Origin: a bacterium
Lineage (GTDB): Bacteria > Bacillota > Clostridia > Peptostreptococcales > Anaerovoracaceae
Assembly: GCA_963627215.1 (NCBI GenBank)
Contig: CAVGAH010000001.1
Span: 1-44,818, forward strand
Direction of reading: 5' to 3'
DNA length: 44,818 nucleotides
A model generated the notes under the pieces. It searched no databases. It was not told where the DNA came from and saw nothing but the letters and a program-made list of their open reading frames with translations. Position 1 is the stretch's first letter, and each line of letters opens with the position of its first letter. The position numbers and the translations under genes are program-made. Positions 1 to 44,818 of this stretch are shown piece after piece.

Positions 1-26
1 CAAAAATAAAGCCCCTGCTGTTTTTA

Positions 27-311
27 TCAGCAAGAGCTTGAGAGATAACAACTTCTCGACAACATGGCGAGAAGTTGTTCTGCCGCAATTTGCGGCAGAC
101 CAAATGGCGTCAGGAAGAACGCAGCAACCAATCCGGCAACACCGCTTGCAGTTCTGCCGTCGATAATGATGCAGATGGCTCCCAGTGCAGTTCCAATGGC
201 AATGAAATTCAGTACAACAGCGGATATCTCCACGCTCTTCGTAGCAATCCAGATGAGAATGGTCAGCAGTGCAAAGACCGGCGCAAGCAGGATTCTGAGT
301 AATATCTTCAT
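27..311 (-). CDS. hypothetical small integral membrane protein (94 aa)
   Basis: ATG ORF with about three hydrophobic helices (LLAPVFALLTILIWIA, AVVLNFIAIGTALGAICIII, GLVAAFFLTPFGL). Its ATG overlaps the TGA of a possible upstream small ORF (ATGA). No family recognised. Confidence 0.5.
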   Translation of the reverse strand: MKILLRILLAPVFALLTILIWIATKSVEISAVVLNFIAIGTALGAICIIIDGRTASGVAGLVAAFFLTPFGLPQIAAEQLLAMLSRSCYLSSSC

Positions 312-469
312 AAGCGAGACCTCCTTCGTTTTTTTTCAAGTTCTTCATCAGTCTTTTTTGCTTCCATTTGCCGCAAATAGACTAAATAAGCATCTACCTT
401 ATCAAGATCCACAATGCTTGTTTTCCTTATAGGAAGATTAGCGCCTGCCTCTTTTTCTGTCTTCTTCAC
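308..469 (-). CDS. possible small basic protein (53 aa, GTG start) coupled to the downstream membrane ORF
   Basis: Open frame VKKTEKEAGANLPIRKTSIVDLDKVDAYLVYLRQMEAKKTDEELEKKRRRSRL ends in ATGA overlap with the 27..311 ORF. It is below the ORF-track cutoff, and the only SD (AAAGGAG) lies 16 nt upstream of the GTG. Confidence 0.2.
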   Translation of the reverse strand: MKKTEKEAGANLPIRKTSIVDLDKVDAYLVYLRQMEAKKTDEELEKKRRRSRL

Positions 470-525
470 TTGCCATGATGATCATCTCCTTTAAATTGTT
501 TTTCCACTCGCACAGTAAATAAACG

Positions 526-566
526 CAAAAAAAGGACACTCACTGGCTTTCACCTGTAAGTGTCCT
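526..566 (-). terminator. intrinsic terminator (minus strand)
   Basis: 8-bp stem AGGACACT(533-540)/AGTGTCCT(559-566). On the minus strand it is followed by a run of 7 U (complement of the A-run 527-533). Confidence 0.7.
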
Positions 567-830
567 ACATACCTGAAGTCTATCCTTCAGATTCCTATTA
601 AATTTATCTACTGACCACAAAATTGATACACTAAAAATCACTATATTTAGTGACTCTCTTGAACAAAATTGAGGCCCTTTCAAGTGGTAAAAAACGATTT
701 ATAGATGAACATCGCTTTTACCGAATCAGTTTATCCGGTGTTATATTAGTTTATCTAGTACCACCAAAATCGAGGTCGAACCACATCACTGTGGTCATCA
801 TTTTCGCCCCTATAAAAGGCTTAAAAATGA
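567..830 (-). ncRNA. candidate structured non-coding RNA or long structured lysS 3' UTR (unclassified)
   Basis: About 270 nt with no credible ORF between the lysS stop (842) and the terminator at 526-566. Local hairpins: 573-578/585-590, 638-643/648-653, 658-663/679-684, and 686-692/716-722 extended by 695-698/711-714. A long-range 8-bp pairing joins TGACCACA(612-619) and TGTGGTCA(790-797). Strand is assigned only from the terminator orientation. Confidence 0.3.
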
Positions 831-841
831 CTTAACACCCT

Positions 842-2317
842 TTATTTTGTGGTGGACTTAAGTGTCGGGAAGAGGAGGACGTCTCTTATGCTCGGTGAGT
901 TAGTCAGGAGCATTACGAGACGGTCTATACCGTAGCCTATACCGCCTGTAGGAGGCATACCGATCTCGAGCGCGTTGAGGAAGTCTTCATCTGTAGTGTT
1001 GGCTTCGTCGTCGCCGGCTGCGAGAGCTGCTTCCTGAGCCTTGAATCTTTCTCTCTGGTCGATAGGGTCATTGAGCTCTGAATAAGCGTTAGCCATTTCA
1101 CGACCGTAGATAAAGAGCTCGAAACGCTCTACCTGTTCGGGGTTAGAAGGCTTCTTCTTTGTGAGCGGAGATATTTCCAGCGGATGATCCATTATAAATG
1201 TAGGCTGGATGAGCTTTTCTTCAACGAATTCTTCGAAGAAGAGGTTCAGGATGTCGCCGCGGAGGTGGCGTTCCTCGTACTCAACGTGCTTTTCGTCAGC
1301 AGCCTTTCTTGCATCCTCGAGAGTGTGGATCTCATTAAAGTCTACACCTGCGTATTCCTTTATAGCATCTATCATAGTCAGTCTTCTGAACGGCTTGCCG
1401 AGGTCTATCTCTACGTCCTCATAAGGGATGACAGTGCTTCCGCATACAGTCTGAGCGAGGTGACGGAACATTTCCTCTGTGAGGTCCATCATGTCGTTGT
1501 AGTCAGCGTATGCCTGATAGAGCTCCATAAGAGTGAACTCAGGGTTGTGTCTTGTGTCAACGCCCTCGTTTCTGAATACTCTGCCAATCTCGTAAACTCT
1601 TTCAAGTCCGCCTACGATAAGTCTCTTAAGATACAGCTCAAGAGATATTCTGAGCTTTACGTCCTCGTCGAGAGCATTGTAATGAGTTTCGAAAGGACGG
1701 GCAGCGGCGCCGCCTGCATTGTGAACGAGCATAGGAGTTTCTACTTCCATGAAATCCTTGCCGTCGAGGAACTTTCTTATCTCGCTGATTATCTTGCTGC
1801 GCGCGATAAATGTCTTCTTTACGTCAGCATTCATGATAAGGTCTGTATATCTCTGACGATATCTTGTGTCAGTATTTGTAAGTCCGTGCCACTTTTCAGG
1901 GAGTATCTGAAGGCTCTTTGACAGGAGCGTTACCTTTTCTGCATGAACAGATATCTCGCCTGTCTTAGTCTTAAATACGTAACCCTCGATGCCTACGATA
2001 TCTCCGACATCTAACTTCTTGAAGTCAGCGTATTCGTCAGTCCCGATGCTGTCACGCGCAACGTACACCTGAATGTTGCCCGGCTTGTCCTGCACATTGC
2101 AGAATGAAGCCTTACCCATTACTCTCTTTGACATCATGCGGCCTGCTATAGCTACATGCTTTTCTTCGAGCTCTTCAAAATTATCCTTGATATCTGTGCT
2201 GTGGTGAGTTACAGCGAACTTTGTTATCTGGAACGGATCCTTTCCTGCTTCCTGCAGCGCAGCGAGCTTTTCGCGTCTTATCTGCAGGAGCTGGTTTAAA
2301 TTCTGTTCTTCAGCCAT
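842..2317 (-). CDS. lysS: lysine--tRNA ligase, class II
   Basis: 491-aa ORF with an N-terminal OB anticodon-binding domain and a class II catalytic core ([19 protein letters not shown]). ATG is preceded by AGGAGA. Confidence 0.97.
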
Positions 2318-2348
2318 TTATTTATTCTCCTGTCTGTAAAATTTATTT

Positions 2349-2378
2349 ATAATATGTAAATTTTTTAATTTTATTCAA
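2349..2378 (-). promoter_or_regulatory. putative sigma-A promoter for lysS
   Basis: On the minus strand: TTGAAT (2378-2373), 18-nt spacer, TATTAT (2354-2349). It lies about 30 nt upstream of the lysS ATG. No T-box or L-box is visible. Confidence 0.4.
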
Positions 2379-2401
2379 ATTCTGTCTGAATGTTCCCATT
2401 C

Positions 2402-2426
2402 AAAACTGAAGCGGCCTCTCGGCCGC
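2402..2426 (-). terminator. intrinsic terminator after greA
   Basis: Minus-strand GCGGCC-GAGA-GGCCGC hairpin followed by UUCAGUUUU, 8 nt downstream of the greA stop. Confidence 0.6.
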
Positions 2427-2433
2427 CCTTAAA

Positions 2434-2913
2434 TTATTCTCTTGTTATCTCAAGTACCTTAAGTGTAACTACTCCGTCAGGTATCTCTATCTGAGCTTCT
2501 TCGTCGATGCCTACGCCGATAAGGCCTCTGCCTATTGCTGATTCGTTTGAGATTATTCCTGCGAGTGGGTCTGCTTCGTTTGAACCTGCGATCTTGTATG
2601 TTTCAACATCGCCTGATTCCATGTACATTACCTTAACCGTGTGACCGAGGTTTACTCTGTCAGAAGTTATCTCTGATTCGTCGAGGATCCTTGCATTACG
2701 TATCATAGTTTCGAGCTTCATGATACGCTCTTCGAGTTCAGCCTGCTCGTTCTTCGCTGCATCGTATTCAGCGTTTTCTGAAAGGTCTCCGTAAGAGATA
2801 GCTTCCTTCAGACGTTCAGCGACCTCCAGTCTTCTGACTGCTGTAAGTTCTTCATGTTCAGCAACTAATTTGTCATACCCTTTCTGGGTAACTATCATTT
2901 CATCCTTAGCCAT
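2434..2913 (-). CDS. greA: transcription elongation factor GreA
   Basis: 159 aa with the GreA N-terminal coiled coil (SENAEYDAAKNEQAELE) and a C-terminal globular domain. Confidence 0.95.
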   Translation of the reverse strand: MAKDEMIVTQKGYDKLVAEHEELTAVRRLEVAERLKEAISYGDLSENAEYDAAKNEQAELEERIMKLETMIRNARILDESEITSDRVNLGHTVKVMYMESGDVETYKIAGSNEADPLAGIISNESAIGRGLIGVGIDEEAQIEIPDGVVTLKVLEITRE

Positions 2914-2937
2914 TTCTTTACCTGTTTCCTTTCTATT

Positions 2938-3903
2938 TTATAACTGTTCGAGCCTGTCTATCGCCTTATATATCTCATCGGCGCTTTCAAGCTCGTTTAT
3001 TGACCTTCTGAGCGATGTTGCTCCGTGCATTCCCTTTATATACCAGCCTATGTGCTTTCTCATAAGCCTTACCGCTACGTATTCGCCTTTTTCCTCGAGC
3101 ATGAGCCCGAAATGCTTTCTGACGACAGCGAGTTTTTCTGAGGTAGTAGGAATATAGTCTGCACCTTCGTTTAAAGATTTAAATATCCATGGATTTCCGA
3201 GTGCGCCGCGCGCTATCATTACTGCATCGCAGCCTGTTTCCTCAAACATGGAACGGCAGCTTTCAGAGTCAAATATATCACCGTTTCCTATTACTGGGAT
3301 GCTCACTGCTTCCTTTACGGCGCGTATGATGCTCCTGTCAGCCGTACCGCTGTACATCTGCGCTCTCGTGCGCCCGTGGACGCATAGCGCGGAAGCGCCT
3401 GCGGCTTCTATACGCTTTGCATTTTCTACGGCATTTATCGAGTCATCATCCCAGCCTGTTCTTATCTTTACAGTGACAGGCTTCCTTGCCTTGAGTACTA
3501 CCGCTTCGACTACTTTTGATATCTGCTCCGGCGTTTTCAGCAGAGCGGAGCCGTCGCCGCCTTTAACTACCTTTGGCACGGGGCAGCCCATGTTTATGTC
3601 TATCATGCAGTTCTTTCTGTCTGAAAGAGCGTCTGCGGCATAAGCCATAGCGCCCGGGTCGGAGCCGAATATCTGATATACTACAGGTAGCTCGTCATCG
3701 TATATCGTAAGCAGCTTTTCAGTGACCTTATCGTTGTAATAAAGTCCTTTTGCGCTTATCATTTCCGAATAAACTGCGCCCGCGCCGAAGCTGCTGCATA
3801 TGCGCCTGAACGGCGCATCTGTTATGCCTGCCAGAGGCGCAAGAAAATACGGGTTATCAAACGTGATGCCGCCTATAGTCACAGTCTTTGGAATATTAAT
3901 CAT
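2938..3903 (-). CDS. dusB: tRNA-dihydrouridine synthase
   Basis: 321 aa Dus-family TIM barrel ([26 protein letters not shown]). Its position between coaX and lysS matches the Bacillus arrangement. Confidence 0.93.
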
Positions 3904-4744
3904 TTTCTGCTCGCATCTCTATATTTTCGCGGCTTGAATTATTTCTGTTTCCGAAATTATTTTTATTCTTTTCGTATATCATCTGAAGGCCTTCGAGAGT
4001 CAGAAGTCTGTCAACGTGATCTATAGAATCTACGCCACGCGAGATCATAGTGGCAAGACCGCCTGTAGCTACTACAGTTACAGAATTTGGGTCACCGCCT
4101 GTCATGTTGTGATATTCTTCCTTCATCTTTCTGATTATATAATCAGCTACGCCCATGTGACCGTATACAAGACCTGACTGCATGCTTTCGATAGTATTGC
4201 GGCAGATCACATGACCCGGCTCTATGAGCTCTACTCTTGGCAGCTTTGCTGTCTTTTCGAAGAGCGCGTCAGATGAGATCTTTATACCCGGGGCTATCGT
4301 GCCGCCGATGTATTCGCACTTTTCTGTTATGCAGCAGAATGTCGTAGCCGTTCCGAAATCTATAACGATAAGCGGACCGCCGTACTTGTGATACGCTGCA
4401 ACAGCGTTTACTATTCTGTCTGCGCCTACCTGCTTCGGGTTGTCATACTTTATGACCATGCCTGTTTTTATTCCCGGGCCTACTTCTATGGCGCGGATAT
4501 TGAAATATTTTATCGAAAGATGCTGTAGTGTGTAGGATATCGACGGAACTACCGTAGATATTATTACATCCTTAACGTCTGCAGTATCCAAGTCGTGATA
4601 CTTGAAGAGCTGATTGATAAGCATTCCGTACTCGTCGGCGCTCTTGTCCTTGTCAGTCTCCATCCTCCAGTTCTGAATAAGCTTTTTTCCCTTGAATACT
4701 CCCAGTACGATGTTTGTATTTCCTACATCAAATGCCAGTAACAT
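3896..4744 (-). CDS. coaX: type III pantothenate kinase
   Basis: 282 aa starting [11 protein letters not shown], with GADR and ATGG motifs of CoaX/ASKHA kinases. The 3' end overlaps the dusB start by 8 nt. It has an extra Asn/Arg-rich C-terminal tail of about 25 aa. Confidence 0.93.
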
Positions 4745-4811
4745 ATTTTTCCTCCTTACCCTGCGTACTTCAATCTGACACGCTAAGGTAGTTTAATATT
4801 GTGTTTATTAT

Positions 4812-6905
4812 TTATTTATTATTACCGTTTTTATCGCTGTCCGTTTTCTGTACGTCCTCCGGCTTTCCGGCAGCATTTGTGTTGTTTGTACCGTTTCTGT
4901 GTTCAAACACTATATCTTCAGGCTTAAGATGCTCAAGACGCTTTAAAAGCTCATCCTGATGCTTTGCCTCTGCTTCCTGCTTTTTGCGCTGTTCAGCTTC
5001 TTCCTTTTCGGCTATCTCACGCTGGCGGGCTATTCTGTCAGCCTTTTCACTTGCTGCAGCTCTTGCCTCGCTCACTATCTCCTCACGTGACTTTTCGCCT
5101 GTATAGAGCTGTTCGAACTGTTCTGCGTTCAGCGTCTCTATATCGAGAAGAGTCTCTGCTATGAGAGTGAGCTTATCCATGTTGGCTTTCAGGAGCTCTT
5201 CAGCCTTTGCATAAGCAGTATCTATGAGCTTCTTTACTTCCTCGTCTATTACAGCTGCAGTCGCTTCAGAGAGGTTCTTGCGCGATGTGAAATCCTTGCC
5301 GAGGAATACTTCATCGGAATCGCTGTAATTTACAGTACCGATGCGTTCGCTCATACCGTACTTCGCAACCATGCTGCGCGCGATAGAAGTTGCTCTCTCT
5401 ATATCGTTGCTCGCGCCTGTGCTTATATCGTCGAGAACGAGCGCTTCAGCGACACGTCCACCTAGTAAGTGGATAAGCGAGCTTTCCATTCTCTTTTTAG
5501 ATTCGAACGATCTGTCCTCAGTCGGCAGGAACATCGTCATACCGCCTGCCATTCCTCTAGGTACTATAGTTACCTGATGAACAGGGTCGGAATTCGGAAG
5601 GTTTCTGATAAGGACTGCGTGACCGGCCTCGTGATAAGCAGTGAGCTTTCTCTCAGCCTCGGTAACAGTACGGCTCTTCTTTGCAGGACCTGCCATTACC
5701 TTAGTTATAGCTTCCTCTACTTCTTCCATCGTTATAGCCTTGCCCTCGCGTCTTGCAGTGAGGAGCGCTGCTTCATTCAGAACATTTTCTATATCAGCCG
5801 GTGAGAAGCCCGGTGTCATGCGCGCAAGAACGTCAGGCTTGACAGAAGGGTCGAGCGGCTTATTCTTTGAATGAACGCGGAATATCTCTTCTCTGCCTGC
5901 AACGTCAGGAAGTCCGATAACTATCTGACGGTCGAATCGGCCCGGTCTGAGCAGCGCAGGGTCGAGAACATCAGGGCGGTTAGTTGCAGCAAACACGATA
6001 ACGCCCTCGTTAAGGCCGAAGCCGTCCATCTCTACGAGCATCTGGTTGAGCGTCTGCTCGCGCTCGTCATGACCGCCGCCGAGACCTGCTCCTCTGCGTC
6101 TGCCGACAGCATCTATTTCATCTATGAATATGATGCTCGGCGCGTTTTTCTTTGCCTGGTCAAATAAGTCTCTTACTCTTGAAGCACCGACGCCGACGAA
6201 CATTTCAACGAAATCAGAACCTGAAATGCTGTAGAACGGAACGCCTGCTTCGCCTGAAACAGCCTTTGTAACGTAAGTCTTACCTGTTCCCGGAGGTCCT
6301 ACGAGCAGAACGCCCTTAGGTATACGTGCTCCGAGCTCTGTGTATTTCTTTGGCTTCTTGAGGAAGTCAACTATTTCCTGAAGCTCTTCCTTTTCTTCCT
6401 TAAGTCCGGCAACATCATCAAATGTGACCTTCTTGCCGTCGTCCTTGTAAAGCTTCGCCTTGCTGCGACCGAACGACATCGCTTTGCCGCCGCCCTGCGC
6501 GGAATTCATGAAAAATACCCATATTCCCACAAAGATAACTATAGTTATCATATAAGGAAGCATGGTAATGTACCACGGTGTTACCTTCGGCTTTTCACTC
6601 GTAACAACGAGAGTGCCTGCGTCTACCTGCGGCATGATGTATTCACTGTTCACCGACATGAGCTGTATGCTTGACGGTGCATAAGCATGAATCTTTGAGC
6701 CATCCTTAAGCGTTCCGTCCATACTTGTATCTATCAGTGTCAGCTCCGTTACGTCGCCCTTCTGGAGCTCAGTCACGAATTCTGAAAATTCTACTTCTTT
6801 AATTTCCGGCTCTGCCTGTGTCTGAGTGTACATGTATGCCATGCCGATAACGACAAGGAATATCAACGCATAAACTAACAGAGTCCTGTACCATTTACTC
6901 TTCAA
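4812..6905 (-). CDS. ftsH: ATP-dependent zinc metalloprotease FtsH
   Basis: TTG start with AGGAGG 6 nt upstream. Two N-terminal TM helices, Walker A GPPGTGKT, Walker B IIFIDEID, zinc site HEAGHA, and a long Lys/Glu-rich C-terminal tail. Confidence 0.97.
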
Positions 6906-6981
6906 TTCAGACCTCCTTTGAAATGGATCTTTATACCAGGTCGCAAATGCCCAGTATCATTGTATTCTAACACAGAGGTAT

Positions 6982-8550
6982 TCAATATTCAATAGAAAGA
7001 ATCAGCTTAGTACCGGCATTTACGGGGCATTCTGACGACACCTCACGTCCTGCTGCTATCACCCTTCCGCCGGACACTATGAGCAGGACGTCGTCTCGCA
7101 TGTGTTTCGGTATCCTGCGGTCTACAAAGTAGTCCTGGAGCTTCTTTGAGCCATTCATTCCTATAGGGCTTATTCTGTCGCCCGGCATCCTGTTCCTTAT
7201 TACTACGTGTTCTTTTTCTTTTATAAGGTCAAAGTCTAAATGCAGTAATACGCTCCGTTGGGCTGCGCCCTGGACGCCTGCGGGCGTCATTTTGCCGCGG
7301 CCGCCCTTTGTGTATGCTGCAAGCTCTGATGCGGCCGCGGTGGCGGGCGCGACGTGCATCTTTATCTCGCGCCCGCGGAATATGATCGAGGCGCTGCCCG
7401 TCTTTTCGAGCTGCGGGACGGGGAGCGCTACAGCGCCAGCGAATCGCTCCGCGCGCCTGAGTACCCAAAGCTTCCCATAAGAAACGCGCGCATAAAACCC
7501 GTCGGTCAGATCCGTTTCCTTACCCTCTGCGCCGACCTCAGCCAGGCGCAGCGCCGATTCAAGATTAACGGCGCTCATATTCTGCTCCATACCGGCGCGC
7601 GAAGCGCACAGCATGATAACGCGCTTCGCTACAGCTCTGTGAAGCTCCTCAAAGCCGTCCAGCCGCAGGCTGGACTCTTCATCATCCCATCTTGCCCGGT
7701 TCCATCTTGTTTGCGCGCGGGCGCGCCCGACGTCAGGCATTCCTGCATTCGTGCCGTCAGCGTCCGTTGCATCGTCTATAAGCGATCTACATTGCGTTAC
7801 TGGACCATCCGCAAACTCCAAAGCCGCCGACATTATAAAATCTTCATCCTCACGAGCCTGCGCGCTCAATCTTACAAGCGCATCTACGACATTAGGATTA
7901 AACTTTTCCTTCATCATCGGCAGCAGCTCCAGCCGTATCTTATTTCTCGTGTATATCGCTTCCTTATTTGTGCTGTCTATGCGCGGATGGAGTCCGTTTT
8001 CCTCGCAGTAACGCTCTATCTCATCACGCGACAGATCGAGCACCGGCCTTATCACGACTCTGTCAGCCCTGACAAAATCGATACCGGCAAGTCCTTTCAG
8101 ACCCGTACCGCGCATTATCCGCATGAGCAGTGTTTCAGCCTGATCGTTCCTGTTGTGTGCAACGGCTATCCTCGCTGCGCCTTTCTGCAGGCGTACTTTT
8201 TCAAATGCCCCATAACGCAAACGGCGCCCTGCTTCTTCCGTTCCCTCGCCATTCTCTGCGGCTATCTTATTTACATCGTATTTAAACGATATGAATTCAG
8301 CACCCATTGAGCCTGCCAGCTGACGGGCTGACTCCTCATCGCCGTCGCTTTCAGCGCCGCGCAGACCGTGATTTATATGCACAGCCGTTATGTCGCCTAT
8401 ATGCAGCTCAGCCTTCAGCGAGCACAGCGAATGAAAAAGGCAGACAGAATCAGGCCCGCCTGAAAGTCCTACGACAATACCGTCGCCCGGCTCTATCATA
8501 TTGTATTTTTTTATAGTATTTTTTATTTTTTCCAGAATATCCCGTTTCAT
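6982..8550 (-). CDS. tilS: tRNA(Ile)-lysidine synthetase
   Basis: PP-loop SGGPDS follows MKRDILEK, and the TilS C-terminal domain is present (MPGDRISPIGMNGSKKLQDYF). I chose the ATG at 8550 (AAGGAA upstream) over the GTG-initiated 45-codon extension to 8685. The middle third is visibly GC/Arg/Ala-rich. Confidence 0.9.
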   Translation of the reverse strand: MKRDILEKIKNTIKKYNMIEPGDGIVVGLSGGPDSVCLFHSLCSLKAELHIGDITAVHINHGLRGAESDGDEESARQLAGSMGAEFISFKYDVNKIAAENGEGTEEAGRRLRYGAFEKVRLQKGAARIAVAHNRNDQAETLLMRIMRGTGLKGLAGIDFVRADRVVIRPVLDLSRDEIERYCEENGLHPRIDSTNKEAIYTRNKIRLELLPMMKEKFNPNVVDALVRLSAQAREDEDFIMSAALEFADGPVTQCRSLIDDATDADGTNAGMPDVGRARAQTRWNRARWDDEESSLRLDGFEELHRAVAKRVIMLCASRAGMEQNMSAVNLESALRLAEVGAEGKETDLTDGFYARVSYGKLWVLRRAERFAGAVALPVPQLEKTGSASIIFRGREIKMHVAPATAAASELAAYTKGGRGKMTPAGVQGAAQRSVLLHLDFDLIKEKEHVVIRNRMPGDRISPIGMNGSKKLQDYFVDRRIPKHMRDDVLLIVSGGRVIAAGREVSSECPVNAGTKLILSIEY

Positions 8551-8751
8551 AGATATATAGTTCCTTACAAATTTCCAGTTTTGCCATTTATCCGTATCCT
8601 CATACGGGGGCATATCATGGCGCAAAATGACGCCGACAGACGCATTATGCTTTATAATGTCGGTAAATGTCAACAGAAAATGCACTTATTATGAATATTT
8701 TACAGTTAATATAGAAGATGCGAAAAGAAAGTACTTGCAAAGGAGGCCCAC

Positions 8752-9435
8752 ATGTTCTTTAAAAAAAATATTTTTACAGAAAAGCAGCCTGTCTACGGTG
8801 TGCTTACAGGCGCGTCCGGGCTGCCTAAAAATATAGGCATATCAGGTGATAATTACATGTGCCGAAGGCTTCCGGATTCAAGGTTTGCAGTTGCAGTTGC
8901 GGACGGAATGGGAACCGGCCGTGAAGCAGCTGAATGCAGCAGCTTCCTGCTCGACAGCCTTTACCAGCTCCTCAAGGTAGGCATAGACTACGATTCTATA
9001 ATAAATACACTTAACAAGGCGCTGCGCCTGCGCAGTAATGATGAAAATTTTTCTACTCTTGACCTTGCAATACTTGATCTTAACAACGGTACATGCCGTA
9101 TATACAAGTCGGGCGCCGCGCCCACGATCGTAGAACGGCGCGGTATGACGGGCATCATAAAGCTTCCGTGCGCTCCTTTAGGCATACTTGAGCGCCCGAC
9201 CTGCAGACATATAACATTTGAAATAGAGCACGGCGACCGTTATTTTTTCATGACGGACGGCGTGAGCGAAGCCATTCCTCCTGACGATGATCTGTACTGG
9301 GCTCGCCATCTCATACTCGACCATCCGGACGACAAGCCGAGACTCGTCGCCGAAAGGCTCATATGGGGCGCAACGCTACGCTACGGTCAGGAGGAACGTG
9401 ACGACATGACGGTCGTAGGACTTGAAATACTGTAG
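8752..9435 (+). CDS. SpoIIE-type PP2C serine phosphatase domain protein (stand-alone, 227 aa)
   Basis: AAAGGAGG lies 5 nt before the ATG. Motifs SGDNY...RFAVAVADGMGTG, FFMTDGVSE and ERDDMTVVGLEI match the catalytic Asp positions of the SpoIIE/PP2C fold. There is no N-terminal multi-TM region. Confidence 0.8.
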   Translation: MFFKKNIFTEKQPVYGVLTGASGLPKNIGISGDNYMCRRLPDSRFAVAVADGMGTGREAAECSSFLLDSLYQLLKVGIDYDSIINTLNKALRLRSNDENFSTLDLAILDLNNGTCRIYKSGAAPTIVERRGMTGIIKLPCAPLGILERPTCRHITFEIEHGDRYFFMTDGVSEAIPPDDDLYWARHLILDHPDDKPRLVAERLIWGATLRYGQEERDDMTVVGLEIL

Positions 9436-9441
9436 TTCGGT

Positions 9442-10215
9442 TTATTTTATACCGAATATCCTTTTTGCCGTGTTCATCGTCGCCGCTGCAACTTCCTCGA
9501 AAGTCACGCCTTTGAGCTCTGCGATCTTACGCGCTGTATACTCAACAAGTGAAGGGTCGTTTCTTTTTCCTCTGAACGGCTCCGGCGTCAGATAAGGGGA
9601 ATCAGTCTCTATACACATACGGTCGAGCGGTATAGTCTCTATTACAGCCTTCGCCTTTCTGTTCTTGCCGTATGTGACAGGGCCTGCTATCGAAAAGAAG
9701 CAGTTTTCTTCTTTAAGCAGCTGGCGCGCCATTTCTGCGCTGCCCGAATAGCAGTGAAAAAGGACTTTTATGTTATCAAATGCCTTTTCATCCTTTAATA
9801 TATCAACTACATCTCCGTGTGCTTCGCGGTCGTGTATTATTATAGGCTTCCCAAGCTTTATCGCAAGACGTATCTGCTCTCTGAACCAGCGCTGCTGGAC
9901 GTCGTGAGGTGTACGGTCCCAGTAGTAATCGAGGCCTATCTCGCCTATTGCTACTACCTTCGGCTTTTTGGCGAGTTCTTCTATAACTGCGAGCATCTGC
10001 TCATCCATAAAGCATGTTTCCTGTGGGTAATATCCTACAGCGGCGTATATCCAGTCGTATTTCTGTGCAAGCTCAATTGCACCCGTCGATGTTTCGAGGT
10101 CTACGCCCGGGTTTACTACATAAGATATCTTATCAGCATGAATGCGCTCCAGAAGCTCGTCGCGGTCATCTGCGAATTCCTCTGCATCCATGTGTGCATG
10201 AGAATCAAACAGCAT
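9442..10215 (-). CDS. tatD: TatD family metal-dependent hydrolase (YabD-like)
   Basis: 257 aa starting MLFDSHAHMD, with conserved His/Asp/Glu metal ligands. It lies directly downstream of metG, as with B. subtilis metS-yabD. Confidence 0.92.
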   Translation of the reverse strand: MLFDSHAHMDAEEFADDRDELLERIHADKISYVVNPGVDLETSTGAIELAQKYDWIYAAVGYYPQETCFMDEQMLAVIEELAKKPKVVAIGEIGLDYYWDRTPHDVQQRWFREQIRLAIKLGKPIIIHDREAHGDVVDILKDEKAFDNIKVLFHCYSGSAEMARQLLKEENCFFSIAGPVTYGKNRKAKAVIETIPLDRMCIETDSPYLTPEPFRGKRNDPSLVEYTARKIAELKGVTFEEVAAATMNTAKRIFGIK

Positions 10216-10260
10216 AGTTAGCTCCTCCTTTTATATTATATATATATTGTGATGCAAGAA

Positions 10261-10287
10261 GACGGCTGCCGCTGCGCGGCAGCCGTC
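10261..10287 (-). terminator. GC-rich hairpin between metG and tatD (partial terminator?)
   Basis: 12-bp perfect stem GACGGCTGCCGC/GCGGCAGCCGTC with a 3-nt loop. The minus strand continues UCUUCUUGC, a weak U-tract. Confidence 0.5.
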
Positions 10288-10321
10288 AGGCTTTCTATAT
10301 TATCAAATTTTCTTATCTGAC

Positions 10322-12289
10322 TTATCTTACTCCCTCACCTGAAGGTGCATCAGTGGTTACAAACTCAAGCTTATCGCCGTTGTCAGCAAAGAGGATCATT
10401 CCTTCTGACTTTTCACCGCGGAGCTTTGCAGGCTTAAGGTTAGCAACAACTACTACATGCTTTCCTACCATGTCCTCAGGAGTGTAGTGAGCAGCTACGC
10501 CTGAAACTATCTGGCGTACTTCATCTCCGAGCTTTACCTGAGATACGAGCAGCCTGTCAGCCTTAGGATGCTTCTTGCATTCGATTATCTCGCCTACTCT
10601 GAGCTCTACCTTATCGAAATCATCGATAGTTATAGGCTCCTTATGCGCAGGCTTTTCAGTCTCTGCAGCAGGCGCTTCCGGGCCTGCGTCCTTTGCAGCC
10701 TTAGCCTTGGCCTTTGCCATCTGCTCTGCTGTCATAGCTTCAAGCTCAGCTATTTCCTTTTCTATATCGAGACGCGGGAATATAGGATCGCCCTTGTGAA
10801 CGTTCTTTCCTGCCATCTGATCAAATCTTTCTGTGTCTGTCCATCCAAATTCATCGATGCCTGTTCCTATCTGCTCGCAGATCTTTTCTGAAGTATTATG
10901 AAGGAACGGATTTATAAGTATTGAGATTATCTTTATCGATTCAGCAAGGTGATGCATTACTGTATCAAGACGGTCTTTTGAGGCCTCATCCTTTGCGAGC
11001 ACCCATGGAGCAGTTTCATCGATGTACTTATTTGTACGTCTGATAAACTTCCATATTTCTTCCAGAGCGAGGTTGAACGCAAACTTGTCCATGTATTCCT
11101 CAACACGTCCTGCTGTAGTCGTACCCATTTCGATAAGGTCTTCATCCGGGTCTTCGTTGCCGTGAGGCGCAGGAACTGTACCGCCATTGTACTTTTCGAT
11201 CATTGCTACCGTTCTGCTTACGAGGTTTCCGAGGTCGTTAGCGAGGTCGAAGTTCAGTCTGTTGAGCATTACTTCATTTGTGTAAAGTCCGTCCTGACCG
11301 AACGCGTACTCTCTGAGCAGGAAATACTTGAGCGCATCTATGCCGTATCTTTCGATAAGCTTTACAGGATCTACTACGTTTCCTCTTGACTTTGACATCT
11401 TGCCGCCTTCGAGCAGTATCCAGCCGTGGCCGAGAACATGCTGCGGAAGCGGAAGGTCGAGCGACATGAGGATAGCAGGCCATATTATAGAATGGAATCT
11501 TACTATTTCCTTGCCTACAAGGTTTATACCAGGCCAGTACTTGTCAAAGAGCTCTGTATTTTCAGGATAGCCGAGCGCTGTGATATAGTTTGTGAGCGCA
11601 TCGAGCCATACGTATATTACGTGCTTTTCGTCGATAGGAACTTTTATGCCCCAGTCAAATGAAGAACGTGATATGCAAAGGTCTTCGAGTCCCTGCTTTA
11701 CGAAGTTTATCATTTCATTGCGGCGAGCTTCAGGCTGGAGGAAATCAGGATTATTTTCGAGCAGGTCGAGTATGCGGTCCTGATATTTTGACATCTTGAA
11801 GAAGTAAGCTTCTTCCTTTGCCTTTTCTACAGGTCGGCCGCAGTCAGGGCATTTGCCGTCAACTGCCTGTACTTCTGTCCAGAATGATTCGCACGGAGTA
11901 CAGTAAAGACCTTCATACTCGCTCTTGTAGATGTCGCCTTTTGCGTGCATCTTCATGAATATGTCCTGTACGCGCTTTACGTGTCTTGGTTCTGTTGTAC
12001 GGATGAAGTCATCATATGAGATCTCCATAGTATCCCATAATTTCTTTATTCTTCCTACTACCTCATCTACGTATTCCTGCGGAGTAACGCCGTTCTGGTC
12101 TGCGATTTTCTGAATCTTCTGACCGTGTTCGTCTGTTCCTGTGAGGAAACGTACGTCATAACCTGTTGCGCGTTTGAATCTCGCCATTGCGTCTGCCATT
12201 ACCGTGCAGTAAGTGTGACCTATGTGAAGATCAGCGCTTGGGTAGTATATAGGGGTCGTTATATAAAATGTTTTCTTGTCTGCTGACAC
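10322..12289 (-). CDS. metG: methionine--tRNA ligase with C-terminal tRNA-binding domain
   Basis: 655 aa. GTG start with AAGGAG 9 nt upstream. HIGH motif (DLHIGHTY), KMSKS (GKMSKSRG), CPDCG zinc knuckle, and a Trbp111/EMAP-like C-terminal domain. Confidence 0.96.
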
Positions 12290-12334
12290 CTTATTCAGCT
12301 CCTTTCATAACTTTGTCTATTAATAATATATTGA

Positions 12335-13285
12335 TCAATTCAGTTTACTGTTATCCTGCGCTGTTATTTCAGCGCATTCCTTGATGAATGCTACAGCCTT
12401 TACCATGCGGAGGTCTGATGTGAGGGCGTCAACGTGGTCGTCGCCTAACTTTTCTTTTATGTCCTCAGGTGTAGTTCTGAACTGGTCTGCCATGAGCTGT
12501 ACACGTTCCTCGATGTCTGCCTGAGTAACCTGAAGGTCTTCTGTGCGGGCGATCGCTTCGAGGACGAGTCTTGCCTTTATACCGTTTTCAGCCTTTGGCT
12601 CGAGCTGCTTGCTGAGCTGTGCTTCTGTGAGGCCTGTAGCGCTGAAGTACTGATCAGGGTCGATGCCGCGCTGTCTCATAGCCATCTTCCATTCGTTTAC
12701 GAGGCTTGCTGTTTCTGCGATTATCTCGTCTTCAGGAACTTCTACTTCTGAGTCGGCTACTACTGCGTTTATGAGCGCCTGCTCGAGCTGGATCTCGTTC
12801 TGAGTCGCTTTCTGCTCCTCGAGCTTTTCTCTGAGGTCTTTTCTTACATTATCGTCGAGTACAGGGACATGGACTTCTTCGATCTTGTTGATCTTTACCT
12901 TGAACAGTGCGTCCTTGCCTGCGAGTGCAGGAGCGCCGTAATCTTCAGGGAATGTAACATTAACGTCTATCTCATCGCCGACAGAACCGCCGACAAGCTG
13001 TTCCTCAAAGCCCGGGATGAATGTTCCTGAACCTATTTCGAGCGGATAGTTGTTTCCGCTTCCTCCTTCGAATTTTTCTCCGTCAGCATAGCCTGTAAAG
13101 TCGATATTAGCAACGTCGCCGTTCTTCACCGGTCTGTCCTTTACTTCTATTCTCTGAGCAAAAACTCTTGCCTGCTGGTCATAAAGCTTTTCGAGTTCTT
13201 CGTCAGTTACTGCTGATGAAGGTCTTACTGCTTTCAGGCCCTTATACTGACCGAGAGTTACCTTGAACTTTGATTCATTTGACAT
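12335..13285 (-). CDS. trigger-factor-like chaperone lacking the N-terminal ribosome-binding domain (FKBP PPIase plus TF C-terminal domain)
   Basis: I chose the ATG at 13285, preceded by AGGAGG. The NIDFTGYADGEKFEGGSG...IPGFEEQLVG stretch aligns with the TF PPIase domain, followed by a TF C-domain-like helical region. No GFRxGxxP ribosome-docking signature is present. Confidence 0.8.
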   Translation of the reverse strand: MSNESKFKVTLGQYKGLKAVRPSSAVTDEELEKLYDQQARVFAQRIEVKDRPVKNGDVANIDFTGYADGEKFEGGSGNNYPLEIGSGTFIPGFEEQLVGGSVGDEIDVNVTFPEDYGAPALAGKDALFKVKINKIEEVHVPVLDDNVRKDLREKLEEQKATQNEIQLEQALINAVVADSEVEVPEDEIIAETASLVNEWKMAMRQRGIDPDQYFSATGLTEAQLSKQLEPKAENGIKARLVLEAIARTEDLQVTQADIEERVQLMADQFRTTPEDIKEKLGDDHVDALTSDLRMVKAVAFIKECAEITAQDNSKLN

Positions 13286-13330
13286 TTCTGTTATCCTCCT
13301 GAAATTATCGATTAATATATACCTTTTAAG

Positions 13331-13436
13331 TACAGGACGCCTCTTGTTGCCTGCAAAATATACGTAACGCTCCATTTACATGAAGTTCAATTACGCTTAT
13401 CAGCATATTCTCCGGCATAATATGGCGTCTTTTTGT
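13331..13436 (-). promoter_or_regulatory. conserved leader element, copy A (upstream of the trigger-factor paralog)
   Basis: The 13331-13373 block is about 90 percent identical to 28822-28863. Further shared blocks are GAAnTTCAAyTACGCT and GGCGTCTTTTTGT. In the minus sense the flanks GACGCC...GGCGTC can pair and enclose smaller hairpins. Confidence 0.55.
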
Positions 13437-13551
13437 AAAAAACATGTATTACCATGTATTACAATGATATATAATTTTATATTATACTATGAAACTGCGG
13501 CTTTCTGAAACCAATAATAAAAACATATGAAAAAGTTCTACGATTTTTGAC

Positions 13552-13582
13552 AAAATAAAAAACAGCCGATGGCCGCGGCTGT
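13552..13582 (-). terminator. intrinsic terminator downstream of the LuxR/MalT-like gene
   Basis: 7-bp stem ACAGCCG/CGGCTGT. On the minus strand it is followed by UUUUUAUUUU. Confidence 0.7.
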
Positions 13583-13801
13583 TTTCAGGGGACGGGATAG
13601 GAAAAATATTCCGTCGAGTTATATGTTAAGAGTGAGTGAATACGCGTAATGAGATTTTTTCGGACATCAGGTCTTTAACTCCTTATGTCCTCTCCTTACA
13701 ATACACATTATACGCAGATCTTACAATCAGTACATGGTCCAAAAAGTACACTTTAGGACAGGCATGCCTCCTGTCCTTGATTTTCAAACGTTTCAGAAAT
13801 A

Positions 13802-16348
13802 TTACCTTCTGGTTATTTTTTTGTATGCAGCTATTGCATCTGCTTTCTTATTCACACCCAGCTTTTCATATGCTGCCGCTGTATGTTTTTTTACTGTTGA
13901 CATCGATACGTAAAGTATCTTGCCGATCGCCTCTGCTGTAAATCCATCGCATACGAGATCCATTACCTCGCACTCTCGCTTTGTGAGCTGGTTTACAGGT
14001 TTATGGCTGCGGCGAAATACTTCTTTTGATTCAAGATACTTTTCTGCGAGGGCTTTCACCGTTTTGGCGGCTGGGACGCCGGTCACTTCGAGTATCGATA
14101 TTATTTCATTCGTATTTTCTGCGAGCGTTACATAGCATCCGTCATACTCAGCCATTTCCAGCGCATCCTTCATAAGATACGATGCTTCGTTCATTCCCTT
14201 CAGATGGAATGTTGATATCGATCTGTATACTTTTGCGATCATTACGCCTGTCAGGTTTTTTCTGAAAGTGTATATTTCTTCCATTTTATGGCTTATTTCG
14301 TCAAGCTGCTTGTAGTCGCCCCTTTCGCACGCTATCTTGCCCATTATCAAATAAGCCGTATCCCGCGCAGGCGCCATGAGCTTTACCTTATTTATGTCTC
14401 CTTCGAGCAACCATTTAGGTATAAGGTCGGTCTTGCCCATATAGCCGAATACATATCCCAGAATAAACTCATAGCACGCCATCATAGCCTGGCTGCCGTC
14501 CTTTTCTACTTCTTCCATCATCTGCATGAGGATCTCGTTAACTTCTCTCACTTTTCCTGAGAAAAGCGCCATTCTGAGCAGCAGGAAAGATGCTGAAAGT
14601 ATTATTCCACACTGATTCTTTGTCTGAGCCTTGTATACCGCTTTATATGCCTTCATTTCAGCCTTGTCGAAATTACCCTGCATATATTCGTACTCTGCGC
14701 GGATAAGATCTTCCATGCCCGCGCCGCAGCCGTTGGCTATATGATTGAATATCCAGAAGCGGTCTTCCATAAGCTCTACTATTTCCTTCATATCACCCGG
14801 CTCCTTGTGATAAAGGAACATAGTGAGCGGCACACCGAATGTTATAACTACATCAGCGTTGAATATGCGGGACTTCCCGCCATCGAAATAGTTATTTGCA
14901 CGCTCGTAGCACTCAAACATCTTTTTTATGTCGTTGAATGCGCCTATACTTTCTATGAGCGCGATCTCGCCGAAAATCTGGTTTCTGTCCTCAAGATCGC
15001 GTACCTTCTCGTAATACGCCTTGACATCGCTGAGCATCTTCATGCCTTCTTTGACATCTATTACTGTACTGTACGAGTAGATGTACGTAAGGTATGCTAT
15101 AGGGTTTGAGTAGCGTTCATATATGCTCATTTTATCAAAAGCCTGCCGTATTACGTTTGGTGCCATGTTCATGAGCTTGACTGCTGCAGGCTCAGACATG
15201 ATCTCAAGTATGCGTCTGTTGTCAGAGCACATCGTATATGCGCTTATGGCATTTATGCGCTCGCCGACTGCAAGATACCAGTCACCCTGCAGTTCATATA
15301 TTATATTTTCATCTATATCTGATTTTTCGAATTCCTGTGACAGAAAATCCCTTAATACTGCGTGGAAGCTGTATATTCCGGCATCTTCGTCATATTTTGT
15401 AAAGCAGTTATAGTCATAAAGGCGCTTAAGTATGCTCCTTATGCTTCTGTCCTTTGTTATATACTCGGCCTGGTCGAGCGTAAAATTAGATATTTTTGAT
15501 AATATCAATAACGAATGCTTCGTTCCTGAATCAAGTCCATTGTAAAATGCCGTTCTTATCAGTTCCTCACCACTGTCCATCATGCTGAGGCTCTGCCCAT
15601 TCATGTAATGCATAAGAGCCAAATAAAGAGCCGATGCCCATCCTTCTGTCTTTTCGTAGAGTATATCTACATCGGTATCTGTGAGCGGCGCATCGTTGAG
15701 TATGAAAAAGTCTTCGCATTCTATCTTTGAAAATTCAAAGTTACGTGACGTCATCATTTTTGCTTTGCCGGCGTCAACAAGCGTGTAGGCATTTTCAAGC
15801 GGCTCTTTCCTGGATATTAGTACTATATGCAGCATCGGGATATTAGCCGCTGCCACCTTTTCTATAACACCCTTTAGCAGCTTGCTGTCACAAAGATGTA
15901 CATCGTCAAGGACAACTACAGTCTCTGTTTCCATTGCAGTGCTGATGGAATGTATAAGGCGCTCCATATCGAGCGCACTTTGCGGTATACCGTATTTCAG
16001 CATTTTTCTGCCAAGCTGAACATTAGTTTTTTCAAGCGTTTTGCAGAATCTTACCCACAGCCAGATGTCCTCTGTCATGTCCTTTTCAAACGAGAACCAT
16101 ACGTATTTTATCTTTCTTTTTTTGCGCAGGAATTCGCGCACTGCTGTAGTTTTACCTGAACCCATGCCTGATATAACGAAAAACAGCGGTGTGGTAAATA
16201 TACCTTCCAGTTTTTTCTTGACGTGTCCGCGGTGGAGGATCTTAGGCTTCATGAGCATCCCGAGCTCATTTCTTTTTTTCGCAGCTACAGGGATGTCCTT
16301 CATGTCCGTGATCTCAGCCATTTGCAGCATTTCATCTATTTTATTCAT
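13802..16348 (-). CDS. MalT-like STAND ATPase / LuxR-family transcriptional regulator
   Basis: 848 aa with Walker A GMGSGKTT, Walker B VVVLDDVH, a long helical-repeat middle region and a C-terminal LuxR/GerE HTH (LTKRECEVMDLVCDGFTAEAIGKILYVSMSTVKKH). Its ATG overlaps the wecB stop by 8 nt, and GGAGGA lies upstream. Confidence 0.88.
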   Translation of the reverse strand: MNKIDEMLQMAEITDMKDIPVAAKKRNELGMLMKPKILHRGHVKKKLEGIFTTPLFFVISGMGSGKTTAVREFLRKKRKIKYVWFSFEKDMTEDIWLWVRFCKTLEKTNVQLGRKMLKYGIPQSALDMERLIHSISTAMETETVVVLDDVHLCDSKLLKGVIEKVAAANIPMLHIVLISRKEPLENAYTLVDAGKAKMMTSRNFEFSKIECEDFFILNDAPLTDTDVDILYEKTEGWASALYLALMHYMNGQSLSMMDSGEELIRTAFYNGLDSGTKHSLLILSKISNFTLDQAEYITKDRSIRSILKRLYDYNCFTKYDEDAGIYSFHAVLRDFLSQEFEKSDIDENIIYELQGDWYLAVGERINAISAYTMCSDNRRILEIMSEPAAVKLMNMAPNVIRQAFDKMSIYERYSNPIAYLTYIYSYSTVIDVKEGMKMLSDVKAYYEKVRDLEDRNQIFGEIALIESIGAFNDIKKMFECYERANNYFDGGKSRIFNADVVITFGVPLTMFLYHKEPGDMKEIVELMEDRFWIFNHIANGCGAGMEDLIRAEYEYMQGNFDKAEMKAYKAVYKAQTKNQCGIILSASFLLLRMALFSGKVREVNEILMQMMEEVEKDGSQAMMACYEFILGYVFGYMGKTDLIPKWLLEGDINKVKLMAPARDTAYLIMGKIACERGDYKQLDEISHKMEEIYTFRKNLTGVMIAKVYRSISTFHLKGMNEASYLMKDALEMAEYDGCYVTLAENTNEIISILEVTGVPAAKTVKALAEKYLESKEVFRRSHKPVNQLTKRECEVMDLVCDGFTAEAIGKILYVSMSTVKKHTAAAYEKLGVNKKADAIAAYKKITRR

Positions 16349-17471
16349 TTATGGCTTCCTCCGGCCATTTCATATTTTTGAGAGCTTCTATTATCTTATC
16401 GCATGCGTGACCGTCACCGTAAGGGTTCTCTGCGTGAGCCATAGCATCATACGCAGACTTGTCCGTAAGGAGCTCTCTTGCCATCGCTGCAATAGTTGCC
16501 TGTTCAACTCCTGCGAGCTTTACAGTGCCTGCTGCGAGAGCTTCAGGTCTTTCTGTCTCACGGCGTACTACGAGTACAGGCTTTCCGAGCGACGGAGCTT
16601 CCTCCTGCATGCCGCCTGAATCCGTAATTATAAAATATGACCTAGCCATAAGGTTTACGAACGGCTGATAGCTCAGCGGATCTATAAGGTGAACGTTATC
16701 GCAGCCGCTGAGGATATCGTTTGCAGTCGAGCGTACCTTAGGGTTCAGATGTACAGGGTAAACTACCTCTACATCGTCAAATTCCTCTGCTATTTCTCTT
16801 ATAGCTGAGAATATGTGTACCATATATTCGCCGAGGTTTTCGCGTCTGTGGCATGTTACAGCGATAACGCGCTTGTTTTCGAAATCTATATTTTTAAGTG
16901 TCTCGTCTTCAAATTCATACGGCTTGCCTGCTACCTCGAGGAGCGCATCTACTACAGTGTTGCCTGTTATGGCTATCCTGTCCTCAGGAATGCCCTCTCT
17001 CATAAGGTTATCACGATTGCGCTCTGTAGGTGCAAAGTGGATAGCTGCCATATGTCCTGTGAGGACTCTGTTGACCTCTTCAGGGAACGGAGAATACATA
17101 TCATAAGTTCTGAGACCCGCCTCAACATGACCTACAGGTATTTTCCGGTAAAACGCTGCCAGTGCAGCAGAGAATGTAGTGCTCGTATCGCCATGAACGA
17201 GAACGATGTCAGGTCTTTCCTTTATAAGGACTTCTTCCATTCCTGTCAGTACATTTGCAGTTATCATAGCAAGTGTCTGATTTGGTTTCATTATATTAAG
17301 GTCGTAATCAGGTGTAAGCTCGAAAAGCTCAAGCACCTGGTCAAGCATTTCTCTGTGCTGTGCAGTAACACAGAGTACTGACTCTATATCAGGGTCTGCG
17401 TTCAGCTTTTTTACGAGCGGCGCCATTTTTATTGCTTCGGGACGCGTTCCGAAAACTGACATTACTTTCAT
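16341..17471 (-). CDS. mnaA: UDP-N-acetylglucosamine 2-epimerase (non-hydrolysing)
   Basis: 376 aa with GHVEAGLRTYD and TDSGGMQEEAPSLGKPVLV motifs of the WecB/MnaA family. Confidence 0.95.
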   Translation of the reverse strand: MKVMSVFGTRPEAIKMAPLVKKLNADPDIESVLCVTAQHREMLDQVLELFELTPDYDLNIMKPNQTLAMITANVLTGMEEVLIKERPDIVLVHGDTSTTFSAALAAFYRKIPVGHVEAGLRTYDMYSPFPEEVNRVLTGHMAAIHFAPTERNRDNLMREGIPEDRIAITGNTVVDALLEVAGKPYEFEDETLKNIDFENKRVIAVTCHRRENLGEYMVHIFSAIREIAEEFDDVEVVYPVHLNPKVRSTANDILSGCDNVHLIDPLSYQPFVNLMARSYFIITDSGGMQEEAPSLGKPVLVVRRETERPEALAAGTVKLAGVEQATIAAMARELLTDKSAYDAMAHAENPYGDGHACDKIIEALKNMKWPEEAINE

Positions 17472-17508
17472 TTATATATTCCCTCTTTCTTATATTTTAT
17501 GAATTTCC

Positions 17509-18654
17509 TTACTCTTTATGATCGTGTTCATGATGCTCATGATGCTCATGCAGCTCATGCAGCAGATGATGCTCATGCGAATTATTTTCATCATTAAGTA
17601 TATTTTCCGGCAGGCCTTCGCGCATTATTTCCTTCATCGTAGTATGGTCTGCGATGAATACGCATACAAGGACTGCAGCGACAACGCTGAGGACTGCGGC
17701 CTCGACCCATACACGCTGTACTACGAGCACGGCTACCATGCCCATTATTGCGCTTATGCAGTACATGATGAGCACTGTACGGCGCTGTCCAATGCCTGTG
17801 TTCATTATCCTGTGATGCAGGTGACCCTTGTCAGCAGTCATGATAGGGCAGCCGTTTACCCAGCGTCTGATTATCGCAAAGGCTGTATCAAATATCGGCA
17901 GTCCGAGAACGAGGAAGGGAACGAGCGTTGCTATGAGCGTTGCTCCCTTAGTTGAGCCGAATATCGATATTACCGCTATCATAAATCCCAGATACAATGA
18001 CCCGCTGTCTCCCATGAATATCTTCGCAGGGTGGAAATTGAACGGCAGGAATCCGAGTGTAGAGCCGGTAACAGCCAACATAGCTATCGCTACAGTGTAC
18101 TGACCGCTCAGATATGCCGAATACGCTATACAGGCAGATGCTATGCATGAAACGCCTGCAGCCAGTCCGTCAAGGCCGTCTATCAGGTTTACAGTATTTG
18201 TCAGGCCTACTACCCATATCACTGTTATCACGAAGCTTACCGGTCCGGGGAACCATATATATTCTTCAACTCCTGAAAAATAGTTTGCAGGGTTCTTTAT
18301 AAAGTCGATCTTTATGCCTCCGGCATATATTACTGCCGCGCATACCATCTGCAGCAGAAATTTTACTTTTGGCGGCAGTCCCTTAAGGTCGTCCACAACT
18401 CCGACGGCATATATAAGAAGTCCGCCGAGCAGTATGACGAGCGCTTTAGGGTCTTTATGAAGGAATATCGCTATACCTGCCTCGCACGCCAGAAATATCG
18501 CCAGCCCGCCAAAGCGAGGCATCGGCTTTGAATGCATCCTTCGTTTGTCTTTTGGTACGTCCATTGCGCCGATCTTTGGCGCAAGCTTTATAGCGAGCGG
18601 CGTAGCCGCGAGCGCTATCACAAAGGTCACTATGGCCATCAAAATATACTTCAT
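17509..18654 (-). CDS. tagO: undecaprenyl-phosphate GlcNAc-1-phosphate transferase (TagO/WecA, MraY-like GT4) with His-rich C-terminal tail
   Basis: 381 aa polytopic membrane protein with NTVNLIDGLDGLAAG and IFMGDSGSLYLG motifs. The C-terminus is SHEHHLLHELHEHHEHHEHDHKE. Confidence 0.92.
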   Translation of the reverse strand: MKYILMAIVTFVIALAATPLAIKLAPKIGAMDVPKDKRRMHSKPMPRFGGLAIFLACEAGIAIFLHKDPKALVILLGGLLIYAVGVVDDLKGLPPKVKFLLQMVCAAVIYAGGIKIDFIKNPANYFSGVEEYIWFPGPVSFVITVIWVVGLTNTVNLIDGLDGLAAGVSCIASACIAYSAYLSGQYTVAIAMLAVTGSTLGFLPFNFHPAKIFMGDSGSLYLGFMIAVISIFGSTKGATLIATLVPFLVLGLPIFDTAFAIIRRWVNGCPIMTADKGHLHHRIMNTGIGQRRTVLIMYCISAIMGMVAVLVVQRVWVEAAVLSVVAAVLVCVFIADHTTMKEIMREGLPENILNDENNSHEHHLLHELHEHHEHHEHDHKE

Positions 18655-18730
18655 ATCGTTTGCTCCTTTAATCCCTATCCTTATCCTGTGTTTTTACCCT
18701 TTGTATTTTTACATCCTGTACTGTATCACT

Positions 18731-19255
18731 TTACTCTGCCTGATCAGGACAGACTTCGCTTTCACCGCCATCGCCGGCTTCGCTTATTTCATCTATGAGT
18801 TCCATAGTTATTCCTGCTTCCTCAAGCATCTGCTCTGCATAAACGTCGGGATACCCCTCTTTTATAACTATCCTTTTTACTCCGGCGTTTATAAGCATCT
18901 TGGCGCACAGTATGCACGGCTGATTCGTGCAGTACAACGTACTGTCGTCTATAGACACGCCGAGATAAGCAGCCTGAACTATAGCGTTCTGTTCTGCATG
19001 GATGCCTCTGCACAGCTCATGCCTCTCGCCTGACGGCACGCCCAGCTCTTCTCTGAGGCAGCCGCGCTTTCCGCAATGCTCTATGCCTGACGGTACGCCG
19101 TTATAGCCTGTAGCCAGTATACGATTGTCCTTTACTATGACTGCTCCGACGTGACGCCTTTTGCATGTAGACCTCTTTTTAGTCACCTCGGCTATTTCCA
19201 TGAAATACTCATCCCAGCCCGGTCTGTCGGCTGCTTTTATAACTTTTTCTCCCAT
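18731..19255 (-). CDS. dCMP deaminase (ComEB family)
   Basis: Zinc motifs HAEQNA and PCILCAK. I chose the ATG at 19255 (AAAGGTGGA upstream) over the 39-codon extension that would overlap truA. Confidence 0.88.
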
Positions 19256-19356
19256 ATTTTCCACCTTTAAACTTACATATCCTGTTTCCGCTATTTCTTT
19301 TGCCTGATTTGTCTGGTATGCTTCGCTACGCTCTGCATCGTCTGACCGGCTCTGCA

Positions 19357-20178
19357 CTATCGTATCGGCCACGGCTCCGCAGCCTTTTTTATCATAAGAT
19401 CACGGTCAAAATATACCTCTGCCATGTAAAGCCCCTGCGGCGGTGCTGTATGCCCCGCACGCTGCCTGTCACAGCCCGCTATTATGCCCGGCACATCCTC
19501 CGGTGCTATGCGCCCCAGCCCTACATCAACAAGCGTTCCTGCTATTATCCTTACCATATTGTACAGAAATCCGTCGCCCGTAACTGAAATATTCAATTCA
19601 CGGCATCCCTCAAAGCTCCGCGCCTCTATATTCACACCGAATATAGTCCTTACAGTTGTTTCCTGCGGCGTGCTTCCCATCGCCATAAAAGCTTCAAAAT
19701 CACGCTTTCCCGGAAAGGCCTCCGCTGCTTTTTTCATAGCATCTATATCAAGCTGCTTCTTCACATGATATCTGTAATTACGCAGGAATACCGGCATCGT
19801 TTCAGCATTGTATATACGGTACACATACGTCTTGCCCTCGGCGCTGAAGCGCGCATGAAAACCCTCAGGGACTTCTTCTGCATAAATTATCCTTATCGGG
19901 CCGCCCTTCTGGCGGCTGTCGGCCAGTATATCGTTTGCGGCTTTTACGAGCCTGTCTGTCGGTATACCGAAATCACCGCTGAATGTCGCACACTGTCCGA
20001 GCGCATGCACGCCTGCATCTGTGCGTCCTGTGCCGTCTATACTCACAGCCTGTCCGCACAGCCTCGAAAGTGTTTCCTCCAGCTCGTCCTGAACTGTACG
20101 CACCTCAGGCTGCGGCTGGCGCTGCCATCCTGAAAACTCAGTACCGTCGTATTCTATTTTCAGAAGGATATTTCTCAT
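19357..20178 (-). CDS. truA: tRNA pseudouridine(38-40) synthase TruA
   Basis: Starts [21 protein letters not shown] and carries the catalytic [10 protein letters not shown] chose the ATG at 20178 over the upstream ATG at 20226. Confidence 0.93.
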
Positions 20179-20387
20179 TTTTGACTGCTCCCTGAAAATG
20201 CCCGTAATTAATAGGTAGTATACCATTTTATTGATTTATAATCAATCTTTGTGTACGCAGCATACTTCTTGCGCTTTTTTTCGGGTAAAAAATGTGTTAT
20301 TATCTTTGTTGGACTTTTTATGGGCGCCGCGAGGCGCGGAAATACTTAAATTATTATTAAAAGCTTATTATCAAGGAGGAATTATTT

Positions 20388-20924
20388 ATGAATTCACGTA
20401 ATGATTCGGTTCAGAAGATAGTCATCGGCGGACTGCTTGCTGCTGTCGTATTTGTAGTAACATGTCTCAGCTTTCCTAACGGAGCAGGCGGATACACTCA
20501 TCTCGGCGACGCTATGATAGTTCTCACTGTAATGTTTGTCGGCGGCAGACGCGGAGCACTTTCAGCAGGTCTCGGCGCAATGCTCTCAGACCTTATCCTC
20601 GGATTCCCTATGTGGGCGCCTATCTCTCTCGTATCAAAGGCTGTAATGGCTCTCGTTATAGGTGCGATACTCAGCTCACAGCTTTTCGGCCTCCGCGGAA
20701 GAGCTCGCTGGTTCGTTGCCGTACTTGCCGGTATCATAGTTGAAGCTGTATTTTACACCGCTGCGGGATATTGCCTTGAGGGCGGCGCAGGCGGCGCTAT
20801 CGCTGAAGCGAGCGGCATGGCTATCCAGGGCGGACTTGCTGTCGTAGTCGGACTTATCCTTTCTGAAGCGCTTCAGAAAAGCCCGCTCAAAAATACTATG
20901 ATGCACCATACATCTGACAATTAG
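20388..20924 (+). CDS. ECF transporter S-component (substrate unknown)
   Basis: 178 aa with about 5-6 TM helices, a GYTHLGDAMIV motif and the Gly-rich helices typical of ECF S-components. AAGGAGG precedes the ATG. Confidence 0.7.
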   Translation: MNSRNDSVQKIVIGGLLAAVVFVVTCLSFPNGAGGYTHLGDAMIVLTVMFVGGRRGALSAGLGAMLSDLILGFPMWAPISLVSKAVMALVIGAILSSQLFGLRGRARWFVAVLAGIIVEAVFYTAAGYCLEGGAGGAIAEASGMAIQGGLAVVVGLILSEALQKSPLKNTMMHHTSDN

Positions 20925-20963
20925 TCAGACTGACGAAATTTAACATTTCTGACATCAATGATG

Positions 20964-20990
20964 GCGGCCGTTTTTACCGGTCGCTTTTTT
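20964..20990 (+). terminator. intrinsic terminator of the S-component gene
   Basis: Stem GCGGCCG/CGGTCGC (7 bp, one G-U pair), loop TTTTTAC, followed by TTTTTT. Confidence 0.75.
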
Positions 20991-21008
20991 AACGTTTTCA
21001 ATCCATTT

Positions 21009-21043
21009 AAAAAGCTCCGGCGGGATAAGACCTTGCCGGAGCT
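21009..21043 (-). terminator. intrinsic terminator of the aminotransferase gene (convergent, partly bidirectional)
   Basis: 9-bp stem AGCTCCGGC/GCCGGAGCT. A U-run follows on the minus strand and TTATTTT on the plus strand. Confidence 0.75.
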
Positions 21044-21105
21044 TTATTTTGCTTATTGATTTATTAACTTGTTAAGTGGTCATCGACCGCCGCATATTGC
21101 TCGGT

Positions 21106-22350
21106 CTAACCGTTTACACGCTTTATAGCTGCTGCGACCTTAGCAGGAACTATCCTGCAGGCATCCTCGCTTATAGCTGAAATAGCTATTCTTATACCGC
21201 CGCCGATAGCGATGGCAAATATATTATCCTTGAAAAGCTCTTCATTTACAGCATCATCATTTTCACATGGAATAGTGATGAAGAAGCCTGCGTTGAACGG
21301 GCATGTACGGAGTCCGGCTTCCTTTGCAGCTTCCTTGAAAACTCTGCATCTGCGTGAAAGGAGCTCTTCGTATTCCTTTCTTTCCTCAAATACTCTCGCA
21401 AGGAGTTCTTCGTTCTTAAACACCTTCGCAAGTGCAGTCTGACCTACTCTTACGCAGTTAGACCACGAGCCTCTGCTTGCAAAAGACGTAAAGTGCTTAA
21501 ACTCTGCCGCTATTTCCTTGTTTGGAGTCACGCATAACATAGCGCCTGTACGGAGACCATAGAATGTAAAGCCCTTTGATGAGCTGAAGCCTACTATAGT
21601 CAGGATATTTTCAGGCAGATTTCCAAACTTAGGCAGGAACTGACGCGCCTTGTCTGAATCGCCTGCAAAGTCGATATATGCTATATCAAGGAAGAATGTT
21701 ATCTTCTTTCCAGGCTTAGCGCAGCGCTTTAATATTTCGATTATCTTATCCCACGTTTCATCCGACGGAGAATATCCTGTAGGATTGTGAGCAGGAGCAT
21801 TGAATATCACGACCAGGCTGTCCTGAGCGTCAAGCAGCTCGTTTATCTTGTCTTCAAAATCCTTTAAATTGAATTCATCATTTTCATCAAACATCTGATA
21901 AGTAGCGATGTCGCGGCCGATCTCAGTTGCGATAGTCCTGTAAGGACTCCAGTACCAGTTTGATGTAAGGACCTTATCTCCCGGCTTTGAATAGCATGAG
22001 ATCGTATTTCTGATGGAGCCCGTACCGCCCGGTGTAGCGCACGCTTCGATGTAACCGTCAGGAACGTAATTTCCGAAAGCAGCAGTCTTTATGATGCTGA
22101 GAAAATCAGGTATTCCTGCTATAGGCGCGTACTCTGCGAACTGTGACGGCTCCATGTGTGTCAGCACATCGACCATAGATGAAAGTACTATAAGCTCACC
22201 GTTATCATCAAGAAGCGCTCCGATGGTAGCGTTTATAACATTTTCCTTACCGTATTCAGCGATAGCTGCCTTGGCCTTCTGGCTCACACTGAAGATCTTG
22301 TCTGCACCTGTGATCTCGCGGCCGTTTCCTTCTGCAAAGATGTAGTCCAT
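21106..22350 (-). CDS. PLP-dependent aminotransferase, AspC/TyrB (class I-alpha) type
   Basis: 414 aa with NAPAHNPTGYSP and the PLP-lysine context GFSSSKGFTFYGLRTGA, as in aspartate/aromatic aminotransferases. Confidence 0.88.
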   Translation of the reverse strand: MDYIFAEGNGREITGADKIFSVSQKAKAAIAEYGKENVINATIGALLDDNGELIVLSSMVDVLTHMEPSQFAEYAPIAGIPDFLSIIKTAAFGNYVPDGYIEACATPGGTGSIRNTISCYSKPGDKVLTSNWYWSPYRTIATEIGRDIATYQMFDENDEFNLKDFEDKINELLDAQDSLVVIFNAPAHNPTGYSPSDETWDKIIEILKRCAKPGKKITFFLDIAYIDFAGDSDKARQFLPKFGNLPENILTIVGFSSSKGFTFYGLRTGAMLCVTPNKEIAAEFKHFTSFASRGSWSNCVRVGQTALAKVFKNEELLARVFEERKEYEELLSRRCRVFKEAAKEAGLRTCPFNAGFFITIPCENDDAVNEELFKDNIFAIAIGGGIRIAISAISEDACRIVPAKVAAAIKRVNG

Positions 22351-22477
22351 AATTTTACCTCTTTTTCTATATTAAAATATCAACATTTTACACAATTTAC
22401 ATATTCAATTCCATCTTACGAATGCCTTATGCATTACGCCCGCCCGCGGGCCTGCACAGTGCGGCTTAGTTATCCGT

Positions 22478-22506
22478 ATTATAGTCCTAATTGTATACAA
22501 ATTCAA
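22478..22506 (-). promoter_or_regulatory. consensus-like sigma-A promoter for the aminotransferase
   Basis: On the minus strand: TTGAAT (22506-22501), 17-nt spacer, TATAAT (22483-22478). This leaves an untranslated leader of about 120 nt. Confidence 0.6.
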
Positions 22507-22661
22507 CAACAAAAAACGCTTATCACAAAAATAACTGAGCATTGTTTAAATACGCACGTCAAAAAATCGGTAAAAAATCCCATATAAACACAATTTTAAA
22601 GTGCTTCACGCGGTATTAGAAAATGATATCGCGGCAACAATATTATCGGAGGTGAAATCAA

Positions 22662-23387
22662 ATGAAGAACATGAACGGAAAAAACTCCGGTATTTTTTCA
22701 GGCGCAAATGCCGCCCGCATCATCGTCGCACTCATATGCCTGTGTCTTATAGGCGGGCTCATGATATACAGCTTTCAGAGCGCTCTCGACAGAAATGAAG
22801 CGGAGAGCGGCTCCGTAAATGATATCAATGATATCAATGATGTAAATGATGTAAACGGTGCTGACAATCGGACAGACCTCAGCGTTTCAAGTAACATACC
22901 GGTAACTGACAGCGCCGGAACAGCAGACAGTGCAGGAGCGGGCGCGAACGAAAAAAGCACTGATAAAGACAATGTTCAGGAAAACATTGCAGTAATGCCT
23001 GCTGAGGGCAACATCATAAGAGATTATTCTGGCGAGGGTCTCGTCTATTCAGAGACGCTCAACCAGTATCTCGCGCATAAAGCAGTAGACATCGGTGCTC
23101 CCGTCGGCACAGATGTCATAGCAGTCGAATCGGGTACTGTCATAGCCGTAGATGATGACGACCGCTACGGTCTGACAGTGACGCTCTCACACGGCAACAG
23201 TCTTGAAACAAGTTATGCCAACCTCGCAGAAGCTTCAGTAGCTGAGGGCGATGTAGTAAACAAGGGCGATAAGCTCGGAACTGTAGGTCAGGGTTCACTT
23301 TTTGAATCAGCCGATGATCCTCATCTGCATTTTGCAGCTCACCGGAACGGCGAAGCCGTTGACCCTCATAAGCTCTGGAACTGGTAA
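22662..23387 (+). CDS. membrane-anchored M23 (LytM-type) metallopeptidase
   Basis: GGAGGTG lies 7 nt before the ATG. One N-terminal TM helix, a low-complexity linker, an HxxxD motif (AHKAVDIG) and an HxH motif (PHLHFAAH). Confidence 0.88.
   Translation: MKNMNGKNSGIFSGANAARIIVALICLCLIGGLMIYSFQSALDRNEAESGSVNDINDINDVNDVNGADNRTDLSVSSNIPVTDSAGTADSAGAGANEKSTDKDNVQENIAVMPAEGNIIRDYSGEGLVYSETLNQYLAHKAVDIGAPVGTDVIAVESGTVIAVDDDDRYGLTVTLSHGNSLETSYANLAEASVAEGDVVNKGDKLGTVGQGSLFESADDPHLHFAAHRNGEAVDPHKLWNW
22818..22853 (+). repeat. in-frame 9-nt tandem repeat (AATGATATC x2, AATGATGTA x2)
   Basis: Read directly from the sequence; it encodes NDINDINDVNDV in the M23 peptidase linker. Confidence 0.9.
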
Positions 23388-23446
23388 AAGACCCGGCAGC
23401 TCTTACAGCTCATACCTTAAATATCCTGCCATCTCAAAAACAGCCG

Positions 23447-23486
23447 AACGGACCTTAGGCATTACACCATAAGGTCCGTTTTTTCT
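23447..23486 (+). terminator. intrinsic terminator of the M23 peptidase gene (overlaps the 3' end of the convergent yhgE-like gene)
   Basis: 11-bp stem AACGGACCTTA/TAAGGTCCGTT followed by TTTTTT. Confidence 0.8.
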
Positions 23487-25108
23487 TTGCTTTCTTCTAT
23501 TATTTCGTTAAGACGTTCAAACGGTTTGTGGAGCGCTATTCCCAGAATAAGCGCCACTCCTGCGAATATCAGAAGCTTTGCCAGATATATCCAGTAGTCA
23601 TTTTCGTACATACCGCTTACACATTCACGTAAAGCGTTCATCGCATAATTGAACGGCATGAATTTATATATATTCTGGAATACCTGCGGCAGCAGCTCTA
23701 CAGCAAACGTTCCGCCTGCTCCGGCCACCTGTATTACCATTATGACTACGGCCACAGCCTCTCCGACGTTTCCGAGCGCAAATGTCAGCGCGTATATGAA
23801 CAGCGTAAACACAAAGCTCATGACCGCTGCTGCGAGCCAGTATAAAAACGGATGCAGGCACTGTATCTGCAGATAGAACAGATTTCCCATAATGCATATG
23901 ATAGTCTGTATCTGCCCCGCTAAAAAGAATATTGCGTACCTTCCGAAGAATTTCTGATACGCCCACAGCTTTTCACCGCTTTCCAGCGGATGCACCTTAG
24001 TCCTCAGTATAGCTACGAGTATGAGCGCGCCTATCCAGATAGCAAGCGTCGTATAGAACGACGACATCATAGATCCGTTGTTTGCTGTTTCATATATCGG
24101 AACTGTATTTACGTTTACAAGATCTGACAGATAAGTTCCGAATTCCTCAGGGCTGTTTTTCAGCATCGTTAATACCTTATCGACTTCTTCGCTGTTCTGG
24201 AGCTCGTCAACATTGTCTATCGCAGTATCTATATCGCTCTGAAGATCCTCCAGAAGCGCTATCGTATCGCCTATAGTTCCGTTGCCCTGCTGTATAACGT
24301 CTATATAATCCTCTATGCGGACATTTGCCTTCTGAAGCCCGGAAAGAGTTATCGCTCCGGATACCTGTTCAGCAAAATCACGCTGCACATCAGATACTAT
24401 CTTTTCTGAAAGAGTTATGGTACTCTGCAGTGCGGATGTTGCTGTATCCGAAGTTTTTTGGACAGCTCTCAGCGTATCTATGTTTGTCTGCAGACCGCTC
24501 TTCATATCATTCAGTCTTGACTTTGTTTCAGCGGCATAATCGTTATCTTCATCGGCGTTCTTAAGAAATTCTGCAGCATTCAGCGAAATCTCGGCTATCT
24601 TTCCGAATACTTCACTGTTTATCTGATTTTTAAGTGCCGTCTGCGCCTTTGACGTTATCTTAGTCGCTATGGCGTTCTTCTTTTCATTCTCGTAGAACTG
24701 TATCTTGCCGCCGTCAAGATCACCGTTTATTATTCCTGCTACTCCCGCAGAAAAGTCCTCCGGTATTATTACAGCCGCATAATATTTTCCGCTGTATACT
24801 CCGTTTACAGCATCTCTTGAGCTGTCCTCTATCGTCCATCCTATAGTAGTTTCAGTCTTAAGAGTATCTACTATCGAATCTCCCATATTCAGATTGAGAT
24901 TACCGAGATTGTAACCCTTATCCTCTGAATAAACAGCAACCTTGAGGTTATGCGTTGACTCCGTTCCGTAAGGATCCCAGTTTGAGCCTATATTGAACCA
25001 TGCGTAAAGCGACGGGAGCAGGCAGAGGCCTAGCAGGATAACTATCGCGACTACGTTCATTTTTATATTTTTAAAATCTCTTTTTATTATCTTAAAAATG
25101 TTTTTCAT
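23462..25108 (-). CDS. YhgE/Pip domain membrane protein (548 aa)
   Basis: N-terminal TM plus the LPSLYAWFNIGSNWDPYG signature, a long helical extracellular region and a C-terminal ABC-2-like TM bundle. Confidence 0.88.
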   Translation of the reverse strand: MKNIFKIIKRDFKNIKMNVVAIVILLGLCLLPSLYAWFNIGSNWDPYGTESTHNLKVAVYSEDKGYNLGNLNLNMGDSIVDTLKTETTIGWTIEDSSRDAVNGVYSGKYYAAVIIPEDFSAGVAGIINGDLDGGKIQFYENEKKNAIATKITSKAQTALKNQINSEVFGKIAEISLNAAEFLKNADEDNDYAAETKSRLNDMKSGLQTNIDTLRAVQKTSDTATSALQSTITLSEKIVSDVQRDFAEQVSGAITLSGLQKANVRIEDYIDVIQQGNGTIGDTIALLEDLQSDIDTAIDNVDELQNSEEVDKVLTMLKNSPEEFGTYLSDLVNVNTVPIYETANNGSMMSSFYTTLAIWIGALILVAILRTKVHPLESGEKLWAYQKFFGRYAIFFLAGQIQTIICIMGNLFYLQIQCLHPFLYWLAAAVMSFVFTLFIYALTFALGNVGEAVAVVIMVIQVAGAGGTFAVELLPQVFQNIYKFMPFNYAMNALRECVSGMYENDYWIYLAKLLIFAGVALILGIALHKPFERLNEIIEESKEKTDLMV

Positions 25109-25113
25109 CTGCG

Positions 25114-25584
25114 TTATTCCTCTGCATGTTCTTCTTTTTTCATCTCGCGGTCGAGCTCTTTGTCTTTTTTACTGCTGCTGTCGCATGCCGCTGCCGCTGT
25201 TATCGCGTGCATTTCTTCAAATGAGCGGCCCGTCACATTCGCTACCATTTTATCGACCTTGAAGTCCATATATTCCACATATATCAGATATCCCGATATG
25301 AGAAACATCGATATGACCCACAGCACCAGAAATATTATCCTGTCGCTGCCCGTCATGAGCAGGAGTATCAGAAATATCAGCGGTACTATGAGCAGGCACC
25401 TTATACCTGCCCTTATCCGTCTGCGGTTAGTTATATGAAACTCATTTCTGTATTTTTCTATGCGTGCCAGCATTGCACTTTCGCCGGCATTCTGAGCAGC
25501 ATCTGTGTCTGCAGCCGGGGCTGCGCCGTTTTCAGATTCATTAATATTGGAATTATTATTCATTTCATCATTCACGCTGCTCAC
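25114..25584 (-). CDS. hypothetical 2-TM membrane protein
   Basis: ORF packed between the two YhgE/Pip genes with gaps of 4-5 nt. It has an Asn/Ala-rich N-terminus, two hydrophobic helices and an acidic/Lys-rich tail. The start is ambiguous: GTG at 25584, GTG at 25575 (best spaced from GGGAGG) or ATG at 25563. Confidence 0.6.
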   Translation of the reverse strand: MSSVNDEMNNNSNINESENGAAPAADTDAAQNAGESAMLARIEKYRNEFHITNRRRIRAGIRCLLIVPLIFLILLLMTGSDRIIFLVLWVISMFLISGYLIYVEYMDFKVDKMVANVTGRSFEEMHAITAAAACDSSSKKDKELDREMKKEEHAEE

Positions 25585-25588
25585 CTCC

Positions 25589-27721
25589 CTACATCAGTCC
25601 TGTATCCCTCATGCGCTGCTGCATGAAGTTCTTTACGCCGATAAACGGCATCCTTATAACGAGCCCAAGCAGGAGCGCGCCTGCTGCAAATGCCAGCAGC
25701 TGAAGCATGCATACGACATAATCATTTTCGTAATATCCGAACATACACTCACGCATTGCGTTTATAGCGTAAGGGAACGGGAAGAATACGTACACCTTCC
25801 GGAAGAACTCAGGAAGGACTTCTATAGGGTACGTTCCGCTCGAGCCTGCTATCTGAAGGACCATGATAACTACGAGCATTGCCTTGCCGACGTCGGCGAA
25901 CGCGAGCGTCACCGCGTAGCACAGCAGCATGAATGTAAAGCTCGTAATAACTCCCGTCAGGAACATCCGTCCCGGATGCATGCATTGTGTTTTAAGGATA
26001 TATATGTTTCCTATATAAATTATTACCCACTGTAGCTGGCCGAGTAGGCATAATATTCCAAACCTTCCAAAGAACAGCTGATACGGACGCGGATTTTTCA
26101 GTCCTTCCGTAGAAGGAGTTATCTTCATAAGCGCCAGCAGGAATATGCAGCCTACCCAAAGTGCCAGCGTAGTATAGAACGGCGCCACGCCTGAGCCGTA
26201 ATTGTCTACAGGATAAACAGCGCTCGACTCTATCTCTACCGGCTCTGCGAGGAATTTTCCGTATCCCTCAGGGTCGCCGTGCATGAAATCAAGCAGCTTC
26301 TGAAGCAGCTCACGTTCAGTCAGCGCGTTTAATTCGTCCTTGAGATCTTCAAGATCGTTTGATATGTCGTCGAGTGACTGAGATGTATTTGACATAACAC
26401 CGTTCAGGTCACTCACGCTCTGTCTCGTGCCCGACACTATCTGACGCATCACAGCAATATCCTCAGAGATGCTTCCGAGCGCCTTTGAACCGTCCTCAAG
26501 TGCGCTGTCTATAGTATCTACAGCATCCTCCACGGCAGGCAGTATCGTATTATTATATGAATCGCGCAGCCTGTCTATCTTATTCTGAAGCGTTCTGTCC
26601 AGACGATTCAGTCCGGAGTCTATATCTCCGCTTATGTCGTCCATAAGGTCAAGTATCGTATTTATATCGCTCACCTGAGACTGCAGCTTTGTTATTATCC
26701 TGTTTACCTTATTCTGAAGCAGATGCGTATTAGGCTTCAGCTTTGACAGCGAATCTATCATGCTGTTAAGCTTGCTGCGGATATTTCTCAGATCTCCCTC
26801 TACCATCGCGTAAGCGTCTTCCTTTTCTGAAGATGAGCTTGCATTCTGAAGTCTGTCTACAGCATCCTGCAGATCTTTCAGATCATCATCTACATTAGAC
26901 GCTATTTTATTCATGTCATCAAGGATGCCTGATGCGCTCTTATCTGCAAGGTTATCGCTTGCCGTTCCTGCCTTAGCCTGCAGTGAGTCGAGGTCTGCGT
27001 CAGCGTCCTGGAGCGAGGTGTTCAGGCGCTCGTCTGCAGCGGTCAGCGATGTGAGCAGCAGCTTATATGATTTTATATTGTCATTTACATCGTCTATTCT
27101 AGAAGAAAATGTATTTATAAGTTTAGGCGTATCTCCTTCAGCAGATGAAGAAGTATCATCCATTATCTTGTCTTCTATCTTGTCGGCATCCTCGAAAAGC
27201 GTGCTTACGACTATTTCCACATACATCTGGTCTATGCTGTTTTTCAGCGTCGATACAGCCGTATCTGTTATCTTTGTCGCTACAGCATTTTTCTTTTCAT
27301 TTTCATAATACGTAATAGTCGGCTGCTTAAGTCCGTCCATGAAGCCGTGATACATATTCTGTGAAAAGTCCTCAGCAAGTACTACGGCAGCGTAATATTC
27401 TCCGCTTTTTACTCCCTTTACCGCTTTTTTTGACGAATCGAGGAATACCCAGTCTATAGAATCATTATCTTTAAGCGAGTCTATTACCTCGTCACCCGCA
27501 TCATAAAATTCACCCGTATCCTCGTCGGTCCAGCCGATGTCCTCTGAAGCTACAGCTATCTTTACGTTAGAAGAATTTCCGTATGGATCCCAGTTTGAAT
27601 AAATATTGAACCACGCATACAACGGCGGCAGTATACACAGCCCGACCGCTATTACAAGCGGGAAAAAGTGCGTCAGCAGCGCTTTTATATCGCGCTTCAT
27701 TATCGTTAAAATATTATGCAT
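25589..27721 (-). CDS. YhgE/Pip domain membrane protein (about 710 aa)
   Basis: LPPLYAWFNIYSNWDPYG signature, a helical repeat-like ectodomain of about 400 aa and a C-terminal multi-TM region paralogous to 23462..25108. I chose the ATG at 27721 (AAGGAAG upstream) over 27766. Confidence 0.88.
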   Translation of the reverse strand: MHNILTIMKRDIKALLTHFFPLVIAVGLCILPPLYAWFNIYSNWDPYGNSSNVKIAVASEDIGWTDEDTGEFYDAGDEVIDSLKDNDSIDWVFLDSSKKAVKGVKSGEYYAAVVLAEDFSQNMYHGFMDGLKQPTITYYENEKKNAVATKITDTAVSTLKNSIDQMYVEIVVSTLFEDADKIEDKIMDDTSSSAEGDTPKLINTFSSRIDDVNDNIKSYKLLLTSLTAADERLNTSLQDADADLDSLQAKAGTASDNLADKSASGILDDMNKIASNVDDDLKDLQDAVDRLQNASSSSEKEDAYAMVEGDLRNIRSKLNSMIDSLSKLKPNTHLLQNKVNRIITKLQSQVSDINTILDLMDDISGDIDSGLNRLDRTLQNKIDRLRDSYNNTILPAVEDAVDTIDSALEDGSKALGSISEDIAVMRQIVSGTRQSVSDLNGVMSNTSQSLDDISNDLEDLKDELNALTERELLQKLLDFMHGDPEGYGKFLAEPVEIESSAVYPVDNYGSGVAPFYTTLALWVGCIFLLALMKITPSTEGLKNPRPYQLFFGRFGILCLLGQLQWVIIYIGNIYILKTQCMHPGRMFLTGVITSFTFMLLCYAVTLAFADVGKAMLVVIMVLQIAGSSGTYPIEVLPEFFRKVYVFFPFPYAINAMRECMFGYYENDYVVCMLQLLAFAAGALLLGLVIRMPFIGVKNFMQQRMRDTGLM

Positions 27722-27873
27722 AGTCTTCCTTATATCATCCTTTACAAAAAACTGCTGCGCAGTCACAGCATTAAATATAGTATTTTACCATAATCGCAGC
27801 CGCCTGCGCAGCAAATTTCAGACTGAAACATAAATTTCTCATCCGATACAGTCTGATATATTTTGTTTATTTT

Positions 27874-28785
27874 TTACTCGTTAGACTCGCTGATCTGCAT
27901 TATCAGCTCGGTGAGCTTTACGTTTTCGTCCTCACTGTCTGAATTTGGGTCAGTCGGTTTTTTCTTTATATGCTTTCCGACGATCTCCGATACATCACTG
28001 ACAGTCATGAACGCTGCATAATCGTTTTCTTCTATTATTTTGCGTATAGCTGAGATTTCCATACGCGTAACCACGCAGTACATTATGGTCTTTTCGCCCG
28101 AGATAAGGCCCTCGCCCTTCATTATCGTCACTGTACGACCGAGCTGCTTGTATATATCGTCAGCTATCTTGCGACCCTCGTCAGTTATTATCATCACTGA
28201 TTTGCCCTGGTCGAGGCCTGTACTTATGTAATCTACTATCCTTGATGTTATGAAATAAGTCAGGAGACTGTACAGAGCACGGTCAAGTCCGAAAAGCATG
28301 CCTGCGACCATGTATATCACGCAGTTGCACATTAGAACGAACTGTCCTACGGAAAGCGACGTCTTTCTTGAAATAACTATCGCCACAGACTCCGTGCCGT
28401 CGAGGCATCCACCCATGCGGATGATAAGGCCTACGCCCAGACCGAGCATGACGCCGCCGAAAACTGTTGCGAGAAGTGCGTCGTTTGTTACGTTGTAGTG
28501 CCAGTGATTAAATATTTCAAGAAATACTGAGAATACTGCCATACCTACGGCAGTTCTCGGTATAAATTTCTTACCAAGCTGTTTTGCGCCTATCAATACA
28601 AATGGTATATTAAGACACACTGTAAGTATACTTAATGATATTGGCAGCAGGTTGCTTATTATCATGCTGATACCGACGATACCGCCGTCGAGTATCTTGT
28701 TTGGTACGAGGAATTCTTCGAGCGCAAATGCTGCTACTATTGCGCCCAGGATTATTCCCGTGTAACGTATTATACCTTCTTTCAT
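27874..28785 (-). CDS. YitT family membrane protein (with C-terminal DUF2179 domain)
   Basis: 303 aa with five TM helices containing the ILDGGIVG and GGCLDGTES motifs, followed by a soluble C-terminal domain typical of YitT/DUF2179 proteins. Confidence 0.88.
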   Translation of the reverse strand: MKEGIIRYTGIILGAIVAAFALEEFLVPNKILDGGIVGISMIISNLLPISLSILTVCLNIPFVLIGAKQLGKKFIPRTAVGMAVFSVFLEIFNHWHYNVTNDALLATVFGGVMLGLGVGLIIRMGGCLDGTESVAIVISRKTSLSVGQFVLMCNCVIYMVAGMLFGLDRALYSLLTYFITSRIVDYISTGLDQGKSVMIITDEGRKIADDIYKQLGRTVTIMKGEGLISGEKTIMYCVVTRMEISAIRKIIEENDYAAFMTVSDVSEIVGKHIKKKPTDPNSDSEDENVKLTELIMQISESNE

Positions 28786-28821
28786 TCTAATACACCTTCC
28801 TCTTGAATTATATATTGTAAA

Positions 28822-29010
28822 TACAGGACACCTCTGCTGCCTGCGAAATATACGTAACGCTTGAAGCCCTGCCCGTATCTCTGATACGGCGCGCAGGCCT
28901 CATACAGAAATTGCGCAGCTTTAGCTGCAATGTAATTTTTCAGTTCGTGGTGCAGGGAACTTCAACTACGCTCGTCTGCATGTCATCCCGCTTTTAGGGC
29001 GTCTTTTTGT
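28822..29010 (-). promoter_or_regulatory. conserved leader element, copy B (upstream of yitT-like gene), with a structured insertion of about 84 nt
   Basis: It has the same conserved blocks as 13331-13436. The short hairpin of copy A is replaced here by a branched insert: closing helix 28861-28872/28952-28965 and hairpins 28873-28889 and 28915-28928. Confidence 0.55.
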
Positions 29011-29128
29011 CTTAATAAAAATCAATGAACTATGCAACAGGCAAAAATTTCTTTTAATATCAATACCCGCTGTTTTTAAACACTAAACCCTTAAAATTAC
29101 GAATTTTTGAATATTACGTCAAAGGCAT

Positions 29129-29758
29129 TTACAGGTTAGTTACCTCTATCTGGCAGGACTGCATAGCGCCGAGCGCTCTTAAGTGGCTTTCCGGCGTAAC
29201 GCCCGCGCAGCACGCAGCGTCAACGATGACTGGCACCTCAGGCAGGAACGCCTTGAGCAGCATAGCATTTGAGATAACGCATATATCGGTGCAAAGCCCG
29301 ATGACTTCTATGCTTTCTATTATATCAGCCGTATCGTCAGCGTCTATGCCGTTTTCCGCGTCAGGCTCTGCGCGGTTCGCGCGCGCAAGTGCCTCGCCGA
29401 GCTCAACGCAGCCGAACGTCGGCTTGTTGAATATGCTCGGATCTATAGTGATCCTTACAGTGTCGTCATCATCGACGTAGCTCTCAGAAACTGCTTCAGC
29501 CTGCTGATCTGCCGCTTCCATTACTTCGACATTTATCTGCCATCCGTCAGTACCTTCGATGCAGTGCGGCACAGGCAGCTTTTCGCCTTCCTGCGTAGAC
29601 ATGTAGTTTTCCTTATGCGTATCGCGCGTCAGGACTACCAGCCCGTCAAATTCCTTTATCTTATTTACTACAGCAGGAACGACAGCTACGGCTTCCGGCG
29701 TGCCGAGTGCGCCGTCTATAAAATCATTCTGCATATCAACTACAACGAGAATCTTCAT
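29129..29758 (-). CDS. isochorismatase-family cysteine hydrolase (nicotinamidase/pyrazinamidase-like)
   Basis: Starts MKILVVVDMQNDF and has the catalytic Cys context IGLCTDICV. AGGTGG lies 5 nt before the ATG at 29758. Acidic insertions are present. Confidence 0.82.
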   Translation of the reverse strand: MKILVVVDMQNDFIDGALGTPEAVAVVPAVVNKIKEFDGLVVLTRDTHKENYMSTQEGEKLPVPHCIEGTDGWQINVEVMEAADQQAEAVSESYVDDDDTVRITIDPSIFNKPTFGCVELGEALARANRAEPDAENGIDADDTADIIESIEVIGLCTDICVISNAMLLKAFLPEVPVIVDAACCAGVTPESHLRALGAMQSCQIEVTNL

Positions 29759-29795
29759 ACTGACCACCTCATAAAAATATATTAAAAATGTTAAC

Positions 29796-30563
29796 TTATT
29801 CCTGACTATCCTTGCTGAACCTTACCTTACAATAGTAGATAGGATTTCCCTGTGATGAAAATTTCTGCTCGTATTCCGTCATGAAATTTTCTGTTTCGTA
29901 GCCGTTTGACTCGCCGTGCAGGTCTTCTGAGTATTCGAGCTTTTCGAGACCGTTTGCGTCGAATTCTTCTACTGAGAATCTGAAGAGCTTTTCATTATCC
30001 GTTTTAAACTCGAGGCAGCTTCCGTCCTTCAGGACTTCGCGGTAGCCGTTCAGGTAGCCTGTGTGCGTGAGTCTGCGCTTTGCGTGTCTGTCCTTTGGCC
30101 ACGGGTCGCTGAAATTCAGGTAAAGGCCTGACAGCTCGCCCTGCTCGAAGCAGTCTGTTACCGATCTCAAATACATATTTGCGAATATCAGATTAGGCGC
30201 TACGGCGTACACGCAGTCGTCTGCGTCTGTTGACCACAGGCTTTCGTCAAAATCGGATGTCGCTGCGGCTGCCTGCTCTTCGTTTACGGCAAATTCTTCT
30301 GCCGCGAGCTCGCGCGACGCTTTCTGGAGCGCTCTCAGCATTACGCTCCTGTTGCCTTCTACTGCGAGGAAATTGCGTTCGGGATGCGCCCTTGCTAGGG
30401 CGAGTATGAACTGACCCTTGCCGCAGCCGAGCTCCATATAAAGCGGCTGCTCAGCGGCAAACATTTCCTGCCAGCGGCCCTTCAGGGCTTTTGGATTTAT
30501 TTTTATACCTCCGTTGAACTCTGTGAGCTTTTCGTCGAGGTCTTTTAATTTTCTCTGTCTCAT
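29796..30563 (-). CDS. trmB: tRNA (guanine46-N7)-methyltransferase
   Basis: 255 aa with the SAM motif ELGCGKG and the LNFSDPWPKDRHAKRRL motif. An acidic insertion follows the SAM-binding region. Confidence 0.9.
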   Translation of the reverse strand: MRQRKLKDLDEKLTEFNGGIKINPKALKGRWQEMFAAEQPLYMELGCGKGQFILALARAHPERNFLAVEGNRSVMLRALQKASRELAAEEFAVNEEQAAAATSDFDESLWSTDADDCVYAVAPNLIFANMYLRSVTDCFEQGELSGLYLNFSDPWPKDRHAKRRLTHTGYLNGYREVLKDGSCLEFKTDNEKLFRFSVEEFDANGLEKLEYSEDLHGESNGYETENFMTEYEQKFSSQGNPIYYCKVRFSKDSQE

Positions 30564-30717
30564 TGTTTATTTTAAGCCTTTCAAGTATATTTTAGCCGAA
30601 TTGGTAATTTTATTATTTTATACTCATAACATGTGTATTTAGTTTTATTGCTATAGATTATTGCGTTGCTTGGCATCGTTTAATAACGATAGGCTATGCG
30701 GCGTATGCTATACCCTT

Positions 30718-31515
30718 CTATACGAACCTCATTACGAGAATAACGGCTGCAAAAGCCGCTATAACTGCATAACCAATGAGATCTCGCTTTTCGTACTTCA
30801 TCGGATGAAGCCTTGTCCTGCCGTTCCCGCCGCGGTAGCAACGTGCTTCCATCGCCATCGCGAGATCCTGCGCTATCCTGAACGCGCTCACGAAGAGCGG
30901 TATAAGTATAGGGATGAGCGCCTTTGCGCGCTGCATCAGGTTGCCGCTTTCAAAGTCAGCGCCGCGCGCCTGCTGCGCCTTCATTATTTTGTCTGTTTCC
31001 TCGAGCAGCGTCGGTATGAATCTCAGCGCTATCGACATCATCATCGCTATCTCGTGCGCCGGCAGCCCGAAGCGCGCGAACGGGCGCAGTATGGCTTCGA
31101 AGCCGTCTGTAAGCGCCATCGGTTTTGTCGTGTATGTCAGCAGCGATGTTCCTAATATCAGCAGCACGAGCCTCGCGGCTATGAACACCGCCTGATGCAG
31201 GCCTTCTTTTGTTATCTTAAGGAATCCAAGCTGCCATAATATAGTCCCTTTGTATAAAAATACATTTATGCAGAACGTAAACACGAGTATGAACATTATC
31301 GGCTTCATGCCGCGCATTATGAACTTGATCGGGATCCGTGAAGCCGCTATGAGCCCGGCAAGGCACAGTACGACAAATCCGAAACCCATGAAGTCCTTTA
31401 TGAGAAAAAGGAGTACCAGATAGGCGAATGTTCCTGTTATTTTAACACGCGGGTCGAGCCGGTGAATGACCGAATCTTTAGCGTAGTATTGTCCTAAGGT
31501 TATATCTCTTATCAT
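30718..31515 (-). CDS. ecfT: energy-coupling factor transporter transmembrane component EcfT
   Basis: 265 aa CbiQ/EcfT family with the MKAQQARGADF coupling-helix motif. It lies 6 nt downstream of the ecfA stop. Confidence 0.93.
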   Translation of the reverse strand: MIRDITLGQYYAKDSVIHRLDPRVKITGTFAYLVLLFLIKDFMGFGFVVLCLAGLIAASRIPIKFIMRGMKPIMFILVFTFCINVFLYKGTILWQLGFLKITKEGLHQAVFIAARLVLLILGTSLLTYTTKPMALTDGFEAILRPFARFGLPAHEIAMMMSIALRFIPTLLEETDKIMKAQQARGADFESGNLMQRAKALIPILIPLFVSAFRIAQDLAMAMEARCYRGGNGRTRLHPMKYEKRDLIGYAVIAAFAAVILVMRFV

Positions 31516-31521
31516 TTTAAT

Positions 31522-33411
31522 TTAATTTCCGGTTTTTCTCTTGTTTTTAATATATTCGACCACTGCGTCTGCGGCGGATTCTTCTGTTATCATGCCGACT
31601 TTGCCGATTTTTCCGCTGTTCATGTTGGAATTATTGCATTTGGAGTTACTATCGGCAGTCTGCGCTGCATCGTCTATTGGCGATTCACTGTATTTTTTCA
31701 GCGCCCACATGAGCTCTCCGCCTGCCGGCAGACCGAGCCCTATATTCTTCAGCAGCATGGCATGACTGAATACCTCCGACGGAGTACCTTGAAGTACAAG
31801 CCTTCCGCCGTGCATTACAAGTATATTATCGCACAGACGAGCCACATCGTCCATATTATGTGATACGAGTACCACAGAACATCCGCGCTCGCTGCGTATC
31901 TTTTCTATCATTTCAAGTATCTCTCGGTGCGCCTGCGGATCAAGTCCGGCTGTCGGCTCATCGAGTATGAGTACCTCCGGCTTCATTGCTATCACGCCCG
32001 CGATGGCAGCTCTTCTTTTCTGACCGCCCGACAGCTCAAACGGCGAGCGCTGCCCGTATTTTTCGTACGGCAGACCGACGAGCTCGAGCGCTTCTTTTAC
32101 TGCGTTGTCGATCTCAGACTCAGTCATTCCGAGGTTTTTCGGACCGAACGCGACATCTTTTACAACTGTTTCTTCAAAAAGCTGGTATTCAGGGTACTGG
32201 AAAACTAATCCTGTTTTTTTCCTGACATCACGGTCCGGCGCAGGGTCTATAGTGCCGGATGTCGGCTTGAGCAAGCCGTTTAAGTGCTGTATAAGTGTTG
32301 ATTTTCCTGAACCCGTGTGGCCTATTATGCCTGTGAAGCTGCCCGGCTGTATAGTAAATGAAACGTCATCAAGCGCTTTTGTTTCGTCCGGGCGGCCCGG
32401 GTTGTAGGTGTGGGTCAGGTTTTTTACGGTTACGGCGTGGGGTGTTAGTCGGGATATGGGGGCTGCAGCGGGTGGGTGGGTGGGTGGTGTTACCGCTGCG
32501 GCTGCGTTTGATGCTGCAGGCTCCGGCTCTGCCGGCTGTGGGACGCCTTGAGGCGTCGTAAGCGCGTCAGCGCCCGAAAGCCATTCGGCGAGCGCATTTA
32601 TCGTAAGTATTCCTGCAGGCACTTCAACGCCGCGTTTTCTCAATAGTTCTGCCATCCGCACGGCTGCAGGCACCTCAAGCCCTGCGTCTTTTATTATATC
32701 TGTCCTCGCAAACACCTCTGCAGGCGTTCCATCTGCTGCAATGCAGCCCTCTTTCATTATTATTATCCTGTCAGCGGCGCTCGCTTCTTCCATAAAATGG
32801 GTTATTAAAATAACAGTTATTTCCTCTTTATGCAGCCGACCGATTATCTTCATAACGTCATCGCGCCCCTTTGGGTCGAGCATCGCCGTCGGCTCGTCAA
32901 ATATGATACATTCCGGCTTCATCGCAATAACGCCCGCGATAGCGACGCGCTGCTTCTGCCCGCCCGATAGCATGGACGGAGCTTTCATCCGCTGCTCGTA
33001 TATCCCGGCGCTCTTCATCGCCGCGTCTATGCGCGTCCTTATCTCATCAGACGGCACTCCCAGATTCTCCGGTCCAAACGCCACATCGTCCTCGACTATC
33101 GCAGCGACAATCTGATTGTCAGGATTCTGAAATACCATCCCCGCAGTCTTTCGTATATCCCACACGAGCATGTCATCCGCCGTGTCCATATCAGCCACGA
33201 GAACGCGTCCGCCGCTCGGAACGTAGAGAGCGTTGAAGTTCTTGGCAAGCGTCGATTTGCCCGAACCGTTACGCCCCAGAATAGCTGTAAACGAGCCTTT
33301 TTCTATTTCCATATTAACGCCCGCAAGGGCAGTGATATCCTCACCGCCCTCTTCAAAAGCTTCATATTTAAATGTCAGATCCTCCGCACGAATGATCGAA
33401 TTTAAATCCAA
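31522..33411 (-). CDS. ecfA: fused ECF transporter ATPase EcfA1-EcfA2 (two ABC domains in one polypeptide)
   Basis: Two full ABC cassettes: GRNGSGKST / LSGGQKQR / IIFDEPT and GHTGSGKST / LSGGQKRR / LILDEPT. They are joined by a Pro/Ala-rich linker. I chose the TTG start at 33411 (GGAGG 6 nt upstream) over the ATG at 33462. Confidence 0.9.
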   Translation of the reverse strand: MDLNSIIRAEDLTFKYEAFEEGGEDITALAGVNMEIEKGSFTAILGRNGSGKSTLAKNFNALYVPSGGRVLVADMDTADDMLVWDIRKTAGMVFQNPDNQIVAAIVEDDVAFGPENLGVPSDEIRTRIDAAMKSAGIYEQRMKAPSMLSGGQKQRVAIAGVIAMKPECIIFDEPTAMLDPKGRDDVMKIIGRLHKEEITVILITHFMEEASAADRIIIMKEGCIAADGTPAEVFARTDIIKDAGLEVPAAVRMAELLRKRGVEVPAGILTINALAEWLSGADALTTPQGVPQPAEPEPAASNAAAAVTPPTHPPAAAPISRLTPHAVTVKNLTHTYNPGRPDETKALDDVSFTIQPGSFTGIIGHTGSGKSTLIQHLNGLLKPTSGTIDPAPDRDVRKKTGLVFQYPEYQLFEETVVKDVAFGPKNLGMTESEIDNAVKEALELVGLPYEKYGQRSPFELSGGQKRRAAIAGVIAMKPEVLILDEPTAGLDPQAHREILEMIEKIRSERGCSVVLVSHNMDDVARLCDNILVMHGGRLVLQGTPSEVFSHAMLLKNIGLGLPAGGELMWALKKYSESPIDDAAQTADSNSKCNNSNMNSGKIGKVGMITEESAADAVVEYIKNKRKTGN

Positions 33412-33515
33412 TTTAGACCTCCAAATAATAATATCAAATATTACGCGCGTCACCGCGCCCATGGGCGAGCAGGCTCGCGTCGTTTATTAAAATCAAATAC
33501 TTAACTATTAAATTA

Positions 33516-33800
33516 TTATTTATTCTCGTTTTCATCGATCATCTTCTGCTGCAGCTCACGGCTCACGCGCATCACATGACCATAGAGATCTCGCGCATAA
33601 TCGCCGTACTTCGCTCCTGCGAGTGCCTGCACACGGTCGAGCACAGCTTCCTCTCTGTCCTGTCTGAGGACAGGCATGTTGTTTTCTATTTTATAAGCGG
33701 CGACCTGCTTCACGAGATCCATACGCTTGCAGAAGACTGATATCAGCTCTCTGTCAGTTTCATCTATCTTTTTTCTTATCTCTTCAAGGACGAGTGCCAT
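33516..33800 (-). CDS. chorismate mutase (AroQ type)
   Basis: 94 aa with the LEEIRKKIDETDRELISVFCKRMDLVKQVAAYK pattern of AroQ helical-bundle mutases. It lies 3 nt after the aroC stop. Confidence 0.9.
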   Translation of the reverse strand: MALVLEEIRKKIDETDRELISVFCKRMDLVKQVAAYKIENNMPVLRQDREEAVLDRVQALAGAKYGDYARDLYGHVMRVSRELQQKMIDENENK

Positions 33801-33803
33801 ATG

Positions 33804-34892
33804 CTATTTTCCCTCCTCAAGAAGCATGTCCATTATCACTATCGCTGTAACGGCTTCAACTACAGGCACAGCGCGCACCGCCACGCATGGATCGTGTCTG
33901 CCCTTTACACCCATTTCAGCGTCTCTAAGCTCTCTGTAATCTATACTTTTCTGCGGCTTGCCTATTGAAGGAGTCGGCTTGAACGCCAGTCTCGCGGTAA
34001 CAGGCATGCCTGATGTTATTCCTCCGAGAACGCCACCGTGATTGTTTGTATAAGTTTTTACAGTGCCGTCCTCCGCCATGTAAAATTCATCGTTATTTTC
34101 GCTGCCGCGCATGCTTGCGACATCAAAGCCTGCGCCGAACTCCACGCCCTTTACCGCGGGTATACCGTAAAATCCGTAAGCCAGACGGCCCTCAACAGTA
34201 TCGAATATAGGGCTTCCGACGCCTGCAGGCAGACCTGTAACAGCCACCTCGACCACGCCTCCCACAGAATCAGCGTCAAGCATTGCGGCTTCTATCACAT
34301 CTCTTATTTTCTGTTCTGAAGCGTCGTTTATCACAGGGAACGACTTTTTACCCGGAGCAAGCAGCTCTTCAGGCGTTATGTTCACGCCGTCAAAGCTGTC
34401 GTCGCTCGCGTCTCCTACAGAAAGCAGATGCGCGCCTATATATATGCCGCGCTTCGCGAGATACTGCAGGCACAGACCGCCCGCAAATACCAGCGGCGCT
34501 GTGAGCCTTGCCGAGAAATGACCGCCGCCGCGCACGTCGTTAAATCCGTTGTATCTTACAAATCCTGTATAATCAGCGTGTCCCGGTCTTGCGACTGACG
34601 CTACATTTTTATAGTCGCCGGAATGCTGATCGTTATTTGCGATTACTGCCGCTATAGGCGTGCCGCATGTCGTGTTTCCCAGTATGCCCGAAAGCACTGT
34701 AGGCAGATCGCTCTCCTTGCGGGGAGTTGCAGTCTTGTCTCTGCCCGGAGCGCGCCTTTTCATAAACGCGAGCAGCGCATCCGTGTCTATTTCGACTCCC
34801 GCGGGGAATCCGTCTATAACGGCTCCGATGCCGTTCCCGTGCGATTCGCCGAATATCGAAACCTTTAACTTATTACCTATCTGTGATGACAT
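33804..34892 (-). CDS. aroC: chorismate synthase
   Basis: Contains FGESHG and GRHDPCVAVRAVPV. I chose the ATG at 34892 (GGAGGA 7 nt upstream), which overlaps the aroA 3' end by 20 nt. Confidence 0.95.
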   Translation of the reverse strand: MSSQIGNKLKVSIFGESHGNGIGAVIDGFPAGVEIDTDALLAFMKRRAPGRDKTATPRKESDLPTVLSGILGNTTCGTPIAAVIANNDQHSGDYKNVASVARPGHADYTGFVRYNGFNDVRGGGHFSARLTAPLVFAGGLCLQYLAKRGIYIGAHLLSVGDASDDSFDGVNITPEELLAPGKKSFPVINDASEQKIRDVIEAAMLDADSVGGVVEVAVTGLPAGVGSPIFDTVEGRLAYGFYGIPAVKGVEFGAGFDVASMRGSENNDEFYMAEDGTVKTYTNNHGGVLGGITSGMPVTARLAFKPTPSIGKPQKSIDYRELRDAEMGVKGRHDPCVAVRAVPVVEAVTAIVIMDMLLEEGK

Positions 34893-36237
34893 CTGCGCGT
34901 CCTCCAAGTCTTCTGTATTCATCAAAGAAATCAGGATAGCTCTTTGACACAGCCTCCGCGCCTCTGATTATCAACGGTTCTTCGCATATGAGCGCTGCTA
35001 TCGCCATAGACATTACTATGCGGTGGTCGTTGTAACCGCTGACCTCGCAGCCGCCCTTCAGGCTTCCGCCCGTTACTATAAGCTCTTCTTCCTTTTCCTC
35101 AACTACAGCGCCGAGACGAGTCAGACAGTCAGCCATAGCAGCCAGCCTGTCGCTTTCCTTTATCCTCAGCCTGCCCGCGTCAAGGAACCTCGTAACGCCG
35201 TCCGACTTAGTCGCTGCAACAGACAGTATAGGAACTATATCAGGAATATCTCTGCTGTCAACGTCAACGCCGTGCATCGAGCTTCCGTTTATTTTAAATG
35301 AACATAATTTTTCATACTCGCCGCCTTCAGCAATATTTTTCTGAAGCTCCGAATACGAAATATCATCGCAGTCTACGACGGCTCCCGCCGTCCCAAGTAT
35401 CGCAGCAGCCTTTCTGTCGCCCTGCGCGCTGTCAGACCTCAGACCTGTTATCTTAAGGTCAGAGCCGCACGCTGCAGCAGCCATCCAGAACGCCGCGTTA
35501 GAGTAATCGCCCTCTACTTCTGCGTCTTCCGCTTTATATTTCTGACCGCCCGGCACGCGGAAACCGTGATCTGTTTCTTCTATTATTATACCGAAATCTC
35601 TTACCATCTGGAGCGTCAGCGCTATATAGCTCGCTGACTCAAGAGTTCCCGTTATATGTATCTCGCTGTCGCCGTCGAGCATCGGCAGCGAGAATATCAG
35701 CCCTGAGATGTACTGTGAGCTTATATTCCCCGGTATAGTATAAACTCCCGGCTGCATCTTTCCTTTTATTGTAAACGGCAGCGAGTCCTTACCGTCAGGC
35801 CCGAACTCTACGCCCTTTTTCTTCATTTCATCTGCGAGCGGCGTCATAGGACGTTCAGGCAGCTTTCCTCTGCCCGTAAAATCGCATGAAACGCCGAGTG
35901 CCGCGGCTACAGGAAGTATGAACCGCAGAGTAGACCCGCTTTCTATGCAGTCAAGCAGCGGTCTGTTTTCGCCGTCCTGACCCGGATCCTGCGTTTTTGC
36001 TCGACCTCCAACGCCTGTTATCCTTACGTCGCGGCCTCCCTCAAGGCGCTCTATGACAGCGCCGAGCGCCTGCATGCATCCTATAGTCGCTTCCATGTCC
36101 TTTGAGCCCGATATGCCCTTTATAACGGAAGTTCCGTCCGAGAGCGCCGCGCATATAAGCGCTCTGTGCGCCATTGATTTAGAAGGCGGGGCCTTCACAA
36201 CGCCTGTCAGCTTTCCCGGCCATACTTTTACGTCCAT
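34873..36237 (-). CDS. aroA: 3-phosphoshikimate 1-carboxyvinyltransferase (EPSP synthase)
   Basis: 454 aa with PPSKSMAHRALI, KESDRLAAM and NDHRIVMSMAIA motifs. Confidence 0.96.
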   Translation of the reverse strand: MDVKVWPGKLTGVVKAPPSKSMAHRALICAALSDGTSVIKGISGSKDMEATIGCMQALGAVIERLEGGRDVRITGVGGRAKTQDPGQDGENRPLLDCIESGSTLRFILPVAAALGVSCDFTGRGKLPERPMTPLADEMKKKGVEFGPDGKDSLPFTIKGKMQPGVYTIPGNISSQYISGLIFSLPMLDGDSEIHITGTLESASYIALTLQMVRDFGIIIEETDHGFRVPGGQKYKAEDAEVEGDYSNAAFWMAAAACGSDLKITGLRSDSAQGDRKAAAILGTAGAVVDCDDISYSELQKNIAEGGEYEKLCSFKINGSSMHGVDVDSRDIPDIVPILSVAATKSDGVTRFLDAGRLRIKESDRLAAMADCLTRLGAVVEEKEEELIVTGGSLKGGCEVSGYNDHRIVMSMAIAALICEEPLIIRGAEAVSKSYPDFFDEYRRLGGRADVITDR

Positions 36238-36307
36238 TTATATTACCTCTTAATATTTCATAACCTCATATTGTATTCTGCATACGATACTTTAACGCTT
36301 TTATCCA

Positions 36308-37360
36308 TTATCGCATAATATCATACAGTTTTTCAAGGCTTACATCAAATGTATCTGCCAGACCGATCTCAGGAATGTACACAAGGCTTATGCTGCCGCC
36401 GCCTGCTTTTTTGTCTGAGGCTGCGAGCCTGCACAGCTCGTCGAGCGGAGCACCATATTCAGTGGCGAAGCCTTTTGACTTTATTACATTATAAAGCGCG
36501 TCATAAGTACCCGCCGCTGTCTTTCCCATACGCTCAAACGCCTTTGTTATCATGAGCATTCCGATCGCTACCGCCTTTCCGTGGCTTATGCCGAAATCAG
36601 AATACTTTTCGATGGCGTGAGCCATCGTATGTCCGAAATTCAGTATTTTGCGCAGTCCGGCTTCCTTTTCGTCAGCATCGACTACTTCGCCCTTTATCTG
36701 AACGCATCCTTCGACTATCTCCTCTGCCATAGCCATGATATCGCCGTCAGTAGCTTTTTGGAAAAGCGCAGCGTCGCGTATCGCGCCTGTTTTAAGTATC
36801 TCAGCTGTGCCGTCGAGTACCTGATCGTTTCCGAGAGTTGCAAACGTATCTGTATCGCACAGTACGAGCGACGGCTGCCAGAACGCTCCCACAAGATTCT
36901 TTCCCGCGTCTATGTCTACACCGGTTTTTCCCCCTACAGACGAGTCAACAGCAGCGAGCAGGCTCGTAGGGATCTGAACGAATTCTATTCCTCGCAAATA
37001 AACGGAAGCTGCAAATCCTCCCATATCTCCGGCGACCCCGCCGCCCAACGTGATGACCGCATCCCTTCTCGACAGATGATGCTCCGCCATAAAGTCTATA
37101 AATGAAGCAACTGTACTGAGATTTTTTGATCCTTCACCTGCGGGAAAAACGTATCTGTATGTTTTGAAGCCCGCGTCAGCCAGCTGTTTTTCTACTTTGT
37201 CTCCGTAAAGAGCGTTTACCGATGAATCCGTAAATAGTGCTACATTGTATGCGCGGAGCACCTCACGGATGCGTGCTCCCGCCTCAGAAAGCAGACTGCT
37301 TCCTATAACTACATCATATCCCTTACCGCCGTTTCCGGCGTTTATGTGTACATTTTTCAT
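36308..37360 (-). CDS. aroB: 3-dehydroquinate synthase
   Basis: 350 aa with GGGVAGDMGGFAA and the metal-binding GHTMAHAIE motif. Confidence 0.95.
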   Translation of the reverse strand: MKNVHINAGNGGKGYDVVIGSSLLSEAGARIREVLRAYNVALFTDSSVNALYGDKVEKQLADAGFKTYRYVFPAGEGSKNLSTVASFIDFMAEHHLSRRDAVITLGGGVAGDMGGFAASVYLRGIEFVQIPTSLLAAVDSSVGGKTGVDIDAGKNLVGAFWQPSLVLCDTDTFATLGNDQVLDGTAEILKTGAIRDAALFQKATDGDIMAMAEEIVEGCVQIKGEVVDADEKEAGLRKILNFGHTMAHAIEKYSDFGISHGKAVAIGMLMITKAFERMGKTAAGTYDALYNVIKSKGFATEYGAPLDELCRLAASDKKAGGGSISLVYIPEIGLADTFDVSLEKLYDIMR

Positions 37361-37411
37361 AGCTTTAAATTTCCCTGTAATTTTATGTAAATCATTTTAT
37401 TTTCTTAGACT

Positions 37412-37463
37412 ACCTGAAAACAGATAAAATTAATGGAGCTGCCGATATACAAGACAGCTCCAT
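37412..37463 (-). terminator. hairpin plus U-rich tract between aroF and aroB (partial terminator or processing site)
   Basis: 9-bp stem ATGGAGCTG(37433-37441)/CAGCTCCAT(37455-37463). The minus strand continues UAAUUUUAUCUGUUUUC. Confidence 0.45.
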
Positions 37464-37486
37464 GGTCCTATTACTATTTCAATTGT

Positions 37487-38500
37487 TTAGTTCATTTCTG
37501 TTTCCATGAAACGTCTGATCTTCTTGATTTTTTTCATTGTATTATCAAACTGTTCCGGTGTCAATGACTGCGGACCGTCGCAGAGAGCTTTTGCCGGATT
37601 GTTGTGAACTTCAATGATCAGACCGTCTGCGCCTGCAGCTACCGCTGCGATAGAAAGCGGCTCAACGTACTGTACAACGCCTGTAGCGTGGCTTGGGTCA
37701 ACGATTACAGGGAGGTGAGTCTTTTCCTTGAGTACAGGGATAGCCGAAAGATCGAGAGTGTTTCTCGTAGCAGTTTCAAATGTTCTTATACCCCTCTCGC
37801 AGAGGATAACGTTCTTATTGCCGCCTGCCATGATGTACTCAGCGCTCATGAGCCATTCTTCTATAGTGTTTGCAAGGCCGCGCTTAAGGAGCACAGGCTT
37901 GTCCTGCTTACCGAGCACCTTGAGGAGCTCGAAATTCTGCATGTTTCTCGCGCCTACCTGGATAACGTCTACATGGTCGAAGAACGGAAGATGAGCTGCG
38001 CTCATGATCTCAGTAACGATAGGCATGCCTGTAGCTTTCTTTGCCTTGAGAAGGAGTTCGATGCCCTCTGCTCTGAGGCCCTGGAATGCGTAAGGCGAAG
38101 TTCTTGGCTTGAAAGCGCCGCCGCGCATCATAGTAGCGCCTGACTTTTGTACAGCCTTGGCTACCTCTACCATCTGTTCTTCTGATTCAACTGAGCAAGG
38201 TCCTGCTATTACCTGGAAATTGCCGCCGCCTATCTTTATGCCATTAACGTCTACTACTGTAGGTTCCGGATGGAATTTCTTGTTTGCTGCCTTGTAAGGC
38301 TCCTGTATCCTCTTTACGTCCTCAACGAACGGGAATGAGAGTACCGCGTCCTGATCTACAGAAGTCGTATCGCCTACGAGACCGAGGATAGTCGTGTGCT
38401 CGCCCTTTGTAACTGAAACTGAAACGTTGTACGCATCGAGGTATTCTACGATATCCACGAGATTGCTTTCACTTGTTCCGTCCTTTAAGATAACTACCAT
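37487..38500 (-). CDS. aroF: 3-deoxy-7-phosphoheptulonate (DAHP) synthase, type I-beta, with N-terminal regulatory domain
   Basis: 337 aa with GPCSVES, KPRTSPY and VDPSHATG motifs. The extra N-terminal domain of about 70 aa is a ferredoxin-like domain, as in allosterically regulated I-beta DAHPS. Confidence 0.93.
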
Positions 38501-38570
38501 TTGTTTTTCCTCCTGAGTTTACATAATTTATGTCGTGTTCTAAATCAATAACTTATTAATGAATACCATC

Positions 38571-38636
38571 GTATGAATGCATCCGCCGGGCGGATAAATC
38601 ACTGCGATGCGGCGTCCCGGACGCCGATATTCATAC
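38571..38636 (-). promoter_or_regulatory. structured aroF leader segment: an 8-bp helix enclosing two 15-nt GC-rich palindromes
   Basis: GTATGAAT(38571-38578) pairs with ATTCATAC(38629-38636). Inside are ATCCGCC-G-GGCGGAT (38581-38595) and GGCGTCC-C-GGACGCC (38611-38625), each with perfect 7-nt arms. Confidence 0.45.
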
Positions 38637-38646
38637 ATTTACGGTT

Positions 38647-38680
38647 AAAAAAATCGCCATCCGGCTGACCGAATAGCGAT
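38647..38680 (-). terminator. strong intrinsic terminator (candidate attenuator) between the small aromatic-rich ORF and aroF
   Basis: Minus strand: AUCGCUAUUCGG-UCAG-CCGGAUGGCGAU (12 bp, two G-U pairs) followed directly by a U-run. Confidence 0.8.
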
Positions 38681-38714
38681 GATATTTTTCAATGAATTTA
38701 TCTTCTGATGCTCC

Positions 38715-38864
38715 TTACGCTGTCGTCGATTCGGTAAGCTTATATTCTTTTTTAAGTGAACGCCAAAAATAGCCTGCAAAGTAAGTAAACAGACCTGTAA
38801 AGCTACCAAAATAAAAATAAAAGCTGTTTGAATCAAAAATTGAAAGTGAAGTTAACGATCTCAT
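38715..38864 (-). CDS. 49-codon aromatic-rich small ORF: candidate aro-operon leader peptide (alternative: small membrane protein)
   Basis: GGAGGA lies 7 nt before the ATG. The product is MRSLTSLSIFDSNSFYFYFGSFTGLFTYFAGYFWRSLKKEYKLTESTTA, with 8 Phe (all TTT), 5 Tyr and 1 Trp. It is not in the supplied ORF track because it is under 60 aa. Confidence 0.55.
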   Translation of the reverse strand: MRSLTSLSIFDSNSFYFYFGSFTGLFTYFAGYFWRSLKKEYKLTESTTA

Positions 38865-38924
38865 CGTTGCATCCTCCGATAATTTGCTGCCTGCCTCGTT
38901 AAAGCATGGCTAACTGTTAGGAAC

Positions 38925-38953
38925 AATATACTCCTGTCTGCAGGTATTGTCAA
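38925..38953 (-). promoter_or_regulatory. near-consensus sigma-A promoter driving the small ORF / aro leader
   Basis: On the minus strand: TTGACA (38953-38948), 17-nt spacer, TATATT (38930-38925). Confidence 0.7.
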
Positions 38954-39023
38954 CCATGTTTTTTAAGTTAATTATTTCACAGTATCACCATAACGCATAC
39001 ACGCATAGCTGTAGTAAAGTATT

Positions 39024-39701
39024 TTACAGTAACTCTATGCCCGGCCACTGGTCGTATGTATCGAGGAACAGACGACACAGTGGTTTTATTTTTTCACTGT
39101 CATCCGCTGAGTTTTCGTCATATACTCCGATAAGCTGGTAGCCTGCTGCTGAAGCGGTTTCTGAGGCGTGTAGCACATCCTCGAAAACGAGCGTTTCATC
39201 GGGAGAAGTCCCAAAGTATTCTGCTGCTTCGTTGTATATGTCGGGCTTGCGTTTGTTTGCTCCTACCTCCATGCATGTAAAGACCTTTTCAAAATATTTA
39301 TTGAGACCGAGTCTTTCGTTGCCTGCTTCTATCATTTCTCTGGCTGACGCTGTCGCTACACACATTCTTACGCCATGCGCCTTTAAGTCATCGAGTACAT
39401 CGAGGACGCCCGGCTTGAGCTGAAGTGTTTTTCTGTACTGGTCTGTGACTGTCCGGAGCACCGCCTGAACTATCTCGTCGTCTGTTCCGGGTGCGCCGTA
39501 CTCATCGCGGAATATTTTTGCACCTTCTTCGAGCGACATCGTTTTTATTACATAGTCAAGGTCAGGCGCAGGCTCTTTGCCGAGTACTGTTCTTACGTAA
39601 TCGCTTGAAGCTCTGCTCCACATACCCATAGAGTCCATAACCGTACCATCGTAATCGAATATCGCGGCTTTTATCTTCGTTTTATCTATATTTTTTCCCA
39701 T
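39024..39701 (-). CDS. HAD-IA family hydrolase (phosphatase / beta-phosphoglucomutase-like)
   Basis: 225 aa with motif I IFDYDGTVMDS, motif II VATAS and a C-terminal FEDVLHA motif. Confidence 0.85.
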   Translation of the reverse strand: MGKNIDKTKIKAAIFDYDGTVMDSMGMWSRASSDYVRTVLGKEPAPDLDYVIKTMSLEEGAKIFRDEYGAPGTDDEIVQAVLRTVTDQYRKTLQLKPGVLDVLDDLKAHGVRMCVATASAREMIEAGNERLGLNKYFEKVFTCMEVGANKRKPDIYNEAAEYFGTSPDETLVFEDVLHASETASAAGYQLIGVYDENSADDSEKIKPLCRLFLDTYDQWPGIELL

Positions 39702-39768
39702 ATTTTCCTTTTTTATTACTTATTTAATATCAGATTCTAAACTGTTTTACACTATTCAAAATATTCTA

Positions 39769-40560
39769 TCATATGAAGATAACTGCCGCCAGTGCTATAA
39801 ACGGCGCCATAGGTATGAAGCTTTCATTTGTAAGGCGTTTTGCCGCGAGTCCCGCCGTTATAAATAATGCGCTGCTGATCACGGCTACAGTGAACATCAT
39901 GACTGCTTTTTCGGGAGCGCCGGCGAGTGCTCCGCACACGAGCATCATTTTTATATCTCCTGCGCCTATAGCGCCCGCGCCGTAAAATACTGATGAAAGT
40001 ACAGCCGACAGGAGCATAAGGCCGCCGCCCGTCAATGCTCCCATGGCGACGCCGGTAAGCCCCGCGGCCGCAGCGTCGGCCCATCCCCGCCAAAAGCCGA
40101 CGCTGCCGCCTGTCAAATGCGCGCGCCCCATTAAAAATCCCTCAAGGCCGCCCGCATCTACGACCCCATGCGCGCATGCTCCCGCAAGCGCGCAGCCGGC
40201 CGCTGCCCACATCAGCTGATCCGGTATGATCATATAGTCCATATCACTAAAGGCAGCCGCCGCCAGAAAAACGCCCGCCGCCCCGCCCCAAACAGAAACG
40301 CCGCCCGCTATAAAAATATAAAGCGCAGCCAAAAACACAGCAAGCGCCTTAACCGCACGTTCAGGCGCGCCTCCGGCGCCCCTGAACCCCGCCATATGCA
40401 GCTCGCAAGGCGCTTCATCAAACTCGCAGAGCCAGCGCGCGGGCAGCGCCATATAAAGCCCGCGCGCAGACGCGCTGACGATAGCCGCCCCGACCACCGC
40501 CGCTGCAAAACGCGCCGCATCAACATTTTCTGCAATACCCGCATAAAAGCTCAAAAACAT
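39769..40560 (-). CDS. A24-family prepilin peptidase (no N-methyltransferase domain)
   Basis: 263 aa polytopic protein with the two catalytic Asp contexts SDMDYMIIPD and GAGDIKMM. It is visibly more GC/Ala/Gly-rich than its neighbours. Confidence 0.75.
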   Translation of the reverse strand: MFLSFYAGIAENVDAARFAAAVVGAAIVSASARGLYMALPARWLCEFDEAPCELHMAGFRGAGGAPERAVKALAVFLAALYIFIAGGVSVWGGAAGVFLAAAAFSDMDYMIIPDQLMWAAAGCALAGACAHGVVDAGGLEGFLMGRAHLTGGSVGFWRGWADAAAAGLTGVAMGALTGGGLMLLSAVLSSVFYGAGAIGAGDIKMMLVCGALAGAPEKAVMMFTVAVISSALFITAGLAAKRLTNESFIPMAPFIALAAVIFI

Positions 40561-40859
40561 TATTTTCCCGCTCCTTCCCCTTCTTACCTTCGACCTTTAG
40601 CCTATATTTCATAGTTTACCATCATATATTTATTTTTACAATATATGTAATCATTTTATATTTCGTTTTCCTTTTTATTCCTAACTTCCTGCAGGGCCGC
40701 CTGGCGGCCGCCGCTGCGCGCTGTTTCTTACCTCTAAATTAAGTAGCATTAATGCATCGCGCGCAATATAATATTCTTAAAAGCAAACACATACGAATCA
40801 CGCGCACGCGCATTGCATAAAATATTAATTATAAAACATTCAAAAGGGAGAAGATCAAA

Positions 40860-41612
40860 ATGAAAAAGCAAAACGGGCTGTCACCGCTCATGCCGGAAAC
40901 AGAGCTCAGCAGCAATAATACCCACAGGAAACACATATATCACAATCGCTTCAAGGTCATCATCACCGCGCTTATCATTTTGGTTATTGCAGCCGGGGCA
41001 ATGGCATGCCACACATTTAAGGACAGAAAAGCTCCCGCGGGCGGCTCCGACCCGATCTCTTCCGTCGATAAAACATCCGACGGCCGGACCCAAACTGAAC
41101 AGGGAGCAACAGACGGCAGCGCGACACCAGGCAGCTCAACAGACAGCAAAAACGAAAACAGCCCCGACGCCACTGCCAAAACACAGCAGCTCGGGGCAGA
41201 AAAATACGGCTTCATCACCGTTCCGTCAACATGGAAAACGTTCAACGACCCTGACGCATCATCGATCACAGGTAATAGCATAAAGCAGTACTGCGACGAA
41301 GCAGGCAAGCTCATCATAACGCTCAACTGCACAGAAAACCCGCAGACAGACGCAAAAAGCGCCGCATCATCATGCTGGGCGCAGATGGAGCAGGACGGCG
41401 CCACAGACATACAAGGCGCCACAGTGCAGATAGCCGACTGCGAAGCCTATCAAGTATACGGCTATTACACCGACGACGACGTGATGCTCGTCATATGGGT
41501 GTTTACAGACACCGACGGCACGCTGCACTATATATCAGCCGAAGGTCCGATAGACAGCGTAATGAGCGCCGTCAAGCTCGTAGAAAAAACATTTACATTA
41601 ACTGCCAATTAG
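40860..41612 (+). CDS. hypothetical membrane-anchored extracytoplasmic protein
   Basis: 250 aa. AAAGGGAG lies upstream. One TM helix (VIITALIILVIAAGAMA), a Ser/Thr/Asp/Gly-rich linker and a C-terminal domain of about 130 aa of unknown family. Confidence 0.6.
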   Translation: MKKQNGLSPLMPETELSSNNTHRKHIYHNRFKVIITALIILVIAAGAMACHTFKDRKAPAGGSDPISSVDKTSDGRTQTEQGATDGSATPGSSTDSKNENSPDATAKTQQLGAEKYGFITVPSTWKTFNDPDASSITGNSIKQYCDEAGKLIITLNCTENPQTDAKSAASSCWAQMEQDGATDIQGATVQIADCEAYQVYGYYTDDDVMLVIWVFTDTDGTLHYISAEGPIDSVMSAVKLVEKTFTLTAN

Positions 41613-41699
41613 CTAAAAGGCTGCCGTATACATTTCGGCAGCCCTTTCATTTATTGCAGGTATTTATTCATCGTCAATTAGCGATGCGATCATTCATCT

Positions 41700-42926
41700 T
41701 TATTCATCCAAAAAATCATCCTCAGCAGCTTCAACAGCCTCAGTACCCTCGTTCGCAGCATCCGCTCCATCTATCACCACAGCGCCCTCGTCAGCCGAAC
41801 GGCGCGACCTTCTGAGCACGATCAGATTTTTTACTGTAGCAGCCACAGGCACAGCGAGCAGCATACCGACGATGCCTCCTATGTCAGCACCTACGAGCAG
41901 CACTACCATCGTTATAACAGGATGCAGCCCTACGCTGTCGCCAACGATCTTAGGCGCGAGTAGATGATTGTCGATCTGCTGCACTATTATCATAGCCACG
42001 ACAGCCCATATAGCAGTCATATAGCCGCCTCCGAGCAGCGACACAGCCACAGCCACCACAGCGCCTATCCACGGCCCTACAAATGGTATCAGATTGCAGA
42101 TACCTGATATCACGCCGATGATGCCGAAATAGTTTACCCCCGCTATCCAGAGTGCCACGACGGAAAGCGCCGCAACTATGCACGCCTCCAGCAGCTGCCC
42201 GCGAAGGAACTGCTTAAACGTCCTGCTGAAAACATTTACACCGTTAAATATCTTCAGACCGATCTCCGTCCGTCCCGGACCCGCCAGGTAAACCTCCTTC
42301 ATCCTCTTAGTCAGATCTTCATAATCCATAGTAAAATATATACTGATTATCAGACTTATTATCCCGATAACAAGTGATGAACCGATCTCAGATACCCTCG
42401 AACCAAGTGAGGTCAGACCTGTTCCTGTGTTAAGATATTTCTGGACCCAGTCCTCAACAGCCGTCACCATCTGCTTTACCGCAGGATTATCTATCAGATT
42501 TTTATCGCCGAGCTTTATTCCCGACGCATAATTCAATATATAATTGATTATGTCATTCACCCCGGTATTTCGCGAAAGCTGACCGCCTATCATGATGTAT
42601 ATGCTGGCGATGATGACCGCAACGAGCGCTATCGCACAAATATATGTTATAAGTATAGTCACTATCCTCAGCTGCTGAGGCTTCACAGCCGCTATCCGTT
42701 CATTTTTCCTGAGCGCCGTCTCCATATGGCTCACAGGTATGAATAACAAGTACGCTATGAAAAACGCATAAAGCAGCGGTGAAATATAATGATACAGCTT
42801 CCCGAGCACCCCGCCGCACACGCTGAGTATGTCGCCTATGTTCCATAATATCCCTATAGCAGCAAAAAGCCCCAATATAGTAACTGCAACGTACAAACAC
42901 CGCCTTTTAAAAGTACGGTTATCCAT
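41700..42926 (-). CDS. AI-2E family transporter (PerM/UPF0118)
   Basis: About 8 TM helices with the characteristic C-terminal NLIPFVGPWIG and VGLHPV motifs. I chose the ATG at 42926 (GGGGAG upstream) over the 31-codon Arg-rich extension. Confidence 0.88.
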   Translation of the reverse strand: MDNRTFKRRCLYVAVTILGLFAAIGILWNIGDILSVCGGVLGKLYHYISPLLYAFFIAYLLFIPVSHMETALRKNERIAAVKPQQLRIVTILITYICAIALVAVIIASIYIMIGGQLSRNTGVNDIINYILNYASGIKLGDKNLIDNPAVKQMVTAVEDWVQKYLNTGTGLTSLGSRVSEIGSSLVIGIISLIISIYFTMDYEDLTKRMKEVYLAGPGRTEIGLKIFNGVNVFSRTFKQFLRGQLLEACIVAALSVVALWIAGVNYFGIIGVISGICNLIPFVGPWIGAVVAVAVSLLGGGYMTAIWAVVAMIIVQQIDNHLLAPKIVGDSVGLHPVITMVVLLVGADIGGIVGMLLAVPVAATVKNLIVLRRSRRSADEGAVVIDGADAANEGTEAVEAAEDDFLDE

Positions 42927-43171
42927 AATAACACTCCCCTTCTCCTTCAGAATTCCCCGGTAATGTATGTATATCCTGCGGCCGCCCGCGGCCCGGCATC
43001 CGCGCGTGTTCGCGCGCATTTCTGTTAATTATACCACAGAAACACTGCGTTTAATCGCAGTTCACAGAACTTACACAGTGTTTAACCGGCTTTAAACAGG
43101 ATGTGGGCGGGCCGGGCCCGCGCAAGCTTGGGCGCCGCAGGCATATTCGTTCCGCATCGGAAACATTTATG

Positions 43172-43201
43172 TTTACATCATGCATCATGACATTGTATAA
43201 T
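43172..43201 (+). promoter_or_regulatory. putative sigma-A promoter for the DUF2889-like gene
   Basis: TTTACA (43172-43177), 18-nt spacer, TATAAT (43196-43201). This leaves a leader of about 145 nt. Confidence 0.55.
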
Positions 43202-43353
43202 TAATATGTATGCTAATCAAATTAATCCATATTTATTAAAACGCATCATATCCGCAGGTGTTCATACGCTGACGGTACGGCTGTCGGATGACCGCGCTTC
43301 AGGTTTTGTGGCGCATACTCGGCGATATATGCGTGAACAGGAGAGTGGGAAAT

Positions 43354-44244
43354 ATGAGTACAGTAAACGGAAGAAAGCCGCTGCGGATCATAAAGCAGGG
43401 CATATACGAGAACGACGTAAGGCGCATAAGCGATACAGAGTCAGTAGCAAATGCTTTTATGCTGACTACTGATTTTGAAGGGAGCATTTCGCTCACTTTT
43501 AAAAATGATACTTTTGAAATAACAGACGCTAAATGGGGCATACATCGCGCGCCTGACATGGACCGCCGCGGCGAGGGAACTGCCGACATGCTTATCGGGG
43601 ATTCTGCGTACACAGGCGACAGGAGGAATCATATCAAGGTCCTGCCTGATTATTCAGCGGGTCAGACTGAGACTCCTGAAGACCCAAAGGCTGTATCGCC
43701 TGAATGGAAGCATATCCGCGAGCTGTATCTTGAGGCTCTGCGCGGCGCGCTGCAGGCTGAATATTACCTCTTGAAGGAACGCGGATTTAATGATATCATA
43801 GATTACGAGGAATCATGGGATTCTGACTGCAGACCGTATCATCTCGATCCGCCTGCTGTAGATGAATGGCCTATCTACGTCGGCGCTTTCGATCATTTCA
43901 GAGTGCGCGACCTTTACAACAAATATCTGCAGATGACGCTCATGGACAACGGTGACGAGACTGTCACAGCTCTCGGTACATACAACGACAGCTTCCATGA
44001 AATGTCAACCTGCTTCGTTTTCAATAAATCGGACGGCGTGATAACAGACTTCTCGCTCAATCATCTGCGAGTTCCGTTCAAGTCATGCCACGACTTCCAG
44101 GAAAGCTTCTCCGAGCTTTTCATCGGCCTCAACGTCCGCGAACTCACAAAACGCGACGTCGGCAAGCTCATAGGCGGCTCATACGGCTGCTTCCACTTCG
44201 TTGACATCATATACGACCTTATCGAGATGGCAGCGGAGCTTTAA
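43354..44244 (+). CDS. DUF2889-like protein (function unknown)
   Basis: I chose the ATG at 43354, preceded by GGAGAGTGGGA. The C-terminal LIGGSYGCFHFVDIIYDL resembles the G-x-x-GC-x-H motif I recall for DUF2889. This was not verified by HMM search. Confidence 0.6.
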   Translation: MSTVNGRKPLRIIKQGIYENDVRRISDTESVANAFMLTTDFEGSISLTFKNDTFEITDAKWGIHRAPDMDRRGEGTADMLIGDSAYTGDRRNHIKVLPDYSAGQTETPEDPKAVSPEWKHIRELYLEALRGALQAEYYLLKERGFNDIIDYEESWDSDCRPYHLDPPAVDEWPIYVGAFDHFRVRDLYNKYLQMTLMDNGDETVTALGTYNDSFHEMSTCFVFNKSDGVITDFSLNHLRVPFKSCHDFQESFSELFIGLNVRELTKRDVGKLIGGSYGCFHFVDIIYDLIEMAAEL

Positions 44245-44385
44245 AATTGCGATTCCCTAACTTTTTTAATTGTATTGAGAACCTCCTTTTTATATTATAA
44301 TAATTTTTCTCAATACACACCACAACAACTCTTAATAGAAAAAGCCGTATAACATGCTTCACCCGTGCGCGAAGGCGCTCGCACA

Positions 44386-44415
44386 AAAGGACTGCCGGTC
44401 GGCAGTCCTTTTGCG
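44386..44415. terminator. bidirectional intrinsic terminator
   Basis: 11-bp stem AAAGGACTGCC/GGCAGTCCTTT with loop GGTC. T-runs follow on both strands. Confidence 0.75.
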
Positions 44416-44503
44416 TTATATATATTATTCTTTATGGATCACACTCATTAAACATCACAGACCATTAAGGCAGAAATTTTCAATATATCTTTCACAAACG
44501 ATA

Positions 44504-44758
44504 TCATTTACTTGAATCGTACCTCGCTGCCCCTTCATGCACCTTATCAGAACTGAGCATTTCTTTCAGCCTCTCCGATGTTACATTAAGGATTTCAGCT
44601 ATCTGCTCCTCAGAAAAGCCCATTGACTTCATACGCGCTGCCATCATGTATTTTTCCTCTTTTCGGCCATCATCCTTTCCTGTACTATAGCCAGCCTTCC
44701 AGTATTCCTTCTTAAACATTTCCTTTACTTTTTCTTCATCGTATTCTGCTAATATCAT
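44504..44758 (-). CDS. hypothetical small protein (84 aa)
   Basis: I chose the ATG at 44758 (GAGGTG 6 nt upstream). The MGFSEEQIAEILNVTSERLKEML segment resembles the C-terminal repeat of Rpn/PD-(D/E)XK transposase-like proteins, but no nuclease domain is present. Confidence 0.5.
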   Translation of the reverse strand: MILAEYDEEKVKEMFKKEYWKAGYSTGKDDGRKEEKYMMAARMKSMGFSEEQIAEILNVTSERLKEMLSSDKVHEGAARYDSSK

Positions 44759-44818
44759 ATTCTTCACCTCGGCTTTATGCGCTACTTTATGAGCTAAATG
44801 ATTTAAAAAGAAAAAAAG

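Follow-up and report, generated by a model that had tools for sequence, protein, structure and literature searches.

A predicted phenylalanine/tyrosine-sensing leader-peptide attenuator upstream of aroF in an Anaerovoracaceae genome and at related clostridial loci

Control of transcription by translation of a short leader peptide is textbook knowledge in Proteobacteria, while in Firmicutes, where T-boxes, TRAP and riboswitches dominate, it is regarded as rare. In the E. coli leaders pheL-pheA, pheM-pheST and trpL, the regulatory codons lie in region 1, pairing of regions 2 and 3 forms the antiterminator, pairing of regions 3 and 4 forms the terminator, and a ribosome at the stop codon masks region 2. 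Leader-peptide attenuation can nevertheless replace T-boxes, as for the His leader preceding hisS/hisZ paralogues in Bacillus (Naville and Gautheret, 2010; PMC2965389).

Two described systems concern aroF itself. In Corynebacterium glutamicum, where the aroR leader had been predicted earlier (Mentz et al., 2013; PMC4046766), ribosomes that stall at the leader's Phe or Tyr codons increase aroF operon transcription and, in the passage of PMC11802643 that relates this work, only Phe limitation is effective (Neshat et al., 2014). In Acholeplasma and environmental sequences, the predicted upstream ORF uORFC-13-1 (24 representatives) is found exclusively before aroF and comprises a promoter, a ribosome-binding site, a start codon, a U-run encoding 'at least one' Phe and an intrinsic terminator directly downstream (Brewer et al., 2021; PMC8632094). 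Hence, leader-peptide attenuation is not unprecedented for this pathway, and the sequence-only reading of the present DNA, which had called the mechanism uncommon for the common aromatic pathway, needs correcting in view of one tested (aroR) and one predicted (uORFC-13-1) precedent. A literature search for an aroF leader peptide in Clostridia found no report.

Here we analyse such a candidate in a 44,818-nucleotide stretch of clostridial DNA, referred to as the window. We propose, with a probability of about 0.85, that a ribosome-mediated transcription attenuator sensing the charging of Phe- and Tyr-tRNA controls the operon aroF-aroB-aroA-aroC-chorismate mutase. An attenuator had been suggested from the window alone, and comparison of orthologous loci lends support to that suggestion.

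Elements of the leader region and the operon

The predicted elements, listed in the order of transcription, are as follows.

38925..38953, minus strand: promoter, sigma-70-type, TTGACA (38953-38948), 17-nt spacer, TATATT (38930-38925)
38872..38877, minus strand: Shine-Dalgarno sequence GGAGGA, 7 nt 5' of the leader ATG at 38864
38715..38864, minus strand: leader ORF, 49 sense codons and a stop; 8 are Phe (UUU in every case), 5 Tyr and 1 Trp
38806..38836, minus strand: region 1, spanning codons 10-20 with S-F-Y-F-Y-F; contributes the 5' strand to the 1:2 (anti-antiterminator) helix
38771..38795, minus strand: central in-ORF hairpin GGUCUGU...GCAGGCU, followed by AUUUUUGG; -7.6 kcal/mol
38723..38759, minus strand: region 2, codons 36-47 (including the KKEYKLTES codons), ACCGAAUCGACGA, predicted pairing
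38668..38680, minus strand: region 3, terminator 5' arm, common to antiterminator and terminator
38646..38664, minus strand: region 4, terminator 3' arm (38664-38653) and U7 tract (38652-38646)
37487..38500, minus strand: aroF, DAHP synthase with N-terminal ferredoxin-like domain (Pfam), first regulated gene
36308-37360, minus strand: aroB, DHQ synthase (Pfam)
34873-36237, minus strand: aroA, EPSP synthase (Pfam)
33804-34925, minus strand: aroC, chorismate synthase (Pfam)
33516-33800, minus strand: chorismate mutase (Pfam)

The promoter, the Shine-Dalgarno sequence and the ORF are all present as the sequence-only reading had placed them. TTGACA-17-TATATT, with 11 of 12 matches, is the top promoter-like site within 33000-40000; it lies between a HAD hydrolase gene and the leader ORF and is unchanged in the related locus L081, and GGAGGA is without variation in both L081 and L082. 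Translation of 38864-38715 (stop codon 38717-38715) gives MRSLTSLSIFDSNSFYFYFGSFTGLFTYFAGYFWRSLKKEYKLTESTTA, in which 13 of the 25 codons from 10 to 34 are aromatic (8 Phe, 4 Tyr, 1 Trp) and Tyr41 brings the number to 14. These include the alternating run F15-Y16-F17-Y18-F19. All eight Phe codons are TTT, compared with a TTT share of only 44% in the window's long ORFs. The peptide consists of a hydrophobic aromatic core, then RSLKK.

Pfam bears out the identity previously assigned to the five downstream genes, and the presence of chorismate mutase, at the Phe/Tyr branch point, fits a logic of Phe/Tyr sensing. In the window, the stretch separating the terminator from aroF holds no promoter-like site. 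In L081 the aroF ribosome-binding site follows almost directly 3' of the terminator, leaving no space for a downstream promoter, so that every aroF transcript there passes the attenuator. A 120-nt insert between terminator and aroF (38640-38520) was considered as a repeated element and discarded, as it is single-copy in the window and folds with a z of only -1.46.

Competing RNA pairings and the proposed switch

The terminator, ATCGCTATTCGG-TCAG-CCGGATGGCGAT followed by T7 (38680-38653 and 38652-38646), begins 34 nt past the leader stop and is the top terminator-like match; with 12 pairs and -17.0 kcal/mol it is the hairpin and U-run previously described. The complementarity reported between ACCGAAU (38735-38729) and AUUCGGU of the terminator 5' arm is likewise there, while the extra AGCG:CGCU pairing is kept in neither L081 nor L082. 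The 2:3 and 3:4 parts of a four-region attenuator had been recognized, but an upstream 1:2 anti-antiterminator, statistically the stronger helix, had been overlooked: the 1:2 duplex (-17.3 kcal/mol) is matched by 0.35% of shuffles, whereas 16% of dinucleotide shuffles equal the 2:3 complementarity of the window, which taken alone is not significant. Region 2 can pair with region 1 through 38759-38726, completing the classical four-region layout, and with the terminator 5' arm through 38735-38723, forming the antiterminator; the two pairings are mutually exclusive because both use 38735-38726. The distance from the antiterminator 5' strand to the end of the leader stop codon is 7-20 nt. At about -11.4 to -11.9 kcal/mol, the window's putative antiterminator is weak next to the terminator at -17.0 kcal/mol, and the window itself lends it modest support.

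Of the aromatic codons, eight (numbers 22-34 and 41) are placed between regions 1 and 2 or past them, which counts against the model. The arms of the central in-ORF hairpin are nucleotide-invariant in the window, L081, L082, L002 and L001, although the adjoining codons vary, and it is possible that this structure acts as an RNA polymerase pause hairpin.

The leader as a whole folds more stably than shuffled sequences (z -3.55). Equilibrium folds were computed with the ribosome footprint masked at each of 10-15 codon positions, both including and omitting the terminator 3' arm; the terminator formed at every ribosome position and, when the full 5' UTR was folded, the antiterminator was never the minimum-energy structure at any of them. 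Nor does the stalled state gain in stability, its fold in the window being -19.8 kcal/mol as against -22.6 +/- 3.4 for shuffled sequences. The alternation between structures is visible only in local folds 3' of the ribosome and not at equilibrium. Since equilibrium folding never abolishes the terminator, the switch could only be kinetic and co-transcriptional.

From this arrangement we infer that the ORF is translated, that ribosomes stall within it, that the choice of structure is made kinetically and that the operon responds physiologically. Transcription would begin at the 38953-38925 promoter, and a ribosome would load onto the 49-codon leader ORF. With Phe- and Tyr-tRNA well charged, it would reach the stop codon at 38717-38715 and cover or unwind region 2 (38759-38723), so that regions 3 and 4 could pair; the resulting 12-bp terminator and U7 tract would release RNA polymerase before aroF. 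If charging of either tRNA were low, the ribosome would stall at the aromatic codons, chiefly 15-19, within region 1; region 2 would then be free to pair with the emerging region 3, the terminator would be blocked and the operon transcribed. A leader ORF left untranslated should likewise end in termination, region 1 sequestering region 2.

Leader ORFs at orthologous aroF loci

The sequence-only reading had recommended checking whether orthologous aroF upstream regions keep aromatic-codon density and terminator without the rest of the peptide, and the outcome is strongly positive. Among 76 orthologous aroF loci with sufficient upstream sequence, 45 carry an ATG-initiated ORF with at least 7 F/Y/W in 10 residues within 350 nt upstream of aroF, far above chance: the antisense strand yields 0/76, and tiles taken elsewhere in these loci 1/2318. 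The encoded peptides are 18 to 60 aa long, with only the Phe/Tyr run in common. Every one of the 47 distinct peptides contains both Phe (2-8) and Tyr (2-7). Trp occurs in just 3 of them, so that of the proposed sensing of Phe, Tyr and Trp, the first two hold and the third is doubtful. About a quarter of the orthologous loci have neither a leader nor any known alternative element.

By a strict rule, a clean hairpin and T-run follow 11-53 nt past the leader stop in 41 of 53 leaders, the window included, and further terminators are seen by eye, e.g. in L002, L001, L016 and L043; they usually lie 18-60 nt upstream of the aroF ATG. In most leaders a segment at or adjoining the stop codon pairs with the terminator 5' arm. 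A ribosome halted at the final aromatic codon was modelled by folding the RNA between its 3' edge and the terminator loop; 74% of the terminator 5' arm was then paired, at a mean energy of -16.8 kcal/mol, as against -11.0 for shuffled sequences (mean z -2.4; below -1.5 in 29 of 41). Placing the ribosome at the stop codon instead gave only -4.0 kcal/mol. In a Christensenellaceae-type subgroup, region 2 begins 3-7 nt past the leader stop, and three-way covariation is seen in both the 2:3 and the 4:3 pairings, U-A changing to A-U in L044 and A-U to G-C in L051; this was read in an anchored manual register, MAFFT having misaligned region 3 in three sequences. When upstream segments were exchanged among loci and matched to the terminator arms, the outcome was weakly positive (own 0.47, foreign 0.36 of perfect-duplex energy), a comparison that is blurred by motifs common to related loci and misses antiterminators reaching into the loop.

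These results bear on the possibility of a generic translation-rate attenuator, or of a leaky insulator after the HAD gene, without a specific Phe/Tyr response of aroF. Such a device would agree with equilibrium folds that always retain the terminator and with the window's weak antiterminator (-11.4 vs -17.0 kcal/mol), and the ferredoxin-like N-terminal domain of AroF, which has an allosteric role in Thermotoga-type DAHP synthases, could give feedback control by itself. It has no need, however, of Phe and Tyr codons in 47 of 47 leaders, and both the enrichment at aroF (45/76 vs 1/2318) and the dedicated promoter that separates the HAD gene from the leader speak against it, and we consider it quite improbable.

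The window-type leader is known in four copies, namely the window, L081, L082/L083 and L002, and a metagenome scan with the degenerate back-translated core recovered one contig only, almost identical to L082. Conservation among these close relatives is strong at the nucleotide level. No upstream segment pairs better with the terminator arm than region 2 does, which holds for the window, L081 and L082 (-11.9 to -12.2 kcal/mol) and also for L002 (-15.7 kcal/mol). Substitutions in the window type preserve pairing (A to G yields G-U; U to C yields G-C) and are not doubly compensatory, and the terminator of L001 shows compensatory changes.

This conservation, together with the z of -3.55 and the general prevalence of T-box or TRAP control of aromatic genes in Firmicutes, might be taken to indicate a non-translational RNA sensor, i.e. 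a T-box-like element, a riboswitch or a TRAP-/PyrR-like protein site, with the ORF a by-product of U-rich sequence. However, an ATG opens the reading frame of the F/Y run in every case, and that frame stays open to a stop at or adjoining region 2; a Shine-Dalgarno-like tetramer precedes 46 of 52 related leader ORFs; and such ORFs are missing from the antisense strand and virtually so from other tiles (1/2318). The Tyr codons vary synonymously across the leaders (TAT/TAC = 98/105), pointing to selection that acts on the amino acid and not on the nucleotide. Rfam searches at gathering thresholds and at E<=10, covering the window, 40 related loci and two typical leaders, returned only tRNAs and chance-level unrelated families; T-boxes, riboswitches and the known leader families (Phe_leader, Leu_phe_leader, Trp_leader, His_leader) gave no match even at E<=10. 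We therefore regard an RNA sensor of this kind as highly improbable.

Searched against 5.8 billion proteins at E<=10, the leader peptide has homologues in two clusters only, P0001 and P0002, both flanked, like the window leader, by a HAD hydrolase gene and aroF; full-length homologues away from aro genes, which the sequence-only reading had held would overturn the attenuator, were thus not among them. Pfam and NCBIfam searches with the peptide gave no family match. The alternative raised at the outset, a genuine small protein, hydrophobic or crossing the membrane once, that has a terminator of its own and stands next to aroF by accident, can appeal to the aromatic core followed by RSLKK and to the identity of that core in P0001 and P0002, but is scarcely credible given this narrow syntenic distribution, orthologous ORFs that share only the F/Y run, a core that is invariant at synonymous sites too and coincides with RNA helices, and L002, which keeps the region 2 RNA segment while its encoded C-terminal peptide differs (LTESTTA vs SGSESRHHSNQ).

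Wider distribution and relation to known attenuators

The same design stands before aroF in most related gut Clostridia, and the starvation-sensing switch is therefore very probably real. Of the genomes sampled from Oscillospiraceae, Acutalibacteraceae, Ruminococcaceae and Christensenellaceae, well over half carry a predicted Phe/Tyr leader attenuator at the entry to the aromatic pathway. Cultured strains with the leader include Ligaoa zhengdingensis NSJ-31 (L008), Angelakisella massiliensis Marseille-P3217 (L053) and Acutalibacteraceae SVS042 (L076). We put at about even odds a broader view, in which the window carries a divergent copy of a large aroF-linked Phe/Tyr attenuator family that constitutes the main shikimate control in gut anaerobes of the Oscillospirales and Christensenellales, replaces the T-box/TRAP control of Bacilli and reaches into Treponema MAGs. 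More speculatively, the window-type variant, with its 49 codons, 14 dispersed aromatic codons, conserved in-ORF hairpin followed by a U-run and single conserved Trp codon (UGG34), might be a multi-checkpoint sensor that gives a graded readout of Phe, Tyr and Trp charging.

Attenuation by leader peptides is in itself a classical, known mechanism; what is new is a predicted, uncatalogued, broad clostridial family linked to aroF, for which Rfam, Pfam and NCBIfam hold no model. Cataloguing it would spare gene callers from labelling these ORFs as hypothetical proteins, provide a marker of Phe/Tyr limitation for gut metatranscriptomes, and supply a compact, sequence-diverse set of Phe/Tyr-responsive parts.

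With the E. coli leaders pheL, pheM and trpL the window leader shares the four-region layout and a stop codon so placed that a terminating ribosome would mask region 2. The E. coli systems belong to Proteobacteria, however, serve terminal-branch or tRNA-synthetase genes and rely on Phe-only or Trp-only runs in 14-15-codon ORFs, and the window leader matches none of their covariance models, Phe_leader included. The Leu/Phe leader of Lactococcus and the His leader of Bacillus likewise represent 'regular' amino-acid leader-peptide attenuation within Firmicutes, but differ in genes, amino acids and taxa (Bacilli), again with no model match. Closest in gene, amino-acid logic and mechanism class is aroR of C. 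glutamicum, a short Phe-Tyr-Phe leader ORF before a DAHP synthase gene; it is actinobacterial and has a three-residue F-Y-F where the window has 13 aromatic codons over 25 codons, and, compared by its description, it is likely to be of independent origin because the phyla are distant. Also by description, uORFC-13-1 shares with the window leader the location before aroF, the promoter, ribosome-binding site, start codon, Phe-encoding U-run and terminator, while it differs in its hosts (Acholeplasma or unassigned environmental) and in requiring 'at least one' Phe instead of an alternating F/Y run. The Acholeplasma element may be a branch of the aroF-linked Phe/Tyr attenuator family described here.

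The leader upstream of aroF in the window

We read the leader as a Phe/Tyr-responsive, ribosome-mediated attenuator of aroF (probability about 0.85). The promoter, Shine-Dalgarno (SD) sequence, 49-codon ORF and terminator proposed by the sequence-only reading were all located, and product assignment confirmed its gene order aroF-aroB-aroA-aroC-chorismate mutase (DAHP synthase with an N-terminal ferredoxin-like domain, 3-dehydroquinate synthase, EPSP synthase, chorismate synthase, type II chorismate mutase). A HAD hydrolase gene is the leader's upstream neighbour.

Features of the leader, with regions 1-4 as predicted
38953-38925, minus: promoter TTGACA-17 nt-TATATT (11/12 positions; best sigma-70-like site in the neighbourhood)
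38877-38872, minus: SD GGAGGA, 7 nt upstream of the ATG at 38864
38864-38715, minus: leader ORF, product MRSLTSLSIFDSNSFYFYFGSFTGLFTYFAGYFWRSLKKEYKLTESTTA
38836-38806, minus: region 1, codons 10-20, including SFYFYF
38759-38723, minus: region 2, codons 36-47
38680-38653, minus: terminator hairpin, 12 bp, -17.0 kcal/mol, then U7; starts 34 nt past the leader stop
38680-38668, minus: region 3, from local folding
38664-38653, minus: region 4, from local folding

The terminator is the top-ranked terminator-like site found. Among codons 10-34 of the leader, eight specify Phe, four Tyr and one Trp; Tyr41 comes later, and all eight Phe codons are UUU as against a UUU share of 44% in the window's long ORFs (by our own arithmetic, 0.44^8, or about 0.0015).

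Local folding gives the leader a classical four-region layout, in which 1:2 would be the anti-antiterminator, 2:3 the antiterminator and 3:4 the terminator. The 1:2 segment has a folding energy of -26.4 kcal/mol, and only 0.35% of dinucleotide shuffles reach the stability of its duplex (-17.3 kcal/mol); the 2:3 antiterminator is made up of 11 pairs (-11.4 to -11.9 kcal/mol). Since both pairings use 38735-38726, they are mutually exclusive. Judged on the window by itself, the 2:3 complementarity does not reach significance, with 16% of shuffles equal or better, yet the terminator arm's best upstream partner is the same ORF segment in the window and its relatives L081 and L082 (-11.9 to -12.2 kcal/mol), an A-to-G change in close relatives retaining a G-U pair. 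The same holds for a further relative, L002 (-15.7 kcal/mol), despite its different C-terminal peptide, and this conservation of RNA where the peptide is not conserved argues for an RNA role of region 2. To the antiterminator that the sequence-only reading placed at the leader's 3' end, the window by itself lends only modest support. The additional AGCG:CGCU pairing of that reading lacks conservation across relatives, and the 1:2 anti-antiterminator had gone unnoted. We regard the precise pairings assigned to the window as moderately likely.

The window peptide, unusually long for the family, is collinear with those of five other relatives (L003, L008, L016, L043, L049), with which it shares a peptide pattern (FYF run, G/S-S-F/L-T/S, aromatics, (S)AG(Y/F)F, W/C) and the nucleotide block GCR-GGY-TWT-TTT-TGS-YGY. 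Within the ORF lies a hairpin (38771-38795, minus; GGUCUGU...GCAGGCU, -7.6 kcal/mol) followed by AUUUUUGG; both arms are nucleotide-invariant in the window, L081, L082, L002 and L001, while the codons on either side differ. The hairpin may make RNA polymerase pause and so keep ribosome and polymerase in step, in which case the conserved 'GL...(A/T)GYF' peptide motif would be a by-product.

Two mechanically called frames deserve comment. Nothing points to the 63-codon TTG-started frame at 38645-38836 (minus), which overlaps leader ORF and terminator in another frame, being a gene. The aroC ORF (33804-34925, minus, TTG start) shares about 50 nt with the end of the EPSP synthase ORF (34873-36237, minus), and its true start is probably further downstream because the Pfam match begins at residue 20.

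Aromatic leaders across aroF loci

Eighty loci encoding close AroF relatives (63-84% identity to the window protein) were surveyed. The sources, MAGs as well as isolates, belong to Oscillospiraceae, Ruminococcaceae, Acutalibacteraceae, Christensenellaceae and 'Ca. Fimenecus', with a few from Treponema. A leader was defined as a short sense-strand ATG ORF no more than 350 nt before aroF in which some stretch of 10 residues holds 7 or more F/Y/W. The comparative check proposed by the sequence-only reading, for short, aromatic-dense ORFs before orthologous aroF genes, came out positive: of the 76 loci whose upstream sequence was long enough, 45 carry one, compared with 0/76 for the antisense of the same regions and 1/2318 for all other 350-nt tiles of these loci on both strands. 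At a slightly lower threshold 52 loci qualify, 46 of them with an SD-like tetramer ahead of the start codon, and several further loci carry weaker ORFs that are evidently homologous. Leaders such as MKRNIFAAEYFYFYFINKS, MKKIFNFYFYAYYFMKPYF, MLCKTNATAYEFFYFYFYFAEK and MANLFFAAEYYYYYLYSYNFE span 18-60 residues and, F/Y content aside, share nothing. Every one of the 47 distinct peptides contains both Phe (2-8) and Tyr (2-7), and only three contain Trp; the proposed sensing of Phe, Tyr and Trp therefore stands as a family signal of Phe plus Tyr, with Trp doubtful. Tyr codons divide 98/105 between TAT and TAC, a pattern indicating that selection acts on the amino acid encoded.

Roughly one in four orthologous loci has no F/Y leader (L005, L013, L015, L022, L023, L025, L026, L028, L030, L035, L038, L048, L055, L060, L065, L067, L079), and no T-box or other Rfam element was found upstream of their aroF either. 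At L034 and L046 another coding region directly precedes aroF, so that any leader would sit further upstream. F/Y leaders also occur in spirochaete MAGs, at L059 (Treponemataceae; about 2820-2969, MTFTAYYNTFYFYSFYYFTNSRG) and L032 (Treponema; about -166 to -82 relative to aroF, ...GNFYYSAYYYYSYYATGKGSK). The spirochaete AroF proteins are 65-67% identical to Clostridial ones, which suggests either joint horizontal transfer of aroF and its attenuator or contamination of the bins.

Predicted antitermination and the timing of the proposed switch

By a strict rule, a closed hairpin with a T-run lies downstream of the leader stop in 41 of 53 leaders, window included; its distance is 11-53 nt from the stop and, in most cases, 18-60 nt from the aroF ATG. 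Further cases are evident on inspection. When folding was confined to the RNA between the front of a ribosome stalled at the last aromatic codon and the terminator loop, 74% of the terminator's 5' arm was paired, at a mean of -16.8 kcal/mol, against -11.0 kcal/mol with the upstream part shuffled (mean z -2.4; 29/41 below -1.5); with the ribosome at the stop codon, -4.0 kcal/mol was left. The antiterminator's 5' strand falls within the final 5-40 nt of the ORF or else 1-12 nt past the stop, a position that a ribosome terminating there would cover.

In a Christensenellaceae-type subgroup, region 2 (UAUCGGUUAUUU) starts 3-7 nt past the stop as a near-copy of region 4, and three-way compensation affects 2:3 and 4:3 alike (U-A to A-U in L044, A-U to G-C in L051). 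Two motifs recur together in a set of loci (L011, L021, L027, L029, L033, L039, L042, L045, L054, L056, L064, L068, L072, L080): UUUUGCUGY, often Phe-Cys-Cys codons or just past the stop, is the pairing partner of RCAGUGAAA, which spans the terminator's 5' arm and loop. This pairing accounts for the odd conserved 'FCC' and 'CFTAEK' C-termini of many leaders as a constraint at the RNA level.

In equilibrium folds with a 29-nt ribosome footprint masked at 10-15 codon positions, the terminator forms at every position, and in nascent RNA lacking region 4 but with the full 5' UTR the fold of lowest energy is one other than the antiterminator. On these models the proposed window switch must be kinetic and co-transcriptional; to our knowledge, the decision is kinetic in every attenuator of the leader-peptide class. 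A stall at codons 22-34, between regions 1 and 2, would presumably hinder 1:2 sterically and leave region 2 free.

In L081 the terminator nearly abuts the aroF ribosome-binding site, and the window has no promoter-like site between terminator and aroF. Both observations speak against a downstream promoter, and transcription of aroF must therefore pass the attenuator. The intervening segment of about 120 nt (38520-38640, minus), with two GC-rich hairpins (GGCGUCCGGGACGCC, AUCCGCCCGGCGGAU), is unique within the window (fold z-score only -1.46), present in altered form in L082 and L083 and wholly missing from L081; it could represent an insertion, act as a stabiliser or add a further layer of control.

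Rival readings and known systems

A non-translational RNA sensor such as a T-box is unlikely, given the in-frame ATG, SD and stop geometry of the leaders and the lack of any T-box or other Rfam match in the window, 40 related loci and representative leaders. The small membrane protein that the sequence-only reading held in reserve is rejected, since only two homologue clusters occur at E<=10 among 5.8 billion proteins, both between a HAD gene and aroF as in the window, neither this peptide nor six others of the family match any Pfam or NCBIfam entry, and the invariant peptide core of the close homologues is also invariant at synonymous sites and overlies RNA helices.

Mechanistically the attenuator is classical, following the textbook pattern of trpL, pheL and hisL. 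Curated models yielded no match to the leader, which we place as a divergent copy within a broad Clostridial family not yet curated, widely distributed and apparently undescribed so far. We found no literature report of an aroF leader peptide in Clostridia; such control, which the sequence-only reading took to be uncommon, has aroF precedents elsewhere. Naville and Gautheret (2010; PMC2965389) described 'regular' His leader peptides in Bacillus as the first in Firmicutes. In Corynebacterium glutamicum, an aroR leader (Phe-Tyr-Phe) upstream of aroF is reported to mediate attenuation in response to Phe limitation (PMC11802643), and Brewer et al. (2021; PMC8632094) predicted a Phe-coding uORF beside a terminator upstream of aroF, the uORFC-13-1 motif, in Acholeplasma and environmental sequences. 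The window leader resembles aroR in preceding aroF with Phe/Tyr codons, and uORFC-13-1, compared by description only, in being a Phe-coding uORF that adjoins a terminator before aroF.
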